Origin: a bacterium
GTDB taxonomy: Bacteria > SAR324 > JACQKK01
Direction of reading: 5' to 3'
NCBI GenBank assembly: GCA_035266845.1
Contig: DATFMP010000103.1
Span: 42,891 to 106,890 of the forward strand
DNA length: 64,000 bases
Position 1 is the stretch's first letter, and each line of letters begins with the position of its first letter. Of this stretch, positions 1-64,000 are shown one piece after another. A model generated the notes under the pieces. The model did not search any database. It had not been told where the DNA came from and saw nothing but the letters and a program-made list of their open reading frames with translations. The position numbers were made by a program, and so were the translations under genes.

Positions 1-1731
1 GCGGAGGACCAGCGCGTGGGCCTGGACGAGGCGGAGGCCTTCGCTGCGGAGTATCGCGGCCACGTGGGCGGCCTGGATGCCGCCGCGCTGGCCCGCGCCG
101 TGGCGCGCCTGGAGGCTCTGCAAGCGCGGGCGTACCGCCCGCTGGTGTACGCACACCTGCTCTTCAGCGGCGATACGGGCGTGGCGCGGCACGGGGCGCT
201 GCTGCAGGCCGCCCGCGAGCGCCACACGGCCATCCACGAGCGGCTGCTGTTCTTCATGCTGGAGTGGCAGGCCGTGCCCCAGGCCCGCGCCCAGGGGCTG
301 CTGGCCGATCCCGCCCTGGCGCGCCACGGGCACTGGCTGGAGCGCGCCCGCGAGCTGACGCCGTACACGCTCAGCGAGCCGGAGGAGCGCATCCTGGCCG
401 TGAAGGCCAACACGGGCACAGAGGCCTTCCAGCGCCTGTTCGACGAGCTGATCGCCGGCCTGCGCTGTCCGCTGGAGGTGCCCGGCGAGCCGGCGCAATC
501 CCTGCCGCTGGAGCGCACGCTGGCGCTGCTGTACCATCCCGAGCGCCCACGGCGCGAGGCGGCGGCGCGGGCCGTGACCGACGCTCTGGCGGGTCCGCAG
601 CGCACGCTGACCCTGATCTTCAACACGCTGGTGCTGGACCACGCGGACGACGACCGCCTGCGCCACCGGCCGCACATGATGCTGGCGCGCAACCTGGCCA
701 ACGAGATCGACCAAGCCGGCGTGGATACGCTGCTGGCGGCGTGCGATGCGGGCATGCCGCTGGTGGCCCGCTACTATCGGCTCAAGCAGCGCCTGCTGGG
801 CCTGGAGCGCCTGATGGATTACGACCGCTACGCGCCCGCGGTGCCGGAGCTGCCCACCTGCACCTTCGCCGAGGCCCGCGCGCTGGTGCTGGAGGCCTAT
901 GCCGACTTCGCACCAGAGGCCGCCGCCATCGCAGGGCGCTTCTTCGAGGAGCGCTGGATCGATGCGGAGCTGCGGCCGGGCAAGCAGGGCGGGGGCTTCA
1001 GCGCGGGCACCCTGCCCGAGGCGCACCCGTACATCCTGGTCAACTACACGGACAACCTGCGCGACGTGATGGTGCTGGCGCACGAGCTGGGCCACGGCAT
1101 CCACCAATACCTCTCGCGCGAGCGCGGCTTCTTCCTCATGCACACGCCGCTCACCACGGCGGAGACGGCCTCGGTGTTCGGCGAGATGCTGGCCTTCCGC
1201 AAACTGATGGCCATGCACAGCGATCCCCGCGTGCGGCTGGGCCTGCTCTGCGGAAAGCTGGAGGACATCTTCGCCACGGTCTTCCGGCAGGCGGCCATGA
1301 CGCGCTTCGAGCAGAAGCTGCACGCCGCCCGGCGCGAGCAGGGCGACCTGGACGCGGCCACCATCGGCAGCCTGTGGATGGAGGCCAACCGCGCCATGTT
1401 CGGCGACAGCGTGGAGCTGAGCGAGGGCTACGCAAGCTGGTGGGGCTACATTCCGCACTTCGTGCACACGCCCTTCTACTGCTATGCTTACAGCTTCGGC
1501 GAGCTGCTGGTGCTGGCGCTGTACCAGCAGTACGAAGAGCAGGGCGCGGCGTTCATTCCGCGCTACCTGGAGCTGCTGGCCGCCGGCGGATCGCAATCGC
1601 CCGCGGCGCTGCTGGCCCGCATGGAGCTGGACATCACCGATCCGGGCTTCTGGCAGAAGGGGCTGACCCTGCTGGAAGCCATGCTGGCCCAGGCCGAGGC
1701 CCTTGCCGACTCAACCGAAACGGCGCCCTGA
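1..1731 (+). CDS. M3B oligoendopeptidase F-like metallopeptidase (5' end probably outside window)
   Basis: The frame is open from base 1, and the track start at 16 is only a GTG. Zinc motif HELGHGIH is present, and length and composition fit the PepF family. Confidence 0.8.
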   Translation, partial: AEDQRVGLDEAEAFAAEYRGHVGGLDAAALARAVARLEALQARAYRPLVYAHLLFSGDTGVARHGALLQAARERHTAIHERLLFFMLEWQAVPQARAQGLLADPALARHGHWLERARELTPYTLSEPEERILAVKANTGTEAFQRLFDELIAGLRCPLEVPGEPAQSLPLERTLALLYHPERPRREAAARAVTDALAGPQRTLTLIFNTLVLDHADDDRLRHRPHMMLARNLANEIDQAGVDTLLAACDAGMPLVARYYRLKQRLLGLERLMDYDRYAPAVPELPTCTFAEARALVLEAYADFAPEAAAIAGRFFEERWIDAELRPGKQGGGFSAGTLPEAHPYILVNYTDNLRDVMVLAHELGHGIHQYLSRERGFFLMHTPLTTAETASVFGEMLAFRKLMAMHSDPRVRLGLLCGKLEDIFATVFRQAAMTRFEQKLHAARREQGDLDAATIGSLWMEANRAMFGDSVELSEGYASWWGYIPHFVHTPFYCYAYSFGELLVLALYQQYEEQGAAFIPRYLELLAAGGSQSPAALLARMELDITDPGFWQKGLTLLEAMLAQAEALADSTETAP

Positions 1732-1744
1732 CCGCGAACCCGCC

Positions 1745-2650
1745 ATGATCCCGCGACCCCGACCCGCATTCATCCCCCACGGCTCGCCCGCGCAGAGCCT
1801 GGAGCCCGCCCCGCCCTGGCGCGTGGGCGCGGCGCGCTGGGACTTCGAGCAGCCGCTGGTGATGGGCGTGCTCAACGCCACGCCGGATTCCTTCTCGGAC
1901 GGCGGGGAGTTCCTGGAGCCGGAGCGCGCCCTGCGCCGAGCCCACGAGATGGCGGCCGAGGGCGCGGACATCCTGGACGTCGGTGGCGCCTCCTCGCACC
2001 CCCTGGCACAGCCCGTGCCGGCGCAGGAGGAGCTGGATCGCATCGCGCCGGTGGTGGAGCGCCTCGCGGCCGAGCTGCCGCTGCCGATCTCCATCGATAC
2101 CCAGCGCGCGGAGGTGGCCGACGCCTGCCTGGCGCTGGGCGCACACCTCATCAACGACGTGAGCGGCCTGGTGGCGCCGGAGATGGCCCGCGTCACCGCA
2201 CGCCACGACGTGCCGCTGGTCATCACATACAACAACCTGGCCGTGCCCAAGGAGGCCAGCGGACTCTCCTTCGTCTCGGACATGCTGGCGTTCTTCGACG
2301 AGCGGCTGGACGAGGCGGAGGCCGCCGGCCTGCGCCACGTGATCCTCGATCCCGGCTACGGCTTCGGCAAGAGCCTGGAGGAGAACCTGATCGTGCTGCG
2401 CTCGCTGCCCCTGCTGCAACGCTTCAACCGGCCCGTGCTGGTCTGCACCTCGCGCAAGGGCTCGCTGGGCCGGCTGGTGGGCGAGCCGGTGCCCCGCGAG
2501 CGCCTGGGCGCCACCCTGGCCAGCACGCTCTACGCCGTCACGCAGGGCGCGCATCTGGTGCGCGTGCACGACGTGAAGGCCTTCCGGCAGGCCCTGCTCA
2601 CCTGGCAGGCCATCGAGCGCTTCCAGGGCGAGGCCCCCCGCGGCCGCTGA
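1745..2650 (+). CDS. folP: dihydropteroate synthase
   Basis: VMGVLNATPDSFSDGG, DILDVGG and ISIDT motifs. The ATG at 1745 lies just after the pepF stop at 1731. Confidence 0.9.
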   Translation: MIPRPRPAFIPHGSPAQSLEPAPPWRVGAARWDFEQPLVMGVLNATPDSFSDGGEFLEPERALRRAHEMAAEGADILDVGGASSHPLAQPVPAQEELDRIAPVVERLAAELPLPISIDTQRAEVADACLALGAHLINDVSGLVAPEMARVTARHDVPLVITYNNLAVPKEASGLSFVSDMLAFFDERLDEAEAAGLRHVILDPGYGFGKSLEENLIVLRSLPLLQRFNRPVLVCTSRKGSLGRLVGEPVPRERLGATLASTLYAVTQGAHLVRVHDVKAFRQALLTWQAIERFQGEAPRGR

Positions 2651-2757
2651 TCCGCGGCCCCGCTCAACGCGGCGCTGGTCGGGTTCTTGCTTGCCTCGGG
2701 GGCAGAGCCCGGGCGGACGTCCGGGCTTCCCATCGCCCCCATCCGGCGTGTGCACCG

Positions 2758-3810
2758 ATGCTGCGTTGGCTGCTCCCCGCCCTGCTGCTCGCCCTTACCG
2801 CGTCCCCCGCGGTGCGGGCCCAGCAGCGCCCCGAGCCGCCCGCGACCCCGGCCCTCGCCGGCGCCCCCGCCGTGCCGGCCGCCGCTCTGCCAGCCGCTAC
2901 GGGGGCGAGCGCCAATCCCAGCGACCCGGCGCAGCAGGACTTCTCCACCGATCCCGCCACGCGCATCCGTGCCGAGCGCACGCCGCCCCGCATCGAGGTG
3001 CGGCAGAACTTCTACCCGGACGGCACCCTGCGCACCCAGTGGCAGGTGCGCATCGGTCCCCACGGCGAGGCCGTGCGCCACGGGCGGTTGCTCAGCTACC
3101 ACCCCAACGGCCGTTTGGCCCTGCGCGGCGTCTATCGCGACGGGCGCCCCAGCGGGGTGTGGAGTTGGTACGACGAGCGCGGCCACCTGCTGCGCTCCGC
3201 GGCACCTCAGGGCGATTACGACGAGATACTCACCGGCCGCAACCTGGAAAACCCGAACACCGTGTACCGCGACCTGCACGGCCGCAAGGTCGCCGAGGGC
3301 CTGCGCAAGTACGACAAGCCGCACGGCCTGTGGACCTACTACCACCCGGACGGCTCCGTGAGCGCCCGCGGGCGCTTCATCAACGGCCTGCCGGACGGGC
3401 GCTGGGTGATGTACTTCGCTTCGGGCATGGTGCGGCGGCTGGACGACTACAAGCTGGGCGTGCCGGACGGCGAGGTGATGCGCGGCTGGCCCAACGGCCA
3501 GGAGCGCCTGGAGGGCCGCACGGAGCAGGGCCTGCGCGTCGGCCACTGGCGCACGTGGTACCAGGATGGGCAAATCGAAAGCGAGGGGGACTACCGGGAG
3601 GATCGCCGCGACGGCGAGTGGCGCTTCTGGGACGCCACCGGCAAGCTGGTGCGGCACCTGCGCTACGCGGCGGGCCGGATCGTTGCGGAACTGCCGCTGC
3701 CCACGCCACGGGTGGGGCCGCCCCCGGTGGTGCCGGAGCCCCAGTTGCTGCCCTTCCGCCCGCGCATCTACGACGAGAGCGGCACGCAGATCAAGCTGGA
3801 ATCGAAGTGA
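2758..3810 (+). CDS. secreted MORN-variant repeat protein (YwqK-like)
   Basis: Signal peptide MLRWLLPALLLALTASPAVRA. Repeated G-x-W-x-x-Y-x-x-G units (YPNGRLALRGVYRDGRPSGVWSWYDERGHL, HGLWTYYHPDGSV, DGRWVMYF, VGHWRTWYQDGQ, DGEWRFWD). Confidence 0.7.
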   Translation: MLRWLLPALLLALTASPAVRAQQRPEPPATPALAGAPAVPAAALPAATGASANPSDPAQQDFSTDPATRIRAERTPPRIEVRQNFYPDGTLRTQWQVRIGPHGEAVRHGRLLSYHPNGRLALRGVYRDGRPSGVWSWYDERGHLLRSAAPQGDYDEILTGRNLENPNTVYRDLHGRKVAEGLRKYDKPHGLWTYYHPDGSVSARGRFINGLPDGRWVMYFASGMVRRLDDYKLGVPDGEVMRGWPNGQERLEGRTEQGLRVGHWRTWYQDGQIESEGDYREDRRDGEWRFWDATGKLVRHLRYAAGRIVAELPLPTPRVGPPPVVPEPQLLPFRPRIYDESGTQIKLESK

Positions 3811-3854
3811 GGGCGCGCGGCTGACGGATGCGGGTCGCCGCCCGGGCGCCTCGC

Positions 3855-4481
3855 CTATCCATCGGCGGCGGGCTCCCCCAGCCGCGTCCGCGCCTCGGTA
3901 AGCAGCTTGGCGAAGCGGCGCTCCAGCTCGTCGTGGGTGCCGCTCAGGGCCCGCACGACGTCCTCCGCCCAGTCCAGGTACTCGGTCTTCTGTGTGTCGC
4001 TCCAGTGGGGCGGATGGTGGATCACGTCGTAGACGTTGGCGATGAGGTCACTCAGCTTGACCAGCCGCGCTGGGTGACTGTGGGCCGCAATACCCTCCAC
4101 CACGCGCGCCCGGCGCTCCCGGCGGGGCAGCGACTTATCGTCCGTCACCTCCATCACGATGCCCGCCACGCGCGCTCCGAAGGCGCGGGTCAGCTCTGCC
4201 TCGGTGGTATCCGTATCCTCCACCACGTCGTGCAGCACGGCCGCCATTAAGAGCTCCGGCTCGTGCTCGAAGCCCACCGCCGCTAGCTGCTCCGCCACGA
4301 TGATGGGGTGGTTGATATACGGCGAAGCCACGGCGCCCTTGCGGCGCTGGTCCCGGTGCTTTTCCGCCGCGAAGCGCACCGCGTGCAGCAGCGTGGAGGC
4401 GCCCGTTGCGTCCGCGGGTGCGGGCCGCCCGGCCCGTGCTGAGCGCCGGCCGGTGGCGCGGCCGGTTCCGGGGTGGCTCAT
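3855..4481 (-). CDS. HD-domain small alarmone hydrolase-like protein (SpoT/Mesh1-type (p)ppGpp hydrolase domain)
   Basis: LLHAVRFAAEKHRDQRRKG...PYINHP...LHDVVEDT. The ATG at 4481 overlaps the upstream stop (ATGA). Confidence 0.75.
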   Translation of the reverse strand: MSHPGTGRATGRRSARAGRPAPADATGASTLLHAVRFAAEKHRDQRRKGAVASPYINHPIIVAEQLAAVGFEHEPELLMAAVLHDVVEDTDTTEAELTRAFGARVAGIVMEVTDDKSLPRRERRARVVEGIAAHSHPARLVKLSDLIANVYDVIHHPPHWSDTQKTEYLDWAEDVVRALSGTHDELERRFAKLLTEARTRLGEPAADG

Positions 4482-5314
4482 GACCCCTCCGCGGTGCGGG
4501 TTGGCGGCTCGGTCGGAGCTTCTTCCGGCGGGGCTTCCGGCGGCAGGGCCTCGGGGTGCTGCGCCAGGAAGGCGAACTTGAGGAAGCGCATCTGCAGCTC
4601 CATGCCGTCCAGCACGGCCACGGCCACGCCCGGCCAGCCATCGCGGAAGCCACCCTTGAGCAGGTAGCGCCGCAGGAAGCGCACGGTGGGCTTCCACGCC
4701 AGCCAGCGCACGGCCATGCTCAGGCTGGGCCGGCGACCTTCCCGCGCCCACAGCTCCGCGTTGAAGGTGGAGTAGAAGTCCAGCTTGTGAAAGGCCTCGG
4801 CCGGGGTGGGGTTGGTGAAGTGGTGCATGGCCTCGCGCAGCGTGCCCACCTGGCCCTCCACCTCCAGCTTTTCGTGCACGTGCTTGCAGGGGAACCACGC
4901 CTTGCCGCGCCGGAACAGCCGCAGTTGGGTGTCCGGATACTGCCCACCGTACCGCAGCCAGGAGCCGAAGAAGTAGTTGCGGCGGGGCAGGCGGAAGGCG
5001 TTCTGGGGTGGATCGCCGGCGATCACGGCCCGAATCTCCTGCGCCAGCGCCTCGGTGATCACCTCGTCGGGATCCAGGTAGAACACCCAGTCCGTGGTGG
5101 CCTGCTGAATGCCGTAGGCCTTGTTGACGTTGAGGTTCTTCAGGTTGGGGCGCCGGAACACGCGCTCCGTGTAGCGTCGGGCGACCTCGTAAGAGCCGTC
5201 CGTGCTCCCGCAGTCCACGTAGATCAGCTCGTCCGCCCAGCGCACGGCCTCCAGGCAGCGCGGGAGCTGCTCCGCCTCATTGTGACCGATCAGGGTGAAG
5301 GCAATGGTGGGCAT
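4478..5314 (-). CDS. family 2 glycosyltransferase (LPS-core type)
   Basis: MPTIAFTLIGHNEAEQLPRCLEAVRWADELIYVDCGSTDGS. I chose the internal ATG at 5314; the upstream extension in the track is Arg/Pro-rich junk. Confidence 0.8.
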   Translation of the reverse strand: MPTIAFTLIGHNEAEQLPRCLEAVRWADELIYVDCGSTDGSYEVARRYTERVFRRPNLKNLNVNKAYGIQQATTDWVFYLDPDEVITEALAQEIRAVIAGDPPQNAFRLPRRNYFFGSWLRYGGQYPDTQLRLFRRGKAWFPCKHVHEKLEVEGQVGTLREAMHHFTNPTPAEAFHKLDFYSTFNAELWAREGRRPSLSMAVRWLAWKPTVRFLRRYLLKGGFRDGWPGVAVAVLDGMELQMRFLKFAFLAQHPEALPPEAPPEEAPTEPPTRTAEGS

Positions 5315-5366
5315 GCGCGTCGTCCGGGTTGGGAAGGCGGCCCATCGCGCCGCCAGCAGGGACAGG

Positions 5367-6521
5367 CTACCGCGGATCGGCTCCGCCCGCCACGTCCGCG
5401 CCCCCGGCAGAGGGGGCCTCCGACTCGGCGGCGGGCAGCTCCAGCCCCCAGGCCCGCAGGGCCTCCCACACGGCGGCAGGCTCCAGGCTGGCCACGCAGT
5501 TGTGGTAGGAGCAGCGCGGCCCCTCGCACACCACGCAGTCCTTGGGGAAGCGCGGCGCCAGCAGGTAGCGGCGCATGTCCGGCGGGGCACCGGGCACGGG
5601 CAGCGTGCGCCAGCGCTCCGGCGCTGAGACGCGATCCTGAGGGTAAAGCCCCACGTGGGGCGTGCCGGCCAAGCCCGCCAGGTGCAGCGGCCCGGAGGAG
5701 TTGCCCACGAACAGCCGCGCGCGGGCGATGAGGCCCACCAACCGCGGCAGCGTCAGCCCGGTCTCGATGCACACGCCCGGCACGCCGCCGAAGACGCCCT
5801 CCAGCACCGGGCGGTCGGGCGGGTCGCCCACCGCCACCACGGTCAGTCCGGTGGCCACCAGCCCCCGCGCGAGGGCCACGAAGCGCTCCAGCGGCCAAGT
5901 GAGCGCGGTGCCGCTGCGCTTGTGGGCGTGCAGCACGGCATAGGGCCCGGCCTGGGCCTCCGGCGGCAGCGCACCGTCCGGCAGGGCCAGCCGGGCTGCC
6001 ACGTAGTCCGCGGGCAGGCCCAGGCACTCCAGGTAGCCCAAGTTCAGCGCGTACTCAGCCGCACCGGAGCCGCGCCGGCTGCGCCGGTAGTGCGCGTTGA
6101 AGCGCCAGAAGAACGAACGCCGCAGGGGCCCGACGCGAATGGGGATGCCCGCCTGTTGCACCAGCCGCGCGGTGGCCGCCTCCGCATAGGGCAGCAGCGC
6201 GGCATCGAACCCGCCGCCGCGCACGGCGGACAGCAGGTCGGCCTGCCGCGCCTTCCGCTGCGCGTCGTCGAAGCGCCCCCGGTGGCGCTTGAGGAGCACG
6301 CCCTCATCCGGGATGGCCACGTCGATATCCGGCAGCAGCGGCACCAGCCCGCCCAGCGCGGCGCTCAACAGCACGGTGACGTGTGCGCCCGGCAGGCGCT
6401 GCTTGAGCGCGGCGATGAGCGGCAGCGTGAGCACGAAGTCGCCCAGGCCATCGTTGCGCACGACCAGCAGCCGCGGGCGTTCGATGCCCTGCAGGCGCCG
6501 GCGCACAGTGCGCGGGCGCAC
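5367..6521 (-). CDS. family 9 glycosyltransferase (ADP-heptose:LPS heptosyltransferase-like)
   Basis: N-terminal RLLVVRNDGLGDFVLTLPLIAALK and C-terminal GNSSGPLHLAGLAGTPHVGLY, both typical GT9 signatures. Confidence 0.8.
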   Translation of the reverse strand: MRPRTVRRRLQGIERPRLLVVRNDGLGDFVLTLPLIAALKQRLPGAHVTVLLSAALGGLVPLLPDIDVAIPDEGVLLKRHRGRFDDAQRKARQADLLSAVRGGGFDAALLPYAEAATARLVQQAGIPIRVGPLRRSFFWRFNAHYRRSRRGSGAAEYALNLGYLECLGLPADYVAARLALPDGALPPEAQAGPYAVLHAHKRSGTALTWPLERFVALARGLVATGLTVVAVGDPPDRPVLEGVFGGVPGVCIETGLTLPRLVGLIARARLFVGNSSGPLHLAGLAGTPHVGLYPQDRVSAPERWRTLPVPGAPPDMRRYLLAPRFPKDCVVCEGPRCSYHNCVASLEPAAVWEALRAWGLELPAAESEAPSAGGADVAGGADPR

Positions 6522-6524
6522 CGC

Positions 6525-7454
6525 TCAGTCCTCCCCGGCGCCGCCGGCCACCGCCGCCCGGGCCTGCGCGAGGGCATCCGCCGGGGCCTCCCAGCGCTGG
6601 CTGCACCAAGCCAGCACATCGTCCAGCACCGCCTCCCACTCGGCCTCGTTGAACAGCTCGTGGTGCAGGTCGGGGTAGTCGCGGCGGGACTTGTCCGGCG
6701 TCTGGACGCGAGCGTACCAGGCATCCACGGCCTCCGGCGACACCACCTGCTCCTGGCCCGCACGCAGCAGCAGCAACGGGCGCCCGCCCAACTCCGTCAC
6801 GCCCTGGACGGCGCGCACGGCGCGGCGCATGGCCAGGAAGAAGCGCACGGAGATGGAGCGAAAACGCAGGGGATCCGCATGGTACTGCGGCCAGATAGCC
6901 CGACACCCCGTCAGGCGCCAGGGCCGCGTGGCCAGGGGCACCCGCAGGCGCGGGCTGATCAGGCGCAGCACCGCAGCCAGCAATCCACCGCCCCAGGCCA
7001 CCGGCCGCCGCAGCCCCAGGAACGGCGAGCACAACACGAGCCCCTGCACCGCGTCGGGCGGCAGGGAGTTCAGGGCGAGCAGGGTCACCAGCGCGCCGTT
7101 GCTGTGGGCGAGCACCACCAGGGGCGCACCGTCCAGCCGCGGGGTGACGCCCTGCTCCAGCACGGTGCGCAGGCCCGCCACGAGGTGGGCGTAGTCCGCC
7201 ACATCCGCCGGGGCCCCCGCGGAGTGGCCGTGGTGGTAGTGGTCGAACACGTAGGCGGAGACCCCGCGCGCCTGCAGCGCCACCGCGACGTGGTGCCACC
7301 AGCCGGTGTGCTCCGCAAAGCCGTGCGAGATCAGCACATGCAGCCAGGGCCGCGCGGCAGGATAGGCGTGGAAGGCGAGGCGACCGTGCGGCCCCTCGAG
7401 CCAAGTGGTCGCGGGCAGCGCTTCAGTAAGACCGGGGGAAGTGGAGGAGCTCAT
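6525..7454 (-). CDS. alpha/beta hydrolase (lysophospholipase/monoacylglycerol lipase-like)
   Basis: HGFAEHTGWW and nucleophile elbow AHSNGA. The start is uncertain (7454 ATG or 7496). Confidence 0.7.
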   Translation of the reverse strand: MSSSTSPGLTEALPATTWLEGPHGRLAFHAYPAARPWLHVLISHGFAEHTGWWHHVAVALQARGVSAYVFDHYHHGHSAGAPADVADYAHLVAGLRTVLEQGVTPRLDGAPLVVLAHSNGALVTLLALNSLPPDAVQGLVLCSPFLGLRRPVAWGGGLLAAVLRLISPRLRVPLATRPWRLTGCRAIWPQYHADPLRFRSISVRFFLAMRRAVRAVQGVTELGGRPLLLLRAGQEQVVSPEAVDAWYARVQTPDKSRRDYPDLHHELFNEAEWEAVLDDVLAWCSQRWEAPADALAQARAAVAGGAGED

Positions 7455-7812
7455 AGGGCGAGAATTCGGGTTCCTCCGGCGAGTGGTCCGGCGCATCCGC
7501 CGGGTCCAGCCGCACCCGGTCGTAGGGAATGCTGACGGGCAGGGAAACCGGGGCCTTGCCGCCCTCCGGGCTCTCGGCCAGCAGATGCAGGGCCAGCCCC
7601 TGATCGTGCAGGGTCACGGCGATCTGCAGGCCGGGCACGCCCGTGCGCAACTCCCCATGATAGATGTCCGTGCTGCAGGCGTCCAGCTCCTCGATGCCGT
7701 CCGTCGTGCCCACAACGCGCAGCGTGGAGCCGGGACAGGTCAGCCGCACGCGCTGCCCATCGTGGGCATTGAGCCACGCGGAGACGGCCTTGCGGTCAGC
7801 AAATTGCGCCAT
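7423..7812 (-). CDS. hypothetical protein
   Basis: Codon usage is consistent with its neighbours and the ORF is co-directional with the LPS-like block. I recognise no motif. Confidence 0.4.
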   Translation of the reverse strand: MAQFADRKAVSAWLNAHDGQRVRLTCPGSTLRVVGTTDGIEELDACSTDIYHGELRTGVPGLQIAVTLHDQGLALHLLAESPEGGKAPVSLPVSIPYDRVRLDPADAPDHSPEEPEFSPYELLHFPRSY

Positions 7813-7901
7813 TGCGGCTCCTCGGTGCCCATTGTGCCGCGGCTGCCCGCAGCCCGTCCCGCCCGCTCGTGTCCCTGGAGATTACCGATAGCACGGCCGG
7901 C

Positions 7902-7931
7902 TTGACAATGTCATGAGGCGATCCGTATGCT
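7902..7931 (+). promoter_or_regulatory. sigma-70-like promoter TTGACA-N18-TATGCT upstream of the riboswitch
   Basis: TTGACA at 7902-7907 and TATGCT at 7926-7931, placed a few nt before the riboswitch core. Confidence 0.4.
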
Positions 7932-7934
7932 CGG

Positions 7935-8092
7935 CCCGTCGGGTGCCTCTGCGGAGGTCAAAAGGGAATCCGGTGCAATTCCGGAGCTACCCCCGTAACT
8001 GTAAGCGCCAGCCGTTCCGCCGATCACGCCACTGGGACTGACAGCCCGGGAAGGCCGGTTGGAAGGCGCGAGCCAGGAAACCTGCCCGATGT
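7935..8092 (+). promoter_or_regulatory. cobalamin (B12) riboswitch
   Basis: AAAGGGAATCCGGTGCAATTCCGGAGCTACCCCCGTAACTGTAAG core. B12-box GCCACTGGGA...GGGAAGGC. 3' GAGCCAGGAAACCTGCCCG. All in canonical order. Confidence 0.8.
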
Positions 8093-8314
8093 CTTGCTTC
8101 GAATGCCTTCGGAGGGAAGGAGGAAGCTCCATTCGATGGGTCAGCATCGGATGTCTGCCGGCAGGAGCCGGCGCCTGACGCACTCCCTCCCCAGACTTCG
8201 ACGGTTGCTACGCCCGGGCGTGCCGCGTCCGCTGTCGTGCGTTGTGCGCGGCGCGGCGGCGTTTCGCACGATGCCGGGCGGTGGCCGTCGCATCCCCGCG
8301 CGCGGGAGGCGCCC

Positions 8315-9613
8315 ATGGGGTCCGGTCTCACACAGGGGTTGCGCGAGGTGCTGGCGCTCGCGCTGCTGGCGGCATCGGCGGCGACGCTGGCCGCGTGCGG
8401 CGGGCCGTCGAGCGCGGTGGGCACGGCCGCCTCGCAGTTCGCCGCGCCCGTCTCCGCCGGCGACTACCTGTACTGCATCACCAACGTCGGCCACACACTG
8501 ACCGTCTACGACCTGGCCCGGCGCCAGGTGCGGCCGCAGGCCTCGCGTTACCTGGACCTGGACCCGGTGGGGCCCTGGTTCTCCGGCGGGGCCGGCTACT
8601 ACCTCTCCCGGGTGGATACCAGCGGCGCGGGCGCCAACGCCCTGATCCGCTTCGATCCGGTCACGGGCGCGGAAACGGGGCGCCTGCGCTTTCCGGCCGA
8701 CTCGAACCCCAACAGCCTGCTCGTGCTGCCTTCGCACCCCGGCGTGGCCTGGGTGGCGCTGCGGGGCAGTACGTTCGACAACTTCGCCACGGACGGCATC
8801 TCCGTGGTGGACCTGACCACCCTGCGCGACACGGCGTTCTGCGACCTGAACGCCGCCACGGGCACGAGTACCTGCCCCGCGCTCCATCCCGCGGGGGCCG
8901 GCACGCTCACCTCGCCGCTGGGCTTCCAGTGGGATGCCGCAGGCTGCGGCGGGGCGGGCTGCGCCTACGCCGTGGTCAACGACTTCGACAACTCCGGTGT
9001 GCGCAACGGCTGGCTGCTGGCCCTGCAGCCCGACAGCAGCGGCGTGCCCACGCTGAATCAAGGCGTGCCGCTCGGCCGCAACCCCATGCAGGACGTTGTG
9101 CTGGACACGACCCGCAGCGCGCTGTGGGTGGTGAACAACGGCGGCTATGTGCACTACGACGCGAACGGTCAGGCGGGTACGCTGCAGGTGCTGGACACGA
9201 CCAACCTCGCAGCCGACCCGGATTCGGACGGCTTGGCCGGCACCACGCTGGCCATCGAGAGCGCGGCCACCTGCGGCTCGCCGCCCAGCCCCGACCCCGG
9301 CTGCGACCCCACCGGCATCTATACGCTGGACGGCTCCACGGGCTGGTTGACGACCTATCCGAACGACGTGCTGCGCACCGTGGATTTGTCCACGCAAGCG
9401 CTGGGCACCAGTCCGGTGCAGGTCACGGGGCCGTTCTTCCCCGTCGCCGATGACCCGGCCAACCCTGGCAACCCGGCGCTGTTCGCGGCTCTGGGCGGAC
9501 TGGGCCTGGCGCGGCTGGGCGAGCTTAACGCCATCGCCACCACCCTGCTGCGCGACGACCCGCTGGACGCGGGCCCCGCGCCGCTTTCCTGCACCGAATA
9601 CACGGTGCCCTGA
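8315..9613 (+). CDS. lipoprotein, probable beta-propeller (YVTN-like repeats)
   Basis: SD GGGAGG precedes the ATG at 8315. Lipobox LAAC|GG. Gly/Asp/Thr/Val-rich beta-type composition (YLYCITNVGHTLTVYD, ALWVVNNGGY). Confidence 0.7.
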   Translation: MGSGLTQGLREVLALALLAASAATLAACGGPSSAVGTAASQFAAPVSAGDYLYCITNVGHTLTVYDLARRQVRPQASRYLDLDPVGPWFSGGAGYYLSRVDTSGAGANALIRFDPVTGAETGRLRFPADSNPNSLLVLPSHPGVAWVALRGSTFDNFATDGISVVDLTTLRDTAFCDLNAATGTSTCPALHPAGAGTLTSPLGFQWDAAGCGGAGCAYAVVNDFDNSGVRNGWLLALQPDSSGVPTLNQGVPLGRNPMQDVVLDTTRSALWVVNNGGYVHYDANGQAGTLQVLDTTNLAADPDSDGLAGTTLAIESAATCGSPPSPDPGCDPTGIYTLDGSTGWLTTYPNDVLRTVDLSTQALGTSPVQVTGPFFPVADDPANPGNPALFAALGGLGLARLGELNAIATTLLRDDPLDAGPAPLSCTEYTVP

Positions 9614-9634
9614 CCCCTCACGGAAGAGTCACCC

Positions 9635-10093
9635 ATGCCCCGCACTTACCGCCGCCCGCTCCGTTCCGCACTCGTGCCGGCCCTGCTGGCGGTGCTGCTC
9701 GCCGCCACGCTGCTGTCCGGCTGCGGCAGAGACAGCGGCCCGGCAATTATGGGCCACTACACGGACGACTACGGCGGCACGCACGAAATCACGCAAACCA
9801 CCTGGACGGATTCCGGGCCCGGCTATAAGGACGTGTTCCACATCGTCGACTACGACAACCAGCAATTGTATATCCTCGCGCAGAACGACGCGGCCAATGC
9901 GTACAATGCCAGCCTCTACAGCCGCTTCACGTGGACCTATTCGGGTTCCGGACTGTATTACTGCCAGGACCCCTACGACGCCGCGAGCGCGGACGCCGCC
10001 CGTTTGGCCGCACCGCCGGACTCCAGCAACCCGGCAGCGAGCGGGTGCGGGGCCAGCAGCAGCTACCCGTGGACCCGTCTGATTCCGCAATGA
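9635..10093 (+). CDS. small lipoprotein
   Basis: Lipobox LLSGC|GRD. Starts 21 nt after the previous stop. Confidence 0.6.
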   Translation: MPRTYRRPLRSALVPALLAVLLAATLLSGCGRDSGPAIMGHYTDDYGGTHEITQTTWTDSGPGYKDVFHIVDYDNQQLYILAQNDAANAYNASLYSRFTWTYSGSGLYYCQDPYDAASADAARLAAPPDSSNPAASGCGASSSYPWTRLIPQ

Positions 10094-10845
10094 GCCCGCC
10101 CCGCACGGGTCGCCGATGCTGCCGCAGTCCCGCGCTTGCTGTGGCGCTGCTGCTGGCGCTGCTGCTGGCGGGTTGCGGAGGCGACCCCGCGACTCCGGGC
10201 ATCATGGGCAACCGCGTCATCGGCTACGCCCCGGTGGTCGCTTCTGGCGTCACCGCGGCCCAGTGGCCCTGGTTCTTCGACGACGCGCTGGCACTGGGCC
10301 CGCCCGGCGGCACGCTGGACGTGGTCTCGCTGGGCTACGACCCCACTCAGGCGAGCGCCCTGGGCGGGTCGCTCACGCTGGGCCTGGGCACGGCCGGCGA
10401 TGCCACCGCGCGCGCCTGCGCGGTGGACGGGCCCGGCGATGACCTGGCGGTGTACGAGAATGCCTTCGTCACGACCAACCCCGCCACAAGCCTGGCGGGC
10501 ACCTACACGGAGGTGGCCACGGTGGAGGTGTCCGCCGACAACAACACGTGGTACCTGTTCCCGCCCACGGACGACACCGCAATGGACCCCGTGGACCCCG
10601 CGCGCTATGCGAATCTGGCCGGGGTGACGCCCACGGACCAGGGCGGCGACCGCTTCGACCTGGCGGCGCTGATCGCGGCGCACGGACTGCCGGCGGACTT
10701 CCGGGCCTGCTACGTGCGGCTCACGGACGGTGGCACGCTCTACCCGGACTACGGCAACTCGCAGAGCGACCTGTACGATTCGGGCGCGGACATCGACGCC
10801 GTGGAGGCGCTCAACTCCGTGGACGCGCCGGGGCTGACGCCCTGA
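10090..10845 (+). CDS. lipoprotein of unknown function
   Basis: ATGA start/stop overlap with the previous gene. Lipobox LLAGC|GGD. Confidence 0.65.
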   Translation: MSPPRTGRRCCRSPALAVALLLALLLAGCGGDPATPGIMGNRVIGYAPVVASGVTAAQWPWFFDDALALGPPGGTLDVVSLGYDPTQASALGGSLTLGLGTAGDATARACAVDGPGDDLAVYENAFVTTNPATSLAGTYTEVATVEVSADNNTWYLFPPTDDTAMDPVDPARYANLAGVTPTDQGGDRFDLAALIAAHGLPADFRACYVRLTDGGTLYPDYGNSQSDLYDSGADIDAVEALNSVDAPGLTP

Positions 10846-11032
10846 CGGACCGCGCCCCGGGCTGCATCCGGCGGCGGCGGTTGCATCCGCGGCCCATTCC
10901 GCTTACGTAATGCGTGTGAGCAACTGCGGTGCCCGGCGTGCGGCGGGAATCTTGCACGCTTCGCCGCAGAGCCGGTCGGCAGGCCCCAGGCCTCCCGGCG
11001 ACGGCCCGCAACGCATCGCACCGGTGATCTCC

Positions 11033-11470
11033 ATGCTCGGCAGACCGCAATCGGCGCTGGGACGCGCCCTCCTGCTTCTGGCGGCCCTGTGGCTGATGGG
11101 CCTGGGCGGCGGCACGGAGGGTGGCGCGGGTTCCAGCATCCCCATCCCGCAGCAGAACTTCACGGTGACGGTCGCGGACCGCTCCGGGCAGTCCCTGGAG
11201 GCCAAGCGCTTCACCTGGGAAGGCAAGGTGGAGTTCCGCGGCCAGATCGGCAACGCCACGGTGAGCCTGCCCTTCAGCAAGGTGAAGTCCGTGCGCGTGC
11301 AGCCGGTCAACGGCGACAAAACGCCGGGCACGGTGAAGGCCACCGTCACGCTGCGCAGCGGTGAATCGGTGGACGTGGGGATCGACCGCACAAGCAAGTG
11401 CTATGGCGAGACGAAGTTCGGCAACTACGAGATCTTCTTCAAGGACGTGGCCAGCATCGACTTCCAGTAG
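11033..11470 (+). CDS. small secreted beta-rich protein
   Basis: Signal-like MLGRPQSALGRALLLLAALWLMGLGGG, then alternating beta-strand pattern. No family recognised. Confidence 0.5.
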   Translation: MLGRPQSALGRALLLLAALWLMGLGGGTEGGAGSSIPIPQQNFTVTVADRSGQSLEAKRFTWEGKVEFRGQIGNATVSLPFSKVKSVRVQPVNGDKTPGTVKATVTLRSGESVDVGIDRTSKCYGETKFGNYEIFFKDVASIDFQ

Positions 11471-11635
11471 CCCCGCCCCCGGTGAGGACACCCGGGCCAC
11501 GGCACCGGTCCGCGCCCGCTTGTGCTCCCCACCGCACTTCGCCTATAGTATTGGATTGCAGGGCCGCCATTGCCGCTGCCGGGCGCAGGAAGCGCCGGGC
11601 GCGGTCACCTCGCGGCCGGCTCTGCCCCGGAATGT

Positions 11636-11726
11636 GGAGAGATGACCGAGCGGTTGAAGGTGCACGCCTGGAAAGCGTGTAGGTGCCAAAAGTGCCTCGA
11701 GGGTTCGAATCCCTCTCTCTCCGCCA
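11636..11726 (+). tRNA. tRNA-Ser (anticodon GGA), CCA encoded
   Basis: Acceptor GGAGAGA/TCTCTCC. Anticodon stem CACGC/GCGTG with loop CTGGAAA. Long variable arm. T-loop GGTTCGAATCC. Confidence 0.9.
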
Positions 11727-11785
11727 CTTCCCCCCGCCAGACTCCCAGATTCGAACGCAAAGACGGCTAAGGGCCGTCGCTGCCC

Positions 11786-12742
11786 CTACTGCTGCCCGGT
11801 CGGCGGCTGCAGCAGCACGGGCTTGAGGTGCTGCGTGAAGAAGGCGGTGAGGCCTGCGCGGTTGAGGTGGTCTGTATCGAAGAAGTGGCCCGGGTCGGTG
11901 GGCACCTGCGAGAAGTCGCGGAAGGGCACATCCCGCTCGGCCAGCAGATGTGCCACGGATTGGTCGAACCTATCCTCGTTGGGCATGAGCTGACGGAACC
12001 GGGCCGGCACGGGCGTCTTGATGACGACCAGCCCCACCCCGCGGGCTCGCACAAAGTCCACGAACGCCGCGAAGTCGCCCAGGTAGCGTGCGAAGGTGCG
12101 GGCGTCCTCCGCGCCGTCCGGGAAGAGATAGTCGATGCGCTTGCGGTCCGCACTGGCCGAGGGACGGTGTACGCGCTCGAACTGCGCCTCGCCCTCCCAG
12201 ATGTCCCGCTGCAGGCGCTCGCGGTTGTTGATCTTGGAGAAGCCCGTCACGTAGTCGAGCAGCGCGCGGGGATCGATACCCTGGCGCAGGGTATAGGCCA
12301 GCAGGCGCTTGGCCACGGCGGCGTCCAGGGGCGTCCGCCGCAGCAGCTTGGCGTCCGCGAAGCGCTCCTCGTTCCAGGCGCGGGAGTGGAACGCGAACGA
12401 ATCGACCACGTAGAGCACGGCGGCGGTCTGGTGGTCTTCCAGGAAGCGCTCCAGCACGAAGCGGTTGTAGATCACGCCGGTACCGGGCGTGGCCAGGTTC
12501 AGGATGCGCCGCCCGGTTTCGCGCTCCATGTAGGCGTTGAAGTCCGCGAAGTCGAAGGGCATCGCGTGGGAGGCGCCCAGGATCACCCAGTCGTAGCGCC
12601 GCTCGGGGGCGGTCACGATCTTGTAGACCGGATTGGTGTCGCCCGTGCGGTACAGCAGGCTCTCCGCGGCCGCGTACAGCCCCGCGTAGAGCACGAGGCC
12701 GATGGCCACGAACAGCAGCGCGGGCTTGGCGAGATGTTTCAT
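11786..12742 (-). CDS. DltD/SGNH-like O-acyltransferase partner protein (N-terminal membrane anchor)
   Basis: Single N-terminal TM segment. ILGASHA near the N-terminus and FDTDHLN near the C-terminus (Ser...Asp-x-x-His arrangement). Sits immediately downstream of the MBOAT gene. Confidence 0.6.
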   Translation of the reverse strand: MKHLAKPALLFVAIGLVLYAGLYAAAESLLYRTGDTNPVYKIVTAPERRYDWVILGASHAMPFDFADFNAYMERETGRRILNLATPGTGVIYNRFVLERFLEDHQTAAVLYVVDSFAFHSRAWNEERFADAKLLRRTPLDAAVAKRLLAYTLRQGIDPRALLDYVTGFSKINNRERLQRDIWEGEAQFERVHRPSASADRKRIDYLFPDGAEDARTFARYLGDFAAFVDFVRARGVGLVVIKTPVPARFRQLMPNEDRFDQSVAHLLAERDVPFRDFSQVPTDPGHFFDTDHLNRAGLTAFFTQHLKPVLLQPPTGQQ

Positions 12743-12800
12743 GGCTGCCTCGTGCCGCAGCGCACCCGCGCATGGCAGGCGCGCAGCGGCGTGGCTCCGC

Positions 12801-14273
12801 TCAGAACTGCATGTAGATGAACTCGCGCGCCTGCCAGCGGCCCAGGATCAGCAGGGCCGCCAGCACCGCGTAGTACGCGGCCCAGCGCACGGCCACCGGC
12901 ATGGCGGCCAAGCGCTCCCACAACGGCCGGCGCTCGTCCAGCACCTCCACCGCCATCAGCAGCGCGATCAGGCACACGGCCTGGAGGTGCGCCACCGTGA
13001 ACGGATAGCGTGTGATCATCGCCGGCATGTGGCCCAAGCCGGTGGCGATGCGCCGCAGCACCAGCAACGCCTGGCTCACCGAGTCCGCGCGGAAGAATAC
13101 CCACGCCACCAGCACCAGGTGGAACGTGAGCAGCACCCGCAGCACCGCCAACACGGGACTGGCCTGCACGCGCGGCATCAGGCCGCCCAGCCGGCGCCAG
13201 AGGGGCGCCGTGGCCAGCCCGACCCACTGGTAGAAGCCGTTCAGGGCGCCCCACACGAGGAACGTCCAGCCCACGCCATAGCCCAGGCCTGCATGCCAAA
13301 GGCCGCTCACGGCAAACACCAGCATCACGTTGGCATAGCGACGCACCTGCCCGGCGCGGCTGCCGCCCAGCGGAATGTACAGGTAGTCGCGGAACCAGTG
13401 CGCCAGCGAGATGTGCCAGCGGTTGCCCCAGAACTCCGCGGTGCTGCGCGAGAGATAGGGCCGGCGGAAGTTCTCCATCAGCTCGATGCCGAACAGGCGC
13501 GAGACCCCGATGGCGATGTCCGTGTAGCCGGAGAAGTCGCAGTAGATCTGGAACGCGAAGAAGTAGGCGCCCAACACCAGCTCCACCGGCGAGATGTAGG
13601 CCGCCAGGTGGAAGCTGCGGTCCACCATGGGCGCCAGATTGTCCGCAATGACGACCTTCTTGAACAGCCCCCACACGATGAGCTGCAGCCCCGCGACGAA
13701 GCGCTCCGGCTCCACGCGCAGCCCCGTGCGCAACTGCGGCAGAAAGCTGGTCGCCCGCTCGATGGGCCCCGCGAAGATCTTGGGGAAGAACGCGACGTAC
13801 AGCGCCAGCTTGCCGGCGTGCCGCTCCGTCGGCAGGCGGCCCGCGTACACGTCCACCAGGTAGCTGACCGCCGAAAAGGCGTAGAACGAAAGCCCGGCGG
13901 GGTTACGCAGGCCCAGCCGCGGCAGGGTCAGGCCCGGCTGCAGGCCCAGCGCCGCCACGCTGAAGCGCTCCAGCTCACCGGCGAGGAAGTCGTAGAACTT
14001 GAATGTGACCAGCAGCCCCAGCACGGCCACCAGCCCCACCACCAGCAACACCCGGCGCAGCCGCGGGCGGTCGGGGAGACCCATGCCCCAGCCGCAACCG
14101 AACACGAGCAGGGTCACCGCGCCCAGGTAGACGGCGTTGACCGGCACCCAGGCCGCATAGAACAGGTAGCTGGCCAACAGCAGCCACGCCCAGCGGTAGC
14201 GCACGGGCAGCAACGCGTGCAGCACCACCGCCAGCGGGAGCAGCGCCAGGAAGCTGAACGAGGTGAACAGCAT
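12801..14273 (-). CDS. MBOAT family membrane O-acyltransferase (AlgI/DltB-like)
   Basis: Polytopic protein. FWGNRWHISLAHWFRDYLYIPLGG contains the conserved MBOAT His region. Confidence 0.85.
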   Translation of the reverse strand: MLFTSFSFLALLPLAVVLHALLPVRYRWAWLLLASYLFYAAWVPVNAVYLGAVTLLVFGCGWGMGLPDRPRLRRVLLVVGLVAVLGLLVTFKFYDFLAGELERFSVAALGLQPGLTLPRLGLRNPAGLSFYAFSAVSYLVDVYAGRLPTERHAGKLALYVAFFPKIFAGPIERATSFLPQLRTGLRVEPERFVAGLQLIVWGLFKKVVIADNLAPMVDRSFHLAAYISPVELVLGAYFFAFQIYCDFSGYTDIAIGVSRLFGIELMENFRRPYLSRSTAEFWGNRWHISLAHWFRDYLYIPLGGSRAGQVRRYANVMLVFAVSGLWHAGLGYGVGWTFLVWGALNGFYQWVGLATAPLWRRLGGLMPRVQASPVLAVLRVLLTFHLVLVAWVFFRADSVSQALLVLRRIATGLGHMPAMITRYPFTVAHLQAVCLIALLMAVEVLDERRPLWERLAAMPVAVRWAAYYAVLAALLILGRWQAREFIYMQF

Positions 14274-14319
14274 GGGGCCCGCCCCGTCAATGCTCTGTCA
14301 AGTCAGGCCGCGCGGGCGA

Positions 14320-14922
14320 TCAGTACGATGCGCCGCCGGCGCGGAGTTCCTCAGGTACCAGGTCTGCCGGAATCCCGGCATTGATCACCAAGTAGCTGGC
14401 CAGGGCCTCGCGCTGTGGCTCCGAGAGCTCGATCTCGATGTGACTGGGCTTGTGCATCGTGCCCAGCCAAGCCGTTTTGGTGCGGGCCTGGGTCACGACC
14501 ACGGTGATGATGTGGCAGAATTGGCAGTTGTTCATCGCCAGGTCGCGCCCGTCCTGCGGCAGCACCTTGCCCCAGTCCGCCTTGGCCAGTTCCGCCGGCA
14601 CCTTGCCCACCGGCAGCGGCATGTTGAACGACAGGTAGTCCGCCAGCGTCAGCAGTTCCTTGTCGCTCAGCGCCTTTAGTGCCGGAAGGGCCCCGGTGCG
14701 TGCCTTCAGGTAGCCCAGCCACTCCTCGCGGGTGTGCTTGCCCGTCAGCAGCGCGCGCACCTCCTGCGCCGGCGGGCGGCTCTGCACCACCTGCGTCAGC
14801 AGCGTCCTGCCCCCGGAGGGGATGAAGGCGAACACGTCCTCCGATTCCGCGGCCTGCGGCTGGCCCAGCGCGCCGACGAGCAGCAGCGCGGCCAGGCAGG
14901 CCCACATGCGCATGGTCTTCAT
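14320..14922 (-). CDS. periplasmic monohaem c-type cytochrome (paralog 2)
   Basis: Signal MKTMRMWACLAALLLVGALGQPQAAE. One CQFCH haem motif. Alignable along its length to the 15054-15617 product. Confidence 0.7.
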   Translation of the reverse strand: MKTMRMWACLAALLLVGALGQPQAAESEDVFAFIPSGGRTLLTQVVQSRPPAQEVRALLTGKHTREEWLGYLKARTGALPALKALSDKELLTLADYLSFNMPLPVGKVPAELAKADWGKVLPQDGRDLAMNNCQFCHIITVVVTQARTKTAWLGTMHKPSHIEIELSEPQREALASYLVINAGIPADLVPEELRAGGASY

Positions 14923-15053
14923 GGCTCTCTCTTCCACACAGGTGCCGCGGCCACACGGCGGCCTCCGCGCGCGCCCCTGGCGCGGAGCAGCGAATCGTGC
15001 GGCGGCGGGCACGGCACGCTGCGCGGCGTGTTGGGCGCCGGCCGGGCTGCGAA

Positions 15054-15617
15054 TCAGAAGCGCAGCTCCGGCGGCACGTCGTCGATCTTCATGGGCATGT
15101 TGATGGCCGAGTAGCGGCTGAACGTCTCCCGCTCCTGCTCGGTCATCGTGATCTCGCGATGGAAGGGCGTCTGGAACTCGGCCTGCCATGCCGCCAAGTC
15201 GCGATCCTGCGTCAGGTATCCGGTGAACAGGGAGTGGCAGAACTGGCACTGGTTCCAGGCCAGCTCGCGCCCGTCCGGCGGCAGGGCATCGCCGATCTTG
15301 CCGGCCTTCCCGGCCGCTTCCAGCACACCTTCCGCCAGCGGCATGTTCACCGCCAGATAAGCGGCCAGCGTGCGCAGCTCCTTATCGCTCAGCGCGGCTT
15401 TGTGGGCGGCCAGCGCCCCGCTCCACTCCTCCTCGGTGTGCTTGGTGGCGGCAATACGGCTCAGCTCCGCCATGTCCGGCGGGCTGCCCAGCACCTGCAG
15501 CAGCAGCGTCTTGCCGCCCTTGGGCATAAACTCGTAGCCTTCCTGCCCCCACGCCGGCAACGCCAGCACCAGGGCGAAGCACACCATCACCGGCACCCAG
15601 CGCCCCTTGCCTCTCAT
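15054..15617 (-). CDS. periplasmic monohaem c-type cytochrome (paralog 1)
   Basis: SD AGGAG. Signal MRGKGRWVPVMVCFALVLALPAWG. One CQFCH motif. Confidence 0.7.
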   Translation of the reverse strand: MRGKGRWVPVMVCFALVLALPAWGQEGYEFMPKGGKTLLLQVLGSPPDMAELSRIAATKHTEEEWSGALAAHKAALSDKELRTLAAYLAVNMPLAEGVLEAAGKAGKIGDALPPDGRELAWNQCQFCHSLFTGYLTQDRDLAAWQAEFQTPFHREITMTEQERETFSRYSAINMPMKIDDVPPELRF

Positions 15618-15637
15618 GGCTCCTCTCGTGCGTCTCG

Positions 15638-15913
15638 TCAGCGTCGCAGGCCGGCATCCAGCGAGAACACCGGCACCCGCAGCTCGGCCTGGGCCCGCTC
15701 GGGCGGGAAGCCCTCGCCCCGCAGCAGGTCGATCCGGGCCACGGTGGAATCGTCGTAGTACTGCTCCTGACAGCGCTCGCAGACCAGCGCGGGAATGTCC
15801 TCGATGACGACCAGCCGGTCGTCGTGCCAGAAGGCCGAGCGCACCCGCTCCTCGCGGAGTGCCCCTTCGCCGCACTGCTCGCAGGTTTGCGCAACAGACT
15901 CGTTCGGCTCCAT
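15638..15913 (-). CDS. YgiT-type zinc-finger protein (MqsA N-terminal-like)
   Basis: CEQCG...x26...CERC pair of CxxC knuckles in a 91-aa protein. Confidence 0.6.
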   Translation of the reverse strand: MEPNESVAQTCEQCGEGALREERVRSAFWHDDRLVVIEDIPALVCERCQEQYYDDSTVARIDLLRGEGFPPERAQAELRVPVFSLDAGLRR

Positions 15914-16092
15914 TGCCCCTCACGCTCCACGTCATGGATTGGAATGCATCGCCGGACGGCCGCGCATACCAAACCCTGCATTGCGCGCCACCGGCGATTG
16001 CCCGGCGAGGCACCGGAAGCCCGGCGCCCCACCGGCAAAACCGGCACGGGCCGAAGCCCGCACCGGCACCGGCTCTCCTGGGCGGTTGCCCG

Positions 16093-17064
16093 TCAGGCGA
16101 GCAGCTTCTTGGCCGCGGCCACCACGTGATCCGCGTTGGGCCGCATCCACAGGAACATCTCCGGCGAGGCCGGGGGCGGCGCATCGGGGAAGGCGATCCG
16201 CTTGAAGCGCGCGCCTTCCACGTTTTCCGCCACCCGCGCGATCACTTCCGCGCCGGGGCACAGGGTGTAGTAGGACTGGTCCACCGTGAGCAGGCGCTTG
16301 GTCTTCTGCACGGACTTGACCAGCGTCTCGGTGTCCATGGGTTTGAGCGACCGCAGGTCGATCGCCTCCACCTTGGCGCCCTGCTTCTGCAGCGTCTCGG
16401 TGGCCTTGAGCACTTCGGGCATGCTGCCGCCCGAGCCGACGATCGTGATGTCGCTGCCCTGCGTGCGCACCGCCGCCTTGTCCAGCGGCGTCTCGAACTG
16501 CGTATCGGGCACGTCTTCCACCATGTTGCGCAGCCCCGCCGGATACAGGTACACCACCGGGTCACGCGAGCGGATGGCGGAGACCATCAGGCCCTTGGCA
16601 TCCGTCGGATTGGACGGGATCACCGTGCGCAATCCGGGGATGTGGGCATAGTACGTGTCGATCTCGTAGTCCGAGTGCTGGCCGGCGAAGCCCGGCGTTT
16701 GCCCGGTCATCTCCAGGATGAACACCACGGGCATTTCCGCCTTGCCGCCGGTCATGTGGCGCAGCTTGCCGGCATGGTTCTGCAGGAGCTGAAATACCAT
16801 GCCGTTGCCTTGGTACGGGATGTAGGTCACGGCCGTCACGCCCGCCAGGCCGGAGCCCAGCACGGCGCCCGTGTACCACATCTCGTCGATGCCGGTGTTG
16901 TTCACCCGGATCCGGCCGAACTCCTTCTCCAGGTTGATCACCGGCTTGCCGGGGTTGGACGCCACAGGAGGCGTCAGTTCGAACAACCACACCATGTCCT
17001 TGCGCTGCCGCATCTCGTATTGCACGGCCTCGAGGACGGAGTACATCCAACTCTTGCGTGCCAT
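16093..17064 (-). CDS. 2-oxoacid/acetoin dehydrogenase E1 component beta subunit (transketolase-like), no signal peptide
   Basis: SD GGAGG. Pyrimidine-binding and transketolase-C type sequence (FGRIRVNNTGIDEMWYTGAVLG, IRSRDPVVYL, GSDITIVGSG). Confidence 0.85.
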   Translation of the reverse strand: MARKSWMYSVLEAVQYEMRQRKDMVWLFELTPPVASNPGKPVINLEKEFGRIRVNNTGIDEMWYTGAVLGSGLAGVTAVTYIPYQGNGMVFQLLQNHAGKLRHMTGGKAEMPVVFILEMTGQTPGFAGQHSDYEIDTYYAHIPGLRTVIPSNPTDAKGLMVSAIRSRDPVVYLYPAGLRNMVEDVPDTQFETPLDKAAVRTQGSDITIVGSGGSMPEVLKATETLQKQGAKVEAIDLRSLKPMDTETLVKSVQKTKRLLTVDQSYYTLCPGAEVIARVAENVEGARFKRIAFPDAPPPASPEMFLWMRPNADHVVAAAKKLLA

Positions 17065-17133
17065 TGAGCTACCTCCACGTCATCTGGGAAGCGTTGCGGC
17101 TGCAACAGCCAGCCGGATCGGTCGACCGATTGC

Positions 17134-18354
17134 CTACGCGAGCTGGCTGGCAGCGACGCTGCCCTCCACGAACACGTTCTTGAGGCCGTCCTCCGGCTTG
17201 CAGAGCGGCTGCTTGTCCGCCCAGGCAAAGGCCGCTCGCGCTTCCGACTTGATGGAGGCCTCGAGCTGGTCGGTCTTGGCACGGTTCATCACGCCCCAGT
17301 TGACCAGGGCGGCACGGAAGATCTCGATCGGGTCGCGAGCCATCCACGCGCGCACCTCGCGTTCCGGTCGGAACGAGGTGATCGCCAGCGGGTCGTAGCC
17401 GAAGGCGCCCAACTGCCCGGGCTTGGCGCCCGGCGCACCCCAGTGGTTGTAGTAGCGGTAGGTCTTGGCCTCGATCAGCGTAGGCCCTTCGCCCGCACGG
17501 GCGCGTGCCACGGCTTCGTGCATGGCGTTGTAGACCTGGATCACATCCTGGCCGTCCACCACCACGCCCGGAATCCCATACGGCTTCGCCGCTTCGGCGA
17601 TGTCCTTCATCGGGGTGGAGTACGAATAGTGCGCGTACTGGTGGTAAAGGTTGTTTTCCAGGATGTAGACAAACGGCAGCTTGAGCAGAGCGGCATTGTT
17701 CAGCGCGCCGTGGAAGGCCGGGGTGGCGTAGGTGCCGTCACCGCCGAACACCACGGAGACCTGCTTGCTGCCCCGTGCGCGGATGCCGAATGCCGAGCCG
17801 GCCGCGATCACCAGTCCCGGGCCGATCATCCCATCGGCACCCATGAAGCCCACGGAGGGATCGGCGATGTGCATTTCCGCCCCATAGCCGCCGTTGAGCC
17901 CGGTGGCACGGAAGTCGTACTCCGCGGCCATCTTCTTGATATCCACGCCCTTGGCGATGGCGTGCCCGGACGGACGGTGCGTGCTGTAGACATAGTCCAC
18001 CTGGTCCAGTCGACCCTTGTTGACCAGGTTGGAGCACACGCCTACCGCCACCGCCTCCTGTCCGGGATAGAAGTGGTTGTAGCCGCGATAGTTCGGCTCG
18101 GTGAGCATCTTGTCCGCCATGGTCCGCTCGAACCACCGAATGCGCAGCATGGTGCCAAACATCTCTGCCAGTTTGTCGTTGCTGAGATCCTTGGCGTAGA
18201 AGCCGATGTTGCCCTGAGCCTTGGCCAGTGAGGCGCCGAACGTGATCGCGGCGCCCGCGCCGGCCAGCCCCTTGATGAAGCCCCTCCGCGTGGTGCGCCC
18301 CATCTTGGTGCTTTGCGTACTGCCGACTGTTTCGGACTGTTTGTTGGTGCCCAT
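17134..18354 (-). CDS. TPP-dependent dehydrogenase E1 component alpha subunit with twin-arginine (Tat) signal peptide
   Basis: SD AAGGAGG lies 4 nt before the ATG. Tat signal GRTTRRGFIKGLAGAGAAITFGASLAKA. TPP motif GGDGTYATPAFHGALNNAALLKLPFVYILENN. Confidence 0.85.
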   Translation of the reverse strand: MGTNKQSETVGSTQSTKMGRTTRRGFIKGLAGAGAAITFGASLAKAQGNIGFYAKDLSNDKLAEMFGTMLRIRWFERTMADKMLTEPNYRGYNHFYPGQEAVAVGVCSNLVNKGRLDQVDYVYSTHRPSGHAIAKGVDIKKMAAEYDFRATGLNGGYGAEMHIADPSVGFMGADGMIGPGLVIAAGSAFGIRARGSKQVSVVFGGDGTYATPAFHGALNNAALLKLPFVYILENNLYHQYAHYSYSTPMKDIAEAAKPYGIPGVVVDGQDVIQVYNAMHEAVARARAGEGPTLIEAKTYRYYNHWGAPGAKPGQLGAFGYDPLAITSFRPEREVRAWMARDPIEIFRAALVNWGVMNRAKTDQLEASIKSEARAAFAWADKQPLCKPEDGLKNVFVEGSVAASQLA

Positions 18355-18907
18355 ATGCCCTCCTTACCCCCCGACCCAAACGGCGCATTTGATTCACCAC
18401 CGTGGCCCGTCTCTGGCGGTACAGAGGCCATACCTTCAGGATACGTGCGGGGGCAGTTGCGTCCTTGATTCAAATCAAATATGGCGATTGAAGACTCATC
18501 AATCATATCCAATACGGAGCCACGGCAGGCGCAGGACGGCGAGGCATCTGCCTCGCGGAGGCCCGCCGGCAAACGCTGGGGAGGATAGGGTGCTGGACGA
18601 AACGCCGTGCGGCTGTAGTTGCGGCACACCGCTGGGGGCGGGCCTCCGGGAAACTGGGCGTCGCGGCCTACGGCGCACGAGTATGGCCGCTACGGCTGCC
18701 GTGACGAGGCCTTCACGGATCCCACTCTGAGCCTGGAGGGTGTGATCGAACGCACAGTGGGATTCGTGACGAGCGAACTGGGCCACCTGCGCGAACAGGC
18801 CACCGCGCTCTCGCGCGAGGCGATCCCCCTGCTGCGGCGCTGGCGGGCTCCCTGGCGCGGGAGCCACGCCGTACTGGCGGCGCCCCCCTGGAACGGGGGC
18901 CGCCGGC

Positions 18908-19708
18908 TCAGGACTTGCGGTCGGGGTAGCTCACGGCGAGGCTGGCCGCCGGGCTGTTCTGCACGCCCCAGGGGGAGATGGGGTAGCGGAAGCCGTTGCG
19001 GCTGAGGCTGGCCAATCCCTCCAGAATTTTCGGCAGGTAGCTGGGCGCGAGCGCGATTAGCATCTCGTCGTCCGCCACACCGCCAAAGCGCCGCTCCGCG
19101 TAACAGGGGATGGAAAGCGAGGGCTCGCCCGTGCTGAGTGCCTTGCCCCAGGAATCCGCGCAGGCGCTCTCTCCCACCACCGTGAACTCCAGCTTCTTGT
19201 AGCCGGTGTACTGCAGGCCGTTGATGAAGAGGATCATCTGCCCGGGCGTGCCGTAGATCAGGCAGATATCCGGATCGGGCAGGCGGCCGGAGACCAGCGG
19301 CGAGACCACCACCGCCTCGTAGTCGCCGTGGGGCGCGCAGTCCATCGCCTCCTGGTGCGCCGCGGCGTCCGGGCCCGTGCCGTACCACACGTTGATCATG
19401 TGCTGGCCACTGAGCCAGTCCTCGCTGCGCGGCGCCAAGCCAATGGGGCGGGCGCATTGGGGCCCTGCGAAGTCGTCCGCGGTCACGCCCACCGTCCAGC
19501 CCAGCAGCCGCGCCTGACCCACCACCTGGTCGAACACCATCTTCTCCGCGGGCCGGCGGATCTTGGGGATGGCCTCCATCTCCGCGCGCGTCTTGAGGCG
19601 CTTCATGCCGATGGGGATGCTGCGCAGCCGCAGGTAGCGGTTCAGCTCCTCCACGATCGCGGGGAAGTCGTAGCCGGCAGTGGACGGAGTGGTGGCGGGC
19701 TCGCTCAT
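18908..19708 (-). CDS. DUF169-like protein
   Basis: SD GAGGA. Overall resemblance to the DUF169/COG2043 family; this is recollection-level and needs an HMM check. Confidence 0.6.
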   Translation of the reverse strand: MSEPATTPSTAGYDFPAIVEELNRYLRLRSIPIGMKRLKTRAEMEAIPKIRRPAEKMVFDQVVGQARLLGWTVGVTADDFAGPQCARPIGLAPRSEDWLSGQHMINVWYGTGPDAAAHQEAMDCAPHGDYEAVVVSPLVSGRLPDPDICLIYGTPGQMILFINGLQYTGYKKLEFTVVGESACADSWGKALSTGEPSLSIPCYAERRFGGVADDEMLIALAPSYLPKILEGLASLSRNGFRYPISPWGVQNSPAASLAVSYPDRKS

Positions 19709-19866
19709 GTCGGATCCTCAAGGGTTCGCAATAGGACTTGCCCCGGCGCTTGAGCGCCGGCCGACCAACAACAGAGGGATGGCGTCAGCCTATGCAATCA
19801 CCCCGCGCCGCGCAAGCGGCCTGGTCCGGCGCCCCGGAGCCACACACGCCTCGGCGTGGCACGGGC

Positions 19867-20754
19867 TCAGCGCCCGAAACGGCGCTGGCGCTGGTGGTAA
19901 TCGCGCAGGGCGCGCAGGAAGTCTATCTTGCGGAAAGCGGGCCAGTACGTATCGCAGAAGTAGAACTCGGAGTACACGGACTGCCACAGCAGGAAGCCGG
20001 ACAGGCGCACCTCGCCGCTGGTGCGGATGATCAGGTCCGGGTCGGGCAGTTCGGAGGTGTACAGGTAGGGCGCGACGCAGCCGGGTTCCAGCGTTTCAGC
20101 AATTTCCGCCACGCTGCGGCCCTTTGCCGCCTGGTCGCGCAGGTAGCGCGAGAAGGCATCGATGATCTCCTCGCGGCCGCCATAGGCCACACCGATGTTC
20201 AGCGTGCGGCGGGTGTAGTGGCAGGTGGCGGCTTCCGCATCGCGGATGGCCTGACGCACGGATTCCGGCAGCACCTCCACCTTGCCCAGCGAGCGCACGC
20301 GGATCTGGTTCTTGTGGATGCGTGGGTGCGTGACCAGTTCCAGGAACTTGCGCTCGAAGAGCTGCATCAGCATGCGCACTTCGGCCGGATCGCGCTTGAA
20401 GTTGTCCAGCGAGAAGATCCAGACCGTGACGACCTGGACGCCCACCTCCTCGCACCAGTTCAGCACGTCCTCCAGCTTGTCCGCCCCGCGCACGTGCCCG
20501 TCCGTCACCCGCAGCAGGTGTTGGTCGCGGGCGAAGCGCCGGTTGCCGTCCATGATGATCCCGATGTGCTGCGGGATGCGCCAGCCGGCCGCGGCGGCGC
20601 TCAGACGTCGCTCATAGATCGCGTAGAACGGGGCCAGCACCAGTCCCCGCAGCCACATGCCCAGCAGCCATGCCGAGGTGGTGACGAGTTCCAGGCGTTT
20701 CCGCCATCGGGCTGGGGAGTCGCTGATGCTGCTCGGAGAAGCCGTCGGATTCAT
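19867..20754 (-). CDS. cis-prenyltransferase (undecaprenyl-diphosphate synthase family) with N-terminal hydrophobic extension
   Basis: IGIIMDGNRRFA, RTSGEVRLSGFLLWQSVYSEFYF. The catalytic core begins about 75 aa after the ATG at 20754. Confidence 0.8.
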   Translation of the reverse strand: MNPTASPSSISDSPARWRKRLELVTTSAWLLGMWLRGLVLAPFYAIYERRLSAAAAGWRIPQHIGIIMDGNRRFARDQHLLRVTDGHVRGADKLEDVLNWCEEVGVQVVTVWIFSLDNFKRDPAEVRMLMQLFERKFLELVTHPRIHKNQIRVRSLGKVEVLPESVRQAIRDAEAATCHYTRRTLNIGVAYGGREEIIDAFSRYLRDQAAKGRSVAEIAETLEPGCVAPYLYTSELPDPDLIIRTSGEVRLSGFLLWQSVYSEFYFCDTYWPAFRKIDFLRALRDYHQRQRRFGR

Positions 20755-20987
20755 CGCGGTGGGGATTGGTGCAGCCGCGGTCCTAGGACACGCGGCGGAG
20801 TGCATCGGGTCTCCGCCCAGCCCGGCGCATGGACAAATCGTATCAGTATACCGGGCCAGGCCCGAAGCTGTCCAGGAAGTGAGCAGGCGGGCGCCGGCCC
20901 GCGCAGCCGTTGCCAAGACACACGGCTTCGCCGTCAACGGGACCGGCGTCTGTCAACCGGATCGCCGCAGGACCGCGGCGGTTCGAG

Positions 20988-22203
20988 TCACGTTCGATTT
21001 GCTTCCAGCCGCTCCAGCGCACTGTGCACGAGGCTGGGCAGGAGGGTGCGGCGAAACGCGATCAGGCCCGGGCGCTCGCCCAGTGCCTTGACGGCGGGCA
21101 CGGCGCGGCAGGCCAGCAGGTAGTCCGTGCGCCCCGCAGCCGCGATCTGCTCCAGCCGTGCTTGCACCAGCGCCGCATCCGGATAGGCGAGGTGCTCCAG
21201 GTACGCGGGCGGTGCACCGGGGTGGTGGAACTCGAAGTCCGGCACCAGGCTGCGGTTGCCGGGCAGCGGCAGCAAGGCCTCGGCCGCGGCCGCGCGCCAG
21301 GGCGAATCCGTCTCGTTGAAGCGCTCCACGAAGCGGCGCACCTCGTCGGAGACCCACTGCCCGTGGTCGGGGTAGTGGCTGCGCAGCCAGGGGTGGGGCT
21401 CCAGCCGCAGCAGGGCGGGCTGGCGGGTCTTGCCCAGCCGCAACTCCGCCTCCAGCCGCCAGGGTTGCTCCCACAGCAGCAGGGCGGGGAAGAATTGCGC
21501 CAGCTCCAGCCCGTAGCGCGTGGCGGAGTCCAGCACGCTCAGGGGGCCGTCCACCACCAGCCACAGCGGCCCGGGCTCCGCACCGGCGTCGGCCGGCACC
21601 TCCTGGCGGAAGAGCAGGCGGTAGAACTTCAGGTAGCGCATCAGTTGCCGCAGCCGGCGCGGCTCCGGCCAGGGCGCCGAGATCGTGACCCGCTCCGCGC
21701 GCAGCAGCAGCCCCTGCACCTGCGCCACGTTGTAGCGATAGGGCAGTTCCTCCGCCCGCAGGGGCTCCAGGGACAGCAGGCGCTGGTGCTCCTCCAGGTC
21801 CGCGAAGAGCGCGGCATCGGCGGCGGCCACGTCCAGGCCCAACGGGGTGGCCGCGCCACCCAGCACGGCGGCGCGCCAGGCAGGCGTGCCCGGCGCCTCG
21901 TCTGAGCGCCATGCCGCCGCCGCGGCATCGAACACGGCTTGGCGCAGCGTCGCCGGATCGGCCGCCGCAGCCACCTCGAACGTGCAGCGCTCCAGCAGCA
22001 GGCGCGCCAACCCCTGCGGGGCGCGGGGCGGCAGAGCGGGGAAGTCCGCGGCACGCAGGGCTTCCTCCAACTCGCCGCGGGGCTGCCCCACGTGGGCCTG
22101 CACCAGCGCCAGCAGGTCCCGTGCCGCCTCGCACGCAGCGGGGGCGGCGGGGTCCAGCAGCCGAGGTTTCACCTGCCCCTGGCGGCGGCGATAGTCCAGC
22201 AGA

Positions 22204-22217
<14 letters not shown>
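20988..22217 (-). CDS. DUF790 / Bax1-like nuclease partner of XPB helicase
   Basis: About 410 aa, starting 14 nt before the stop of the helicase gene. General resemblance to DUF790; recollection-level. Confidence 0.55.
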
Positions 22218-23586
<1,369 letters not shown>

Positions 23587-23732
23587 CCTAAATCCCCAAC
23601 GAATTCAGAATCGTGAGTACACATCAATTGATATTTGGACTCACTGCCGGTATACGTATTTGCGAGGGATCGTTCGCTGGTGTCGCCTTTTTGCTTGTCT
23701 TCTCTTGAACCTTGTCTTCTGGAGCGGATCCC

Positions 23733-23954
23733 ATGGGAGAGCAACGGCATGAGCACACCCATCGGCATCAGCCGCCGCACGAGGCCGTCCTGTTGAGCAA
23801 GATCATCACGGAGAAGAAGCAGATCCGGATCACCTTTCTCGATGGCGACATCCTGATCGATGGCTTGCGCTGGCACACGCCCTATCACTTGGGTATGAAA
23901 GACGGCAAGGTCATCAACAAGTCCGCCATCAAGTTCTGGGAAGTGATCGATTGA
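23733..23954 (+). CDS. small His-rich protein with Sm/Hfq-like core
   Basis: SD GGAGCGG. IRITFLDGDILIDGLRWHTPYHL...INKSAIKFWEV resembles the Hfq Sm1/Sm2 layout. Lies in a locally AT-richer patch. Confidence 0.4.
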   Translation: MGEQRHEHTHRHQPPHEAVLLSKIITEKKQIRITFLDGDILIDGLRWHTPYHLGMKDGKVINKSAIKFWEVID

Positions 23955-24099
23955 CCGCTGCACCTCCCGGCCGCAATGCGCACAATCTCACCACCGCGCC
24001 CCCCAAAGGCCAGCGCATTGCATAGCCGAACGCCATAAGGCGCCGCTCGTTCCGGGCTTACGTACAGTCTGCTTGCACTCCTCCGGTAATTGAACCTCC

Positions 24100-25746
24100 A
24101 TGGCATCGCCCCGCAACGCACCCAGGAAACCCGGCCGCGGCTCGCGCCGCGGCGACACCGAGTTGTCCGGCAATTCACAAGGCTCCGTACTGAAGAACTG
24201 GATTATGCCCCTGGCGCTTGTCGGCGGGCTGACAATAATCGGGTTCATGGGGCTCCGGTACGCGGACATCCTCTTCGAGCACCAGAAGTTCGGCTTTTGG
24301 GAGGTGAGCTTCCTCACCGATGCCGAGCCGGCCTCGGATGTGATCGTCAACGTCGGCCAGGTGACCATCCAGTTGCTGGGTGGCGTGCTTGCCGTAGTCG
24401 CCATCGTGGTGCAGCTCGCCGCGCAGCGCTACACCCCCAAGCTGGTCGACCTGTTCATCGAAGACCGCGTCAACATCGCCTACATCGTGCTGCTGACGGT
24501 CACGAACTTCTACTGCGGCGTGATGATGTTCGCGCTGCACAAGGACTTCCTGCCGTTCTGGACAACGCTGGTGCTGCTGGTGATGACGGCGCTGTCGTTC
24601 GTGCTGCTGATTCCGTACTTCAGCTATGTGTTCCGGTTCCTGACGCCGGTGAACATCATCCGCATCATCCGCCGCAACACCAACTCGGCCATGCAGAAGC
24701 TGCTGGGCCAGGAGTTGAAAAAGGACGACGTGCGCCGCCTGCAGAACGAGGTGGCCAACTCCATGGAGCAGATCAGCGACATCGCGCTCAGCGCCGTCTC
24801 CCAGATGGACCGCAACGTGGCCCTGATGGCCGTGCGCTCCCTCAAGGACGTGATGGTGGATCACCTGCTGATCAAGCGCAAGATGCCGCGGCGCTGGTTC
24901 GTGCCCATGAAGCAGCACTTTCCGGCCATCTCCTCCGACTTCATCCAGGAACTTTACCGGGGCAAGAACTGGGTGGAAATGAAGGGCTTCCTGGATATGG
25001 AGCTGATCTTCAAGATGGCCATCCAGGACATGCCCGATGCCGTGAGCGCCATCGCCAACAGCACCAAGATCGTGGGGCTCTACGCCATCAAGCTGAAGGA
25101 CCACCAGGTGCTGCAGGACGTGATCCAGTTCTTCAACACCTTCCTGCGGCACGCAGTCAATGCGCGCAGCCCCAAAGCCATCTACAACCTGTTCTACCAA
25201 TACCGCCTGCTGGCAGAGGAAGTGCTGGTGGTGGATCGACCCTTGGCCGAGCGCATCGCGTTCTACTTCAAGTACTATGGGCAGACGGCGCAATCGTACA
25301 ACATCCCGTTGATCCTCATCACGGCCAGCTTCGACCTTGCCCAGCTCCTTAAGCGCGCCTACGAGATGCAGGTGCCGAACATCCAGACACTGATGAGCAC
25401 CTTTCTGGAAGTGGACGACAATCCGGCCACCCAGGCGAACGAGTTCGACCTGCGCAGCGTGCGCAAAGCGCAACTCAACTTTGCCAGCTACCTGCTCTCC
25501 ATGGGTGACGATAAGCTGGTGCAGCGCATCCTGGAAGACATGAAGGTGGAGCCCCAAAGCCGCATGGAGGCCATTCGCAACGAGATGATGGCCGTGAAGG
25601 ACCGCAAGTTCTGGGAGGTCACCGACCGCGGCGTGGACTTCTTCTACATGGACGACAACCAGAAGCACTACCTGAACGAGTTCTTCACGCGCTACCTTGA
25701 ACCGCATTACGCCGAGCGGCCGCAACTGGCCGCTCAGGGCGGCTGA
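24100..25746 (+). CDS. polytopic membrane protein with large soluble C-terminal domain (DUF2254-like)
   Basis: About 4 N-terminal TM helices, then a 350-aa soluble region. Noticeably lower GC and more Lys/Ile/Phe/Asn than its neighbours. Confidence 0.55.
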   Translation: MASPRNAPRKPGRGSRRGDTELSGNSQGSVLKNWIMPLALVGGLTIIGFMGLRYADILFEHQKFGFWEVSFLTDAEPASDVIVNVGQVTIQLLGGVLAVVAIVVQLAAQRYTPKLVDLFIEDRVNIAYIVLLTVTNFYCGVMMFALHKDFLPFWTTLVLLVMTALSFVLLIPYFSYVFRFLTPVNIIRIIRRNTNSAMQKLLGQELKKDDVRRLQNEVANSMEQISDIALSAVSQMDRNVALMAVRSLKDVMVDHLLIKRKMPRRWFVPMKQHFPAISSDFIQELYRGKNWVEMKGFLDMELIFKMAIQDMPDAVSAIANSTKIVGLYAIKLKDHQVLQDVIQFFNTFLRHAVNARSPKAIYNLFYQYRLLAEEVLVVDRPLAERIAFYFKYYGQTAQSYNIPLILITASFDLAQLLKRAYEMQVPNIQTLMSTFLEVDDNPATQANEFDLRSVRKAQLNFASYLLSMGDDKLVQRILEDMKVEPQSRMEAIRNEMMAVKDRKFWEVTDRGVDFFYMDDNQKHYLNEFFTRYLEPHYAERPQLAAQGG

Positions 25747-25897
25747 TCCGTCGTCGCCCGCGCTTGCCAAGCCCCTACCCCCCATGATTGGCTGATGGCT
25801 CTCCGGCACGGAGGGCCTGCAGAGCCCTCCCCGTGACCGGCATCCGGTTTCACGTGGGCGAGCACCCGGGCCGCAAAGGCGGTCGCCGCCCCCCGTC

Positions 25898-26386
25898 GTG
25901 CGAGCGTCCGTGCCTGTCGACAGCGCCGAGTTCAGAACCGCCCTCAGCCACTGGTCCAGCGGCGTGGCCATCATCACCACGCGCGATGCGGACGGGGCCC
26001 CCGTGGGCCTCACCGCCACGTCGTTCGCCTCGCTCTCGCTGGATCCGCCGCTGATCCTGTTCTGCCTGGGGCTGGAGTCAACAACGCGCGAGGCGTTCGT
26101 CGCCGCGCAGGGCTTTGCGGTGCACATGCTGACCGCACAACAGGAATCGCTCTCCAATCGCTTCGCCGCCAAGGGCGGGGACAAGTTCGCGGGCCTGGAG
26201 TGGAGCGAGGGCCGCAGGGGTACACCGCTGCTCCCGCACTGCCTGGCCGTGCTGGAGTGCCGCATGCATGCCCAGCTTCCCGGCGGCGATCACATCATCA
26301 TGGTGGGTGAGGTGGAGGGCATCACCACGCATGGTGGTGAGCCTCTGCTGTACTACCGCGGTGCGTACCACCGCGCGACTCGCTAG
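25898..26386 (+). CDS. flavin reductase family protein
   Basis: FRTALSHWSSGVAIITT...GLTATSFASLSLDPPLILFCL. Confidence 0.8.
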   Translation: MRASVPVDSAEFRTALSHWSSGVAIITTRDADGAPVGLTATSFASLSLDPPLILFCLGLESTTREAFVAAQGFAVHMLTAQQESLSNRFAAKGGDKFAGLEWSEGRRGTPLLPHCLAVLECRMHAQLPGGDHIIMVGEVEGITTHGGEPLLYYRGAYHRATR

Positions 26387-26430
26387 CCGCAGGGGACCGC
26401 GCCCGGCAATGCCGACGACGGGCCGGCGGC

Positions 26431-27333
26431 CTAGTTCTCCAGCCGCAGCAGCGTCAGCTTGTTCAGCACCAGGCTCGGGATCAGCTTGTTGGGCTCCTGG
26501 GGCATGGGGTATTCCTCGCCGTTCAGGTACACCGCCACGCCGTTGGACTTGCCGATGGTGAGGCGGAACTCCTGGTTCGCCTCCCAGGCCACCGTCTCGG
26601 CGGGCTGCATCAGCACGTCGATGGCCGGCGCACGGTCGATGGACAGCCGCACCCAGGTGCGCTCCAGCCCGCGGATCGTCAGCTCCAGCTTGTTCCGGCC
26701 CGATACCGCTCCGCTGCGGGCCGTTCCCGCCGGGCCGGAGGCGGCACTGGCCTGAGGCGGCGGCGCGGGAGCCGCCGGCGCCGCACCGGGGCTCGCAGGC
26801 GTCGCGGCGGCGGGTGTACCTTGGGTGGCGGGCACGGTGGCAGCGGGCGTGCCCTGGGCCGCCGGGGTCGCGGGCATTGTGGCGGCCGGCTGGCTCACCA
26901 CCGGCTCAGGGGGCCGCGAGCCACGGAACAGCACGAAGCCCACCCACAGGATCAGGATCGCCAGCAGCGCAAACAGGCCCATCTTGACGTAGGAGGGGCG
27001 GGCCACCTCCGTGTCCAGCACCATCGGGTTGCTGGCCTGCAGTTGCGTGGCCCCTGGGTGCCCAGCGGGCGGATCGAGCTGCTGCAGCGCGGCGTCGAGC
27101 TCCGGGTCCTGGATCTGCAGCACCGAGATGTAGTTGCGGATGAAGCCCTTGACGAACGCCATCCCCGGCAGACCTTGCAGGTCACCGGTCTCGATCTTCT
27201 CCAGGAAGCTCTGATTGATGCGGGTGTGGGCGGACAACTCCTGCAGGGTATACCCGTGCTCCTCCCGGGCGGACCGTAACCGGCTGCCGATCTGCATGAA
27301 CAGATCGAGGATCTCCTTGGAATGGTCTGCCAT
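26431..27333 (-). CDS. rodZ: RodZ-like cytoskeleton protein (HTH + TM + DUF4115-like C-terminus)
   Basis: IGSRLRSAREEHGYTLQELSAHTRINQSFLEKIETGD, followed by FVKGFIRNY, a TM helix and a Pro/Ala-rich linker. Confidence 0.75.
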   Translation of the reverse strand: MADHSKEILDLFMQIGSRLRSAREEHGYTLQELSAHTRINQSFLEKIETGDLQGLPGMAFVKGFIRNYISVLQIQDPELDAALQQLDPPAGHPGATQLQASNPMVLDTEVARPSYVKMGLFALLAILILWVGFVLFRGSRPPEPVVSQPAATMPATPAAQGTPAATVPATQGTPAAATPASPGAAPAAPAPPPQASAASGPAGTARSGAVSGRNKLELTIRGLERTWVRLSIDRAPAIDVLMQPAETVAWEANQEFRLTIGKSNGVAVYLNGEEYPMPQEPNKLIPSLVLNKLTLLRLEN

Positions 27334-27343
27334 GGTGCGGCGC

Positions 27344-28207
27344 TCAGCGCGAAGGGGGGAGGTAACGCCCGATGATGGGCTCCAGGTCGGCACGCGCCTG
27401 CGCAGGGATGCGGTCCGGCGGGGTCAGCAGGGCGTAGCGCAACGAGTCGTGGCAACTGCACGGCCGGGAGGGATCCAGCCGCTCCACCACGCCGGCCAGC
27501 AGGCGTTTGGACGTGGCGACGTTCTGGGCCATCACCTTGAGCACGGAGTCCACACTCACCTCCGCCTCGGTCTCGTGCCAGCAATCATAGTCCGTGGCCA
27601 GGGCGATGGTGGCGAAGCAGAGCTCGGCCTCCCGCGCCAGCTTGGCTTCCTGCAGGTTGGTCATCCCGATCACCGCGCCGCCCCAGGTGCGGTACAGGTT
27701 CGATTCCGCCCGCGTGGAGAAGGCCGGGCCCTCCATGCACACGTACGTACCGCCCGTGTGGTGGGCCACATCGAGCTTTTGCGCGACCGCCGTCAGATCG
27801 TCCTGCAGGTTGGGGCAGACGGGGTCGCCGAACTGCACGTGCGCGATGATCCCCCGGCCGAAGAAGGTGGATTCGCGCAGGAAGGTGCGGTCGATGAACT
27901 GATCGGGAAACACGATGTGGCCCGGCGCGATCTCCTCCCGCAGGCTGCCCACCGCCGAGACCGAAAGCAGGTGCGTGACGCCTAGCTTCTTCATGCCCCA
28001 CACGTTCGCGCGGAACGGAATCTCGCTGGGCAGCAGCCGGTGGCCCTTGCCGTGGCGGGGCAGGAAGATGACCTCGCGGCCGTGCAGGACGCCGGAAACA
28101 TAGGTGTCCGACGGTGCGCCAAAGGGCGTATCGAGCGTGTGCTCCTCAAGGCGGGTCAGCCCCTCCATCTCGTAGAGGCCGCTGCCACCGATGATGCCGA
28201 TTTTCAT
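27344..28207 (-). CDS. mtnP: S-methyl-5'-thioadenosine phosphorylase
   Basis: MKIGIIGGSGLYEMEGL, FLPRHGKGHRLLPSEIPFRANV, GMTNLQEAKLAREAE. Confidence 0.85.
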   Translation of the reverse strand: MKIGIIGGSGLYEMEGLTRLEEHTLDTPFGAPSDTYVSGVLHGREVIFLPRHGKGHRLLPSEIPFRANVWGMKKLGVTHLLSVSAVGSLREEIAPGHIVFPDQFIDRTFLRESTFFGRGIIAHVQFGDPVCPNLQDDLTAVAQKLDVAHHTGGTYVCMEGPAFSTRAESNLYRTWGGAVIGMTNLQEAKLAREAELCFATIALATDYDCWHETEAEVSVDSVLKVMAQNVATSKRLLAGVVERLDPSRPCSCHDSLRYALLTPPDRIPAQARADLEPIIGRYLPPSR

Positions 28208-28298
28208 GGGTGCGTCATGCCGCTTTGGCGGACCCGGCGCAAGGCGATGGCCCTGGCCTGGCTGCCGACCCTGAGGAGACCGCGGGGATGGCAAAAGG

Positions 28299-28371
28299 TG
28301 GCGAGACTCAGAATCGAACTGAGGACACGGGGATTTTCAGTCCCCTGCTCTACCAACTGAGCTATCTCGCC
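28299..28371 (-). tRNA. tRNA-Phe (anticodon GAA)
   Basis: Reverse complement is GGCGAGATAGCTCAGTTGGTAGAGCAGGGGACTGAAAATCCCCGTGTCCTCAGTTCGATTCTGAGTCTCGCCA, a clean cloverleaf. CCA is not fully encoded. Confidence 0.9.
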
Positions 28372-28520
28372 AGATAATCGTCGCAAAACAATTGGTGCTT
28401 ATAAACGGAATGCCGATGCCTTGTCAAGGCGCGCAGCGCCCGCTGGGCCGGAGCCGCCGACTCCCGGCCGAGGCGGACCCACAGGGCTTTCTTGTGTTCC
28501 CATCATGGCTCTGATACGAG

Positions 28521-29591
28521 ATGGAAGGCAAGGGGGAAACAAATTCCAAGGCGCTGAAACGAGTGGTCTTTGGGGACATTTTCAACCAAGTCTACTCCGT
28601 CGATGTGGGTTCGTCACACGTGGTGCTGGCGACCGGATCTGCGCAGGCGATCCTGCGCGAGCCCTGTCTGATCGCCCTGGCCCCCCGCAAAGCCCCGTCC
28701 GGCAGGAAGGCGCGCGCGTCGGTCCCGCAGTTCCGGGTGCAGGCGGTGGGGCGGGATGCTTCCACGCCCGTGCCGGGCGAGGAGAACGGCCTGCAGCTCG
28801 TGCATCCGATCGAGCACGGCCGGATCGCCGATGCGGACGCGCTGGAGCTGGTTCTGCGAAAGGTGATCGAGCAGGCGCGCATGAACCCGCTGCGCAAAGC
28901 CGTGTTCGGGGCGCGTATGACGCTCCTGACCGCCCTGCACCTGGAGGAGCGCGACCGCCTGGGCTACCAGGACCTGCTGCGGGACTTCGGCTTCAACCGG
29001 CTCCGCCTGCTGGATGCGCCCGTGGCCTCCGCCCTTGGCGCGGGGTTGGATACGGGCGAATCGCGGGGGCAGATGCTGATCGACATCGGTGGCGGACAGA
29101 CCACCGTGGTCACCTTCACTATGGGCAGCATCGTGGCTTGGCACTGGTGCCCCGTGGGGGGACGCGCGCTGGACGAAGCCATCGCTGCGCACGTGCAGCA
29201 GCGCTACCGGCTGCACCTGCACCCGGCAACCGCCGAGTCCATCAAGCTGGCACTGGGGTCGGTTTATCCCCGTGCGCGGCCGGAAACGCTGGATATTTCG
29301 GGCTTCGATACGGCCACGGGCGTTGAGAAAAAGGTCTCTCTGGACGATAATGAGCTCCGCGACGTCTTGATGGACGGCTGCGAACCGTTGGTCATGGCGA
29401 TTCATCAAAGCTTCGATGGGGTCCCCCCTGAGCTGGCCGCAGACATCTCGCAGGGAGAGATCACCCTCGTGGGCGGCGGGGCGCTGCTGTCCGGACTGCC
29501 GGAATTCCTGGCCGAGCGCACGGGGCTGCGCTATCGGGTGGCGGCGGACCCCATCAATGCAGCGATCCGCGGGGCCTTTGCGAATGCCTGA
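28521..29591 (+). CDS. mreB: MreB-like actin homologue (divergent phosphate-1 motif)
   Basis: LIDIGGGQTTV, ITLVGGGALLSGL, EHGRIAD. The N-terminal motif is DVGSSHV instead of DLGTANT. Confidence 0.75.
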   Translation: MEGKGETNSKALKRVVFGDIFNQVYSVDVGSSHVVLATGSAQAILREPCLIALAPRKAPSGRKARASVPQFRVQAVGRDASTPVPGEENGLQLVHPIEHGRIADADALELVLRKVIEQARMNPLRKAVFGARMTLLTALHLEERDRLGYQDLLRDFGFNRLRLLDAPVASALGAGLDTGESRGQMLIDIGGGQTTVVTFTMGSIVAWHWCPVGGRALDEAIAAHVQQRYRLHLHPATAESIKLALGSVYPRARPETLDISGFDTATGVEKKVSLDDNELRDVLMDGCEPLVMAIHQSFDGVPPELAADISQGEITLVGGGALLSGLPEFLAERTGLRYRVAADPINAAIRGAFANA

Positions 29592-29667
29592 CCCGGCGGC
29601 GGCTGGGCACCGCAGGGATGCGGTCACGGGCGGAACGCCCGTACGGCGACGATAGGGACAGCGAGCC

Positions 29668-30567
29668 ATGCTCAATCTCATCAAGCGCAATATCTACGTG
29701 CTCACCGCAAGCTGCGTGCTGTTGGTGCTGGTGGTGCTGCTCTCGCTGCGCTGGAGCCAGCCAGCCACCGCGCGCTGGGTGGACGAATCGCTGGAGTCCG
29801 TCGCCTACCCCTTCCAGGCGGTGTTCTACCGCACCAAAACCGGGCTGGTAAACCTGTTCCGCGATTACATCGCGCTGGTCAACCTGAAGCAGGAGAACGA
29901 CCGCCTGCACCTGCAGGTGCAGGCGCTGCAGGAGGAGCTGAACCACTACGTGAACAGCTCCATCCAGTTCAACCTGCTGCGCGATCAGTTGGGCTTCCTG
30001 GAAGAGAACCCGGAGCGCAAGGTATTCGCTGAGGTCATCGGGGAGTCGGCGGACAACATCCACCACGTGCTGCTGATCAACAAGGGCCGGACGGCCGGCA
30101 TCCGCCGCAACTTCCCCGTTGTGCTGCGCGAGGGGGTGGTTGGGCGCATCCAGTCCGTCTCCGCGCTGCAATCGGTGGTGGAGCTGATCGTGGACCGCCG
30201 CCACCGCTTCCCCGTGCTCATCCAACGCTCGCGCGAACGCATGGAGGCTCAGGGCCAGGGCAGCAGCCTGCGCCTGCAGCCGAAGGACCGCGGCATTGCC
30301 TATGGCACGGGCGACGGTCTGCGCATGCACCGCATCCGCATGCTGGCCGATGTGGAATCGGGTGACCGCGTGATAACCAGCGGGCTGGCGGGGATCTTCC
30401 CCAAAGGGCTGTTGGTGGGCACGGTTACCAATGTCAGCCGCGCCAACTATGAGCTGTTCCAGTCCGCGGAGATCCGGCCGGTGGTGGATTTCAACAAGAT
30501 CGAGGGGGTGTTCGTGATTCTGCGTGACACCGGCAGCCCCGCCCACCCCCTGTTCACCGGCCAATGA
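29668..30567 (+). CDS. mreC: rod shape-determining protein MreC
   Basis: N-terminal TM, coiled coil (LKQENDRLHLQVQALQEEL), and C-terminal beta domains with ITSGLAGIFPKGLLVG. Confidence 0.8.
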   Translation: MLNLIKRNIYVLTASCVLLVLVVLLSLRWSQPATARWVDESLESVAYPFQAVFYRTKTGLVNLFRDYIALVNLKQENDRLHLQVQALQEELNHYVNSSIQFNLLRDQLGFLEENPERKVFAEVIGESADNIHHVLLINKGRTAGIRRNFPVVLREGVVGRIQSVSALQSVVELIVDRRHRFPVLIQRSRERMEAQGQGSSLRLQPKDRGIAYGTGDGLRMHRIRMLADVESGDRVITSGLAGIFPKGLLVGTVTNVSRANYELFQSAEIRPVVDFNKIEGVFVILRDTGSPAHPLFTGQ

Positions 30568-31058
30568 AATTCCTCACCTTCGCCGGCATCGGAATCGTCG
30601 CGCTGTGGCTGCAGCTCACCCTGGCACCGATGATGTCCGTGTTCGGCTACAAGCCGGATCTGCTGCTGCTGTCGGTGGTGGTGATCGGATTGCGCTGGCT
30701 GGAGCCGTGGCTGTTCCTCTACGCCGTATTCGCCGGGCTGGCCAAGGATGTGTTCTCGCACGGTGCACTGGGCGTCTATGGCATCAGCTTCTTCGGCGTA
30801 TCGTTCCTGGCGCGCTTTGTGGGCATCTCGGTCTATGAAAACAGCCTGCTGCTGGGCATGGCCAGTGTGTTCGGCCTGTCTCTGGCGGAAGGGATGGTGG
30901 CGCTGACATTGTTCGACCTGCTGGAGTCGTCCGTGCCCTGGTGGCACTGGCTGCTGACCGACATCTTCCCCACCGCGGTGGTCAACGCGCTGTGGTCGCC
31001 CCTGCTGTTCTACGGATTCGCCCGCCTGGAGCGCTGGGTGCGCCCCTCGGAAGCTTGA
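30564..31058 (+). CDS. mreD: rod shape-determining protein MreD
   Basis: ATGA overlap with mreC. Small polytopic membrane protein in the canonical position. Confidence 0.65.
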   Translation: MKFLTFAGIGIVALWLQLTLAPMMSVFGYKPDLLLLSVVVIGLRWLEPWLFLYAVFAGLAKDVFSHGALGVYGISFFGVSFLARFVGISVYENSLLLGMASVFGLSLAEGMVALTLFDLLESSVPWWHWLLTDIFPTAVVNALWSPLLFYGFARLERWVRPSEA

Positions 31059-31073
31059 GGACGGAGCACGCCT

Positions 31074-33053
31074 GTGAAATTCGCCCCGCTTTCGACCGAT
31101 GAGGTCCAGCTATTCCGGCAGCGCCTGGTGCTGGTGCTGGGCGGGTTTGCGCTCCTGCTGGCGGTGGTGCTCTTTCGGCTGTGGTTTCTGCAGATCATCG
31201 AGGGCGGCTATTACGAGGAAGTCGCCAAGGGCAACCGCATCCGTGTCATTCCGGAAGGTGCCCCGCGTGGCATCATCTACGATCGCCAAGGGGAGATTCT
31301 GGCGTTCAACCGTCCGTCCTTCGACGTGCAGATCATCCTGGAGGACACGCCCGATCTGAAGACGACGCTGCAGCACCTCGCGCTGGTCACGGATACGCCG
31401 GTCAAGGACCTGCACGCCACGCTGATGGCCAACCGCCGAGGGCCACGCTTCAAACCGATCGTGCTGTTGAAGGACGTGGGCCGCAAGACGGCGGACCTCA
31501 TCGAGACTTACCAGGAAGACTTGCCTGGCGTGTCCGTGGCAGTGGAGCCCAAGCGGCTCTACCCCACGGCCTACCTGGATGCGCACGTGCTGGGCTATGT
31601 GGGGGTGATCAACGAGGACCAACTCACCAAGCTCCCCTTGAGCCGCCTCACCTCGGGCCGCATCGTGGGGCAGGCCGGCATCGAGCTGCGAGAGAACAAC
31701 GTCCTGATTGGCACCGACGGCGGCAAGCAGGTGGAGGTGGACCACGTCGGCCGCGAGCTGAAGGTGCTCAGTAAGCCCATCAACCCCGTACCGGGTGCGG
31801 ACATCCAGCTCACGATCGACCTGCGCCTGCAGCGCTATATCCGCACGTTGATGCAGGGCTATCAGGGCGTGGTGATCGTGTCCAAGCCCCGTACCGGCGA
31901 GGTGCTGGCCATGGGCAGCTATCCGGATTACGACCCCAATCAATTCGTGGGCGGCATTGACGACGCCAAGTGGCGGGCGTTGATGCGCAATCCTGACAAG
32001 CCGCTCATCAACAAGGCCATTCAGGGACTGTATCCACCGGGCTCCACCTTCAAGATGGTGCTGGCGGCCGCGGCGCTGAACACGGGCGCGATCGATCCCA
32101 CCACCGAGCTCAACTGCCCCGGCTACTACCGCATCAACCGCGAGATACACTATTGCTGGAAGCGCTCCGGCCACGGCAACGTGGCGGTGGCGGAGGCCCT
32201 GGAGCAATCCTGCAACGTGTTCTTCTACCAGGTGGGCATGATGCTGGGCGTGGACACGATCCACGACTATGCCCGCATGTTCGGCTTCGGCCAGCCCACC
32301 GGTATCGAACTGGAGAGCGAGAAGGCCGGGCTCATCCCCAGCCGCGAGTGGAAGCAGCGCGTGATGGGCGAGAAGTGGTACGATGGCGAGACGGTGTCCG
32401 TGGCCATTGGCCAGGGTTACGTATCCGTCACGCCCATCCAGCTCTCCGCCTACCTGGATACGATCGCGAACGGCGGGCTGTGGGTGCGGCCCACGCTGAT
32501 CCGCCGCATCACGGAGCCGGACGGCCATGTCCTCACCAGTGAGGCGGACCTGCCCCGCGACTCCCGCCTGCTGCCCCTGCCGCCGGAGATCTTCGACGTG
32601 ATCCGCCATGGCATGGTGGAGGCTGTCAACGGCCCACACGCCACAGCCTGGCGGGCCCGTTCGCGCCGGTTCACCATCGCGGGCAAGACCGGCACCTCCC
32701 AGGTCGTGGGCCGCAAGTCCGTCAAGACGGGAGAGGATGTGGAGAAAAACGATGACCTGCTGGCACACTCCCTGTTCGTGGGCTATGCGCCTGCGGAAGA
32801 TCCCAAGGTCACCGTGACAGTGCTCGTCGAGCACGGCGAGTCGGGCGGACGCACCGCCGCGCCCATCGCCCGCAAGATCCTGGAGTTCTACAACAAGAAC
32901 ATCGCCCCGCTGGATACCGGCCTGCCCGCCATCCGCACAGCCGGCAGTGTAGACAAGGCGTTCCACAGCAACCTGCAGACTGCCTTCGACCCGAACCGGG
33001 AGGGCCTCGTGATGCCAGCGCCGCCCTCCGCGCCCGCCGCCGGGACCAACTGA
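31074..33053 (+). CDS. mrdA: penicillin-binding protein 2 (elongasome transpeptidase)
   Basis: R-x-I-x-x-x-RG-x-I-x-DR N-terminus, active site PPGSTFKM, SCN and KTGTSQ motifs. Confidence 0.9.
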   Translation: MKFAPLSTDEVQLFRQRLVLVLGGFALLLAVVLFRLWFLQIIEGGYYEEVAKGNRIRVIPEGAPRGIIYDRQGEILAFNRPSFDVQIILEDTPDLKTTLQHLALVTDTPVKDLHATLMANRRGPRFKPIVLLKDVGRKTADLIETYQEDLPGVSVAVEPKRLYPTAYLDAHVLGYVGVINEDQLTKLPLSRLTSGRIVGQAGIELRENNVLIGTDGGKQVEVDHVGRELKVLSKPINPVPGADIQLTIDLRLQRYIRTLMQGYQGVVIVSKPRTGEVLAMGSYPDYDPNQFVGGIDDAKWRALMRNPDKPLINKAIQGLYPPGSTFKMVLAAAALNTGAIDPTTELNCPGYYRINREIHYCWKRSGHGNVAVAEALEQSCNVFFYQVGMMLGVDTIHDYARMFGFGQPTGIELESEKAGLIPSREWKQRVMGEKWYDGETVSVAIGQGYVSVTPIQLSAYLDTIANGGLWVRPTLIRRITEPDGHVLTSEADLPRDSRLLPLPPEIFDVIRHGMVEAVNGPHATAWRARSRRFTIAGKTGTSQVVGRKSVKTGEDVEKNDDLLAHSLFVGYAPAEDPKVTVTVLVEHGESGGRTAAPIARKILEFYNKNIAPLDTGLPAIRTAGSVDKAFHSNLQTAFDPNREGLVMPAPPSAPAAGTN

Positions 33054-33138
33054 TGGCTTGGTGTCCGCCCGCGAAGACTACGCTGCTCGCAGGGACGGCG
33101 GGGTGCGCCCGCACCGCGCCGCCGCGCAGGAGGCGCCG

Positions 33139-33723
33139 ATGAAGCAGCAGCGCGCCCTCTGCTTGGCGTCCACCTCTCCTCGGCGCCGCGAGCTGCTGGA
33201 GCGCTTCGGGCTGGAGTTTGCCGTGTTCTCGCCGCAGGTGGAGGAGCGCCTGCTGCCAGGCGAGGCCCCCGGGGCCCATGTGCAGCGTCTGGCTGCGCAG
33301 AAGGCCGAGGCGGCGCGGGCCGCCTTCCCACAGCACGGCATCCTGGCCGGCGATACGGTGGTGCTGCACGGGGAGGTGATTCTGGGCAAGCCCGCGGACG
33401 TAGCCGATGCCGAGCGCATGCTGACCCGGCTTTCCGGCGAGACGCACCGGGTGCTCTCCGCCTATGCGCTGCTGGATGCAGCCACGGGCGAGCAGAGTGG
33501 GGGCACCGTGGAGACTCGCGTGACCTTCCGCCGGTTGCCGCCCGCTTGGATTCAATGGTACAGCCGGTTGGACGAAGCGCGGGACAAGGCGGGGGCCTAC
33601 GGCATCCAAGGTATCGGCGGCGCGATGGTGGAACGGATCGAAGGCTCCTATCCAAACGTGGTCGGCTTTCCCATCGAAGTCATCGTGTGGGATCTGCTGG
33701 CGCGGGGGTGGGTCGCGCTATGA
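33139..33723 (+). CDS. maf: Maf-like nucleoside triphosphate pyrophosphatase
   Basis: LASTSPRRRELL, GKP, AGAYGIQG. Confidence 0.85.
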   Translation: MKQQRALCLASTSPRRRELLERFGLEFAVFSPQVEERLLPGEAPGAHVQRLAAQKAEAARAAFPQHGILAGDTVVLHGEVILGKPADVADAERMLTRLSGETHRVLSAYALLDAATGEQSGGTVETRVTFRRLPPAWIQWYSRLDEARDKAGAYGIQGIGGAMVERIEGSYPNVVGFPIEVIVWDLLARGWVAL

Positions 33724-34709
33724 TGCGACGTGTGCTCGCAGGCCTGTGTCTATGCCTGTGTCTGGCCGCCCTGGCGGCCCCGCCTCTGGCCGCTGCCGAG
33801 GACGAGGTGGTGCCGGAGGGTGCCTGGATGATGCGCCTGGGCGTCTCGGCCCACACGGAGACCCAGGCCTTCAGCCGGCTGCACAAGCAGGCGCCGCTGC
33901 TGGACTACCTGGTGCCGGACGAGACGGTGCGTACCACCCTGAACGGCGGCGTGCAGCGTGACGTGAAGCGGGCGCAGGTGGACGCCACCTACGGGCTCAG
34001 CGATACCTGGAACCTCGTCCTGGGCCTGCCCTACGAGCAGGTGCACCAATCCTCCACGCTCAGCACCGCCTCGGCCTCCGCCGACGCGCAGGCAGCGGTG
34101 GATCGCCTGCAAAGCCGCACCGTGAGCGGTGCGGGGCGCCTGCAGGTGGGCAGCCTGCACCGGCCGGTGTTCACCGATCGCAGCGGCTTCGTATGGGGCT
34201 ACGGCGTGGACTGGCCGCTGGAGGCTCCGGCAAGTCCCTGGGCCGGCCGCGGCACGCTGCTGGTGGATAGCCCGTTTCCTCGCCTGTACGGACTGCTGCA
34301 CTACACGTTCTATCCGTTCATCCCCCGCACGCACCTGGACCTGCGGCTGGAACTGGGCACGTCCGTTACGCGCCGCCTGGAGCTGTATGGGGGCGGCCAC
34401 GACTCGGTCAATCCCGGCAACGACCTGATGGCTTCCATGGGCTGGTCGCAGGAGTTCGGGCGCGTCGCCACGGAACTGACCGCATTGGTGTTCCGTCAGG
34501 GCGAAACCCGGCTGAACACGGTTCCACAGGGCGACGGGGTTTCCAGCACCAGCGTGCGGCTGATGGTGGGCTATGGCAACCTGACCGAACTGGAGCAGGG
34601 ACCGATCGCATTTCCCTATCAGGTGCAGCTTCGCTATCAGCAGGTGCTGGCGGGATATGATCTGCCCCTGTTGAAGCAGCTGAGCCTGAGCCTGCAATTC
34701 TACTTCTAG
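33720..34709 (+). CDS. outer-membrane beta-barrel protein (unknown family)
   Basis: ATGA overlap with maf. Signal MMRRVLAGLCLCLCLAALAAPPLAAA. Alternating beta pattern. C-terminal LSLSLQFYF. Confidence 0.55.
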   Translation: MMRRVLAGLCLCLCLAALAAPPLAAAEDEVVPEGAWMMRLGVSAHTETQAFSRLHKQAPLLDYLVPDETVRTTLNGGVQRDVKRAQVDATYGLSDTWNLVLGLPYEQVHQSSTLSTASASADAQAAVDRLQSRTVSGAGRLQVGSLHRPVFTDRSGFVWGYGVDWPLEAPASPWAGRGTLLVDSPFPRLYGLLHYTFYPFIPRTHLDLRLELGTSVTRRLELYGGGHDSVNPGNDLMASMGWSQEFGRVATELTALVFRQGETRLNTVPQGDGVSSTSVRLMVGYGNLTELEQGPIAFPYQVQLRYQQVLAGYDLPLLKQLSLSLQFYF

Positions 34710-34720
34710 CGGAGGCCCAG

Positions 34721-36421
34721 ATGGCCTTCCTCCGCGGCACGCTGCTGCTGCTCATAGCCCTGCTCACCGCCTCGGCGGTCTGGGGCCAGGGCCCGCTGCA
34801 GGTGGAGGATGTGGAACTGGGCGGCGAAACGCTGCAGTTCGCGGCGCACCCCTGGCAGGGCCGACCAGCGGTCTCTGCGTTTACCCGCCGCGAAATACCG
34901 CAGAGCGCACCGCAGCTGGTCGTGCACGAGGTGGTGCTGGACGAGACCGGCTGGCACGAGGTGGGGCGCTGGCTCCTGCCGGACGGCACGCGCTACGTGG
35001 AGCCGATGGTGCTGCCCGGCGGCGCATCGGGCTGGCTGCTGCTGGTGGGCACACAGTGGCAGATTGCCCAGGCGGACGGCGCCAAGCTGGCGCTGCACCC
35101 CATGTGCGCCTGCGACACGATCTATTCCCACGGCGGTGCGCCCGACCCCGACGAGCAGCACTTCGTGTACGACCTGGATGGCGACGGGATCGACGAGGTG
35201 GTGCTGCCCTACTCCAGCTATCTGGAGGCCTACCGCATCGTTCCGCAGGCGCTGGCGCCCGAGCCGTTGTGGCGCATCCGCTGGCATCCCGACGGCACCC
35301 CGCTGACCCGCGCCAAGCCGGCTGAGCACGGCTTCGTGCTGCCGGACTTCTCCTTTCCGGATGTGGCCGGCAACGGCCAGCGCGACCTGCTGGTGGTGGA
35401 GCGTGACCGCGTGCTGGTGGCGCCGCTGCCGGCTCCGACGGTGTCCGGCGGCTACGGCTTGGACGACGGCCGCCGCGCGCTGCTGGCCCGGCGCTCGCAA
35501 GGCACACCGCTACCCGCCAGCCTCTCCTACGCGCTGCACCGCATCGGCGACCGCCGCTTCGATACGGCCGCGGCGTTCCTCGCCGCGCTGGCCCAGAGCG
35601 TGCCCGGCACCGAGACGAGCGATTGGGCCCCGCACCTGCTGGGGCTGCTGGCCTTGGCGCGCAGCGAGCTGCCTGTGGTGCAGCCCTATGCCGTGCCCAT
35701 CACCGGGCTGGGCACCTTCGCGGACGATGACCGCGAGATGGTGCTGGGGCGGACTGACATGGATGGGGACGGCGTGCTCGATCTGCTGCACGCCAAGCTG
35801 ATCCACTACGGCAGCGTGTTCAGCCAGCAGAACGAGCTGCGCTGGTACCGCGGGCACATCGAGGGCGGGCGCCTTGCCTTCGCGCCCCCCACCGAGGCCC
35901 TGCGCAGCGATGCCGGTTCCTTCGCGGAGCTGGTGCGCCCGCGCCGGGAAGGCACTCCGCCGCTGGCGCTGCTGATGGCCACCACGAACGTGAACCTGGG
36001 CTCCATCATGAAGGCGCTGGCCAGCCAGAGCGTGACCCTGCAGGCGCGCATCCTGCCATGGCAGGCAGGCGCCCTGGCCCAGGCGCCCCAGGCCGCCAAC
36101 GAGTTCACCTACCACGAGCTGAAGGCGTCCGGCCGGCGGGCGATGTTCCTCTTCGCGGACCTGAACGGGGACGGGTGGCGGGACTACCTCCTGAACCTCT
36201 ACGCGGACTCGTTGTCCGTGTTCCTCTCCACGGACGGGCCGCCGGGCCTTGCCAAGCCCAGCTTCGTGCAGCGGGGCCTCACGTTGTCCTCGCGGCCCGA
36301 GCGCGTACTCATCGCCGACCTGGCCGGGGACGGGCACGAGGAGATCGTGCTGCGCTACCGCAAGGACTACCACCCCAAGCTGGCCACCAAGCTGCGGGTG
36401 ATCCGCTACGTGGCGCCGTAG
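34721..36421 (+). CDS. secreted FG-GAP/VCBS-like repeat protein
   Basis: Signal peptide. Five calcium-type loops: DLDGDGIDEVV, DVAGNGQRDLLV, DMDGDGVLDLL, DLNGDGWRDYLL, DLAGDGHEEIVL. Confidence 0.65.
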   Translation: MAFLRGTLLLLIALLTASAVWGQGPLQVEDVELGGETLQFAAHPWQGRPAVSAFTRREIPQSAPQLVVHEVVLDETGWHEVGRWLLPDGTRYVEPMVLPGGASGWLLLVGTQWQIAQADGAKLALHPMCACDTIYSHGGAPDPDEQHFVYDLDGDGIDEVVLPYSSYLEAYRIVPQALAPEPLWRIRWHPDGTPLTRAKPAEHGFVLPDFSFPDVAGNGQRDLLVVERDRVLVAPLPAPTVSGGYGLDDGRRALLARRSQGTPLPASLSYALHRIGDRRFDTAAAFLAALAQSVPGTETSDWAPHLLGLLALARSELPVVQPYAVPITGLGTFADDDREMVLGRTDMDGDGVLDLLHAKLIHYGSVFSQQNELRWYRGHIEGGRLAFAPPTEALRSDAGSFAELVRPRREGTPPLALLMATTNVNLGSIMKALASQSVTLQARILPWQAGALAQAPQAANEFTYHELKASGRRAMFLFADLNGDGWRDYLLNLYADSLSVFLSTDGPPGLAKPSFVQRGLTLSSRPERVLIADLAGDGHEEIVLRYRKDYHPKLATKLRVIRYVAP

Positions 36422-36434
36422 GCGGCCGCCCGCG

Positions 36435-37922
36435 TCAGTCCCGCATCTCGAAGTCCGGCAGGTCTCCCTCCACCGCGTACTCGTTCAGCTTGTTGCGCAG
36501 GGTGCGGATGCTGATGGAGAGCACCTTGGCGGCCTGGGTGCGGTTGCCGCCGGTGTTGCGCAGGGTCTCGAAGATCAGCTTCTTCTCCGCATCCTTCATG
36601 GACATGCCCACGGCGACGCCCAGGCCGCGACCGCTGCCGTTGCTGCCGTTCGTGCCGTTGGCACTCGCTTTCCCCTTGCTCGGCGGGGGAGCTGCGGCCT
36701 TGGCGGCGGGCTTGGATTCCGCCTGGGTGCCGACAGGCGGGATGTGGCCCATCATCAGGTGCTGGGGCAGGATCTCCTTGGCGTCGCAGAGCAGCAGGGC
36801 GCGCTCCATCACGTTCTCCAGTTCGCGCACGTTGCCGCGCCAGTTGTAGTGGCACAGCACCTCCATCGCCGCCGCGGCGATGGGCACGGGCTTGCGGCCG
36901 TTCTTGGCCGCGTGCATCTGCACGAAGTGATCGGCCAGCAGCGGGATGTCGCCCTTCCGCTCGCGCAGGGCCGGCAGCCGCAGCGGGATCACGTTCAGCC
37001 GGTAGTAGAGGTCCTCGCGGAACTTGCCCTGCTCCACGTAGGAGAACAGGTCGCGGTTGGTCGTGGCAATCACGCGCACATCCACCGGGATGGGCTCCTT
37101 GCCACCGATGCGGTCCACCTCGTACTCCTGCAGCACGCGCAGCAGCTTGGCCTGCAACGGCAGCGCCATCTCGCTGATCTCGTCCAGCAGGATGGTGCCT
37201 GTGTGGGCCTGCTCAAAGCGCCCCTTGTGATCCTGGATGGCCCCCGTGAAGGCGCCCTTGCGGTGCCCGAAGAGCTCGCTCTCCAACAGCGTATCGGGCA
37301 GCGCGGCGCAGTTCACGGCCACGAAGGGCCCTTCGGCCCGGTCCGAGCGGTCGTGGATGAAGCGCGCCAGCAGCTCCTTCCCTGTGCCGCTCTCGCTCTG
37401 GATCAGCACGGTGGCCCTGCTGCGCGCGATGTTCTCCGCCATGCCCAGCATCTGCAGCATGCCCTCGTCCGCCGTGACGATCTCCTTCAGCTCGCCGCGC
37501 TCGGGCGCGGGGCGCTCCTCCGCCGCGGCGGCGCGCGGGGCGGCGGTGGCGCGCTCCTCCTTGCTCATGTTGAGGGCGCGATCCACCTTGAAGGTGAACA
37601 CGTCGGACTTGAACGGCTTCTGGATGTAGTCGAAGGCACCGTTCTTCATGGCCTCGATGGCCGTATCGATCGTGGCGTAGGCCGTCACCATCAGCACGGG
37701 CATCTCCGGCTTGAGCGCCTTGATGTCCTTGAGCAGCTCCAGCCCGCTGCGCTTTGGCATCGTCATGTCCGTGACGACCATCGCGTACGCGTTCTTCTTG
37801 AACTTGTTGAGCGCGTCGATGGCGTTGTGCGACACCTCCACCGGATACCCTGCGTGCTTGAGGGTCTCCGACATGGCGATGCGCATTTCGACTTCGTCGT
37901 CCACGATCAAAATCGGATTCAT
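36435..37922 (-). CDS. sigma-54-dependent response regulator (NtrC family: REC-AAA+-Fis HTH)
   Basis: MNPILIVDDE...[30 protein letters not shown]-terminal NRTQAAKVLSISIRTLRNKL. Confidence 0.9.
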   Translation of the reverse strand: MNPILIVDDEVEMRIAMSETLKHAGYPVEVSHNAIDALNKFKKNAYAMVVTDMTMPKRSGLELLKDIKALKPEMPVLMVTAYATIDTAIEAMKNGAFDYIQKPFKSDVFTFKVDRALNMSKEERATAAPRAAAAEERPAPERGELKEIVTADEGMLQMLGMAENIARSRATVLIQSESGTGKELLARFIHDRSDRAEGPFVAVNCAALPDTLLESELFGHRKGAFTGAIQDHKGRFEQAHTGTILLDEISEMALPLQAKLLRVLQEYEVDRIGGKEPIPVDVRVIATTNRDLFSYVEQGKFREDLYYRLNVIPLRLPALRERKGDIPLLADHFVQMHAAKNGRKPVPIAAAAMEVLCHYNWRGNVRELENVMERALLLCDAKEILPQHLMMGHIPPVGTQAESKPAAKAAAPPPSKGKASANGTNGSNGSGRGLGVAVGMSMKDAEKKLIFETLRNTGGNRTQAAKVLSISIRTLRNKLNEYAVEGDLPDFEMRD

Positions 37923-38027
37923 GCGTCTAGCCTCCTGGTTGGCCTCCCTGGCCGCTCCGGCATCCCTGCCGTGCGCACCGGCCCCCCTGTGCGAGCGATC
38001 GCCGGGCCGGCCCCGCTGGTGCGGCGC

Positions 38028-39389
38028 CTACTGCGCCGCGATGAGCGGAAACATGAAAATGAACTCGGTGCCCTTGCCCTCACCACTGACCACATCGACC
38101 GTGGCGTGGTGGGATTCGATGATGTTGTGCACGATGGCCAGTCCCAGCCCCGTGCCGCGGGCCTTGGTGGTGAAGAAGGGGTCGAAGATCTTCCGCTGCA
38201 CCTCCTTCGGGATGCCCGGCCCCGTGTCCCGCACGCCCACCTCCACCACGTCCAGCGCGGCGCCCTCGTGCACGGGCACATCGCCGAAGCGCGCCAACTC
38301 CTTGCCGTTGGTGACGGTGCGCCGGCGCGATGCGAACGTGACGCAACCGCCTTCGGGCATGGCCTGCACAGCGTTGAGCAGCAGGTTGTGAAAGACCTGC
38401 TTGAGCAGGTCCTCGTCGCCCCGCACGCGCGCGGGCTGCTCCCCCAGATCGTACACCAGTTCCACCCCGTTCTGCTCGGCCATATAGCGCGAGAACTCCC
38501 CCATCTCGTGCAGCAGCCGGTGCAGGTCCAGCGTGCGCAGGTTCACCGGGCGGGGCTTGGTGTACTCCAGCACGTTGGAGATGATGTGGTTCATGTTGGC
38601 GATGCCGGAGGAGATGTGGTTCATCAACGCCAACTTCTCCTCGTCGGCCAAGCCCTTCTTCACCAACGACGCGAACAGCTCGATGCTGCCCAGGGGATTT
38701 CGGATCTCGTGGGCGATGGTCGCCGCCATCTCGCCCATGGCCGTAAAGCGGTTGCGCCGTTCCGCCTGCTCTTCGAGCTGCTTGAGCAGCGTCACGTCCT
38801 GCGCGTTGAGGATGTAGCCCAGCGGCCGGCCCTCGCCCGTCATCTGGGTAAGCGAAATCTGCAGGTGCAGCGTCTCTCCGTCCGGCCGGTGATACGTGAG
38901 CGGCTCGTCCAGATCGTACGCGGCCCCATCCGGCTCGGGCCCGGTGCCGTCCACGGCAAAAATCTCCGCCTCCAGCACCTCGTTGACGCCCAGACCGACG
39001 ATGGCCTCGGCGGTCGCACCGATCATCTCCAGCCCCGCGCGGTTGATGGAGGTGATGGCGCCCTGCAGGTCGGTCACGAACACGCCGACGGGCAGGCTCT
39101 CGAAGATGTTGGAGAGATAGGTCTTGACCTTCTCCCGCTCCTCCAGGTTGCGCTCCAGCTCCTGGTTCTTCTCGCTCAGCTCCAGGTTCAGGTCCGCCAC
39201 CTGACCCTGCAGGTCCTTGTAGGATTCCTGCAGCTTCTCGGCCGCCTGCGTGAACGCTGCAAAGCCCTGCTCGAGCAGCACGTTCTTCTGCTCCAGCTCC
39301 AGCTCCAGCGCCTTGATGCGGGCCTGGAGCGCCGCCTCCCCGTCGATCGGGGGAGCGGCCCGGGTGCGTTGGGCGGCTTTGCGCGTCAT
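38028..39389 (-). CDS. sensor histidine kinase (coiled coil-PAS-HisKA-HATPase)
   Basis: H-box IAHEIRNPLGSI, N-box NLLLNAVQA, G-boxes DTGPGI and GTGLGLAIV. The ATG at 39389 overlaps the upstream stop (ATGA). Confidence 0.85.
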   Translation of the reverse strand: MTRKAAQRTRAAPPIDGEAALQARIKALELELEQKNVLLEQGFAAFTQAAEKLQESYKDLQGQVADLNLELSEKNQELERNLEEREKVKTYLSNIFESLPVGVFVTDLQGAITSINRAGLEMIGATAEAIVGLGVNEVLEAEIFAVDGTGPEPDGAAYDLDEPLTYHRPDGETLHLQISLTQMTGEGRPLGYILNAQDVTLLKQLEEQAERRNRFTAMGEMAATIAHEIRNPLGSIELFASLVKKGLADEEKLALMNHISSGIANMNHIISNVLEYTKPRPVNLRTLDLHRLLHEMGEFSRYMAEQNGVELVYDLGEQPARVRGDEDLLKQVFHNLLLNAVQAMPEGGCVTFASRRRTVTNGKELARFGDVPVHEGAALDVVEVGVRDTGPGIPKEVQRKIFDPFFTTKARGTGLGLAIVHNIIESHHATVDVVSGEGKGTEFIFMFPLIAAQ

Positions 39390-42223
39390 TGTTTCAGATA
39401 CTTCTGGAAGCTCAGCTTGGCGTTGAGGTCGCGTTGGTTTTCGCGGGCCAGGGATGCCCACAGCTCCCCCGGCTTGCTCTTGGACAGATCCACCAGGGCA
39501 TTGAACTCGTCCAGCGCCTTCCGGTCCTCGCCCGTGCGCCGATAGATGAGGCCCATCTGGTAGCGGGCCCAGGGTGCGCGCTCGTGGTCAGGATACAGCC
39601 CAATCGCATGCTGGTACGCATTGAGCGCGTCGCGGTCCTGTCCCAGCTCGTACAGCATGTCCCCGATGCGGAACTGGGAGAGCACCACGAAGTCCGGCAC
39701 ATTGGGCCCCTGGATGGGGTGGTGGAAATTCGCCACCGCCGCCTGATAGGCGTCCAGCGCCTCCTTGTTGCGGCCCAGCTCCTTGTAGACATTCCCCAGG
39801 TCGAAGTAGACCTCCGCGATGGCCGCTCCCAGCATGGGGTCCTGCGTGCGCTCAAACTCCTGCGTCAGGATGCGGTAGGCGTTCACCGCATCCTGGTAGC
39901 GGCGGCCTGCCACGTACATCTTGCCCAGCAGCATGCGCGCATCCACCGAGTACGGATCGGCCTTGTGATCCTGGATGAACTTGAGCAGCAGCTCCTCGGT
40001 CTTGCCCAGGTCGTCCCGCTCGTAGTAGGAGCGCGCCTTCTCGTAATCCACCAGCGAGGCCAGCGAGCCGGGCTTGTCGCGCAGCACTTCATCGTACATG
40101 CCCGCCGCCTCATCATAGAGGCCCAGCCGCTGGTAAGCCTGGCCCACCTGAAACAGGGTGTACGGAAACGGGAAGTCCCGGAAGTAGCTGTCCCGGTACT
40201 TGGTGTAGAGCTTGGCGACATCCCAGTACTTCGCGGCGATGAACTCCCGGTCCGTCAGGGACTTCAGGTTGTCTTCGATGTTGGCCTGGATGATGTTCTT
40301 CCGGTTGTACGGGCCCTTGGGATAGTCCGTGGCGAGCTTCTCGAAGCCATCGATGGCGGCCTGGAACTGGCCGTGCAGCGAGTTGGTGAGCGCCTTGCGC
40401 AGCAAGGCCTCCTGCGCCACCTGGCTGCCCTGGCCGTCCGCCGCCACCTCGTCGTAGAGCGCGAGGGCCTGCTTGTAGTCGTCCCCGACGGGACGGCTGC
40501 CCAGCACGTCCGCGATGCGCATCTTGCCGCGCTGCCGGATTTCCGGAGGCGCGTTTTCGATCACTTGGCGATAGACCTTCAGCGCTTCCTCCTCCTTGCC
40601 TTCCTCACGCAGGAAGTCGCCCAGACGCAGCCCGACCAGCTTGGTGTAGCTCTTTTCCGGGTAGTGGTCCACCAGCTTGCGGTAGATCACCCGCGCCACA
40701 TCGAACTCAGCGTTCTCGTAATACGCCTCGCCCATGTGGAACAGCAGCAGTGGCCGGTCGTCCGCATAGGTGGGCGTGAGGCGGCGCCCCTTGTCGAACT
40801 CCGCCTTGGCGTCCACGTAGCGCTTCAGATTGAAGAACGCATCGCCCAGGTTGTAGTGCGCGGGTCCCGTCAGGTCCGGATCGCCGTCGCGCACCAGGAA
40901 CTCGTTGAAGCTCTTGACGGCCTCGGGATACTTCTGCAGCTCCAGGTCGTTGCGTCCCTCGTAGTAGTACGAGTCCGGCGTATACGGGTACGTGCTCGGG
41001 AAGCGCTCCTGCAGAATCTCGTAGTGGACGTTGGACTCGTTGTGGAAGCCCATGCGCTCGTAGGCGCGCCCAATCTGGAACAGGGCCCGCGGGATCAGCT
41101 GGGTGTCGTAGCCGATCTTCTCGGCCGAGCGGATCGCCGACTGGTAGTTCACGATCACGTCGTGGAAGTTGTCGCCCTTGCCGGCCACCACCTGCTCGTA
41201 TTCGGAGTCCGCCGCCCGGAAGAACGCGCGCACACCCAGCAGGCTGTTCGGCGCGGAATCGAACACACGCAGGAAGAGCTGGTCGGCCCGCCGGTAGTGG
41301 CCTGCGCGATACTCCCGCTCCGCCAGCTCATAGTTGGCCGTGACCAGCGGGTTCTTCTCCTGCTGTAGCAGTGTCTCCAGGGGGATCTCGTGGGCCGCCG
41401 GCGGCCGCGCACGCGGCTGGCCAGGGCCCGGCGCTTGGGCACCTGCCACGGCCTCGCCGGGTGGCCGGAAATCCAGCACCACCCGCGGCGGCGCGGGCAG
41501 CACGAGCGACTTCGTCTCCAGGTCGGACTGCTTGATCTGCACGCGCAGGATGGTGTCCGGCCCGTCGCGCTCCACGCTCTGCACGGCGACGCGCTCGTCC
41601 TGCGCGTTCACCGGCAGGGCCAGCGTCGGCGTCACCGCCTTGAGCCGCACCAGGTACGTGTCGCCCTCCCGGCGCTGCTCGATCTGCGGCCGCCCGGAAA
41701 GCTCCAGCACCAACCGCGAGCCGTCGCGGTAGGGGGCCAGCCGCACGCCGGTGAGCACGATGCCCTGGGGTACCTCGGCGCGCTCCAGTGCCAGCACCAT
41801 GTGGTCGGCAGGGCCCTTGCCCTCCACGTTGTAGGCCAGGGCTCCGGAGCGCAGGCGCAGCTTGGCCCAGGTGTCGGTCTTGTCCACCTGCTCAAAGGAA
41901 ATGCCGACCAGATAGGGGTCGTTGAACGCGATCTCGTGGCGCCCGTTGGCCAGCGCCACCTTGGCGTTGGTGAACTTCACCACGATGACCTGCCGCGGGA
42001 CGTTGCCCACCACCTGGAACGTGGTGGGACTGGAGAGCAGGAACCGCACGTTGAGCCGCTCGCCGTCCCGGCGCAACTGGACGCCCCGGATTTCCGCCGG
42101 GTCGCTGCCCTGCCCGTGCGCAAGCCCCCCCAGCAGCACCAGCGCGGCCAGCAGCAGCCCCGCCTGCCGGCATGCACCGCGCAGCGGATGCAGATGCGCC
42201 CGTTTGCCTTGCGTATCGTCCAT
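39386..42223 (-). CDS. large periplasmic TPR-repeat protein with N-terminal beta-rich (AMIN-like) modules
   Basis: ATG at 42223 followed by a signal-like LLLAALVLLGGLAHG. Many TPR-type A-x-x-x-Y/F-x-x-A-x-x-x-x-P repeats through the C-terminal 600 aa. Confidence 0.7.
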   Translation of the reverse strand: MDDTQGKRAHLHPLRGACRQAGLLLAALVLLGGLAHGQGSDPAEIRGVQLRRDGERLNVRFLLSSPTTFQVVGNVPRQVIVVKFTNAKVALANGRHEIAFNDPYLVGISFEQVDKTDTWAKLRLRSGALAYNVEGKGPADHMVLALERAEVPQGIVLTGVRLAPYRDGSRLVLELSGRPQIEQRREGDTYLVRLKAVTPTLALPVNAQDERVAVQSVERDGPDTILRVQIKQSDLETKSLVLPAPPRVVLDFRPPGEAVAGAQAPGPGQPRARPPAAHEIPLETLLQQEKNPLVTANYELAEREYRAGHYRRADQLFLRVFDSAPNSLLGVRAFFRAADSEYEQVVAGKGDNFHDVIVNYQSAIRSAEKIGYDTQLIPRALFQIGRAYERMGFHNESNVHYEILQERFPSTYPYTPDSYYYEGRNDLELQKYPEAVKSFNEFLVRDGDPDLTGPAHYNLGDAFFNLKRYVDAKAEFDKGRRLTPTYADDRPLLLFHMGEAYYENAEFDVARVIYRKLVDHYPEKSYTKLVGLRLGDFLREEGKEEEALKVYRQVIENAPPEIRQRGKMRIADVLGSRPVGDDYKQALALYDEVAADGQGSQVAQEALLRKALTNSLHGQFQAAIDGFEKLATDYPKGPYNRKNIIQANIEDNLKSLTDREFIAAKYWDVAKLYTKYRDSYFRDFPFPYTLFQVGQAYQRLGLYDEAAGMYDEVLRDKPGSLASLVDYEKARSYYERDDLGKTEELLLKFIQDHKADPYSVDARMLLGKMYVAGRRYQDAVNAYRILTQEFERTQDPMLGAAIAEVYFDLGNVYKELGRNKEALDAYQAAVANFHHPIQGPNVPDFVVLSQFRIGDMLYELGQDRDALNAYQHAIGLYPDHERAPWARYQMGLIYRRTGEDRKALDEFNALVDLSKSKPGELWASLARENQRDLNAKLSFQKYLKQ

Positions 42224-42345
42224 GGTCCCTTGCGGGTACTCAGCCGGCCTCTTCCTGAAGCCGGGTCGCCCTCCGCGCGTGGGGGCGGTGTTTGCCGATG
42301 CGCTCCGGCGGCAGGCTCGCACGCCGGGCAGGCCGGGGCCGCCGG

Positions 42346-42825
42346 TCAGGCGCTGGCCGGCCCCTCGGTCTTGACGCGCTCGGCCGCGCGGCCATCCTCC
42401 TGGGCCGGCACGGATTGAGACGCGCGCCGCGACGGCGGGGTGCGGCTGCCGCCGGCATCCCCATTGGCCATGTGGCAATAGCCGTGAAACTCGGCTCCGC
42501 CCTCGATCATCAGGTCGGCCGTAAACACGTCGCCCCGCAGCAGTCCGGAACGGAATATCTCGACACGTTCGCTGGCATGCACGTTGCCCTCCACCCGGCC
42601 ACTGATGAGCACGGAGTCCGACACGATATCCCCCGTCACCGTGGCCTGCTGGTTGATGATGAGCACCGAGCCACTGCCCGGCTCGGCGGCGATGTTGCCC
42701 ACCACCGTGCCGTCGATGCGCAGCGTGCCGCGGAAGCGGATCGCGCCCTCGAACTTGGTATCCGTGCCAAGCAGCCCGATGTCTTTTTCCGGCTGCGGCG
42801 TTTCAGTCCTGCCTCGTCCAAACAA
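42346..42825 (-). CDS. bactofilin (polymer-forming cytoskeletal protein)
   Basis: Beta-helix repeats: KFEGAIRFRGTLRIDGTVVGNI...VTGDIVSDSVLISGRVEGNVHASERVEIFRSGLLRGDVFTADLMIEGGAEFHG. Confidence 0.8.
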   Translation of the reverse strand: MFGRGRTETPQPEKDIGLLGTDTKFEGAIRFRGTLRIDGTVVGNIAAEPGSGSVLIINQQATVTGDIVSDSVLISGRVEGNVHASERVEIFRSGLLRGDVFTADLMIEGGAEFHGYCHMANGDAGGSRTPPSRRASQSVPAQEDGRAAERVKTEGPASA

Positions 42826-42833
42826 TCGGCAAC

Positions 42834-43610
42834 CTATAGGCTCGTGACTTGCTGGGTGTGCACCGTCGGATGGTCCTTGAAGAACAGGTCGCGCTCCAGC
42901 TCGAAGCGCTCGCGCAGCAGCAGCCCCCCACGTGGGGAAAACAGGTACAGCGTCACGTGGGTGAAGTACTCCTCATCGGACTGCCGCCGCACCTTGCGCC
43001 GGAACGTGACCGCATCGCGGATGCGCGTGAAGCGGATCCCCAGCTTGTAGGTTTCGGGAAAGCCATCCGTGTTCGTGTTCACGCTGGGCGAGGTCACGAA
43101 CTGGATGGGATTCTTGTCATCGTTCTCAAAGATCGCGAAAAGATAGCCCCCGCGGTTGTTCGAGGGGTCGCCCTGGTTCTGCAGCCGGAAGCTCACTTCG
43201 ATCGTGCGCCCGCTGACCCGAGTGGTGAACGCCGTCACGCGAATCGGCGGCTGGTACAACGCATCGCCGAAGTGCAGCGTGTAGTCCTCGCGCACCTGCG
43301 TGGGCCGGGCGCTCTTGTTGCTGGCCCGCGCCAGAAAGGCATGCTCCTTGGCCTCGAAGGCCTCCTGATTGGCCGAGAGAATCTGCTCGCGCAGGGCGTT
43401 GCGCTCCTGGCGCAGCTTTTCGGTCTCGTGCTCCATCTCCTGCACGCGCTGGAAGCTGAACACATACAGCACGCTCAGCACGGCCAGCACCACCACCAGC
43501 AGGCCCACCAGCACGCCGCCCACATAGACCCGCCACACGGGCACGTTCCAGGACAGCGGGCGCCCGTAGTTCTTGGAAATGATGAAGGTGATGGTATCCT
43601 GCACCCGCAT
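42834..43610 (-). CDS. bitopic membrane protein: cytoplasmic N-tail, TM, coiled coil, unknown C-terminal domain
   Basis: TFIISKNYGRPLSWNVPVWRVYVGGVLVGLLVVVLAVL, then ETEKLRQERNALREQI. Stop lies 8 nt before the bactofilin start. Confidence 0.55.
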   Translation of the reverse strand: MRVQDTITFIISKNYGRPLSWNVPVWRVYVGGVLVGLLVVVLAVLSVLYVFSFQRVQEMEHETEKLRQERNALREQILSANQEAFEAKEHAFLARASNKSARPTQVREDYTLHFGDALYQPPIRVTAFTTRVSGRTIEVSFRLQNQGDPSNNRGGYLFAIFENDDKNPIQFVTSPSVNTNTDGFPETYKLGIRFTRIRDAVTFRRKVRRQSDEEYFTHVTLYLFSPRGGLLLRERFELERDLFFKDHPTVHTQQVTSL

Positions 43611-43762
43611 GCGGTTTCCTTGCCCGTGCTAGCGACGCGGTGCTACAGAAAGCGGGAAGCAGCCGATGACCGGCCATCCCTGGCGGAAGGGGGAGAGCGG
43701 CTTCAAGAAGGTCACTCCCGGCGGATATCCGTACCCGTGACTTTCGAATCCAAAGCAAATGA

Positions 43763-43791
43763 TTTATAAAAGATTTTCGTTCTCAAGGCAA
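43763..43791 (-). promoter_or_regulatory. sigma-70-like promoter TTGCCT-N17-TATAAA for the bactofilin-module operon
   Basis: Reverse complement reads TTGCCTTGAGAACGAAAATCTTTTATAAA, in the only AT-rich patch of the divergent intergenic region. Confidence 0.3.
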
Positions 43792-43902
43792 CGGTTTCCG
43801 CCGCCGGGCACCCAGGGGGTTCCGGGGAGCGCCGCCCGCTGCGGCGCGGCCGGGGCCTAACTGCGCGCCGCCTGTCGCGGAGCCCATCCAACCGAAGGAG
43901 CC

Positions 43903-44634
43903 ATGCGCTTCGGCATCCTCAAGGCCGGGACGGCCACCCGCCGCACCCGCGAACGCGTGGGCGACATGGATGCCCAGTTCATGGCGCTGCTGGCCCAACC
44001 GGGGCAGCAGTGGGAGACCTTCGACGCGGAGCACGGGGAAGTCCCAGCCGATCCGGGAGCCTTCGATGCGCTGCTCATCACGGGCAGCGCCGCCTCCGTC
44101 TGCGACGCCGACCCCTGGATCGAACGCCTGCTGGAGACGATCCGCACCGCCTACGCGCAGCAGGTGCCCTTGCTGGGCATCTGCTTCGGCCTGCAGGCCG
44201 TGGCGCAGGCCCTTGGCGGCAAGGTCGCGCCCAACCCCCAGGGCTGGGACCTGGGCGTTGCGGCCCTGGAGCTGACCGAGGCCGGCCGCCGCGTGCCTAC
44301 GCTGGCGGGAGCTGCGCAGCCGCTGCAGATTCTGGAATCGCACTCGGATATCGCCGTTGCGCTGCCCCCCGGGGCCGTGGTGCTGGCCGCCAGCCCACGC
44401 ACCCCGGTAGAGATCTTCACCCTGGGCGAGCGCGTGCTGTGCCTGCAGGGGCACCCGGAGATGGACCGCGAGATGGTGCGTGAACTGCTGGAGAAGCGCT
44501 CGCAGAAGGGTTTGCTCGATCCGCAGCGCGCAGCCGAAGGGGAGGCATCGCTGCGCCTGACACCGCACACCGCGTTCCTGCAGGGCTGGCTGCGTGCGTT
44601 CCTACGGGACGGGCGCATGCCGACAGCCGCCTGA
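43903..44634 (+). CDS. class I glutamine amidotransferase-like protein
   Basis: LLGICFGLQAVAQALGG (nucleophile elbow Cys) and LQGHPE (His/Glu). Confidence 0.8.
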   Translation: MRFGILKAGTATRRTRERVGDMDAQFMALLAQPGQQWETFDAEHGEVPADPGAFDALLITGSAASVCDADPWIERLLETIRTAYAQQVPLLGICFGLQAVAQALGGKVAPNPQGWDLGVAALELTEAGRRVPTLAGAAQPLQILESHSDIAVALPPGAVVLAASPRTPVEIFTLGERVLCLQGHPEMDREMVRELLEKRSQKGLLDPQRAAEGEASLRLTPHTAFLQGWLRAFLRDGRMPTAA

Positions 44635-44856
44635 CCACAGTCCCCGGGGGACTTGCCGCGGGGGGACCGAGGCCGTCGCGCTTCAACACCGGAACACTCC
44701 ATGGGGGTTCCGCTGCAGCCGTGCGGGTCTGGACACCCGGGTGCATGGCGGGGCGGCATGTGCCGCAGCAGCCACTGGCTACCCAAGGCTGGCCCGTGCT
44801 ATGAGCGCCTTGCAACGAAATACGTCGTGCTCACCTGCAATTAACGCTGTCCGCCG

Positions 44857-46911
44857 ATGAAGACACTGCTGTACCGGTCGCGCACGGTGCTGGAGCGATT
44901 CCAGTCGCACGAGTACGTCTTCAGCTTGGCGGTGGCCATGGTGGTGGGGGTTCTCACCGGGCTGGCAGCGGTGGTGCTGCGCTACCTGATCGTGAGCATC
45001 CAGTGGGCGAGTGCCTTTCTGCCCGAATGGAGCCTGACGGCGCTGGGCGTGGCCGCGGTGGGCATCGTGGCGGCACCCATCGTGGGCGGGCTGGTGGTGG
45101 GGCCCATCATCACTTTTCTCGCCCCGGAGGCCAAAGGCCACGGCGTGCCGGAGGTGATGTCCGCGGTGATCCTCAAGGGCGGCTTCATCCGTCCCCGCGT
45201 GGCGGCGGTGAAGGCGGTGGCTTCCGCCATCACCATCGGCTCCGGCGGCTCCGTGGGGCGGGAGGGCCCGATCATTCAGATCGGCTCCTCGGTGGGCGCC
45301 ACGCTGGGCTACGTGCTGCATACGCCACCACGCCTGATGCGCACCTACGTGGCTTGCGGGGCGGCGGGGGGCATCGCCGCGGCCTTCAACGCGCCCATCG
45401 CCGGCGCCCTGTTCGCCGTGGAGGTGATCCTGGGCGACTTCGGCTTCGTGCGCCTGGCGCCCATCGTCACGAGCTCCGTGATGGCCACGGTGGTGGCGCG
45501 CAGCATCCTGGGCGATCTGCTGGCCTTCCAGGTGCCGCACCTGAGCCTGATGCACCCCGTCGAGCTGAGCTTCTACGTGGGGGTGGGTCTGGCCTGCGGG
45601 CTGGCTGCGGTGGCCTTCATCTACGCGCTGGACTACCTGGAGGACGTGTTCGACAAGCATATGCCCCGCGTCCCCAACTGGGTGAAGCCGGGCATCGGCG
45701 GCATCGGGGTGGGCCTGATGGGCCTCATGCTGCCGCAGACCTTCGGGCTGGGCTATTCCACCATGGACGGCGCGCTGCACAGCCAGCTGGCCGTGGGGCT
45801 GCTGGTGCTGCTGGTGTTCGGCAAGCTCTTCGCCACCTCCATCACCCTGGCCTCCGGCGGCTCCGGGGGCATCTTCGCGCCCTCGCTGTTCATGGGTTCC
45901 ATGGTGGGCGGCACGGTGGGCTGGGTTGCCAACCAGTTCCTGCCGGAGCTAACCGCTCCCAGCGGCGCCTATGCGCTGGTGGGCATGGGCGCCATGGTGG
46001 GCGCCGCCACGCATGCGCCGATCACGGCCATCGTGATCATCTTCGAGATGACGAACGACTACAAGATCATCCTGCCGCTGATGATCAGCGTAATCATCGC
46101 CGTGCTGACCGCCAGCGCGCTGTGCCGGGAGTCTATCTACACCGAGAAGCTGCGGCGCCTGGGCATTGACTACGACACGGGCCCGGAAGTCAACGTCCTG
46201 CGGCGCAGCACCGTGCGCGACATCATGCGGGAACAGTTCGATCAGGTGCCGCAGGATCTGCCGTTTAACTTCCTCTACGACCAGCTGCTGCAGACCGCCC
46301 GGGCCTATCTGCCCGTGGTGGACGAAGGGGGCTCGCTGCTGGGCCTGGTCTCCCGCGACGTGGCGCACAGCTTCGGGCGCGACCGCTCGGACCTCACGGA
46401 CGTCGTCGTGGCCCGCGACCTGGCGGACAGCGAATACCCGTTCCTGATGCCTTCGGATCGGCTGGACCAGGCCATGCAGCGCTTCAACGAGTCCGACATG
46501 CGCGAGCTGTACGTGGTGGAGGACATGGTGGACCGCCGCGTGGTGGGCATGGTGCACAAGGGCGACCTGATGGACGTCTACCACCGGGAAATGGTCAAGC
46601 GGGCCACGGGCGATGTGTTCGCGTACACGCTCAACCGGCCGCACGGCGTGGAGACCGTCAAGGTGATGGACGGCTACGGCATCATCGAGGTCGAGTCGCC
46701 CCACAATTTTACCGGAAAGGTGCTGCGCGAGCTGGACCTGCGCAATCGCTTCGGCGTCAACGTGCTGGCCGTGAAGCGCCGCACGCCCGGCGCGGACAAC
46801 GGCGGCACCCGCGTGTGGGTGCCGGAAAGCTCGGATCGCCTGCAGGATGGCGACGTGCTCGTGCTGATGGGCCGCACGGAAGACATCGACGGCCTGCAGC
46901 GGCGCTGGTAA
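44857..46911 (+). CDS. ClC chloride channel/antiporter with C-terminal CBS pair and TrkA-C domain
   Basis: GSGGSVGREGP, GIFAPSLF(M)G, then CBS-type repeats and a TrkA-C-like end (VLAVKRR...LQDGDVLVLMG). Confidence 0.9.
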   Translation: MKTLLYRSRTVLERFQSHEYVFSLAVAMVVGVLTGLAAVVLRYLIVSIQWASAFLPEWSLTALGVAAVGIVAAPIVGGLVVGPIITFLAPEAKGHGVPEVMSAVILKGGFIRPRVAAVKAVASAITIGSGGSVGREGPIIQIGSSVGATLGYVLHTPPRLMRTYVACGAAGGIAAAFNAPIAGALFAVEVILGDFGFVRLAPIVTSSVMATVVARSILGDLLAFQVPHLSLMHPVELSFYVGVGLACGLAAVAFIYALDYLEDVFDKHMPRVPNWVKPGIGGIGVGLMGLMLPQTFGLGYSTMDGALHSQLAVGLLVLLVFGKLFATSITLASGGSGGIFAPSLFMGSMVGGTVGWVANQFLPELTAPSGAYALVGMGAMVGAATHAPITAIVIIFEMTNDYKIILPLMISVIIAVLTASALCRESIYTEKLRRLGIDYDTGPEVNVLRRSTVRDIMREQFDQVPQDLPFNFLYDQLLQTARAYLPVVDEGGSLLGLVSRDVAHSFGRDRSDLTDVVVARDLADSEYPFLMPSDRLDQAMQRFNESDMRELYVVEDMVDRRVVGMVHKGDLMDVYHREMVKRATGDVFAYTLNRPHGVETVKVMDGYGIIEVESPHNFTGKVLRELDLRNRFGVNVLAVKRRTPGADNGGTRVWVPESSDRLQDGDVLVLMGRTEDIDGLQRRW

Positions 46912-46932
46912 CTACCCCCCTCCCACTCACCC

Positions 46933-47790
46933 ATGAGCATGAATCCGACCCCGCCCCAAAGCCACATCGTGGAAGCCAACGGCCTGCGCCTGCACCACCT
47001 GGATTGGGGCACGGCCGACAAGCATCCCATCGTGATGCTCCACGGCATCCGCCTGCACGCCTATGTGTGGGGCGATTTCTGCCGGCGCTTCCGCGCGTCG
47101 CACCACGTGCTGACGCTGGACCAGCGCGGGCACGGCGACAGCACCTGGGCGCCGGGCACGCACTATCACCTGCACGACTATTACGAGGACCTGCACGCCG
47201 TGATGGAGGCGCGCGGTCTGGAGCAGGTAACGCTGATCGGTCACTCGCTGGGCGCCCGCGTGTGCCTCCTCTACAGTTACCTGCACCCGGAGCGCGTGCG
47301 CCGCTTGGTGCTGGTGGATATGGGTGCCGGGCTGCCTCACATCGGCCCGCGGGACTTCTCCCGCATCACCGAGACGCCCCCGCCGCAGGACTTCGCCTCG
47401 CATGCGGAGGCCATCGAGTACCTGCGCGGCATCCTCAGCATCGGGCCGCGGGAGCTGATTGAGGAGAGCGTCGTGCACGGCATGCGCGAGTTGCCCAGCG
47501 GGCGCTTCACCTGGAAGTACGATCCCGTGCTGGGTGGCCCGCCCCAGCCGCGGCCCGACGCGCGTGAATGGGACCTGTGGGAGGCCGCGCGCGCCATTGA
47601 CTGCCCCACGCTGCTGCTCCATGGTGAATACAGCAAGGTCGTCACGCCGGACATCATCTCCCGCATGCAGGTGGAGATGGCGGACCTCCGCACCGAATTG
47701 GTCGAGCGCGCCGGTCACGCCCTGTTCACCGACCAGCCGCAGGTTTTTGCGGAAAGCGTGACACGCTTCCTGCAAGAGACGGCCGACTGA
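46933..47790 (+). CDS. alpha/beta hydrolase
   Basis: MLHGIRLHA, nucleophile elbow GHSLGA, C-terminal AGHALF. Confidence 0.8.
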   Translation: MSMNPTPPQSHIVEANGLRLHHLDWGTADKHPIVMLHGIRLHAYVWGDFCRRFRASHHVLTLDQRGHGDSTWAPGTHYHLHDYYEDLHAVMEARGLEQVTLIGHSLGARVCLLYSYLHPERVRRLVLVDMGAGLPHIGPRDFSRITETPPPQDFASHAEAIEYLRGILSIGPRELIEESVVHGMRELPSGRFTWKYDPVLGGPPQPRPDAREWDLWEAARAIDCPTLLLHGEYSKVVTPDIISRMQVEMADLRTELVERAGHALFTDQPQVFAESVTRFLQETAD

Positions 47791-47851
47791 GTCATCCGGC
47801 AAGGCCTCCGGCCCGACCAAACGCCCCAACCCATCGCCAGCCCCGCGCCTC

Positions 47852-48586
47852 ATGAAGCCAACGCTGAGGATCGTCCACGCGTCCGACGTCCATCTGGACA
47901 CGGACTACTATGGCGGCGAGGACAACCTCTCCCTGCGCGACTACAACCGGGGCGTGTTCTCGCAGCTCCTGCAACGGCTGCGGGCCGAGCAGCCCGACCT
48001 GATGCTGCTGCCGGGGGACCTCTTCGACTCCAACCGGGCATCCGAGGACACCATCACGTGGTCCATGGAGCAGCTGGGACGCCTGCCGTTCCCCGTGCTC
48101 ATGATCCCCGGCAACCACGACTGCCTGGAGGAGGGCGCCATCTACCACCGCTTTGACTTCGGCGCCATTCCCAACGTGGAGATCCTGCTGGCGCCGGAGG
48201 GGGCCCTGCACGAGCTGCCGGGTCTGCAGGCATCGGTGTGGGGCAAGGGCATGGAGGAGCACTCCACCGAGTTTCGGCCGCTGGATGGCCTGCCGGATGC
48301 CCAAGCCGACCGCTGGAACCTGGCCATGGGCCACGGCATCTATGTGGGCCGCGACGGGTTCAGCTTCCGCTCCTCGCCGGTGGAGGCCAAGCAGATCGCC
48401 CGCTCGGGCTATGACTACATCGCGCTGGGGCACCACCATGCGCTGCTGGACGTGAGCGCGAAGGACACCGCTGCCTACTACAGCGGCGCACCCGTGCCCA
48501 TCTCCCAGGATCGGCAGGGCACCTACCTCGTGATCGAGCTGCGCGACGGCGAGCCGGCCCAGGTGCACGTGCGGCACCTGGACTAG
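47852..48586 (+). CDS. metallophosphoesterase (SbcD/Mre11-like fold)
   Basis: IVHASDVHLD, LLPGDLFD, IPGNHD, GHGI and LGHHH motifs in order. Confidence 0.8.
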   Translation: MKPTLRIVHASDVHLDTDYYGGEDNLSLRDYNRGVFSQLLQRLRAEQPDLMLLPGDLFDSNRASEDTITWSMEQLGRLPFPVLMIPGNHDCLEEGAIYHRFDFGAIPNVEILLAPEGALHELPGLQASVWGKGMEEHSTEFRPLDGLPDAQADRWNLAMGHGIYVGRDGFSFRSSPVEAKQIARSGYDYIALGHHHALLDVSAKDTAAYYSGAPVPISQDRQGTYLVIELRDGEPAQVHVRHLD

Positions 48587-48604
48587 GCGCGCATCCCCGC
48601 TGCG

Positions 48605-49042
48605 TCAGTACATGTCGTGGGAGAGGTACAGGTCCCAATCCAGGTAGTAGGCCTTGTGGATGCCGTAGTCGAAGGCCCGGAAGATGAACGCCTCCCGGCT
48701 GTACGGCGCTCCGGCGGCCTTGACCTGCTCGAAGACGGAGCGAATGTCCTCCAGCAGCGGCGCGATGATCGCCGTGTGCTCCGCCAGATAGGGGGACAGG
48801 TTGCGGTCACCAAAGCCCACCACCAGACCCATCAACGCACAGTGGTAGTACTCGTCCAGCTCCGCGTCGCTGGGCGGCGGCAGGTGGCGCTCCAACTCGC
48901 GGAGCCACGCGTCGAAGTCGGAGTACACCTCCGTCTTGGCCTTGATGCGCTCGACGGCGCGCGTTTCGGGCGCTTCGACGACGGCAGGAGACTGCTGGTT
49001 ATGGAGAATCAGGGCCAGTAGCTGCTGCTTGTCTGGCTTCAA
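48605..49042 (-). CDS. hypothetical protein
   Basis: Coding-like composition. No motif recognised. Confidence 0.45.
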   Translation of the reverse strand: MKPDKQQLLALILHNQQSPAVVEAPETRAVERIKAKTEVYSDFDAWLRELERHLPPPSDAELDEYYHCALMGLVVGFGDRNLSPYLAEHTAIIAPLLEDIRSVFEQVKAAGAPYSREAFIFRAFDYGIHKAYYLDWDLYLSHDMY

Positions 49043-49108
49043 GGCGCGCCGTAAAGGCTGCGGAGGGGAGCGCCGCGGATGCGCCGCGGCGAGGGCGGAA
49101 GACCCTGG

Positions 49109-49984
49109 CTAGACGGCCTGGGCCTCGGCACCGGCCGAAACGATCTCCCAATGGTCGGTCAGCTCGGCCATCCGCTGCAGCAGCCGATGGTTGAGCTGGT
49201 GGCCGGACTTGACGCCGCGGTACTCGGCCAGGATGGGCGCACCCGCCAGCGAAAGGTCGCCGATGGCATCCAGGATCTTGTGGCGCACGAACTCGTCCCG
49301 GTAGCGCAGCCCGCCCGGATTCAGCACGGCCCCTGCCGGATCAAGCGCCACTGCATTCTCCAGCCCGGCGCCCAGGGCCAAGCCCTTGCGCTGCAGGCTC
49401 TGCAGATCCTCGATGAAGCCGAAGGTGCGGGCCTTGGCCAGTTGCGCCACAAAGGTCTGCGGCGTGAGGAACACCTTGAGGGACTGCGTCTGAATGCCGG
49501 GATTCGGGAAATCGATCAGGAACGAGTAGGTGGGGGCAACGGAGGGGAACAAACCGGCGAACTTATCGCCCGCCTCCACCTGAATCGGGGCGAGCACCTT
49601 GATGTAGCGCCTTGGCGCCGCCTGTACCTTGCGGCCCACCTCCATGATCCGCGCAACGAAGGGCTGGGAGCTGCCGTCCATCGCGGGCATTTCCGGCCCT
49701 TCGGTCTCGATGACGACGTTGTCGATCTCCAGCCCCGCCAGCGCGGCCAAAAGGTGCTCCACGGTACACACCTCCAGGCCCTCGCGGCCGAGGCAGGTGC
49801 TCATGGTCGTGCGCACCACCGATTCGTGCGTGGCGGGGAACTCCACTTGGCGCCCACCGGAGAACAGCCGGAACCACACGCCCGTATCCGGCGGCGCGGG
49901 CAACAGCGAAACCTGGGTCGGCTGACCCGAGTGCAGGCCCATGCCGTAGATGTGGCAGGGGGCGCGTAGTGTGTATTGCTGCAT
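49109..49984 (-). CDS. lpxC: UDP-3-O-acyl-N-acetylglucosamine deacetylase
   Basis: MQQYTLRAPCHIYGMGLHSGQPTQVSLLPAPPDTGVWF, TVEHLLAAL, FVRHKILDAIGDL. Confidence 0.9.
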   Translation of the reverse strand: MQQYTLRAPCHIYGMGLHSGQPTQVSLLPAPPDTGVWFRLFSGGRQVEFPATHESVVRTTMSTCLGREGLEVCTVEHLLAALAGLEIDNVVIETEGPEMPAMDGSSQPFVARIMEVGRKVQAAPRRYIKVLAPIQVEAGDKFAGLFPSVAPTYSFLIDFPNPGIQTQSLKVFLTPQTFVAQLAKARTFGFIEDLQSLQRKGLALGAGLENAVALDPAGAVLNPGGLRYRDEFVRHKILDAIGDLSLAGAPILAEYRGVKSGHQLNHRLLQRMAELTDHWEIVSAGAEAQAV

Positions 49985-50090
49985 GTGAGCCGCTCTCGTC
50001 TCAATCCTTCAGCGCAGCGCCGGGCTGATGAACCACCGGCGCACGATAAGCCGCAATAGCCGTTGGCATTGGATGCCGATGAATGCCATC

Positions 50091-50106
50091 TGCAATTCCG
50101 GTGCCA
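50091..50106 (-). promoter_or_regulatory. sigma-54 (-24/-12) promoter, perfect consensus TGGCAC-N5-TTGCA
   Basis: Reverse complement of 50091-50106 is TGGCACCGGAATTGCA. It sits about 105 nt upstream of the lpxC ATG and in the same orientation. Confidence 0.55.
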
Positions 50107-50248
50107 TCGTGAAGCGGCCAGATTTCAGCGTCTTACAGTGAATTAGCGGCAATATGGGCACGAACTGTAGCGGAATTTCCCACCCATGATCGCCAGGTGT
50201 GTTCGTCACACCACAATGCCCGGTCACCATCAGGCGCACTGACGCCGG

Positions 50249-51052
50249 CTACCAATAGGGGTCGAGCCAGAGGGGCTCCACGAATGTCGCGCTGCCCGCG
50301 TAAGCCGCGGCGGGGCCGAAGGGCTCGTAGGGCACCAGCGCCACGTCGAAGGCGGAGAGGTTCTCCTCCTCGCCCTCCGCAGGGCCCTCCTCTTCATTCA
50401 GCAGGGAGGGCTGGCGGTTGCGCTCCTCGGCCAAGCGCTGCTGGTTGATGGCGGCACCCTGCAGGATCACGTCCTGCAGCACGTCCTCACCGGTGATGAG
50501 GGTGCCGTCCTCGTCCTGATAGCCCAGTTCCTCCATGGCGATCTGCTCACGCACGATCGCCTCCAGCTCGCTGAAGAAGCTGGAGCCGAGGGCCACATCG
50601 AACTTCCAGCCGGGATTCTCGAAGAACTGCCCGCTGGCGAGCATGGATAGGAACACGATGCGATACGGATCCACCCCCTTGAGCTCGGCCGCGGCCACCC
50701 GCAGGTCGGACCAGCGCGGATCGTCCAGGTAGTCGGCCTCGGGTTCGGCGAAGGTGCCCTCGCCCAGGTCCACGCCCGCGAAGATGTCGAAATGCGCCAG
50801 ATACGACTGCTGCTGGTGCAGCAGCCGCTGGTAGGCCCGCCGGCCCAGCGGCGTCGCGCGGTAGTGGTCGTCGTCGCCGATGGACACCAGGTCCTCGGCC
50901 AGCATGAAGTCGAATACGGGCTCGAGGAAGGTGTTGTCGCCCTCCAGCAGGGCGGCGTGGAAGGCTCCCGGCGCGTGGGCCATCCGGTCCAGCAGCGCCA
51001 GCGCCGCGAAGCGCTTGCAGGTGGCCTCGCTCAGGGCAGGGCGGTCGCTCAT
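50249..51052 (-). CDS. hypothetical acidic protein
   Basis: Clean 267-aa ORF with coding-like composition. No motif recognised. Confidence 0.5.
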   Translation of the reverse strand: MSDRPALSEATCKRFAALALLDRMAHAPGAFHAALLEGDNTFLEPVFDFMLAEDLVSIGDDDHYRATPLGRRAYQRLLHQQQSYLAHFDIFAGVDLGEGTFAEPEADYLDDPRWSDLRVAAAELKGVDPYRIVFLSMLASGQFFENPGWKFDVALGSSFFSELEAIVREQIAMEELGYQDEDGTLITGEDVLQDVILQGAAINQQRLAEERNRQPSLLNEEEGPAEGEEENLSAFDVALVPYEPFGPAAAYAGSATFVEPLWLDPYW

Positions 51053-51187
51053 GGGGTCGCGCCTTCAGTGGCAACGGTGCGGATCGAGTTGGATCGGGTG
51101 GGCGAACCGCCGCCCGGGTGTAGCCGGTCTTGCTGCAAGGGCGGTGCCTCGGTAGCTGCCGTGTGCCGCGAAGGCGTACAAAAAAAA

Positions 51188-51219
51188 ACGCCCTCCCCGC
51201 GTTGCCGCGGGAAGGGCGT
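51188..51219 (-). terminator. rho-independent terminator of the porin gene (A/T tracts on both sides, potentially bidirectional)
   Basis: ACGCCCTCCCCGCG-TTGC-CGCGGGAAGGGCGT hairpin. On the minus strand it is followed by a run of T residues (the A-run at 51179-51188). Confidence 0.75.
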
Positions 51220-51286
51220 TTTGTCCATCGTGTCAGGTCGTGTGGCGTCGCAACGTCACAAACCCAACAGCCTTGAACCGCCTTGC

Positions 51287-52288
51287 TTAGAAGGTGGTTT
51301 TGGCGGAAGCCAGCACCAACAGGTCCTTGGTTTCGGCCAGTTTGTCCTGATCTTGGGCAACGCCCAGGATGAATTCCGCTTGCTCCGTGAGAGGCACGGT
51401 GTACGCAAACGCAATCTCGTTCAGGTCCGTCGTCTTGGTACCGGCAGCGTCTTCCTGCGCCTGGGTGTTGTAGTGGAAGCCGATCGCGCCGACTTTACCA
51501 CCCAAGGCCATACCCGTGTACTTGTAGCTATTCGGGTTGTCCTTGTCCTGCACGTACTGGAAGCCGAACTGCATGTTGTCCGCGTGGTAGGCCAGGCCCA
51601 GGTTCACCTCGTTGGCCTTCGGCGTCGCTTTGGTGGTCAGATCCTTGCCGGAAGCAGCCGCATAGTACACAGCCGCAGTGATTCCACCCGCCTTCACCAT
51701 GACGTGGGGGATGATCGTCTGGGCTTGATCCGTCACGCCACCGCAAGCCGGCGCACAGGAACCGATGACCGCGATCCCGTATTCGACACCGCCGGAACCG
51801 GCACGCACGTCCACACCACCCCGGTTCACGAAGAAGAACTGCGGGCTGGCGATCATGTCACCGATGTCGCCTTGGGACGTGAACACACCCAGCGTGGTCT
51901 CGCTGTAGCCCACGAACGAATCGGGAATCCCGAAGCTCTGGCCCATGAACACGATGTCCAGGCTGTCGCTGACTTTCCAGTCCACCTGATGACGCACCGC
52001 AGCGGGCGTCTTGGAGGCGGTACCAGCAGCGTCTTGCTCACCACGCACGCGATAGCGCACCTTGCCGGTGACGTTGCCCACGCCGCCCGTGAAGTTGATC
52101 TCGCCCAAGCTGTCGGCGCGGATGTCCGTCGCACCGTCGCCCGTTTTTGGGGTCGTCTTGTGGATACCAATGCCGGCCCATGCGACGCCGGACACCTTGA
52201 CCTCGGCGTGGCCAGGCTTCGCCATGCCAAAGAGGGCCATGGCCCCCACCGCCAGAGCGATTACGGAGAACCGATACATGCTCCTCAT
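51287..52288 (-). CDS. outer-membrane porin
   Basis: Signal ...ALAVGAMALFGMAKPGHA. Gly/Asp/Thr/Tyr-rich beta pattern. C-terminal ASAKTTF. Confidence 0.7.
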   Translation of the reverse strand: MRSMYRFSVIALAVGAMALFGMAKPGHAEVKVSGVAWAGIGIHKTTPKTGDGATDIRADSLGEINFTGGVGNVTGKVRYRVRGEQDAAGTASKTPAAVRHQVDWKVSDSLDIVFMGQSFGIPDSFVGYSETTLGVFTSQGDIGDMIASPQFFFVNRGGVDVRAGSGGVEYGIAVIGSCAPACGGVTDQAQTIIPHVMVKAGGITAAVYYAAASGKDLTTKATPKANEVNLGLAYHADNMQFGFQYVQDKDNPNSYKYTGMALGGKVGAIGFHYNTQAQEDAAGTKTTDLNEIAFAYTVPLTEQAEFILGVAQDQDKLAETKDLLVLASAKTTF

Positions 52289-52874
52289 CGTGTCTGCTCC
52301 TTAATGGTTATGTTAACCCCCCGTGCGGGGATTCCTGCGCCGTCCTCCAAACAGGCCCTCTGCCTGCCGACGTTAAGTTTAATGCCAGGTGTTATCGTCC
52401 CGATGCCCACCTGAAGCAACTGACCACAGAAACGGATTGCGAGCCGCACCGTTGATGGCTGGAGGCTCACCATGGCGTGGCATCGGTCACTTCGCACCAT
52501 CCCGGTAGCCATGCCGGAGGTTGTCCCCCGACTGACGCCCGAATGCGCTCAGGCCTTGTGTCTCGCCGTTTACCCGTCTTCCAGGGAAGTATTGTTGCCG
52601 TCCCCCTCTCCGTGGGCGACCCGGGCGCCAAGCCCGAACTCGGCGCTCGTGAGCCGCAGCTTCAGCGGCCGTTCGGTTGATCGCTATGAAGCCTATAAGA
52701 CAACAACCCCCATAAAATCAAGCATTTTTTGCACGGGGCATCTCTCAGAGCGCCATTTGGCGCGCCTTTCGAAGCGATGAAAACGGCGGTTTCCTGCCCC
52801 GCGCGACGATGGCAATGCGGCGGGCTAGGCACGACCCCGCCGCGCGCCAGCGCGCACAGGGGGTGGGCCTGCGC

Positions 52875-53210
52875 TCAGTCGCGCTTGCCGAGGGGCCGTT
52901 CCTTGATCGCGCGCGGCGCGGAGTCCAATGGGATGATCTTGGCCTCCGTCTCGCGTGTATCGAGAATTTCGTCGATGCGGACGATGGCGTGGTAGGGAAT
53001 CCACGTGCGGCGGATGCCCTCGAACTCCCGCCGCAGTCGCTCCTCGCCCGGATTGTAGACGAGCTTGGACTCGGGAAAGATGAACTCGCCGATCTCGATC
53101 AAGCCGTAAAGATCCGATGCGGACACGTGTCGGGCACAGACCTGGTAGAGCTCCTGCTCGCTGGTGAAGCTGACACGGTAATAAGTCTGTTCGCGGGATT
53201 TGACGGCCAT
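52875..53210 (-). CDS. DUF1820-like protein
   Basis: YRVSFTSEQELYQVCARHVSASDLYGLIEIGEFIF...IPYHAIVRIDEI matches my recollection of the DUF1820 family pattern. Confidence 0.6.
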   Translation of the reverse strand: MAVKSREQTYYRVSFTSEQELYQVCARHVSASDLYGLIEIGEFIFPESKLVYNPGEERLRREFEGIRRTWIPYHAIVRIDEILDTRETEAKIIPLDSAPRAIKERPLGKRD

Positions 53211-53475
53211 GGCCTCTCGCAGCAGCTCGCGTTGGACGCCGCCGGGAGCGGCGGAATGCGCTTGCAGGCCGGTGTATCGTATCGCTGCGGCGGGTGCAAT
53301 GCCAGCACCGCACCTGGCGGCTCCTGTCGGGCGGTGTGTGGCCCGGCACGGTGCCGGTGCGAGCGGCGGCATTGGAACCGGCCCGGTCATTGAGCTATAC
53401 TACGACCTTGCGGGGACGCGGCGCACCCGGCCCCCTCGCAACGCCCCATCGCCTCCACAGCCAGCGGCGCCTCCT

Positions 53476-55038
53476 ATGCGCAAGGAACCCACCAGTCTGC
53501 TGCCCGGCGAGAGCTTTCTGCCGGAGGGGCTGCACCGCCCACCCAACATCCTGGTGGTGGACGACGATTCCAGCATCCGCAAACTGCTGCACTTCCACCT
53601 GCGTCGTTCGGGCTGCCTGGTCACCACCGTGGAGGACGGGGAGGGCGCTCTGCGCCATGTGGAGCAGGTGGACGGCGTGGACCTGTGCCTGCTGGATCTG
53701 CGGCTATCCGGCCGATCGGGCCTGGACACCCTCAAGGCGCTCAACGCCACGGGCAAGGTGGGCTGCGTGATCGTCATGACGGCATTCGGCACCATGGCCG
53801 ATGCCGTGACCGCGCTGAAGGAGGGTGCCTACGACTTCGTCAACAAGACCCACAGCTTCGACGACGTGCGCATGGCTATCCGCAATGCCCTCCACACCAT
53901 CGGGCTGCGCGAGGAAGTGGAGCAGTTGCGCATGCGCCTGCACGAGGAGTCGGGCGACTTCGGCGAGGTGATCGGCACCAGCCTGCCCTTCCAGCGGGTC
54001 ATGAAGCTGGTGCGCAAGGTGAAGGACAGCAATATCACCGTGCTCATCCAGGGTGAGAGCGGCACGGGCAAGGAACTGATCGCTCGGGCCATCCACTTCG
54101 AGGGGCAATACCGCAAGCGGCCGTTCGTGGCCATCAACTGCGCGGCCATCCCGGAAAATCTGCTCGAGAGCGAGCTGTTCGGTCACGAGAAGGGCGCCTT
54201 CACCGGCGCGGGTGCGCGCCGCATCGGCCGCTTCGAGGAAGCCCACGAGGGCACGCTGTTCCTGGACGAAATCGGTGAGCTGAGCCCAGCCCTTCAGGCC
54301 AAGCTGCTGCGCGTGCTGCAGACGGGCGAGATCCAGCCCATCGGGGGGCAGGTGCGGCACGTCAAGGTGCGCGTCATTTCCGCCACCAACCAGAACCTGC
54401 TGCGGGCCGTGGAGGAAGGGCGCTTCCGGCAGGATCTCTACTACCGTCTGGCCGTGTTCCCCATCGATCTGCCCCCTCTGCGCGAGCGCAAGGACGACAT
54501 CCCCGCGTTGGTGGACCACTTCATCAAGCAGTTCCGCAGCCAGGAGCAGAAGCCCGTGCGCGGCGTGGCGAGCGAGGCGTTGGACCGGCTCATCGCCTGT
54601 CCCTGGTACGGAAACGTGCGCGAGTTGGAGAACGTGATCTACCGGGCCGTGGTGCTGGCCGAGACGCCCATTCTCAGCCTGAAGGACTTTCCGAGCCTGC
54701 CGCCCCCGGCAGAGGAGGCCGTGCAGCACCAGGCGCCTGCCGCGCACGGCGCACCCCCCGCATCCCCAGCGGAAGCGCAGCCGGCCGCCACGGACACCAC
54801 AGCCGCGCCTGCCTCGGCGCCAGCGGCATCCGCGGCCCCCGTGCCACTACCCGAGGCGGTGGAGTCCGCGTCGCCCGGCGCACCCGCACTGCCCACGCTG
54901 GAGCAGGCGGAGGTGCAGGCGATCCGCCACGCCCTGGCCACCACGGGCGGCAACATGTCCCGCGCGGCCGTGCAGCTCAAGATCGGGCGCGCCACGCTGT
55001 ACCGCAAATCCAAGAAATACGGCCTTCTGCGCCCGTGA
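53476..55038 (+). CDS. sigma-54-dependent response regulator (NtrC family)
   Basis: [14 protein letters not shown]...[32 protein letters not shown]. Ala/Pro-rich linker. C-terminal [20 protein letters not shown]. Confidence 0.9.
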
Positions 55039-55454
55039 GCAGGGCCGCCTGGCCAGATCGGGCGTCGTCCCCGCGGCCCGAAAAGCATGACGCAGGTCAT
55101 GGTCAACAGCGATCGGCCGTGATACCCAACGCACAGAACAACGTGGCGGCGCGGGCTGGCGCGCTGGTCAACGCCGCCACCTTTGGGAGTATAATGGGGC
55201 TTGGGTTCCCGATCGGGAACGAACGGACTGCGTTGGTGACTCACGGCGCATCCGCCGCCTCCGGCCCGGAGCGCCCAACCACACCACGACCCCCGATCCG
55301 GCCACCAGGGGCAACTCCCCGAGCGTCGGGCCGGGCGCAGCGCTCTCAGCGCGGCCCAGGATAGCAAACGGCACCCGGCCGCTCGCGCCGCTACCGTGCG
55401 CCGATATCCGCCCGCCGGCCCACCTGACGAGCCGCCCAACGGTAAGGAGAAGCG

Positions 55455-56741
<1,287 letters not shown>

Positions 56742-56992
56742 CTGCACCGCACGCGATTTCTCCAGGCCACCGCGCACCCCGCGCGGTGGCCTGCGGGTCC
56801 GGCCGGTCACCACCCGCCGGGCTGACGTCCGCCGCCGGTGGGCGGGGGCGTCGCAGCGCATTCCCCCTTGCCAACGGGCCCGCAAACGGCCACTCTCTGG
56901 GGGGAAACGCCACTCATCACCTTTTCACGGAACGCCGCGTGGCCCCGGCCCATGCCGCCGGAGGGCACCGCCTGCACCTGATCAAAGCGCCT

Positions 56993-57202
56993 ATGGAGTC
57001 CGCAAAGCCGCCCATCGAGAAGATGACCCTGCACGACCTGGTGAAGGAATGGCGCGCAGAGCTAAGCGCGCTGGAAAACATCGAGCAGGACAACCCCACC
57101 TGGGAGTGGAAGCCGGTGCAGATGCGCCTGGAGAACCTCCACGCCCTGGCTCACGAGCTTCGCCGCAAGAAGGCCCTCGAGCGTGCCAAATGGCAACCCT
57201 GA
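56993..57202 (+). CDS. small hypothetical helical protein
   Basis: 69-aa ORF with coding-like composition (MESAKPPIEKMTLHDLVKEWRAELSALENIEQ...). Confidence 0.35.
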   Translation: MESAKPPIEKMTLHDLVKEWRAELSALENIEQDNPTWEWKPVQMRLENLHALAHELRRKKALERAKWQP

Positions 57203-58058
57203 GGCCCGGCCCGCGCCGGCGCTGACCCTGCCCCGGCAGGACTCCGCGCCGCGCGAAGCCTTTCTGGTGCTGCCGGGCCTGAACCTGCACCCGCACCGGC
57301 TGGATCCCCTCACCGACGTGCTGAACACCGCAGGTGCGGCGGCGATCGCCCCGCGCTTGACGGGCTTTGCCACGCCCGGCGATCCCGCGCTGCGGCGTGT
57401 GCGGGCCGCTGACTGGCTGGCGGACGTGGACGCCGCGTGGCAGAGCGTCCACGCCCGGCTGCCCGATGCCGCCCCGTCGCTGCTGGGCTATTCCCTGGGC
57501 GGCCTGCTGGGGCTGCTGTGGTCGCTGGAGGCCGGCGTGCCGCTGCGGCGGGCGATCCTGCTGGCGCCCGCGCTGCAGTTGCGGCCGCTGCTCCGTGCCG
57601 TGATGGCGGTGGCCGGGGTGCTGCTGCCGGGCCGGCTGTGGCTGCCCAGCCGTGCACCCGCCACCTATCGCTTTCACAGCGGCACCACCGTGGCGGCCTA
57701 CCGCGCGCTGGCCGTGCTGGAGCACCGCCTGGGGGCGCACCTGGACGCGTGGCTGGGCGGAGAGGGCGGGGGCCCGCCCCCGATGCTGATCGCCGCCTCA
57801 GCCGATGACGAGCTGATCTCGCTGATGCCGCTGGGGGCCCTGGCGCAGGCGTTCCCGGAGCGCGTGACCCTGCTGCCGCTCAACCACACGCCGCGGCCGG
57901 GCTTTCCCGCGCACCTGGGGCTGGACGCCACCACACTGGGCGAGACCGAGTGGCAGCGCCTGCTGGGCACCCTGCGCGACTGGCTGCGGCGCACCGATGC
58001 GGACGCAACGGCTGCGGCGGCTGGCACCGCGACCGTGGACGGGGGCGCCTCCGCGTGA
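57183..58058 (+). CDS. alpha/beta hydrolase
   Basis: Nucleophile elbow GYSLGG. GTG start. Confidence 0.65.
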   Translation: MPNGNPEARPAPALTLPRQDSAPREAFLVLPGLNLHPHRLDPLTDVLNTAGAAAIAPRLTGFATPGDPALRRVRAADWLADVDAAWQSVHARLPDAAPSLLGYSLGGLLGLLWSLEAGVPLRRAILLAPALQLRPLLRAVMAVAGVLLPGRLWLPSRAPATYRFHSGTTVAAYRALAVLEHRLGAHLDAWLGGEGGGPPPMLIAASADDELISLMPLGALAQAFPERVTLLPLNHTPRPGFPAHLGLDATTLGETEWQRLLGTLRDWLRRTDADATAAAAGTATVDGGASA

Positions 58059-58408
58059 GCACCCTGCTGGAGGCATTCAACTCCCTGCTCGCCACGGCTA
58101 TCGCCGAGGGCCTCGCCGAACAGGTCGCGCCCGACTCCGTGGAGGTGCGCAGCGTGGTGCTCGATACCGAGGGTGCACGCATCGAGGCCCGTCTGCGCCC
58201 GCCCGCCGGCGAGGGCCCACTGGTGCTGCGGCTGCGCGCGGAGTCTACCCGCGGCGAGCAACAGGCGCTCGTGCTGACCTGCGAGCAGGCCCCCGAGCAT
58301 TGGAATCCCGCGCTGGAGCCCTTCCGCCGCGTACTGGAGCGGGCGCGCCTGCGCCTGGAGCTGGACTTCACCGAGCTGGACGTCACTGAGCCGGACCCTT
58401 CGCCATGA
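58055..58408 (+). CDS. hypothetical protein, paralog A
   Basis: GTGA overlap with the hydrolase stop. Alignable to the next ORF. Confidence 0.4.
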   Translation: MSTLLEAFNSLLATAIAEGLAEQVAPDSVEVRSVVLDTEGARIEARLRPPAGEGPLVLRLRAESTRGEQQALVLTCEQAPEHWNPALEPFRRVLERARLRLELDFTELDVTEPDPSP

Positions 58409-58830
58409 CGCAACCCACCGACACGCCCACGACACCAGGCACCCGGGGTCCACTGCTCGACCTGCTGCAGCGCCTCGCGCGCACGGCGCTGGCCGCCGGC
58501 GCCAGCGCGGGTCCCGTACAGATCGTCGGCGTGGAGTCCGAGCCGGACGGCGCCATCCTGCTGGTGCGCCTGCGCGGCGCCGGCGGACTGCTCGATACCA
58601 CCCTGCGGCTGCGGCTCACCATCCAGTCCGTCGGCGCTGACGTGACCCGCTGTGCGCTCTCCATGCCGCGCCAGGGCGGCCTGGGTCGCCTGCTGGGGGC
58701 CGGCCTGCAGCGCCTTCCGCGACCCATCCTGGAGCAGGTGCTGGGCCGCATCGGCGGCGACGCCGCGAGCCTGGACGGCGATACCCTGGTGCTCGACCAC
58801 AAGGCCCTGGTACGCCGGCTGAAGAAGTAG
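58405..58830 (+). CDS. hypothetical protein, paralog B
   Basis: ATGA overlap with paralog A. Shares the LL-x-x-L...V-x-V-x-x-E-x-DGA-x-x-x-x-RLR pattern. Confidence 0.45.
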   Translation: MTQPTDTPTTPGTRGPLLDLLQRLARTALAAGASAGPVQIVGVESEPDGAILLVRLRGAGGLLDTTLRLRLTIQSVGADVTRCALSMPRQGGLGRLLGAGLQRLPRPILEQVLGRIGGDAASLDGDTLVLDHKALVRRLKK

Positions 58831-58867
58831 CACGGCGCGCCGGTCGCGCCTGCCCAGCGCGAACAGC

Positions 58868-58943
58868 AAAAAGCAAACGTCTCACTTCCCCTGACACGAC
58901 CACCCCGTGTCACCCCGAACGCAGTGAGGGGTCTGCTGTTGCC
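58868..58943. repeat. REP/MITE-like palindromic element, copy 1
   Basis: AAAAAGCAAACGTCTCACTTCCCCTGACACGACCACCCCGTGTCACCCCGAACGCAGTGAGGGGTCTGCTGTTGCC. Confidence 0.7.
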
Positions 58944-58964
58944 AGTGCCCGGGTGCTCGGCGCG

Positions 58965-59040
58965 AAAAAGCAGATGTCTCGCTCCGCTCGACATGACAAA
59001 CGGGTGTTATCCCGAGCGCAGTGAGGGGTCTGCTGTTGCC
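58965..59040. repeat. REP/MITE-like palindromic element, copy 2 (97-nt period)
   Basis: AAAAAGCAGATGTCTCGCTCCGCTCGACATGACAAACGGGTGTTATCCCGAGCGCAGTGAGGGGTCTGCTGTTGCC. The last 30 nt match copy 1 at 29 of 30 positions. The arms form an imperfect hairpin. Confidence 0.7.
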
Positions 59041-59275
59041 GCTGCCCACCGCCACAGCCGATATCCCGTCGTGCTTGCCGTGACAGGCAGGCGGCCCGGT
59101 TGCGGGCGATGTGTCGCTTTCCTGCGCTTGACTTCGCAACTGTCACAAAGTAATAGTACACCGTATCTGTGTGGCGGACGGCAGAGGCCTTGCAGATCCG
59201 TCGGCAGATACCTGCCGCTCCCGCGCAGCGAAGCGCGGGCAGCCCGTGGCCGCATCGCCGTCCCCCGAGGGCGCC

Positions 59276-59644
59276 ATGAACACCACGCCATTCCAGACCG
59301 CAGCGACGACGGACGACACAGGCCTGTGCGGCACGCACCGGCCCGGCAGCTATGCTGAGTTGACGCCGCATGAATTCCACGCCCGCAAGGACCTGGGGGT
59401 GGTCGTGCTCAAAGTGGCTGGCGCCGCCGAGCAGTTCGCCGGCTTCCGCAGCGTGTTCGCGCTGGGCTGCAGCACCGAGATCGACACCGTGCTGGCCAAC
59501 TGGCCGCGCGAGGCGCCGCTGGGGCTGGTCTGCGCGGACGGGCAGTGCAGCAGCCGGCTGGCGATCCGCCTGTCCCGCCGGGGCTACCACGTGTTCCACC
59601 TGGCCGGGGGGCTGCACGAATGGCAGCAGTGCTGCCTGCCGTAG
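59276..59644 (+). CDS. single-domain rhodanese-like protein
   Basis: VCADGQCSSRLA active-site-like loop and HLAGGLHEW ending. Confidence 0.6.
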   Translation: MNTTPFQTAATTDDTGLCGTHRPGSYAELTPHEFHARKDLGVVVLKVAGAAEQFAGFRSVFALGCSTEIDTVLANWPREAPLGLVCADGQCSSRLAIRLSRRGYHVFHLAGGLHEWQQCCLP

Positions 59645-59773
59645 CCGCCTCACACACCGGCGCTTCCACCACCGAATGATCCACGGCACGGGGCCCGTGC
59701 ATCCGCACGAAGGCCACAGATGCCGCACGCCCCGCGCTTGAGCGCAGCGGGGCCATTCCCGTACAATGAAGGT

Positions 59774-60227
59774 AGAGACGGGCGCGCAGGAAGTCCAAAA
59801 CGCGACCGCTGCCCGCCGGCCCGCAAGGGCCGCGTGGGGAGAGGAAAGTCCGGGCTCCACAGAGCAGGGTGCTGGCTAACCGCCAGGGGGGGCGACCCCA
59901 CGGAAAGTGCCACAGAAAATACACCGCCGATGGCGGGCCGTGCCTCACGGCACGGTGCGTACAGGTAAGGGTGAAATGGTGGGGGCCGCGGTCCTGCTGC
60001 GGCCTGAAAGTAAGAGCCCACCGCGGCACCGGCGACGGTGCCGGCAGGGTAAACCCCACCCGGAGCAAGTCCAAGCAGGCGGCGTTTCAAGGTTGCTCGC
60101 CGAGCCGCCGGGTAGGACGCTGGAGCGTGCCGGCAACGGTACGCCTAGATTGATGGCCGCGACGGCGCTTCACCGCGCCGGACAGAACCCGGCTTAATGA
60201 GGACTTCCCGCGCGTCTTCCCGTCTCT
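59774..60227 (+). ncRNA. rnpB: RNase P RNA, bacterial type A
   Basis: GAGGAAAGTCCGGGCTCCACAGAGCAGGGTGCTGGCTAACCGCC, GGAAAGTGCCACAGAAAATACACCGCC, GGTAAGGGTGAAATGGTG, GGTAAACCCCACCCGGAGCAAG, ACAGAACCCGGCTTA. P1/P2 closing pairs AGAGACGGG.CGCGC.GGAAGTCC with GGACTTCC.GCGCG.CCCGTCTCT. Confidence 0.85.
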
Positions 60228-60236
60228 CCTCGCGCG

Positions 60237-60701
60237 CTAATCCGGTATGCCTTCGCGCACGCCGCGCACGGCCGCGCCGATCTCCCCGGCGTCCATGGCC
60301 AGTTCCATCAGCGCCACGTGCTCTTGCCAGGCCTGGGGCGGGATCTGCGCCTTCACCTCGGCTTCCGTGATGTGGTAGACGGGCAGGCCCAGCGCCACGC
60401 CCGCCAGGGCCCCGGCCCAGGAGGGGTCGCCGCTGGTCACGCTGATAGCGTAGAGGCGACTGCTGTCCACCGTGGGTGTGCCCAGCAGCACAACCAGTTC
60501 GCCGGAGGAGTGCCGCTCGGCCGTGGTCTTGATCTCTTCCTGACCCTCCAGGTCAAGTGCGCCGGCGGACGTTCACACGAAGCAGTAGGTCTTCTCCAGC
60601 ACCACCTCCGCCCCTAGCTCCCGCGCGCAGGCGGCGATGGCCGCCCCCTGCACGCCGTCGCGCTCGCCCAGGGCGATGATCTTCTTGCCGCGCAAGTCCA
60701 T
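60237..60701 (-). CDS. grdA: glycine/sarcosine/betaine reductase complex selenoprotein A, with in-frame TGA = Sec at codon 43 (60575-60573)
   Basis: My translation is MDLRGKKIIALGERDGVQGAAIAACARELGAEVVLEKTYCFV-U-TSAGALDLEGQEEIK...SGDPSWAGALAGVALGLPVYHITEAE. CFVUT and GDP-x-x-AG-x-LAGV-x-LGL-x-VYH are GrdA hallmarks. Confidence 0.85.
60539..60557 (-). promoter_or_regulatory. candidate bacterial SECIS hairpin downstream of the grdA UGA
   Basis: CUUGACC-UGGAG-GGUCAGG: a 7-bp stem with a 5-nt loop, starting 15 nt after the UGA. Confidence 0.35.
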
Positions 60702-60803
60702 GGCTAGCTCCCGCTGTTGGCTGGGCTCCCGAGCGAGCCCCCTTCTGCGCCGTTCCTATCACGCGCCGCACCGCGTGGATAGCTGGCGCGGCCATACCCT
60801 CCG

Positions 60804-62294
60804 CTACTCCCCCAGCGCCGGATTGCGCTCCAGCAGCAGGGAGAGGCCGTCGCTGAGCTGGGTCATGCGGCCCAGGAAGAGGCTGCCCTTGGCCAGCAGC
60901 AGCACGCGCCGGTAGCGGCCGTCGCGCAGGCCCTCCAGCGCGTGACCCAGGAAGGGCAGCGCCGAGGCGATGTGCCCCTGGGTGGGCGAAAAACCGGGCA
61001 TGCCGTGCCGCGCCACGAAAGCAGGCAACTCCGCCGGCGGCAGCTCGCCGTGCAGGGCGGCCAGCCCCGCGATGACGCGGTAGTTCAGCGCGGGCACGTC
61101 GCCGCTGCCGGCAGGCTCGGTCAGCTCCGGGTTGTGCAGCTCGGTGGCGTACTTGTCCACGTCCGCGAAGCGCAGACCCTGCGCCGCCAGGGGCTGGGCC
61201 ACCAGCGCCTCGAAGATGGCCTGCTGCGAGGCGCCCGCGGCCACGCTGTGGCGCCCCAGCGCATCCAGCCGCAGGCGCGGGGAGCGCCCGTCGTCGCGCT
61301 CCACCAGCACGGCCGCGGCGGCCAGCGTGTCCTCCAGGATAGGCTGGTCGTGCCGCAGGTGCCCGGCGTACTTCATGCCCAGCTTGGCCAGCGAGCACCC
61401 GCCGACCACGGCCACACGCGGGAACACGCCCGCGGCCACCAGGCTCCCCGCCAACACCAGCGCGTGCAGGGGCCCCGCGCAGAACGCCTTCACGTCCGCC
61501 CCCGTGGCGGCCTGCAGCCCGCACAGCTCCGCGACGGCCTTGGCCAGGTTGCCGCCGCCGCGCTGATAGCGGTCGCCCACCGCCTCCTCGCCGCTGTTGA
61601 GCACGTAGCCGATGTCGCCCGGCGCGATGCCCTCCGCCGCCAGCAGACCGCCCAGCGCCAGGGCCGCGCTGGCCTTGCAGGCCAGGTTCTCCAGCAGCAC
61701 GTCCGCGCTCAGGGTGGCGTCCTCGGCATGATCGGCGCGGATGCAGCCCACCAGCCGCCCCTCGCGCGTGTGTAGGGGCAGCGCGGGCAGTCCGCCGTGC
61801 AGCCGGGTCTGTAGCGCCTCGGCGCTCAGCCCAGCGCCCAATCGCTCCAGCAGCGCGGGGGTGACCTGCCCGTGGCGCTCCAGCGCGGGCCGCACCTCCG
61901 CCACAAAATCGGCGGCGAGGGACACCAGGTCCGCTGCGTCGGCCAGCTTCAGCCATGCCAGGAACTCTGCCTCGGGCATGATCTCGCCGTGGGGTCCCTC
62001 GCGCGACGCCTCCGGCGGGAAAGCGGCCGCGAACCAGGGCCGCGGCAGCCCGGCCAGGGCGTCCGGGTGCAGCCTGCCGATCATGGCTTGGTTGGGGGGA
62101 TAGGCGAGCGCCGCGGGAAAGTCGCGCAGGTGTGCCGCGATGCGCTCGGCCAGCGGGGCAGCAGCTTCGGCGGGGGCCGCGCTCTCCGCCGCGAGGTCGC
62201 GCGCGGGCTTGGAGCCCTCGCGCACAAGCCCCGGCGTGTGCGCCAGGAAGAAGTGCGCGGCGCGGATGACGGGCAGGGAGGCGGCTGCGGTCAC
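60804..62294 (-). CDS. grdC: glycine reductase complex component C beta subunit-like (GrdC)
   Basis: VIRAAHFFLAHTPGLV, YPPNQAMIG, GEIMPEAEF, LENLACKAS, EEAVGDRYQRGGGNLAKA, AFCAGPLHAL, AKLGMK, PILED, TQGHI, KGSLFLGRMT. This matches my recollection of GrdC. Confidence 0.75.
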   Translation of the reverse strand: MTAAASLPVIRAAHFFLAHTPGLVREGSKPARDLAAESAAPAEAAAPLAERIAAHLRDFPAALAYPPNQAMIGRLHPDALAGLPRPWFAAAFPPEASREGPHGEIMPEAEFLAWLKLADAADLVSLAADFVAEVRPALERHGQVTPALLERLGAGLSAEALQTRLHGGLPALPLHTREGRLVGCIRADHAEDATLSADVLLENLACKASAALALGGLLAAEGIAPGDIGYVLNSGEEAVGDRYQRGGGNLAKAVAELCGLQAATGADVKAFCAGPLHALVLAGSLVAAGVFPRVAVVGGCSLAKLGMKYAGHLRHDQPILEDTLAAAAVLVERDDGRSPRLRLDALGRHSVAAGASQQAIFEALVAQPLAAQGLRFADVDKYATELHNPELTEPAGSGDVPALNYRVIAGLAALHGELPPAELPAFVARHGMPGFSPTQGHIASALPFLGHALEGLRDGRYRRVLLLAKGSLFLGRMTQLSDGLSLLLERNPALGE

Positions 62295-62358
62295 GGGTTC
62301 GCTCGCGCGGAGGAGACGCAGAGGAGGGCGGCGTCCCTGGCGGCCCGACGTTCAGGGC

Positions 62359-63204
62359 TCAGACGGGCCCGTGCGCGCCGTTCTCCATGGGGGTGCTGTC
62401 GCTGTTGGCCCACTCCTTCATGGAGCCATCGAAGTTGCGCACACGCGGGAACCCCAGCAGGGTCAGCACTAAGGCCGCCTGGGAGGCGCGGATGCCCGCC
62501 TGGCAGTGCGTGATCACCTCGTGCTCCGGCGTGATGCCGACTTTGCTCAGCCCGGCGCGCAATTCGTCCGCCGGCCGGAACATGCGGCGCTCATCTTCGG
62601 CGAGGCTGTTGATCCACTCCCAATGCATCGCGCCGGGAATGTGGCCGGTGCGCCGATTGCCCCAGGGGTTGTGCCCCGCCCATTCGGACTGGTTGCGCAC
62701 GTCCAGCACCTGCACGTCCGGATCGTCCAGGTGCTTGAGGACGTAGTCCACGCGTGCCAGCACGGCCTGGTTCGGGTGCGGAGAAAAGCGCGCGGGCGGC
62801 CGCTGCTTCAGGTTCAGCGAGACCGGCCAGCCCTCGGCGCGCCAGCGGTGCCAGCCGCCGTTGAGCACGCGCACCTTGGCGTGGCCATAGTAGGTGAGCA
62901 CCCACCACACGCGAGCCGCGGCCATGCCACCGTGCCGGTCGTACAGCACGACGGTGGTCTCCTTGGTGATGCCGAGCTGGCCCATGGCCTGGGCGAAGCG
63001 CTGCCGATCCACCACGTGCAGCGGGTCGTCCGGATCCTTCAGGGAGAAGTGAACCGGCAACGCCACGGCACCTGGGATGTAGGCCCAGGTGTGGCCATGA
63101 CCGCCCGAGCAGTCCACGATGCAGAGATCCGGATCGTCCCGCACCGAGTCCAGCCACTCCGGATCGGCCAACAACTCCTGCCGATCGTAGTTTGATGCCT
63201 CCAT
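62359..63204 (-). CDS. two-domain rhodanese sulfurtransferase (SseA/thiosulfate-3-mercaptopyruvate type)
   Basis: Tandem rhodanese domains. Active-site loop HCQAGIRAS. YIPGA and HIPGA motifs. GSMKEW ending. Confidence 0.85.
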   Translation of the reverse strand: MEASNYDRQELLADPEWLDSVRDDPDLCIVDCSGGHGHTWAYIPGAVALPVHFSLKDPDDPLHVVDRQRFAQAMGQLGITKETTVVLYDRHGGMAAARVWWVLTYYGHAKVRVLNGGWHRWRAEGWPVSLNLKQRPPARFSPHPNQAVLARVDYVLKHLDDPDVQVLDVRNQSEWAGHNPWGNRRTGHIPGAMHWEWINSLAEDERRMFRPADELRAGLSKVGITPEHEVITHCQAGIRASQAALVLTLLGFPRVRNFDGSMKEWANSDSTPMENGAHGPV

Positions 63205-63272
63205 CGATCTCGCGCGGTGATCGTGGGTTCCCCCCCAACGATGGCGCGGGTCAGGCCTCCATCTCGCTGTTA

Positions 63273-64000
63273 TTATTCGATGCAACTCAGGCTGTTGAAT
63301 CCGTAATGGTCATCGTAGCGCCAGGGTGGCGGCAGCCGCCCTGCCGCGGGCACCAGCACGTCCCTGCCGGTACCCGCGCGCCGGTCACCTTGGATCGCCT
63401 TTTCCGGCAGCCCGATCACGCGCTGCACAGGGGCTGCATCCGGGATCTCCAGCGTGCGGTTGTTGAAGAAGCTGGTGCTGACGATGGCGTCGGCCTCCGG
63501 CAGCGGCTCCAGCATGGTGGGCGCGCCTTCCGTGGCGTCGTCCTCGCTGGTCAGAAAGACCGTCTTGATCCCGAGGCGCTCGCAGGCCTGCACGGTGCGG
63601 ATCACCTCGATGAACTCGTTGCCGCCGGCATCCCAGGTCACGATGGCTCCGTCCGCGCCCAGGGTTTGCGCCAGCTTGGCGGTCTGATTGGCCATAAGCT
63701 GCTTCTCGTGCTGCGTCGTCCACTCCGTGCGCAGCACGATGTCCCCCAGGAAGTTCCAGTCCAGCCCATGGCGCCGCAGCAGGTCCATGTGCAGCGGATT
63801 GTTGGCCACGGCCCAGGACATGGCAAAGGCAGTGCGGTACGAGCCCGTCAACGCCCCATCCAGCACCTCGTTGGGGTGCAGATACCAGGGTGGGGTGAGT
63901 TGGGTGAGCCCGTAGGTGGCCGTTCCGTAGGCCGTCGGCGATCCACTCATCGCCTGCGGCGAGTGCACGCACCAGATGTAGATCACGTTGGGAAGCTGCG
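63273..64000 (-). CDS. glycine/sarcosine/betaine reductase component B alpha/beta-type subunit (GrdE/GrdG/GrdI family), C-terminal part only; N-terminus beyond window
   Basis: The frame stays open to the window end. HPNEVLDGA, NNPLHMDLLRRHG-x-x-NF-x-G, AKLAQTLGADGAIVT, CERLGIKTVFLTSE follow the family pattern as I recall it. Confidence 0.6.
   Translation of the reverse strand, partial: QLPNVIYIWCVHSPQAMSGSPTAYGTATYGLTQLTPPWYLHPNEVLDGALTGSYRTAFAMSWAVANNPLHMDLLRRHGLDWNFLGDIVLRTEWTTQHEKQLMANQTAKLAQTLGADGAIVTWDAGGNEFIEVIRTVQACERLGIKTVFLTSEDDATEGAPTMLEPLPEADAIVSTSFFNNRTLEIPDAAPVQRVIGLPEKAIQGDRRAGTGRDVLVPAAGRLPPPWRYDDHYGFNSLSCIE

Follow-up and report, generated by a model that had tools for sequence, protein, structure and literature searches.

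A cobalamin riboswitch precedes an operon of putative corrinoid-capture lipoproteins in a SAR324/Lambdaproteobacteria-type lineage

Introduction

Few microbes make vitamin B12 and many need it, so that the ways in which auxotrophs capture it shape communities. The targets of cobalamin riboswitches are almost always genes for the transport of B12 or cobalt, for B12 synthesis or for B12-independent isoenzymes, and an off-switch on B12 uptake, as in the leader of Escherichia coli btuB, is the expected logic. Pairing of a surface lipoprotein with a TonB receptor is familiar from Proteobacteria, where systems of the TbpB-TbpA type serve the acquisition of transferrin iron. For B12, the only lipoprotein capture system described is that of gut Bacteroides, made up of BtuG, BtuH, BtuJ and BtuK. 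BtuG has been published as exclusive to Bacteroidetes, and BtuG2 is reported to be strongly acidic. As reference sets we used BtuG1 (BT1490), BtuG2 (BT1954) and BtuG3 (BT2095) of Bacteroides thetaiotaomicron (PDB 3DSM, 8BMX, 8OKV and 8P97), together with BtuH1 (BT1488), BtuH2 (BT1956) and the H-domain of BT1490 (PDB 7BIZ and 8BLW); BtuH2 has a site for two metals and phosphate. A further point of comparison is the adjacent pair LIC13354/LIC_13355, which is conserved throughout Leptospira and of which one member has so far passed for an adhesin and the other for a hypothetical protein. LIC_13355 of Leptospira interrogans is a lipoprotein of the outer membrane; work on it has dealt solely with adhesion, and its reported binding partners are laminin, plasminogen and endothelial cells.

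Here we describe a riboswitch-led locus within a 64,000-nucleotide stretch of DNA (the window, to which all positions refer) from a lineage of SAR324/Lambdaproteobacteria type.

Results

A full-length cobalamin riboswitch with a terminator-free leader

Using a consensus scan we identified a sigma-70-like promoter, TTGACA-N18-TATGCT, on the forward strand at 7902–7931 (10 of 12 positions matched), and no second site of this kind was present between 7700 and 11800, where shuffled sequences average 0.2. A covariance-model match to the cobalamin riboswitch family RF00174 lies on the same strand at 7924–8103; it scores 120.2 bits (E = 1.3e-29; gathering score, 31.5), covers model positions 1–189 of 189 and has an unpaired 5′ flank into which the −10 hexamer extends. 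Its B12 box, GCCACTG, occupies 8028–8034 and the 3′ element, AGCCAGGAAACCTGCC, occupies 8071–8086. The cobalamin aptamer upstream of the first gene, P0001, is thus genuine, full length and of class I, and the preliminary description, which had placed a complete B12 riboswitch with both elements behind this promoter, was accurate in each respect.

The leader, or expression platform, extends from 8104 to 8314 (forward strand) and carries the Shine-Dalgarno sequence GGGAGG at 8304–8309, which backs the P0001 start at 8315. The forward strand shows no intrinsic terminator after the aptamer, making control of the operon at translation initiation or through Rho most likely. The fold of 8060–8330 was not better than that of shuffled sequences (z = −1.24). 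In its full-length class-I aptamer, B12 box and long leader devoid of a terminator, the element resembles the E. coli btuB leader and Gram-negative members of RF00174; unlike that leader, however, it would control exported accessory proteins only, with no transporter gene among them, as the preliminary description had noted.

Gene content of the cassette

The cassette 3′ of the riboswitch consists of four genes, three for lipoproteins and one for a secreted protein, all on the forward strand. P0001 (8315–9613) encodes an acidic lipoprotein of 432 aa (lipobox LAAC, Cys28), P0002 (9635–10093) an acidic lipoprotein of 152 aa (LSGC, Cys30) and P0003 (10090–10845) a very acidic lipoprotein of 251 aa (LAGC, Cys29), the latter two genes being coupled by an ATGA overlap; P0004 (11033–11470) specifies a basic, beta-rich, secreted or membrane-anchored protein of 145 aa with no lipobox. 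Lengths, lipoboxes and overlap all agree with those first described. GC3 values of the four ORFs (0.84–0.91) are typical for real genes of the host genome. The mature pI of P0001 is 4.17, within a range of 4.1–4.3 for P0001–P0003, and that of P0004 is 8.78. Neither a terminator nor a promoter was found in the 187-nt gap between P0003 and P0004, and on this basis P0004 is probably co-transcribed. A tRNA-Ser(GGA) gene on the same strand (11636–11726; ARAGORN, Rfam) forms the downstream boundary. None of the four proteins matched PF14717 (BtuJ, DUF4465) in Pfam at E ≤ 1.

P0001 is modelled as a BtuG-like propeller

The propeller-like composition ascribed earlier to the first lipoprotein is borne out by its AF2 model, a confident seven-bladed beta-propeller of YVTN type (pLDDT 89.8). 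In a Foldseek search of the PDB, 1L0Q ranked first and BtuG2, BtuG3 and 3DSM occupied ranks 2–14 (E = 1.5e-11 to 6e-10; target TM 0.72–0.75), with generic YVTN propellers (1L0Q, YncE) matching the scores of BtuG. When the P0001 family profile was compared with the PDB, the nine best matches were all BtuG chains, and no other family was reached, at E-values (0.03–0.08) that are non-significant taken alone. Additionally, the family and BtuG have in common a local motif, LW(V/T)xxxGGY or, more loosely, hW(V/T)xxxGGY. Two positions that it covers were mapped to corrin contacts of BtuG2 (Gln219 to Asn256 and Tyr239 to Tyr278), these being the only contacts mapped and the BtuG2 numbering being deduced from their 20-residue spacing. 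The Gln219 equivalent is Asn in 36 of 42 family members, and the Tyr239 equivalent is Tyr or Phe in all 42, across which the lipobox Cys is also invariant.

P0001 is therefore like BtuG in being a strongly acidic lipoprotein, in its predicted seven-bladed propeller and in the cobalamin riboswitch upstream. It differs in being ∼100 residues longer, in lacking any Pfam or NCBIfam match at E ≤ 1, and in location, as its gene and that of the host's TonB receptor are on separate contigs, whereas btuG adjoins btuB, over whose product BtuG sits as a lid.

P0003 resembles BtuH, and relatives adjoin transport genes

For P0003 (AF2 model, pLDDT 93.0), the top Foldseek match was 7BIZ (BtuH2), which was alone at E ≤ 0.001 (E = 9.3e-4, probability 0.97); the TM-score was only 0.30, with an rmsd of about 16 Å over the multidomain chain. 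A profile from one alignment of the family (A2) matched the H-domain of BtuG1 (8BLW_B residues 377–522, a segment covered by no Pfam model) at E = 0.0058, whilst three other alignments (A5, A6 and A7) gave no match at E ≤ 10. Blocks common to the A2 alignment and the H-domain are SLG..GG and D(L/F)xxxxN..E..V.VS.D..W, and Asp, Asn and Gly residues are invariant at many positions in the P0003 family. BtuH2 is thus the best fold match of P0003, at a low TM-score, and the link to BtuH by sequence is fragile. Both P0003 and BtuH are lipoproteins with a beta-sandwich domain, of about 220–260 residues. The position of the P0003 gene beside that of a BtuG-like propeller parallels the BtuG–BtuH fusion in BT1490, and P0003 relatives occur fused to an N-terminal accessory domain, much as BtuH2 carries PKD domains, the partner here being a LIC13354-like module instead.

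A locus in another lineage (L044) has the order riboswitch (112 bits), lipoprotein propeller, P0003 relative (40 % identity, E = 3e-20) and TonB receptor, and its propeller matches BtuG3 and BtuG2 by plain phmmer (E = 3e-5 to 4e-4). Moreover, the gene of a second P0003 relative stands immediately before BtuFCD-type genes (Peripla_BP_2, FecCD and ABC). Profiles and predicted structures suggest that P0001 is very distantly related to BtuG, and P0003 to BtuH.

P0002 and P0003 resemble a Leptospira gene pair

P0002 is a single copy of a widespread domain of ∼115 aa, which matches at least 961 representative clusters (at 50 % identity), often in 2–5 tandem copies; one cassette locus (L008) has a fusion of it with a P0003-like domain, and another (L016) has four copies. 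No Pfam or PDB match to P0002 was detected. In NCBIfam, 20 of the 21 P0002 family members matched the LIC13354 family model, NF047669, each with a score under the cut-off, and 43 of the 48 P0003 family members matched NF033170 (the LIC_13355 family; best E = 2e-35); the cassette proteins themselves fall below the curated cut-offs (P0003, 21.8 bits versus 120; P0002, 33.8 bits versus 130). By these profile matches, P0002 and P0003 appear to be robust, if distant, relatives of the adjacent L. interrogans pair, whose gene order is the same. P0002/P0003 lie behind a riboswitch, whereas LIC13354/LIC_13355 are not near either of the two riboswitches reported in the Leptospira genome, which counts against a role in capture.

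P0004 has 63 homologues, all unnamed, and no relative in PDB, Pfam or NCBIfam; nor is it related to P0002 or P0003 outside the signal peptide. Its conserved, signal-like hydrophobic N-terminus is followed by a Gly-rich linker, with no lipobox Cys.

The riboswitch stays with the cassette

A cobalamin riboswitch precedes the cassette in 16 of 17 distinct loci, spanning 41–72 % GC, and the riboswitch–lipoprotein synteny raised in the preliminary description thus recurs in relatives. In these 16 loci the aptamers are high-scoring, on the cassette strand and a few hundred bases upstream. Several flanking contexts occur overall, and the linkage is kept in three loci with unrelated flanking genes. 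P0004 is retained at L004, L007, L008, L011, L013 and L025, and a tRNA stands at the equivalent place 3′ of the cassette at L004, L008, L011, L013 and L025. Within the GTDB family, the cassette aptamer is the sole cobalamin riboswitch detected in six genomes. The link between riboswitch and cassette is more than chance. Against a role in capture count the absence of a TonB receptor from all 17 cassette loci of the lineage and one genome (G004) in which P0001 and P0004 persist but no cobalamin riboswitch is present.

B12 economy of the host

The host genome (4.49 Mb) encodes B12-dependent enzymes and contains seven B12-binding domains; CbiC and CobS were not found in it, and the host appears unable to make B12 de novo. 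Among the cassette-bearing genomes of the GTDB family, CbiC is present in none of 12, and the two genomes of the family with a riboswitch ahead of cbi genes are without the cassette. Only two RF00174 matches occur in the host, one ahead of the cassette and the other on contig C20, where it precedes the single Plug-domain TonB receptor of the genome, so that a receptor encoded elsewhere, as envisaged earlier, does exist. The best NCBIfam match of this receptor is TonB-B12, below cut-off, and the second riboswitch locus also encodes TonB, a DUF6580 membrane protein and a DUF71 PP-loop enzyme. Two Peripla_BP_2 proteins are encoded in the genome.

Discussion

We consider it fairly probable that the operon is a B12-repressed set of corrinoid-capture lipoproteins, feeding a receptor that is encoded apart from it. 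Plentiful adenosylcobalamin would bind the leader aptamer and turn the four genes off, most likely at translation initiation or via Rho, and scarcity of B12 would allow their expression. P0001 would be a lipid-anchored propeller of BtuG type, binding corrinoid on one propeller face, and P0003 a BtuH-like beta-sandwich lipoprotein serving as second corrinoid binder; P0002 may act as a repeatable module, either spacer or accessory for P0003, and P0004 as an unanchored or membrane-anchored partner. The lipoproteins would sit on the cell surface and hand captured corrinoid to the sole TonB-dependent receptor. The preliminary description had proposed an independent set for corrinoid capture or remodelling in a lineage outside Bacteroidota. 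The lineage is indeed outside Bacteroidota, and capture is favoured by the conserved linkage, the likeness to BtuG and BtuH, locus L044 and the apparent lack of de novo synthesis; nothing points to remodelling. As P0001 and P0003 look like remote BtuG and BtuH homologues, it is unlikely that the set is independent of its Bacteroides counterpart.

The same ligand could be handled without surface capture, by lipoproteins that face the periplasm from the inner leaflet of the outer membrane or from the inner membrane, taking B12 after the TonB receptor and buffering it or passing it to an inner-membrane importer (DUF6580 or BtuFCD type). This arrangement, which we regard as unlikely, would agree with the dedicated machinery that surface exposure of lipoproteins requires, with a cassette that never adjoins the receptor gene and with the P0003 relative encoded directly upstream of Peripla_BP_2, FecCD and ABC genes; the hydrophobic N-terminus and Gly-rich linker of P0004, without a lipobox, could likewise be an inner-membrane anchor. 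However, BtuG, BtuH and Leptospira LIC_13355 are reported as outer-membrane or surface proteins, the two Peripla_BP_2 proteins are already there for the periplasmic step, and the L044 relatives adjoin a TonB receptor, as btuG does. Rather improbable, in our view, is that the cassette encodes envelope proteins with no corrinoid ligand that are needed when B12 is scarce, whether for adhesion, for capture of cobalt or another tetrapyrrole or for contact with B12-producing neighbours. The host-binding activities reported for LIC_13355 (laminin, plasminogen, endothelial cells) fit such a role, YVTN propellers are multifunctional, NirN and NirF in the Foldseek list of P0001 being examples that bind other tetrapyrroles, and the sequence links to BtuG and BtuH are sub-significant or fragile. 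Set against this are the usual targets of cobalamin riboswitches, the fact that two methods and two genes both point to two Bacteroides B12-binder families, and the occurrence of relatives in operons that also encode a TonB receptor or a transporter of BtuFCD type.

That the adjacency of riboswitch and cassette is without regulatory meaning, the aptamer being a relic or having another target and the lipoprotein genes being expressed independently, is very improbable. Genome G004, with P0001 and P0004 but no riboswitch, and a 212-nt leader without recognizable terminator or significant fold would be in keeping with it, yet a same-strand aptamer is kept in 16 of 17 loci across deep divergence and changing flanks, and in six genomes of the family no other cobalamin riboswitch was detected.

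If the capture set outlined above is the correct explanation, it would work in the manner of TbpB-TbpA, with a lipid-anchored protein binding a nutrient in short supply and delivering it to a TonB-dependent receptor; there is no relation in sequence or fold, the ligand would be a corrinoid rather than transferrin iron, and the genes are unlinked from the receptor. A broader proposal, which we put forward tentatively and think doubtful as it stands, is that lipoprotein-assisted corrinoid capture with BtuG- and BtuH-like proteins is ancient and widely scattered as a module, separable from its receptor and no speciality of Bacteroidota; that LIC13354/LIC_13355 may be a B12-acquisition pair; and that the P0002 domain and the P0004 family may be new corrinoid-binding or relay modules.

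The locus suggests a stripped-down capture system in an uncultured groundwater and marine lineage, and the presence there of one TonB receptor and two B12 riboswitches makes for a clean system in which to ask which parts are essential. Furthermore, it offers a first testable functional clue for the LIC13354 and LIC_13355 families, as well as for a large unmodelled family of extracellular domains.

A cobalamin riboswitch precedes four genes for exported proteins

Using the Rfam cobalamin model RF00174 we obtained a whole-length match at window positions 7924-8103 (+), scoring 120.2 bits (E 1.3e-29; gathering score 31.5), with the B12 box GCCACTG at 8028-8034 and the 3' element AGCCAGGAAACCTGCC at 8071-8086, exactly as the preliminary description had it. 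The promoter proposed there, TTGACA-N18-TATGCT (7902-7931), was likewise found to be the sole sigma-70-like site within 7700-11800, against 0.2 from shuffles. No intrinsic terminator was found 3' of the aptamer on the + strand, the 212-nt leader downstream of the aptamer folded no better than shuffles, and a GGGAGG (8304-8309) lies five bases ahead of the ATG at 8315 that begins the first gene; from these observations we infer that the cassette is controlled at translation or through Rho.

The cassette, all on the + strand, comprises P0001 (8315-9613; 432 aa, lipobox LAAC), P0002 (9635-10093; 152 aa, lipobox LSGC), P0003 (10090-10845; 251 aa, lipobox LAGC), which is joined to P0002 by an ATGA overlap, and P0004 (11033-11470; 145 aa), which has a signal-like N-terminus without a lipobox Cys; tRNA-Ser(GGA) follows at 11636-11726 (+). 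The three lipoprotein genes and one secreted-protein gene described earlier were confirmed in coordinates, lengths, lipoboxes and overlap, and all four ORFs have a GC3 such as genuine genes show in this genome (68% GC). The three lipoproteins P0001-P0003 are strongly acidic, with pI values of 4.05-4.30, and P0004 is basic (pI 8.8). Pfam and NCBIfam searches with the four proteins returned nothing beyond two weak matches to Leptospira families. Elsewhere in the window we noted an ordinary bacterial RNase P RNA class A (59790-60211; 242 bits) and a tRNA (28299-28371, -). Divergent from the riboswitch promoter region is a 129-aa gene without a family (7423-7812, -), the position of which is kept in many relatives (L005, L006, L008, L010, L016, L017), alongside an alpha/beta hydrolase, a GT9 gene and a GT2 gene.

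Conservation of the riboswitch-cassette link

In a large protein collection we found ∼50 relatives of P0001 (39-72% identity), none of which is named; public records of relatives bear the label SAR324 cluster bacterium or Candidatus Lambdaproteobacteria. Across 88 species genomes of the GTDB phylum of the window, the family was present in 12 of the 19 belonging to its own GTDB family and in 0 of the 69 others. RF00174 matched upstream and on the same strand in all nine loci with a P0001 relative from species-representative genomes, and likewise on five further metagenome contigs, three of which (L013-L015) have unrelated flanking genes, and in one further genome. In total the riboswitch was kept in 16 of 17 distinct cassette loci, the GC content of which spans 41% to 72%. 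The synteny looked for in relatives was found, and the riboswitch-cassette in the window is a real feature. In G004, the one exception, the whole genome lacks a cobalamin riboswitch, and permissive thresholds revealed none upstream of its copy either.

The order P0001-P0002-P0003-P0004-tRNA recurs across loci with variations: P0002 is duplicated in L009, and the two small genomes represented by L011 and L025 hold P0001 and P0004 only. Four tandem P0002 domains occur in one 500-aa protein (L016:8418-9920), and P0002-like and P0003-like domains are fused in a single ORF for a 379-aa lipoprotein (L008:7234-8373); both of these variants represent domain shuffling within the cassette.

P0001 resembles BtuG

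An AlphaFold2 model of P0001 was confident (pLDDT 89.8) and formed a seven-bladed propeller. In a Foldseek search of the PDB the archaeal YVTN propeller 1L0Q ranked first, and ranks 2-14 were taken by BtuG2, BtuG3 and 3DSM (E 1.5e-11 to 6e-10; target-normalised TM 0.72-0.75), bearing out the propeller-like composition noted in the preliminary description and in line with its mention of BtuG; tetrapyrrole-binding propellers (NirN, NirF), N2O reductase and YncE ranked lower. A profile of the P0001 family (42 members) matched BtuG chains only in the PDB (E 0.03-0.08), pairing LGRNP...LWVVNNGGY of P0001 with GIQPT...MWTITDGGY of BtuG. The corrin contacts of BtuG2 include Gln-219 and Tyr-239, according to a 2026 review, and as the spacing between the Gln of GIQPT and the Tyr of GGY is likewise exactly 20 residues, they probably correspond to these two contacts. 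Of the 42 members of the P0001 family, 36 carry Asn at the first putative contact position, and all carry Tyr or Phe at the second. P0001 matched no Pfam or NCBIfam family. It thus shares with BtuG its fold, its lipoprotein nature and its riboswitch, whereas it matches no BtuG sequence model and does not adjoin a receptor gene; as such, P0001 is BtuG-like rather than a member of BtuG.

P0003, P0002 and P0004

The predicted model of P0003 was a confident beta-sandwich (pLDDT 93.0), the best Foldseek match of which, and the sole one at E ≤ 0.001, was the B12-binding lipoprotein BtuH2 (7BIZ), followed by discoidin and CBM32 domains. In this comparison with BtuH, which had been proposed earlier, the TM was only 0.30 against that multidomain chain. 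Profile A2 of the P0003 family also matched residues 377-522 of 8BLW chain B (E 0.0058), which is BtuG1, the C-terminal ∼250 residues of which are a BtuH domain. As this fragile match was lost with the broader alignment A5 and with the two disjoint halves A6 and A7, we regard the profile link as suggestive only. Pfam searches with the matched BtuG1 segment and all 48 P0003 relatives returned no common family.

The NCBIfam model NF047669 (LIC13354 family) was matched by 20 of 21 P0002 relatives and NF033170 (LIC_13355 family) by 43 of 48 P0003 relatives (best E 2e-35), in both cases with scores below the curated cut-off. Judged by these profile matches, P0002 and P0003 are homologous to the adjacent Leptospira pair LIC13354/LIC_13355, a tie that is robust and distant. 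The ∼115-aa domain of P0002 is widespread, forming 961 clusters at 50% identity, is often present as 2-5 copies in tandem, and has no Pfam or PDB relative; a P0002 profile found nothing useful in the PDB, and Pfam searches with ten multidomain carriers gave one uninformative fn3 match. For P0004 we found 63 relatives, all unnamed; its profile likewise found nothing useful in the PDB, no link to known families or to its cassette neighbours was detectable, and in profile-profile comparison with P0002 and P0003 the signal peptides alone aligned.

Receptor and B12 genes of the host genome

The 96%-complete host genome contains only two cobalamin riboswitches. In locus L003 (contig C20:460-5581) the second riboswitch (79 bits) lies upstream of four genes. 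They encode a PP-loop protein (DUF71/Diphthami_syn_2), a membrane protein of the DUF6580 type, which may serve as the B12 importer of the inner membrane, TonB and a TonB-dependent receptor. This receptor is a candidate for the btuB-like one whose presence elsewhere the preliminary description proposed to check. Its best NCBIfam match was the B12 receptor model, below the cut-off of that model, and the genome has no other protein with a Plug domain. Exactly one such receptor was also present in each of G002, G004, G005 and G011 of the same GTDB family. We note that a one-receptor complement is unusually small for a diderm, and that in the host genome this receptor is B12-riboswitch-controlled. 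With seven B12-binding domains, two Peripla_BP_2 proteins and neither CbiC nor CobS found, the organism appears to consume complete cobamides.

Elsewhere in the family, cobalamin riboswitches target the same receptor operon and, in G011 and G012, neither of which carries the cassette, cbi biosynthesis genes. Additionally, cobalamin riboswitches in G008 (L032, contig C5; 115 bits) and G017 (L040, contig C91; 90 bits) precede a 1236-1331-aa exported protein, followed in L040 by ∼280-aa (membrane) and ∼560-aa (secreted) proteins and in L032 by a called gene for the ∼560-aa protein only.

A putative B12-capture set

The reading that we favour, and hold to be rather probable, is that the cassette is a B12-repressed capture set in which P0001 would act as a binder of the BtuG type and P0003 as one of the BtuH type, with P0002 as the accessory module of P0003 and P0004 as a partner, together feeding the single TonB receptor. 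Three distant P0003 relatives were looked up (L043-L045). On an unrelated metagenome contig (L044:4354-8910), a cobalamin riboswitch (112 bits) is followed by a 359-aa propeller lipoprotein, which plain phmmer matched to BtuG3 and BtuG2 (E 3e-5 to 4e-4), a P0003 relative that is 40% identical over 176 residues (E 3e-20) and a TonB-dependent receptor. The genes are arranged as in Bacteroides, a member of the P0003 family standing where BtuH would be; a 452-aa protein without any family is also carried there. In L045 (1007-4291), a contig that begins 1 kb upstream of the P0003 relative, that gene is immediately followed by those of a BtuFCD-type transporter (Peripla_BP_2, FecCD and ABC_tran). 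In L043 the P0003 relative adjoins ZnuA-type genes and has no riboswitch.

The main alternative, that the proteins handle the same ligand within the periplasm, is rather improbable. A non-corrinoid role seems somewhat less probable still; the sole published role of LIC_13355 is that of a putative adhesin. That the adjacency of riboswitch and cassette is meaningless is very unlikely, given how widely it recurs. Corrinoid remodelling, which the preliminary description had offered beside capture, was rejected, since the cassette encodes only exported proteins, among which there is no resemblance to enzymes of the CbiZ type or of the nucleotide loop.

According to published reports, BtuG occurs in Bacteroidetes exclusively and BtuH is a family of gut Bacteroidota; our full-text literature searches returned no account of proteins resembling BtuG or BtuH from outside Bacteroidota. 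In L. interrogans, the literature assigns the two riboswitches to btuB and a cob gene rather than to LIC13354/55. The riboswitch linkage of their relatives P0002 and P0003 here suggests a B12-related role for the Leptospira pair. The most useful new points are a genome with one receptor and two riboswitches, the bridge locus L044, and the robust tie to LIC13354/LIC_13355.

Follow-up and report, generated by a model that had tools for sequence, protein, structure and literature searches.

The locus analyzed here raises the question of why a TPP-dependent E1 dehydrogenase would carry an export signal, with no E2 or E3 gene beside it and genes for cytochromes c following it. The original prediction answered that it could be a periplasmic TPP enzyme passing electrons to cytochrome c. 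Comparative evidence supported this answer, and checks on the three findings that were to refute it spoke against none of it; but it was incomplete, having missed genes for an MBOAT-family O-acyltransferase and a DltD-like SGNH protein as well as FNR-type control. The two missed genes are as well conserved as the rest, and any mechanism must account for them and for the control.

Extent and conservation of the cassette

All cassette genes lie on the minus strand of the window (the whole 64-kb stretch of DNA analyzed in this study) and are read from 18354 downward. The range 14320-18354 was written from low to high, as for the plus strand. This unit was also too small, as the functional unit reaches 11786, approximately 2.5 kb past its lower coordinate (Table 1). 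The observations made on the sequence itself were each found in the DNA.

The gene order E1 alpha-E1 beta-zinc finger-cytochrome(-cytochrome)-MBOAT-DltD-like was conserved in 80 genome loci, with single members absent from some, in Alpha-, Beta-, and Gammaproteobacteria, Gemmatimonadota, Myxococcota, and Desulfobacterota (order Deferrisomatales). The same order was identified in divergent metagenome clades (L088, L099, L105, L108, L112-L117, and L121). Within positions 1-32000 of the window, no gene outside the cassette was matched by relatives in as many as five of these loci. Directly 3' of the last cassette gene is a terminator-like hairpin with a T-run, adjoined by a tRNA-Ser gene. What has been observed is the gene content with its motifs, its conservation and synteny, and the regulatory box described below.

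Table 1. Features of the cassette and its borders (window coordinates)
Feature	Position	Strand	Length	Characteristics
tRNA-Ser gene	11636-11726	+		adjoins terminator-like hairpin
Terminator-like hairpin + T-run	11762-11778	-		directly 3' of last cassette gene
Conserved cassette	11786-18354	-		E1 alpha, E1 beta, zinc finger, two cytochromes c, MBOAT, DltD-like SGNH
DltD-like SGNH acyltransferase	11786-12742	-	318 aa	membrane-anchored; AlphaFold fold match
MBOAT-family membrane O-acyltransferase	12801-14273	-	490 aa	PF03062 5e-25; C-terminal FIYMQF
Cytochrome c B	14320-14922	-	200 aa	hydrophobic N-terminal signal; single CQFCH; paralogue of A
Cytochrome c A	15054-15617	-	187 aa	Sec-type signal; single CQFCH
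YgiT-type zinc-finger protein	15638-15913	-	91 aa	TIGR03831 47.9 bits (cut-off 20.2)
RNA hairpin, then UUUU	16037-16066	-		between E1 beta and zinc-finger gene; folding energy
E1 beta	16093-17064	-	323 aa	PF02780 5e-28; PF02779 5e-12
E1 alpha	17134-18354	-	406 aa	TPP-binding; PF00676 7e-53
Twin-arginine signal of E1 alpha	18217-18354	-	residues 1-46	N-terminal
FNR/FixK/Dnr-type palindromic box TTGAT-N4-ATCAA	18465-18478			centre ~117 nt upstream of E1 alpha ATG

E1 subunits and the export signal

The assignment of both E1 genes held up in profile searches (Table 1). The start codon of E1 alpha is preceded by AAGGAGG-GCAT, the strong Shine-Dalgarno sequence that had been proposed, and the protein opens, as quoted, with MGTNKQSETVGSTQSTKMGRTTRRGFIKGLAGAGAAITFGASLAKA followed by QG, comprising the motif [ST]-R-R-x-F-[LI]-K, an h-region, and an A-x-A site. 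The thiamine-binding GDG...NN motif (VFGGDGTY...ILENN) and the catalytic His (YYNHW) are both kept in alignment with solved E1 structures; the loop that follows this His is longer than in those structures and nearly invariant inside this clade. The E1 beta gene starts 69 nt past the alpha stop codon (predicted, 70), with GGAGG ahead of it, and its product was 69-91% identical among the 80 loci. Its cofactor-activating Glu (IDEMW) and His (QHSDY) match their positions in the solved structure. Alignment with Geobacillus E1 beta (3duf_B, E = 2e-45) begins at residue 2 without any N-terminal extension and therefore leaves no room for a signal peptide, as predicted; E1 beta is presumed to be exported together with alpha.

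It could be objected that the twin-arginine stretch is not functional and that E1 is a cytoplasmic enzyme whose E2 and E3 are encoded elsewhere. The Pfam TAT_signal score of E1 alpha (16.6, under the gathering threshold of 22.7) is in favor of such an annotation artefact, but the NCBIfam Tat-signal model TIGR01409 scored above its cut-off (19.2 vs 16.7). Moreover, of the 120 nearest E1 alpha homologues, 118 have the RR motif and the remaining two are N-terminally truncated, and the signal was retained in clades at just 37-55% identity, with motif, h-region, and A-x-A site conserved over clades 37-84% identical. The start at the RR motif is real, contrary to the downstream start that would have refuted the export signal. 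In one of these divergent clades (L091), tatA-tatB-tatC lies immediately upstream of E1 alpha, and the partner proteins, except for the zinc-finger protein, are extracytoplasmic. Together with the distribution of E2 and E3 given below, these findings leave the objection scarcely tenable.

Absence of E2 and E3

The claim that E2 and E3 are missing was borne out beyond the window. No E2/E3 signature motif was found in six frames of the 64-kb window, tblastn of 27 E2 and 9 E3 sequences against it gave no match, and no E2/E3 homologue was identified in 121 Tat-type loci. As controls, 51 loci with signal-less E1 were scanned in the same way, of which 28 had E2 and 12 had E3, while zinc finger, cytochrome, MBOAT, and SGNH genes were found in none (0/51). 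Among the loci scanned the division was complete, E2 and E3 being found only beside signal-less E1.

Regulatory box and flanking genes

The box upstream of E1 alpha is a perfect one of the FNR/FixK type. It is the single match to the pattern TTGAYNNNNRTCAA in the window, with 0.07 expected by chance. Of 77 related loci, 50 carry the same pattern ahead of E1 alpha, at an upstream distance of 56-143 nt, against a background rate of 0.013 per 110-nt window. Additionally, the flanks of the cassette were enriched in universal stress, Hsp20, nitroreductase, CBS, and hibernation-factor genes. The best reading of the box and these flanking genes is that the cassette would be induced by hypoxia.

Dedicated cytochromes c

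The two cytochromes share 44% identity (E = 5e-44). Both exist as predicted, but the pair is not a general feature: it is a lineage-specific duplication confined to this clade, and divergent clades carry one. Synteny with E1 in relatives, on which the original prediction depended, was found throughout; of 80 genome loci, 77 have cytochrome A in its syntenic place (in the remaining three the contig stops before it), and a cytochrome c gene lay 3' of E1 beta in all 14 divergent metagenome loci reaching past E1 beta. In 76 sequences of cytochrome A, CxxCH and a downstream P-x-H (TPFH) were at least 98% conserved, save the CxxCH His (85-98%), and no Met was conserved; the invariant residues of cytochrome B are C133, Q134, C136, H137, P159, S160, and H161. 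The conserved downstream His is a candidate for the distal haem ligand, and coordination is probably bis-His. An invariant F-x-P-x-G-G stands at the mature N-terminus of A and B alike.

The family itself is poorly placed. Both cytochromes fell short of Pfam gathering scores, cytochrome A matched only cbb3-type and SorB cytochromes, and these weakly, and the AlphaFold model of B (pLDDT 85.6, all-alpha, two lobes) weakly resembled small class I cytochromes in its haem lobe alone. At 90% identity the cytochrome B family forms approximately 1,190 clusters, and none of the 120 listed has a precomputed Pfam family.

E1 by itself reduces ferricyanide or DCPIP in a classic assay, and several homologues carry the source annotation 'acetoin:DCPIP oxidoreductase'. 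In solved E1 structures, the thiazolium lies at the base of a deep funnel into which the lipoyl arm reaches, and we know of none with an internal relay (FeS or FAD, for example). Electrons may therefore move too slowly to an external haem by direct transfer, and the path would need to be shortened by an unknown mediator or by remodelling of the active-site loop. The funnel and the weak family matches leave room for a non-oxidative enzyme, in which exported E1 would act as a lyase or carboligase, cleaving or forming acyloins or diketones with no net transfer of electrons, and the cytochromes would be general hypoxic carriers merely sharing an FNR-controlled operon; carboligation and acyloin cleavage are both known for TPP enzymes of the E1 fold. 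Generic carriers would not be expected to be so tightly co-inherited, however. Members of the cassette cytochrome family turned up nowhere in this analysis except next to Tat-type E1. They accompany it down to 37% identity, are missing from all the controls, and in one locus (L092) are even found upstream. We thus regard a non-oxidative role as quite improbable.

Zinc-finger protein and intra-operon hairpin

The zinc-finger gene was found 3' of E1 beta in each related locus long enough to show it, even at 37-43% identity (L081, L086, and L088). At least 90% conserved in 94 sequences were CxxC, W, PA-x-x-C-x-x-C-x-E, GF, and VPVF. The protein lacks a signal peptide and is presumed to be cytoplasmic. 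The hairpin ahead of its gene (-34.7 kcal/mol, z-score -5.0; 0 of 200 shuffles folded as well) is a possible intra-operon attenuator or stabiliser, judged from the window alone.

MBOAT and DltD-like SGNH pair

The MBOAT matched DltB structures (E = 2e-23), with NRWHISL aligned to NRWHMSL of DltB, which contains the conserved MBOAT His. All 77 full-length cassette MBOATs end in x-[IV]-Y-x-x-F, the first position being F in 76. In the AlphaFold model of the DltD-like protein (pLDDT 89.5), residues 2-33 form an N-terminal helix. Among solved structures, the model was best matched by those of DltD, 7dxm, 3bma, and 6pfx (E = 1e-7, probability 1.0), followed by SGNH hydrolases and PatB. Its invariant residues, G56-A57-S58-H59 and D289-x-D291-H292, place Ser58 and His292 (plus Asp289 and Asp291) as expected for a putative Ser-His-Asp triad, and a periplasmic orientation is predicted for the catalytic domain. 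The gene was present in 65 of 80 loci. In one variant locus (L086), secreted proteins of isochorismatase-like and metallo-beta-lactamase-fold type accompany E1, zinc finger, and cytochrome, and no MBOAT is seen; the acyl module may therefore be replaceable.

Porcupine, GOAT, and HHAT are eukaryotic MBOATs that acylate secreted proteins near their N-termini. The protein DltX is acylated by DltB (PMC12148441). By analogy, the cassette pair might acylate its own periplasmic protein, for instance in the F-x-P-x-G-G region of a cytochrome, so that a flexible acyl arm replacing lipoyl-lysine enters the E1 funnel and is re-oxidised by the haem. This would solve the distance problem of electron transfer, and the invariant motif at the mature N-terminus of both cytochromes speaks for it, but no acceptor residue (Ser, Thr, Lys, or Cys) is evident as invariant in that motif, and no lipoate or thiol-acid activating gene occurs in the cassette. 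The idea is wholly speculative and very improbable.

The two proteins agree with a mechanism already described: the C-terminal hexapeptide has been shown to carry an acyl-Tyr intermediate in PatA and DltX, and Tyr-shuttle MBOAT machines with a DltD-fold partner take acyl groups from acyl-CoA in the cytoplasm and transfer them outward (PMC12148441). The cassette could accordingly be an envelope-acylation machine working in the canonical direction. Cytoplasmic acetyl- or other acyl-CoA would supply a group that passes first to the C-terminal Tyr, then to the SGNH Ser, and finally to an envelope polymer, lipid, or small molecule, and E1 and cytochrome c would make, trim, or oxidise the same molecule. 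The cassette would then be a hypoxia-specific pathway of envelope or metabolite modification and not an energy-yielding dehydrogenase. Co-inheritance is no less strict for MBOAT and SGNH than for the cytochrome, and the neighbours resemble a stress or dormancy regulon. Nevertheless, polymer-synthesis, glycosyltransferase, and export genes are not conserved beside the cassette, the variant locus retains the E1 part without MBOAT, and no known chemistry leads from an O-acyl ester to the E1 active site. We consider this explanation unlikely.

Proposed function

Our preferred, still tentative reading (probability roughly 0.4), drawn from sequence comparison, is a putative low-oxygen operon for a periplasmic TPP oxidoreductase that would be independent of lipoate, NAD, and E2/E3 and use cytochrome c as electron acceptor. 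No experiment supports any of its steps: that the enzyme is exported, what it acts on, how electrons and acyl groups are routed, and what the zinc finger does are all inferred. Very likely, E1 alpha and beta would assemble with TPP in the cytoplasm and leave as a folded complex on the alpha signal, beta being carried along; the zinc-finger protein probably, by inference, helps assembly or proofreads export. Once in the periplasm, E1 would attack a 2-oxoacid or an acyloin/diketone, pyruvate or acetoin-like compounds being the nearest guesses. It is reasonably likely that the two electrons of hydroxyalkyl-TPP would be transferred singly to the dedicated c-type cytochrome(s), whose haem is probably bis-His, and that these would feed the cytochrome c pool and, through it, a high-affinity oxidase or denitrification enzymes. 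More doubtful is the fate of the acyl-TPP, which the DltD-like SGNH and the Tyr-shuttle MBOAT might resolve, jointly replacing lipoyl-E2, with the acyl group passed to an envelope acceptor or exchanged with cytoplasmic acyl-CoA.

An MBOAT-SGNH pair that takes its acyl group from acyl-TPP would be without precedent, which counts against this reading, as do the weak support for the cytochromes in profile and structural matches and the unclear reason for a supply of 2-oxoacids in the periplasm. No description of a comparable system was found in the searchable literature, and an exported E1 with dedicated cytochromes and an acyl-transfer pair appears to represent a previously undescribed kind of system.

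Extent and distribution of the gene cassette

The E1 alpha gene heads a cassette that also encodes E1 beta, a zinc finger protein, cytochromes A and B, an MBOAT protein, and a DltD-like SGNH protein. This gene order was kept in 80 genome loci wherever the contig was long enough, with the MBOAT gene inverted in one of them (L065). Apart from the cassette, no gene of window 1-32000 had relatives in at least five of the 80 loci, and the commonest flanking family was present in only 18. Because gene order is kept and the flanking genes are not conserved across these loci, the cassette was delimited as window 11786-18354, with its genes all reading in one direction on the minus strand. The original prediction had listed the genes from E1 alpha to the second cytochrome, all of which were confirmed, but it had drawn the unit too small, since the MBOAT and SGNH genes are equally part of it. 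The DUF169 and UppS genes upstream of E1 alpha were also considered as members and were rejected, being conserved in no related locus. A terminator-like hairpin closes the cassette next to a tRNA-Ser gene, which could mark the insertion site of a transferred island, because the flanks of the cassette differ in every genome.

Features of the cassette and its borders in the window
Feature	Position	Strand	Description
FNR/FixK/Dnr box TTGAT-N4-ATCAA	18465-18478		perfect; ~117 nt upstream of E1 alpha start codon
E1 alpha	17134-18354	-	406 aa; PF00676 at 7e-53
E1 beta	16093-17064	-	323 aa; 69 nt after E1 alpha, own GGAGG
Hairpin with UUUU tail, UUCG loop	16037-16066	-	between E1 beta and zinc finger; -34.7 kcal/mol, z = -5
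YgiT-type zinc finger	15638-15913	-	91 aa; TIGR03831 47.9 bits, cut-off 20.2
Cytochrome A	15054-15617	-	187 aa; hydrophobic N-terminal signal, single CQFCH
Cytochrome B	14320-14922	-	200 aa; hydrophobic N-terminal signal, single CQFCH
tRNA-Ser(GGA)	11636-11726	+	just beyond terminator-like hairpin, convergent with cassette

The cassette was identified in the classes Alpha-, Beta-, and Gammaproteobacteria and in the phyla Gemmatimonadota, Myxococcota, and Desulfobacterota (order Deferrisomatales), as well as in peat and soil metagenomes. Isolates carrying it are Ramlibacter lithotrophicus RBP-1, Chelativorans xinjiangense, Roseovarius marisflavi DSM 29327, Marimonas arenosa, and Rhodobacter amnigenus. 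Two cassette-bearing MAG contigs titled 'Flavobacteriales' (L018) and 'Enterobacteriaceae' (L024) are probably mis-binned, because 75-88% identity links their genes to the proteobacterial clade. No cassette copy above 60% identity turned up when the plasmid collection was searched at the protein level.

Divergent loci vary in their downstream genes. A locus only 37% identical (L088) has the order E1 alpha, E1 beta, zinc finger, cytochrome, and MBOAT; L092 has its cytochrome gene upstream of E1 alpha. In L086 (3984-9716), E1 alpha, E1 beta, and the zinc finger are followed by genes for a secreted isochorismatase-like lipoprotein, a cytochrome c lipoprotein, an MBL-fold lipoprotein, and a TlpA-like thiol oxidoreductase, with no MBOAT before the end of the contig. 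The Pro/Thr-rich lipoproteins of this locus suggest a monoderm or Chloroflexi-like host; its zinc-finger gene is absent from the gene calls of the contig, where an opposite-strand ORF had been called instead. In L082 (61-3156), a Tat-signal FAD_binding_2 flavoprotein, split into two ORFs, lies 5' of an E1 alpha with a twin-arginine signal (P0123, 55% identity). This layout hints that the partner in that clade is a flavoprotein rather than a cytochrome, although the contig stops before the downstream genes. Since they are kept across the variants with a Tat-type E1 alpha, we regard E1 alpha, E1 beta, the zinc finger, and cytochrome c as the invariant core. The acyl module, consisting of MBOAT and SGNH, is near-universal but not absolutely so.

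An E1 pair with a conserved Tat signal

The E1 alpha gene has its ATG 4 bases 3' of AAGGAGG, and the N-terminus of its product, TTRRGFIKGLAGAGAAITFGASLAKA|QG, was found exactly as it had been quoted from the sequence. The two arginines are residues 23-24 within TTRRGFIKG, followed by an Ala/Gly-rich h-region and an LAKA|QG cleavage site. The profile models were divided on the proposed Tat signal: the NCBIfam model TIGR01409 scored above its cut-off (19.2, cut-off 16.7), and Pfam TAT_signal remained below (16.6, cut-off 22.7). The motif [ST]-R-R-x-F-[LI]-K occurred at the same place in 118 of the 120 closest E1 alpha homologues (73-84% identity), the two exceptions being N-terminally truncated proteins, and a library-wide search that reached relatives at only 37-55% identity found the signal kept in those inspected (P0123, P0126, P0129-P0131, P0134, P0144, P0152, P0166, and P0170). 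The E1 alpha thus has the features of a Tat substrate, namely the motif, h-region, A-x-A site, and conservation among orthologues, and its signal is, as judged from these alignments, under selection. The below-threshold Pfam score would be compatible with an annotation artefact, a reading that we find scarcely credible beside the repeated motif in distant relatives. One divergent E1 alpha (P0134, 38% identity) has tatA, tatB/E, and tatC directly upstream (L091, 349-2931), as if it had a dedicated translocase.

The mature part of E1 alpha retains the claimed GDG...NN motif for TPP and Mg, of the pattern GDG-X(25-30)-NN (VFGGDGTY...ILENN), which is nearly invariant in 81 sequences. When aligned to 1um9_A, the catalytic His of alpha lies in YYNHW opposite YGPHS. 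The loop after this His exceeds that of solved E1 structures by about 15 residues and is almost invariant within the Tat clade (HWGAPGAKPGQLGAFGYDPLAITSF). In E1 beta, alignment to 3duf_B/1w85_B placed the Glu that activates the aminopyrimidine of TPP in IDEMW opposite LAESG and the catalytic His in QHSDY opposite ELHSD. By these residues, the alpha/beta pair looks catalytically competent. Both subunits scored far below the NCBIfam equivalog cut-offs, with 228 bits for alpha (cut-off 394) and 180 for beta (cut-off 321), and the N-terminal part of E1 beta is clade-specific, unlike that of canonical E1s.

E1 beta had been described as following with its own ribosome-binding site and without a signal peptide, and both points held: the protein is alignable with Geobacillus E1 beta from residue 2, so no signal peptide is left room for. 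We consider it very likely that a TPP-loaded alpha2-beta2 complex would be exported via Tat with beta carried along on the signal of alpha. The same principle applies to HybO/HybC and DmsA/DmsB, in which one subunit bears the signal and a folded, cofactor-loaded oligomer is exported. The hairpin behind the E1 beta gene may be an intra-operon attenuator or mRNA stabiliser, and might set how much E1 is made relative to the proteins encoded after it.

Absence of E2 and E3 from the Tat-type loci

A six-frame motif scan and tblastn detected no E2/E3 motif or homologue in the 64-kb window, in agreement with the original prediction, and no E2/E3 homologue was found across 121 Tat-type loci; copies elsewhere in these genomes are not excluded. 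One E2 pattern match in L021, obtained with a regular expression, was rejected because tblastn gave no confirmation. When metagenomes were scanned with divergent Tat-type E1 alpha sequences as seeds, 29 Tat-type loci were obtained together with 51 loci whose E1 alpha has no signal, the latter serving as a built-in control. An E2 homologue was present in none of the Tat-type loci versus 28 of the 51 controls, and an E3 homologue in none versus 12 of 51. Conversely, the zinc finger and cytochrome c accompanied all 14 Tat-type loci extending beyond E1 beta, MBOAT was found in 12 Tat-type loci, and the DltD-like gene in 10, while the controls had none of these genes (0/51 in each case). The original idea that the cytochrome pair is co-conserved with E1 was therefore upheld for one cytochrome c, and the pair itself belongs to the lineage of the window.

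In four signal-less relatives (P0140, P0162, P0248, and P0266), a lipoyl domain with an ETDKA/QSDKA motif is fused N-terminally to E1 alpha itself, and these unusual fusions contrast with the lipoate-free Tat clade. Among the long relatives in the representative library, N-terminal extensions were either lipoyl domains, in cytoplasmic E1s, or Tat signals, and in none of these relatives was E1 fused to a cytochrome, a zinc finger, or an MBOAT.

The cassette enzyme has the same two-subunit fold as the heterotetrameric E1 of pyruvate, acetoin, and branched-chain complexes (1um9, 1ni4, and 1w85; PF00676 with PF02779/PF02780), and shares with it the GDG..NN motif, the cofactor-activating Glu, and the alpha and beta His residues. 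It differs in the conserved Tat signal, the longer alpha loop, the lack of E2/E3 in the 121 loci, and its partners, which are a cytochrome c, an MBOAT protein, and a DltD-like protein. The cassette thus fails the hallmarks of a dehydrogenase complex, as no E2/E3 is encoded at the loci and the location inferred from the Tat signal is not cytoplasmic.

Cytochromes and zinc finger

The small zinc-finger protein and the two paralogous monohaem cytochromes that had been predicted next to E1 beta are present, and the cytochromes share 44% identity. Both cytochromes start with a Sec-type signal, as read directly from their sequences. The pair is best explained as a lineage-specific duplication, because divergent clades have one cytochrome. 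In cytochrome B, C133, C136, and H137 are invariant in 45 sequences; in 76 sequences of cytochrome A, both Cys residues are at least 98% conserved and the CxxCH His 85-98%. A P-x-H about 25 residues C-terminal to CxxCH is invariant and a Met is not conserved there, which suggests bis-His haem ligation, as far as residue conservation can tell.

The cytochromes fit no curated family well, scoring 17-19 bits against Pfam Cytochrome_CBB3 (cut-off 27) and 17-21 against SorB (cut-off 93). The family comprises about 1,190 clusters at 90% identity, and for the best 120 of these no Pfam family was listed; the source names of the relatives do not go beyond 'hypothetical protein' and 'mono/diheme cytochrome c family protein'. 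The AlphaFold model (pLDDT 85.6) shows two lobes and is entirely alpha-helical. A resemblance to small class I cytochromes is confined to the C-terminal haem lobe and is weak, with Foldseek matches to c553, c555, and c6 (E > 0.1, target-normalised TM-score ~0.5). The top matches to the whole protein were quinohaemoprotein amine dehydrogenase and TsdBA, neither of them strong.

The zinc finger has no signal peptide. Both of its CxxC pairs, W, GF, and VPVF are at least 90% conserved in 94 sequences; the C-terminal 'VPVFS' was considered as a Ser acyl-carrier site and rejected, since the Ser is not conserved. An MqsA-type antitoxin would have a C-terminal HTH domain behind the finger and an adjacent MqsR toxin; the 91-aa protein consists of the finger only, scores 19.5 against TIGR03830 (cut-off 61.8), and has no toxin neighbour. 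Because the gene also adjoins E1 beta at loci without a visible MBOAT, a role together with E1 may be inferred, for instance in assembly or Tat proofreading. FdhE, the proofreading factor of formate dehydrogenase, offers a loose analogy as a metal-binding protein with CxxC...CxxC. The cassette protein, of the YgiT/MqsA-N type, has no homology to FdhE, TorD, or NapD.

The MBOAT-SGNH module

The MBOAT protein matched PF03062 (89 bits, cut-off 27) and the DltB structures, and its catalytic His motif NRWHISL aligned with NRWHMSL of DltB (6bug). It ends in FIYMQF, and x-[IV]-Y-x-x-F is C-terminal in all 77 full-length cassette MBOATs, with F first in 76. In PatA and DltX, the Tyr of the C-terminal hexapeptide bears the acyl intermediate (PMC12148441). 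The DltD-like protein has an N-terminal membrane helix, and its top structural match was DltD (probability 1.0, E = 1e-7), followed by SGNH hydrolases and PatB; sequence-only Pfam matches were sub-threshold. The invariant G-A-S58-H and D289-x-D291-H292 contain the candidates for a Ser-His-Asp triad, and the SGNH family comprises about 1,100-1,200 clusters at 90% identity. DltA and DltC are not among the conserved cassette genes, and nothing else is conserved in the flanks. Given these motifs and the absence of DltA and DltC, this is a genuine MBOAT-SGNH Tyr-shuttle module but no Dlt system. The pair could also be read in a protein-acylation 'prosthetic arm' model, to which we attach very little weight.

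The cassette shares the MBOAT His, the acyl-Tyr shuttle, and a membrane-anchored extracytoplasmic SGNH/DltD-fold partner with Ser, His, and Asp with PatA/PatB, AlgI/AlgJ/AlgX, WssH/WssI, and DltB/DltX/DltD (PMC12148441). Unlike pairs of the PatAB and DltBXD type, it is without DltA, DltC, and polymer-synthesis genes, and the module invariably lies beside an E1 with a Tat signal and a cytochrome c.

Putative low-oxygen control and genomic neighbourhood

The FNR-type box in front of E1 alpha is the sole match in the 64-kb window. Of 77 loci, 50 have a box of this type in front of E1 alpha, at a distance of 56-143 nt, where the background is 0.013 per 110-nt window. The flanks of the genome loci (L001-L080) vary, and recurrent genes encode universal stress, Hsp20, nitroreductase-like, CBS, BON, and ribosome-hibernation proteins, as well as phosphoribosyltransferase, P-type ATPase, and GroEL. 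On account of the box and these stress- and hibernation-type flanks, the cassette can be placed in an FNR/FixK/Dnr low-oxygen response, with induction being inferred rather than observed. As a set, the flanking genes are similar to regulons of hypoxia or dormancy, for example mycobacterial DosR and the Burkholderia lxa locus; a literature check indicated that the lxa locus is without the cassette. Full-text literature searches brought up no FixK or hypoxia regulon containing the cassette.

An Rfam scan of window 11000-20000 yielded the neighbouring tRNA only and no riboswitch, including the TPP riboswitch. Further upstream, the undecaprenyl-diphosphate synthase ORF (window 19867-20937, minus strand; 356 aa) matches its Pfam domain only from residue 128, so that either its true start lies further downstream or some 125 aa extend the N-terminus in an unusual way. 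Next to it (window 20988-23586, minus strand), an XPB/RAD25-type helicase gene with an XPB damage-recognition domain overlaps a DUF790 gene by 50 nt, an archaeal-style XPB-Bax1-like pairing, here in a high-GC bacterium.

Proposed mechanism and comparison with known systems

Once exported, the periplasmic E1 would carry out oxidative decarboxylation or cleavage of an unidentified 2-oxoacid or acyloin. Its electrons would probably pass to the private cytochrome(s) and on to a hypoxic terminal oxidase or denitrification enzymes, a step that we favour with appreciable doubt. Isolated E1 reduces ferricyanide and DCPIP, which provides a chemical precedent. The main difficulty is the deep active-site funnel of E1 without an internal electron relay; this feature would suit a non-oxidative E1, an improbable alternative in view of the cytochrome c found at every Tat-type locus long enough to show it. 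The reverse flow, with cytochrome c reducing acyl-TPP as a hypoxic sink, was rejected on redox potentials (about -0.4 V versus above 0 V).

The concept of an NAD-independent TPP oxidoreductase is shared with PoxB, pyruvate oxidase, and the 2-oxoacid:ferredoxin oxidoreductases, in which hydroxyethyl-TPP gives its electrons to a respiratory or one-electron acceptor and not to lipoamide. These enzymes are cytoplasmic, belong to other TPP families, and have their own FAD or [4Fe-4S] relay, whereas the cassette E1 is without a flavin or FeS domain and would presumably rely on a haem protein of the periplasm, a separate polypeptide, as acceptor. The pairing of a Tat- or Sec-exported enzyme with a small private cytochrome c from a neighbouring gene is known from SorAB sulfite dehydrogenase, PQQ methanol dehydrogenase with cytochrome cL, TsdAB, and quinohaemoprotein amine dehydrogenase. 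In the cassette, the cofactor would be TPP, and the cytochrome, a member of no curated family, carries an additional N-terminal lobe without haem. We know of no TPP-containing periplasmic dehydrogenase, and full-text searches, with subscription-only works outside their reach, brought up no account of a Tat-exported or periplasmic E1 or TPP dehydrogenase. The parts of the cassette come from known families and their combination, on comparative evidence alone, matches no described system.

More tentatively, acyl-TPP might be resolved by the MBOAT and DltD-like proteins, which would together take the place of E2. The main difficulty with this step is that known MBOAT-SGNH pairs transfer outward from acyl-CoA. 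That polarity is the basis of the chief alternative, in which the module would act canonically in a hypoxia-specific acylation pathway and the acceptor would double as the substrate or product of E1. We hold this alternative to be unlikely while keeping it as a serious competitor.

Taken together, at a probability of roughly 0.25, the cassette may constitute a multi-phylum, hypoxic 'outside-the-cytoplasm' analogue of 2-oxoacid dehydrogenases, with cytochrome c in place of E3/NAD and MBOAT-SGNH in place of lipoyl-E2. In that case, periplasmic acyl-TPP and cytoplasmic acyl-CoA would trade acyl groups across the membrane, or the groups would go to an acceptor in the envelope. If true, this would be the first periplasmic TPP enzymology and the first redox-enzyme-linked MBOAT-SGNH pair.

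E1 is taught as a cytoplasmic or mitochondrial enzyme that hands its acyl group to lipoyl-E2, and a large, ancient clade of E1 with a Tat signal and both partners swapped breaks this textbook rule, its export being inferred. The system is testable, since it consists of six or seven genes, a regulator can be predicted, and hosts are in culture. If the proposed mechanism is true, TPP would join the short list of periplasmic redox cofactors, and MBOAT-SGNH shuttles, whose donors and acceptors are often unknown, would gain an unexpected biochemical context. The cassette would also provide a new entry of electrons to the cytochrome c pool in microaerobic or denitrifying bacteria of soil, wetland, and marine environments.

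Follow-up and report, generated by a model that had tools for sequence, protein, structure and literature searches.

A non-canonical Grd-type selenoprotein operon with an embedded rhodanese, probably directed at a substrate other than glycine

The gene cluster at 60237-64000 on the minus strand of the window (the whole stretch of 64,000 nucleotides that was analysed) was confirmed to be a real, non-canonical Grd-type selenoprotein system, as an earlier reading of the letters alone (the sequence-only reading) had proposed, and is supported by both profile matches and in-frame UGA codons (Table 1). Its genes, hereafter grdB', grdE', grdC and grdA, belong to a widespread, conserved and uncharacterised Grd clade without the cleavage cysteine of GrdE and without a nearby GrdD gene. 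The system is probably a pyruvoyl-free reductase for an X-CH2-COO- substrate other than glycine or sarcosine, with the rhodanese encoded in the cluster as an accessory.

Table 1 Features of the cluster and its border; positions refer to the window, or to contig L001 where indicated
Feature	Position	Strand or location	Evidence
RNase P RNA (class A)	59790..60211	+	Rfam RF00010, 242 bits
grdA, selenoprotein A (154 aa)	60237..60701	-	translation; Pfam GRDA, NCBIfam reduct_selen_A
Candidate grdA SECIS hairpin, 8-bp stem and GGA loop, 15 nt past UGA	60539..60557	-	MFE fold
grdC, beta subunit of Grd component C (496 aa)	60804..62294	-	NCBIfam reduct_C_beta, Pfam DUF5940, ACP_syn_III
Tandem-domain rhodanese, thiosulfate-sulfurtransferase type (281 aa)	62359..63204	-	PF00581 twice, E 1e-34
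grdE' 3' part (242 codons), PF09338 subunit of B component	63273..64000	-	Pfam Gly_reductase, E 1e-31
grdB'(Sec), GRDB family	L001:6382-7728	upstream of grdE', outside window	in-frame TGA

The upstream genes were read from a public assembly in which the same contig is longer (L001, 100 % identical). This copy contains an operon of five genes, grdB'(Sec)-grdE'-rhodanese-grdC-grdA(Sec), of which the window covers the 3' two-thirds; grdE' runs past the window end and codes in full for 434 amino acids (L001:7718-9022). The placement of the four genes in the window by the sequence-only reading was borne out, the TGA-containing grdB-type gene that it expected upstream was found on the extension, and grdA does follow grdC rather than lying between grdE and grdB. 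The gaps between the genes in the window measure 68, 64 and 102 bp, with no terminator-like site found in any of the three. The cluster ends, as had been noted, against the RNase P RNA, which is convergent with grdA, has a promoter-like site near it (59738-59767) and forms the cluster boundary, outside the reductase system. The description of the host as a GC-rich diderm agrees with the GC content of 68 %, the LpxC gene at 49109-49984 and the presence of a Porin_4 gene.

GrdA scored 178 bits with Pfam GRDA and 181 bits with NCBIfam reduct_selen_A (cut-off 130). Its in-frame TGA (60573-60575) corresponds to U43 in the translated motif C40-F-V-U43, and a stop codon was present at this position in 32 of 32 homologous grdA matches. 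The TGA of grdB' has the context LLVAT-U-GTCNRCG, the Sec codon being kept in 73 of 73 GrdB-type matches, and a match to Rfam SECIS_4 (40.1 bits, gathering score 38, E 1e-6) begins directly 3' of it. The selenium chemistry motifs are intact, with UxxCxxC in GrdB' and CxxU in GrdA. The grdA hairpin is a weak SECIS candidate with positional support: it occurs in the MFE fold, yet this fold is no better than that of shuffles (z +1.0), and no Rfam SECIS match was found for the hairpin. That the cluster is decaying or no longer functional, its in-frame stops being real and GrdD having been lost along with function, is hardly credible. Gene callers break grdA and grdB' at the TGA and GrdD is missing near the cluster, but the reading frame is highly conserved beyond the TGA, the stop falls exactly at the Sec position in all the homologues counted above, the SECIS_4 model matched is a curated one, and identities of 73-86 % across many phyla indicate purifying selection; the conservation data already contradict such decay.

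The 496-amino-acid protein passes the NCBIfam equivalog cut-off for GrdC with an end-to-end match (reduct_C_beta, 580 bits, cut-off 450), which rules out a generic FabH/thiolase and upholds its earlier assignment. It is 41 % identical to GrdC of Acetoanaerobium noterae and has a thiolase-like fold with an invariant Cys272 in FCAGP. The observation that grdC is not followed by grdD also stands: no GrdD was found by tblastn (E<=1e-3) in the 64-kb window or in 67 loci (approximately 10 kb around the clusters), and none of 69 related loci in all was seen to have the gene, whereas in canonical metagenome loci GrdD follows GrdC directly in 63 of 65.

The sequence-only reading had seen no cleavage-site cysteine in the visible part of the GrdE-like protein, and alignment with A. 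noterae GrdE and E. gilvus GrdI confirmed this, Tyr247 of GrdE' being aligned to the cleavage Cys. The site reads SGN/CVSAC in canonical GrdE (the slash marking cleavage), SGSFMPC in GrdI and TGSYRTAF in GrdE', in which the nearest cysteines are C203 and C332. The loss is not, as had been supposed, an oddity of this cluster, since among the 106 full-length representatives (50 % identity) nearest the query only 2 retain the Cys; Tyr247 is invariant across the clade, and the pyruvoyl precursor Cys was absent from every clade member examined. Cys242 of GrdE has been shown experimentally to be the pyruvoyl precursor (PMC9908766), and GrdI and FarE, which do not have these Cys residues, are not proproteins (PMC10838667). 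Full-length GrdE' scored 205 bits with the GrdG model (cut-off 780) and 122 bits with the FarE model (cut-off 675).

The generic selenoprotein-B subfamily model TIGR01918 (398 bits, cut-off 65) is the only one that GrdB' passes; it is below the cut-offs of the models for GrdF (408 bits, cut-off 800), betaine GrdH (NCBIfam betaine_GrdH, 360 bits, cut-off 775) and GrdB (TIGR01917, 345 bits, cut-off 602); none of the curated models for glycine, sarcosine, betaine or fluoroacetate is passed by the B component. The substrate-region motifs published for GrdB/GrdF, AHGGxD / RV[IL]PxD / TxGNxTxV (PMC9751293), are replaced at all three blocks by FHAGYFN / YILPLN / LPGVSTPV. GrdB' is 37-39 % identical to GrdB and GrdH (GrdB vs GrdH, 47 %) and GrdE' 31-32 % identical to GrdE and GrdI (GrdE vs GrdI, 39 %), by which measure the B'E' pair is further from the reference pairs than these are from each other. 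A divergent but genuine glycine reductase, serving glycine catabolism or the reductive glycine pathway, with glycine bound through GrdB, so that the missing Cys would be tolerated, and with GrdD, thioredoxin and acetate kinase encoded elsewhere, is unlikely: the GrdB model score, the replaced glycine-specific motif, the missing pyruvoyl precursor and the position outside the GrdB/GrdH and GrdE/GrdI pairs all argue against it. In its favour, all Grd core families are present with conserved Sec, clade components are often unlinked, and annotation pipelines label clade proteins as 'glycine reductase' or 'sarcosine reductase'. What the GrdE pyruvoyl group does in substrate binding is moreover debated, a second carbonyl having been proposed in GrdB (cited by PMC9908766), so that loss of the Cys need not strictly bar glycine as a substrate.

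Of the two options offered by the sequence-only reading, a betaine-type reductase or one with a new substrate, the second fits better. An orthologue of betaine reductase (GrdH/GrdI), releasing trimethylamine and an acetyl unit from glycine betaine or a close quaternary analogue, is improbable. The PF09338 subunit is predicted to be unprocessed, as is GrdI (PMC10838667), and the HAG[YF] block of GrdB' is common to GrdH (HGG in GrdB), but the Asp of the GrdH block 'HAGFD' is Phe in GrdB', the betaine_GrdH score is lower even than that for GrdF, and GrdB' and GrdE' are no closer to GrdH (38.5 %) and GrdI (31.9 %) than to GrdB and GrdE. Several Entotheonella and Binatia loci adjoin a gene for a class-III-type Zn alcohol dehydrogenase (assigned by eye), which might be a sign of methylated-amine metabolism if the enzyme is a formaldehyde dehydrogenase. 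No BCCT or OpuA transporter was found among the annotated neighbours, which instead include Tct carboxylate and Dpp-type ABC transporters. The set of transporters changes from phylum to phylum (Dpp-type ABC, TctABC, other ABC) and points to no single substrate.

The clade was found in Rokubacteria/Methylomirabilota, Entotheonella, Dehalococcoidia, Binatia, Nitrospinota, Desulfobacterota and SAR324 MAGs, and the GrdB'-GrdE'-GrdC-GrdA synteny recurs in at least 8 phylum-level groups. GrdC and GrdA were not within 10 kb in 22 of 59 informative clade loci, and the components can thus be unlinked. No trx or trxB was found in the window, and two Desulfobacterota loci (L046 and L047) carry both inside the cluster, which points to the usual thioredoxin route.

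The rhodanese has its catalytic Cys234 in the loop CQAGIRAS (H-C234-QAGIRAS), which is conserved in homologues, and its closest solved structures are the Thermus thermophilus rhodanese 1UAR and Azotobacter vinelandii RhdA 1E0C. It scored below the 3-MST equivalog cut-off (128/250) and matched the NCBIfam selenite-reduction rhodanese ExtH weakly (66 bits, cut-off 200). It lies between grdE' and grdC in L068, L070 and L071-L073, has truncated genes on either side in L074 and L075, with the spacing unchanged, and is syntenic in every checkable contig of the sublineage of the window, these coming from several independent projects. The synteny, the identity of 61-73 % and the kept catalytic Cys together indicate selection in place. 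It was absent from approximately 55 related clade loci of other phyla and from all 80 canonical Grd loci (0/80), being limited to the sublineage with 81-86 % GrdE' identity. The sequence-only reading was right that a sulfurtransferase sits inside the operon, but the rhodanese does not recur across the family, and its suggested role as a thioredoxin substitute is weakened: a protein missing from so many clade loci cannot be the family's thioredoxin stand-in or required partner.

An integral part for the rhodanese in this cluster, resolving the GrdA Se-S/thioester in place of thioredoxin, delivering selenium or handling a sulfur leaving group (X = sulfite, sulfide or thiol), appears quite unlikely. 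Its place in the operon with gaps of 64-68 bp and no terminator, its synteny, the window without trx or trxB and the weak ExtH match would favour such a part, as would the reported ability of rhodaneses to carry perselenide. Against it, the same GrdB' specificity motifs occur in clade lineages with and without the rhodanese, the grdE'-grdC junction elsewhere holds unrelated genes (Peptidase_S9, SBP_bac_5, dienelactone hydrolase, ABC_sub_bind), Desulfobacterota members encode their own Trx and TrxB, and outside Grd clusters the nearest homologues (45-49 % identity) are found in peptidase operons of Dehalococcoidia. The rhodanese is best read as a lineage-specific accessory, recruited only in the lineage of the window, which is probably related to SAR324, and is plausibly a persulfide or perselenide carrier rather than a catalytic core subunit.

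The gene content, the Sec codons, one SECIS element, the loss of the cleavage Cys, the lack of GrdD near the cluster and the distribution of clade and rhodanese are direct results, whereas the rhodanese role, the substrate class and the chemistry are inferred, the most likely course on the established Grd mechanism being as follows. An X-CH2-COO- compound, not glycine or sarcosine, would bind GrdB'E' without a pyruvoyl Schiff base (cf. GrdHI, FarBE), and the GrdB' selenolate (U of UxxCxxC) would displace X and become carboxymethylated. The carboxymethyl group would pass to Sec43 of GrdA, and GrdC (Cys272) would make an acetyl thioester, leaving GrdA oxidised (Se-S), to be re-reduced by a thioredoxin encoded elsewhere. 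With no GrdD encoded nearby, the acetyl unit may leave by hydrolysis, be passed to CoA or be released by an unlinked GrdD/PlsX/Pta-like enzyme.

Compared with glycine reductase GrdABCDE (Acetoanaerobium/Clostridium sticklandii type, locus L067), the cluster likewise has GrdA and GrdC at equivalog level, one subunit of the GRDB family (with Sec) and one of PF09338, and UGA decoding directed by SECIS. It differs in Tyr in place of Cys242, in the GrdB motif and TIGR01917 score, in the missing grdD beside grdC and in the position of grdA. Betaine reductase (GrdH/GrdI, GrdA, GrdC, GrdD, TrxA/B), known from Eubacterium acidaminophilum and represented here by the reference locus of Enterococcus gilvus pCR1A (L066), likewise has two selenoproteins, A with CxxU and B with UxxCxxC, an unprocessed PF09338 partner without the cleavage Cys, GrdC, and predicted chemistry without a Schiff base. 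Its order is trxB-trx-A-C-D-I-H, as against B-E-C-A here, where GrdD, a BCCT transporter and trx genes are lacking in the window, the identities to GrdH and GrdI are low and the clade hosts belong to uncultured diderm or environmental phyla. That a Grd B-type pair can act on a non-amine substrate, with a GrdE homologue that stays unprocessed and with borrowed GrdA and GrdC, has a precedent in fluoroacetate reductase FarB/FarE of Cloacibacillus porcorum MFA1 (PMC10838667; NCBIfam NF053623); unlike the present system, that enzyme uses the canonical GrdC/GrdD of its host, its FarB has no CxxC after Sec whereas GrdB' keeps UxxCxxC, and GrdE' is far below the FarE cut-off. The rhodanese differs from tandem thiosulfate sulfurtransferases (1UAR, RhdA 1E0C, E. 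coli SseA) in its location within a Grd-type selenoprotein operon and in its 3-MST score, and shares with them an N-terminal domain that carries Asp and is inactive, followed by a C-terminal domain whose catalytic Cys sits in a loop of six residues.

The cluster related to glycine/sarcosine/betaine reductase (Grd) loci that had been recognised in the sequence-only reading was borne out as four co-directional genes on the minus strand at 60237-64000, separated by gaps of 68, 64 and 102 bp in which no terminator-like sites were found. Exact look-up of GrdC identified L001, a 75-kb record of the same contig in a public assembly (100 % identical) which reaches upstream of the window end. It contains the remainder of grdE' (434 aa) and then grdB', which belongs to the GRDB family and contains an in-frame TGA, as the proposal to extend the contig had anticipated; the end of grdB' and grdE' overlap by 11 bases (L001 7718-7728). 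The primes denote the substrate-specific B-component pair of this operon and its clade. The upstream genes, together with a SECIS_4 match in L001, give the operon order grdB'(Sec)-grdE'-rhodanese-grdC-grdA(Sec). The operon is preceded by a 570-bp leader, in which neither a convincing sigma-54 site (TGGCAC-N5-TTGC) nor any Rfam match, including riboswitches, was found, and then by a gene encoding a fusion of GNAT and ADP-forming acyl-CoA synthetase.

Features of the window and of related loci (L numbers; window numbering unless a locus is given)
Feature	Location	Strand	Description
grdA	60237-60701	-	in-frame TGA 60573-60575 within ...TYCFV-U-TSAGALDLE...; Pfam GRDA 178 bits; NCBIfam reduct_selen_A 181 bits (cut-off 130)
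grdC	60804-62294	-	NCBIfam reduct_C_beta (NF040746) 580 bits (cut-off 450), full model length
tandem-domain rhodanese, 281 aa	62359-63204	-	PF00581 twice; loop H-C234-QAGIRAS
grdE', 3' part	63273-64000	-	final 242 codons of PF09338 protein; Pfam Gly_reductase E 1e-31 (in-window part)
RNase P RNA	59790-60211	+	closes the cluster
grdB'	L001:6382-7728		just outside the window; UxxCxxC as LLVAT-U-GTC-NRC-G; TIGR01918 398 bits (cut-off 65)
GNAT/acyl-CoA synthetase fusion, 918 aa	L001:3056-5812		upstream of grdB', outside the window
same fusion	L003:1407-4160		85 % identity
ORF, 122 aa	59276-59644	+	third-position GC 0.89; between cluster-side genes and RNase P RNA
cobalamin riboswitch	7924-8103	+	120 bits; upstream of the 458-aa ORF
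ORF, 458 aa	8237-9613	+	no Pfam match
XPB/ERCC3-like helicase and DUF790 gene pair	20988-23586	-	helicase with XPB damage-recognition domain
AIRS/AIRS_C protein, 316 aa	L036:7436-8386	-	divergent neighbour of grdB' in a Dehalococcoidia chromosome
GrdE2-GrdB2, second B-type pair	L007:13916-21306; L060:13458-21308		Rokubacteria
M24, S9 and rhodanese trio	L076:4391-8834; L078:4397-8834		also in L077
activator and TctC-TctA genes before cluster	L046:64-5348; L047:3143-8545		Desulfobacterota

The SECIS_4 match of grdB' (Rfam; 40.1 bits, gathering score 38) begins directly after the TGA. For grdA, the candidate element within the window is an 8-bp hairpin 15 nt past the UGA, with a z-score of +1.0 and no Rfam match. 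The Sec codon was retained in all GrdB-type (73/73) and GrdA (32/32) matches, and the CxxU redox motif of GrdA is present (C40-F-V-U43). No members of the selA, selB, selD, trx or grdD families were found in Pfam scans of 29 of the larger ORFs upstream of 50 kb, those of higher third-position GC, or in the L001 gene table covering 50.8-64 kb. The AIRS/AIRS_C protein of L036 is probably the selenophosphate synthetase SelD, which would link the selenocysteine machinery to the cluster in that locus.

The GC content of 68 %, the LpxC encoded in the window and a nearby porin gene support the earlier description of the host as a GC-rich diderm. The best named relatives of the window citrate synthase are SAR324 MAGs (82 % identity), and on the basis of this one gene the host may tentatively be placed near SAR324. 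Elsewhere in the window a cobalamin riboswitch and a helicase-DUF790 gene pair were observed. We take DUF790 to be Bax1, the archaeal partner of XPB, and the pair would then be an XPB-Bax1 arrangement in a bacterium.

GrdE' was aligned with the proteins of two annotated reference loci, those of Enterococcus gilvus pCR1A (trxB-trx-grdA-grdC-grdD-grdI-grdH-BCCT transporter) and Acetoanaerobium noterae (trxB-trx-grdE-grdA-grdB-grdC-grdD). The cleavage region reads DGAILSGN/CVSAC in canonical GrdE, DGAMISGSFMPCS in GrdI and, in the window protein as in every member of the clade, DGALTG[SP]YRTAFAMSW. Tyr247 of GrdE', invariant in the clade, aligns with the pyruvoyl Cys of GrdE, and the nearest cysteines are C203 and C332, with none in residues 204-331. 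The lack of a cleavage Cys, first seen in the partial protein, thus holds for the full-length one, and the L001 protein and the alignment to reference GrdE and GrdI rule out that the residue lies further N-terminal, beyond the window. Cys242 of GrdE was shown by experiment to be the pyruvoyl precursor (PMC9908766), and these cysteines are missing from GrdI and FarE, of betaine and fluoroacetate reductase, neither of which is a proprotein (PMC10838667). GrdE' appears to be a GrdI-like PF09338 subunit without the cleavage Cys, and is predicted to remain unprocessed. Among the 106 full-length 50 %-identity representatives nearest to the query, a list which favours its relatives and in which the cleavage loop aligns with gaps, 2 kept the Cys and 40 had Tyr, suggesting that its loss is common in the wider family. 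No solved structures for GrdE' or GrdC were found by sequence.

GrdB' scored below the cut-offs of the NCBIfam models for GrdF (408 bits against 800), GrdH (360 against 775) and GrdB (TIGR01917, 345 against 602), as did GrdE' with those for GrdG (205 against 780) and FarE (122 against 675); the model passed by GrdB' is that of the generic selenoprotein-B subfamily only. At the positions of the glycine-specific GrdB motif AHGGxD...RV[IL]PxD...TxGNxTxV (PMC9751293), GrdB' has FHAGYFN, YILPLN and LPGVSTPV, and it lacks the GrdF blocks IHGGYDR and TTGTGT; all three substrate-region blocks differ from those described for GrdB and GrdF (PMC9751293). Its identity to E. gilvus GrdH is 38.5 %, and by identity the B'E' pair falls outside both the GrdB/GrdH and the GrdE/GrdI pairs. 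Judged from these comparisons, the substrate of the clade is probably new.

That the 496-aa product might be a generic thiolase or FabH rather than GrdC was ruled out by the GrdC equivalog score, set against 18-24 bits for FabH models. GrdD, the component C alpha subunit (the acetyl-phosphate-forming thiol), is normally encoded directly after grdC. Its absence after grdC had been remarked on, and no match to two GrdD references was found within the 64-kb window or 67 related loci (tblastn, E ≤ 1e-3). In the canonical baseline, drawn from the 80 best metagenome loci found with GrdD, all of them canonical and of low GC (29-54 %), GrdC lies directly upstream of GrdD in 63 of the 65 informative loci. 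Together, these results make the absence of a nearby GrdD a robust property of the clade at the scale of the locus, as distinct from the whole genome.

Trx and TrxB references gave no match in the window (tblastn). Only L046 and L047, the two loci from Desulfobacterota, have genes for both inside the cluster, which favours use of the ordinary thioredoxin route by the family; in the other loci these genes are presumably unlinked. The 918-aa fusion, which has an N-terminal GNAT acetyltransferase, was considered as a way of filling the gap in handling of the acetyl unit (acetyl-CoA to ATP) and is treated as coincidental. Among loci with sequence at that position, only L003 carries it beside the cluster and L069 has a different upstream gene; L068 and L071 have too little upstream DNA to judge. 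In an alignment of GrdC from the window with those of L008, L015, L023, L031, L036-L038, L040, L046, L047, L060 and L068, a thiolase-type active-site Cys pair, FCCGP, was observed in 13 of 14 clade proteins, and FCAGP in canonical GrdC and that of the window. Clade GrdCs also lack the C-terminal tail of about 25 residues present in canonical GrdC.

A search with GrdE' gave 1,604 homologues at E ≤ 1e-5, the best 120 of which are 73-100 % identical. The scan of species-representative genomes yielded 60 loci, from Rokubacteria/Methylomirabilota, Entotheonella/Tectimicrobiota, Dehalococcoidia, Binatia, Nitrospinota, Desulfocapsaceae and other Deltaproteobacteria, Deferrimicrobiaceae, Acidoferrum and SAR324. 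The clade spans at least 8 phylum-level groups and is habitually mislabelled as glycine reductase or sarcosine reductase. Among the 59 loci with enough sequence past grdE', grdC follows directly in 27, lies further on along the same strand in 5, is near on the opposite strand in 2 and comes after a rhodanese gene in 3; in the remaining 22 it is not within 10 kb. In loci with both genes, grdA comes after grdC almost without exception. A full-text literature search, which was not exhaustive, returned no description of the clade, of GrdD-less Grd clusters or of a rhodanese in a grd operon.

In Rokubacteria (L007, L060, L012, L009, L018 and L043) a second pair, GrdE2-GrdB2, was observed a few kb from GrdB'E', with 33-35 % (GrdE2) and 44-46 % (GrdB2) identity to the window proteins. 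GrdB2 reads U-GTS-TRC, with Ser in place of the first Cys of UxxCxxC, and the cleavage Cys is missing from GrdE2 as well. This second pair adjoins a NitT/TauT-type ABC transporter in L007 and L060, where one GrdC-GrdA pair appears to be common to it and GrdB'E'.

The rhodanese has two rhodanese domains and is predicted to be of the thiosulfate-sulfurtransferase type, with the predicted catalytic Cys in the C-terminal loop; its best solved relatives are the thiosulfate sulfurtransferases 1UAR and 1E0C. An alignment of 39 homologues shows the C234-QAGIR loop to be conserved, and Asp is found in the N-terminal domain. The gene is confined to the sublineage of the window (GrdE' 81-86 % identical), represented by L068, L070 and L071-L075 from several projects, in which the rhodaneses are 61-73 % identical with a conserved catalytic loop. 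It lies between grdE' and grdC in L068, L070 and L071-L073, and the copies in L074 and L075 have cut genes on either side, with the spacing unchanged. A tblastn search over 69 loci ruled out that the rhodanese is conserved throughout the enzyme family, and the importance for Grd-like clusters first attached to it was thus overstated. What stood of that interpretation was a non-canonical system without cleavage Cys or nearby GrdD, probably with a new substrate.

The next tier of rhodanese homologues (Dehalococcoidia, 45-49 % identity) follows Peptidase_M24 and Peptidase_S9 genes outside Grd clusters. The closest of these non-Grd homologues form a conserved trio with an Xaa-Pro aminopeptidase (M24) and a DPP-IV-like Peptidase_S9. 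At the grdE'-grdC junction of other lineages, Peptidase_S9 (as in L064), SBP_bac_5, dienelactone hydrolase or an ABC substrate-binding protein was found, and the specificity blocks of GrdB' are identical with and without the rhodanese. It was concluded that the rhodanese is an accessory kept by selection in this lineage rather than part of the enzyme core; it may act as persulfide/perselenide carrier, leaving-group handler or redox helper. The 122-aa ORF beside the RNase P RNA gene has a C-terminus, VCADGQCSSRLAIRLSRRGYHVFHLAGGLHEW, with a faint likeness to single-domain rhodanese (2.8 bits against the rhodanese profile, no Pfam match).

In Dehalococcoidia and Rokubacteria the neighbours of grdB'E' include ABC systems of the Dpp/Opp type, which have a family-5 binding protein. 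In L046 and L047 (gene order GrdB'-GrdE'-GrdC-Trx-GrdA-TrxB), genes for a PAS/sigma-54 activator and a TctC-TctA tripartite carboxylate transporter were observed before the cluster. Betaine transporters of the BCCT or OpuA type were not found among the annotated neighbours. These observations hint at an anionic or peptide-/opine-like carboxylate rather than betaine, weakly, and the hints are inconsistent across phyla.

Selenium-dependent energy conservation at the substrate level has its textbook example in Grd-type enzymes, and to our knowledge their biochemistry comes almost only from Firmicutes and a few other anaerobes, with glycine, sarcosine and betaine, and with fluoroacetate by genetics. 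It is possible, if rather doubtful, that GrdB'/GrdE'-GrdC-GrdA is a distinct selenoenzyme system needing neither pyruvoyl nor GrdD and often met with in uncultured phyla of soil, of groundwater and in association with sponges, which are not classical Stickland fermenters. It would cleave an unrecognised carboxylate reductively, the acetyl unit would be released without GrdD-dependent formation of acetyl phosphate, and the SAR324-like lineage would have a dedicated rhodanese for a sulfur/selenium transfer step. Neighbouring transporters and peptidases, the only basis for naming candidates, suggest a peptide-/opine-derived N-substituted glycine or a sulfur-bearing acetate.

The clade is abundant in metagenomes. 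If its substrate is new and the system GrdD-free, it would represent a new reductive C-X cleavage in the carbon, nitrogen or sulfur cycle of soils, aquifers and sponges. Pathway inferences which count its genes as glycine reductase (reductive glycine pathway, trimethylamine surveys) would then be corrected, and the clade would offer a natural experiment on the role of GrdC alone. With the rhodanese-bearing variant, coupling of a sulfurtransferase to a selenoprotein operon can be tested on a defined example. By mechanism, the closest known systems are betaine reductase and fluoroacetate reductase, although every specific membership test places the clade outside them; FarB of fluoroacetate reductase lacks the CxxC after Sec, whereas GrdB' keeps UxxCxxC.
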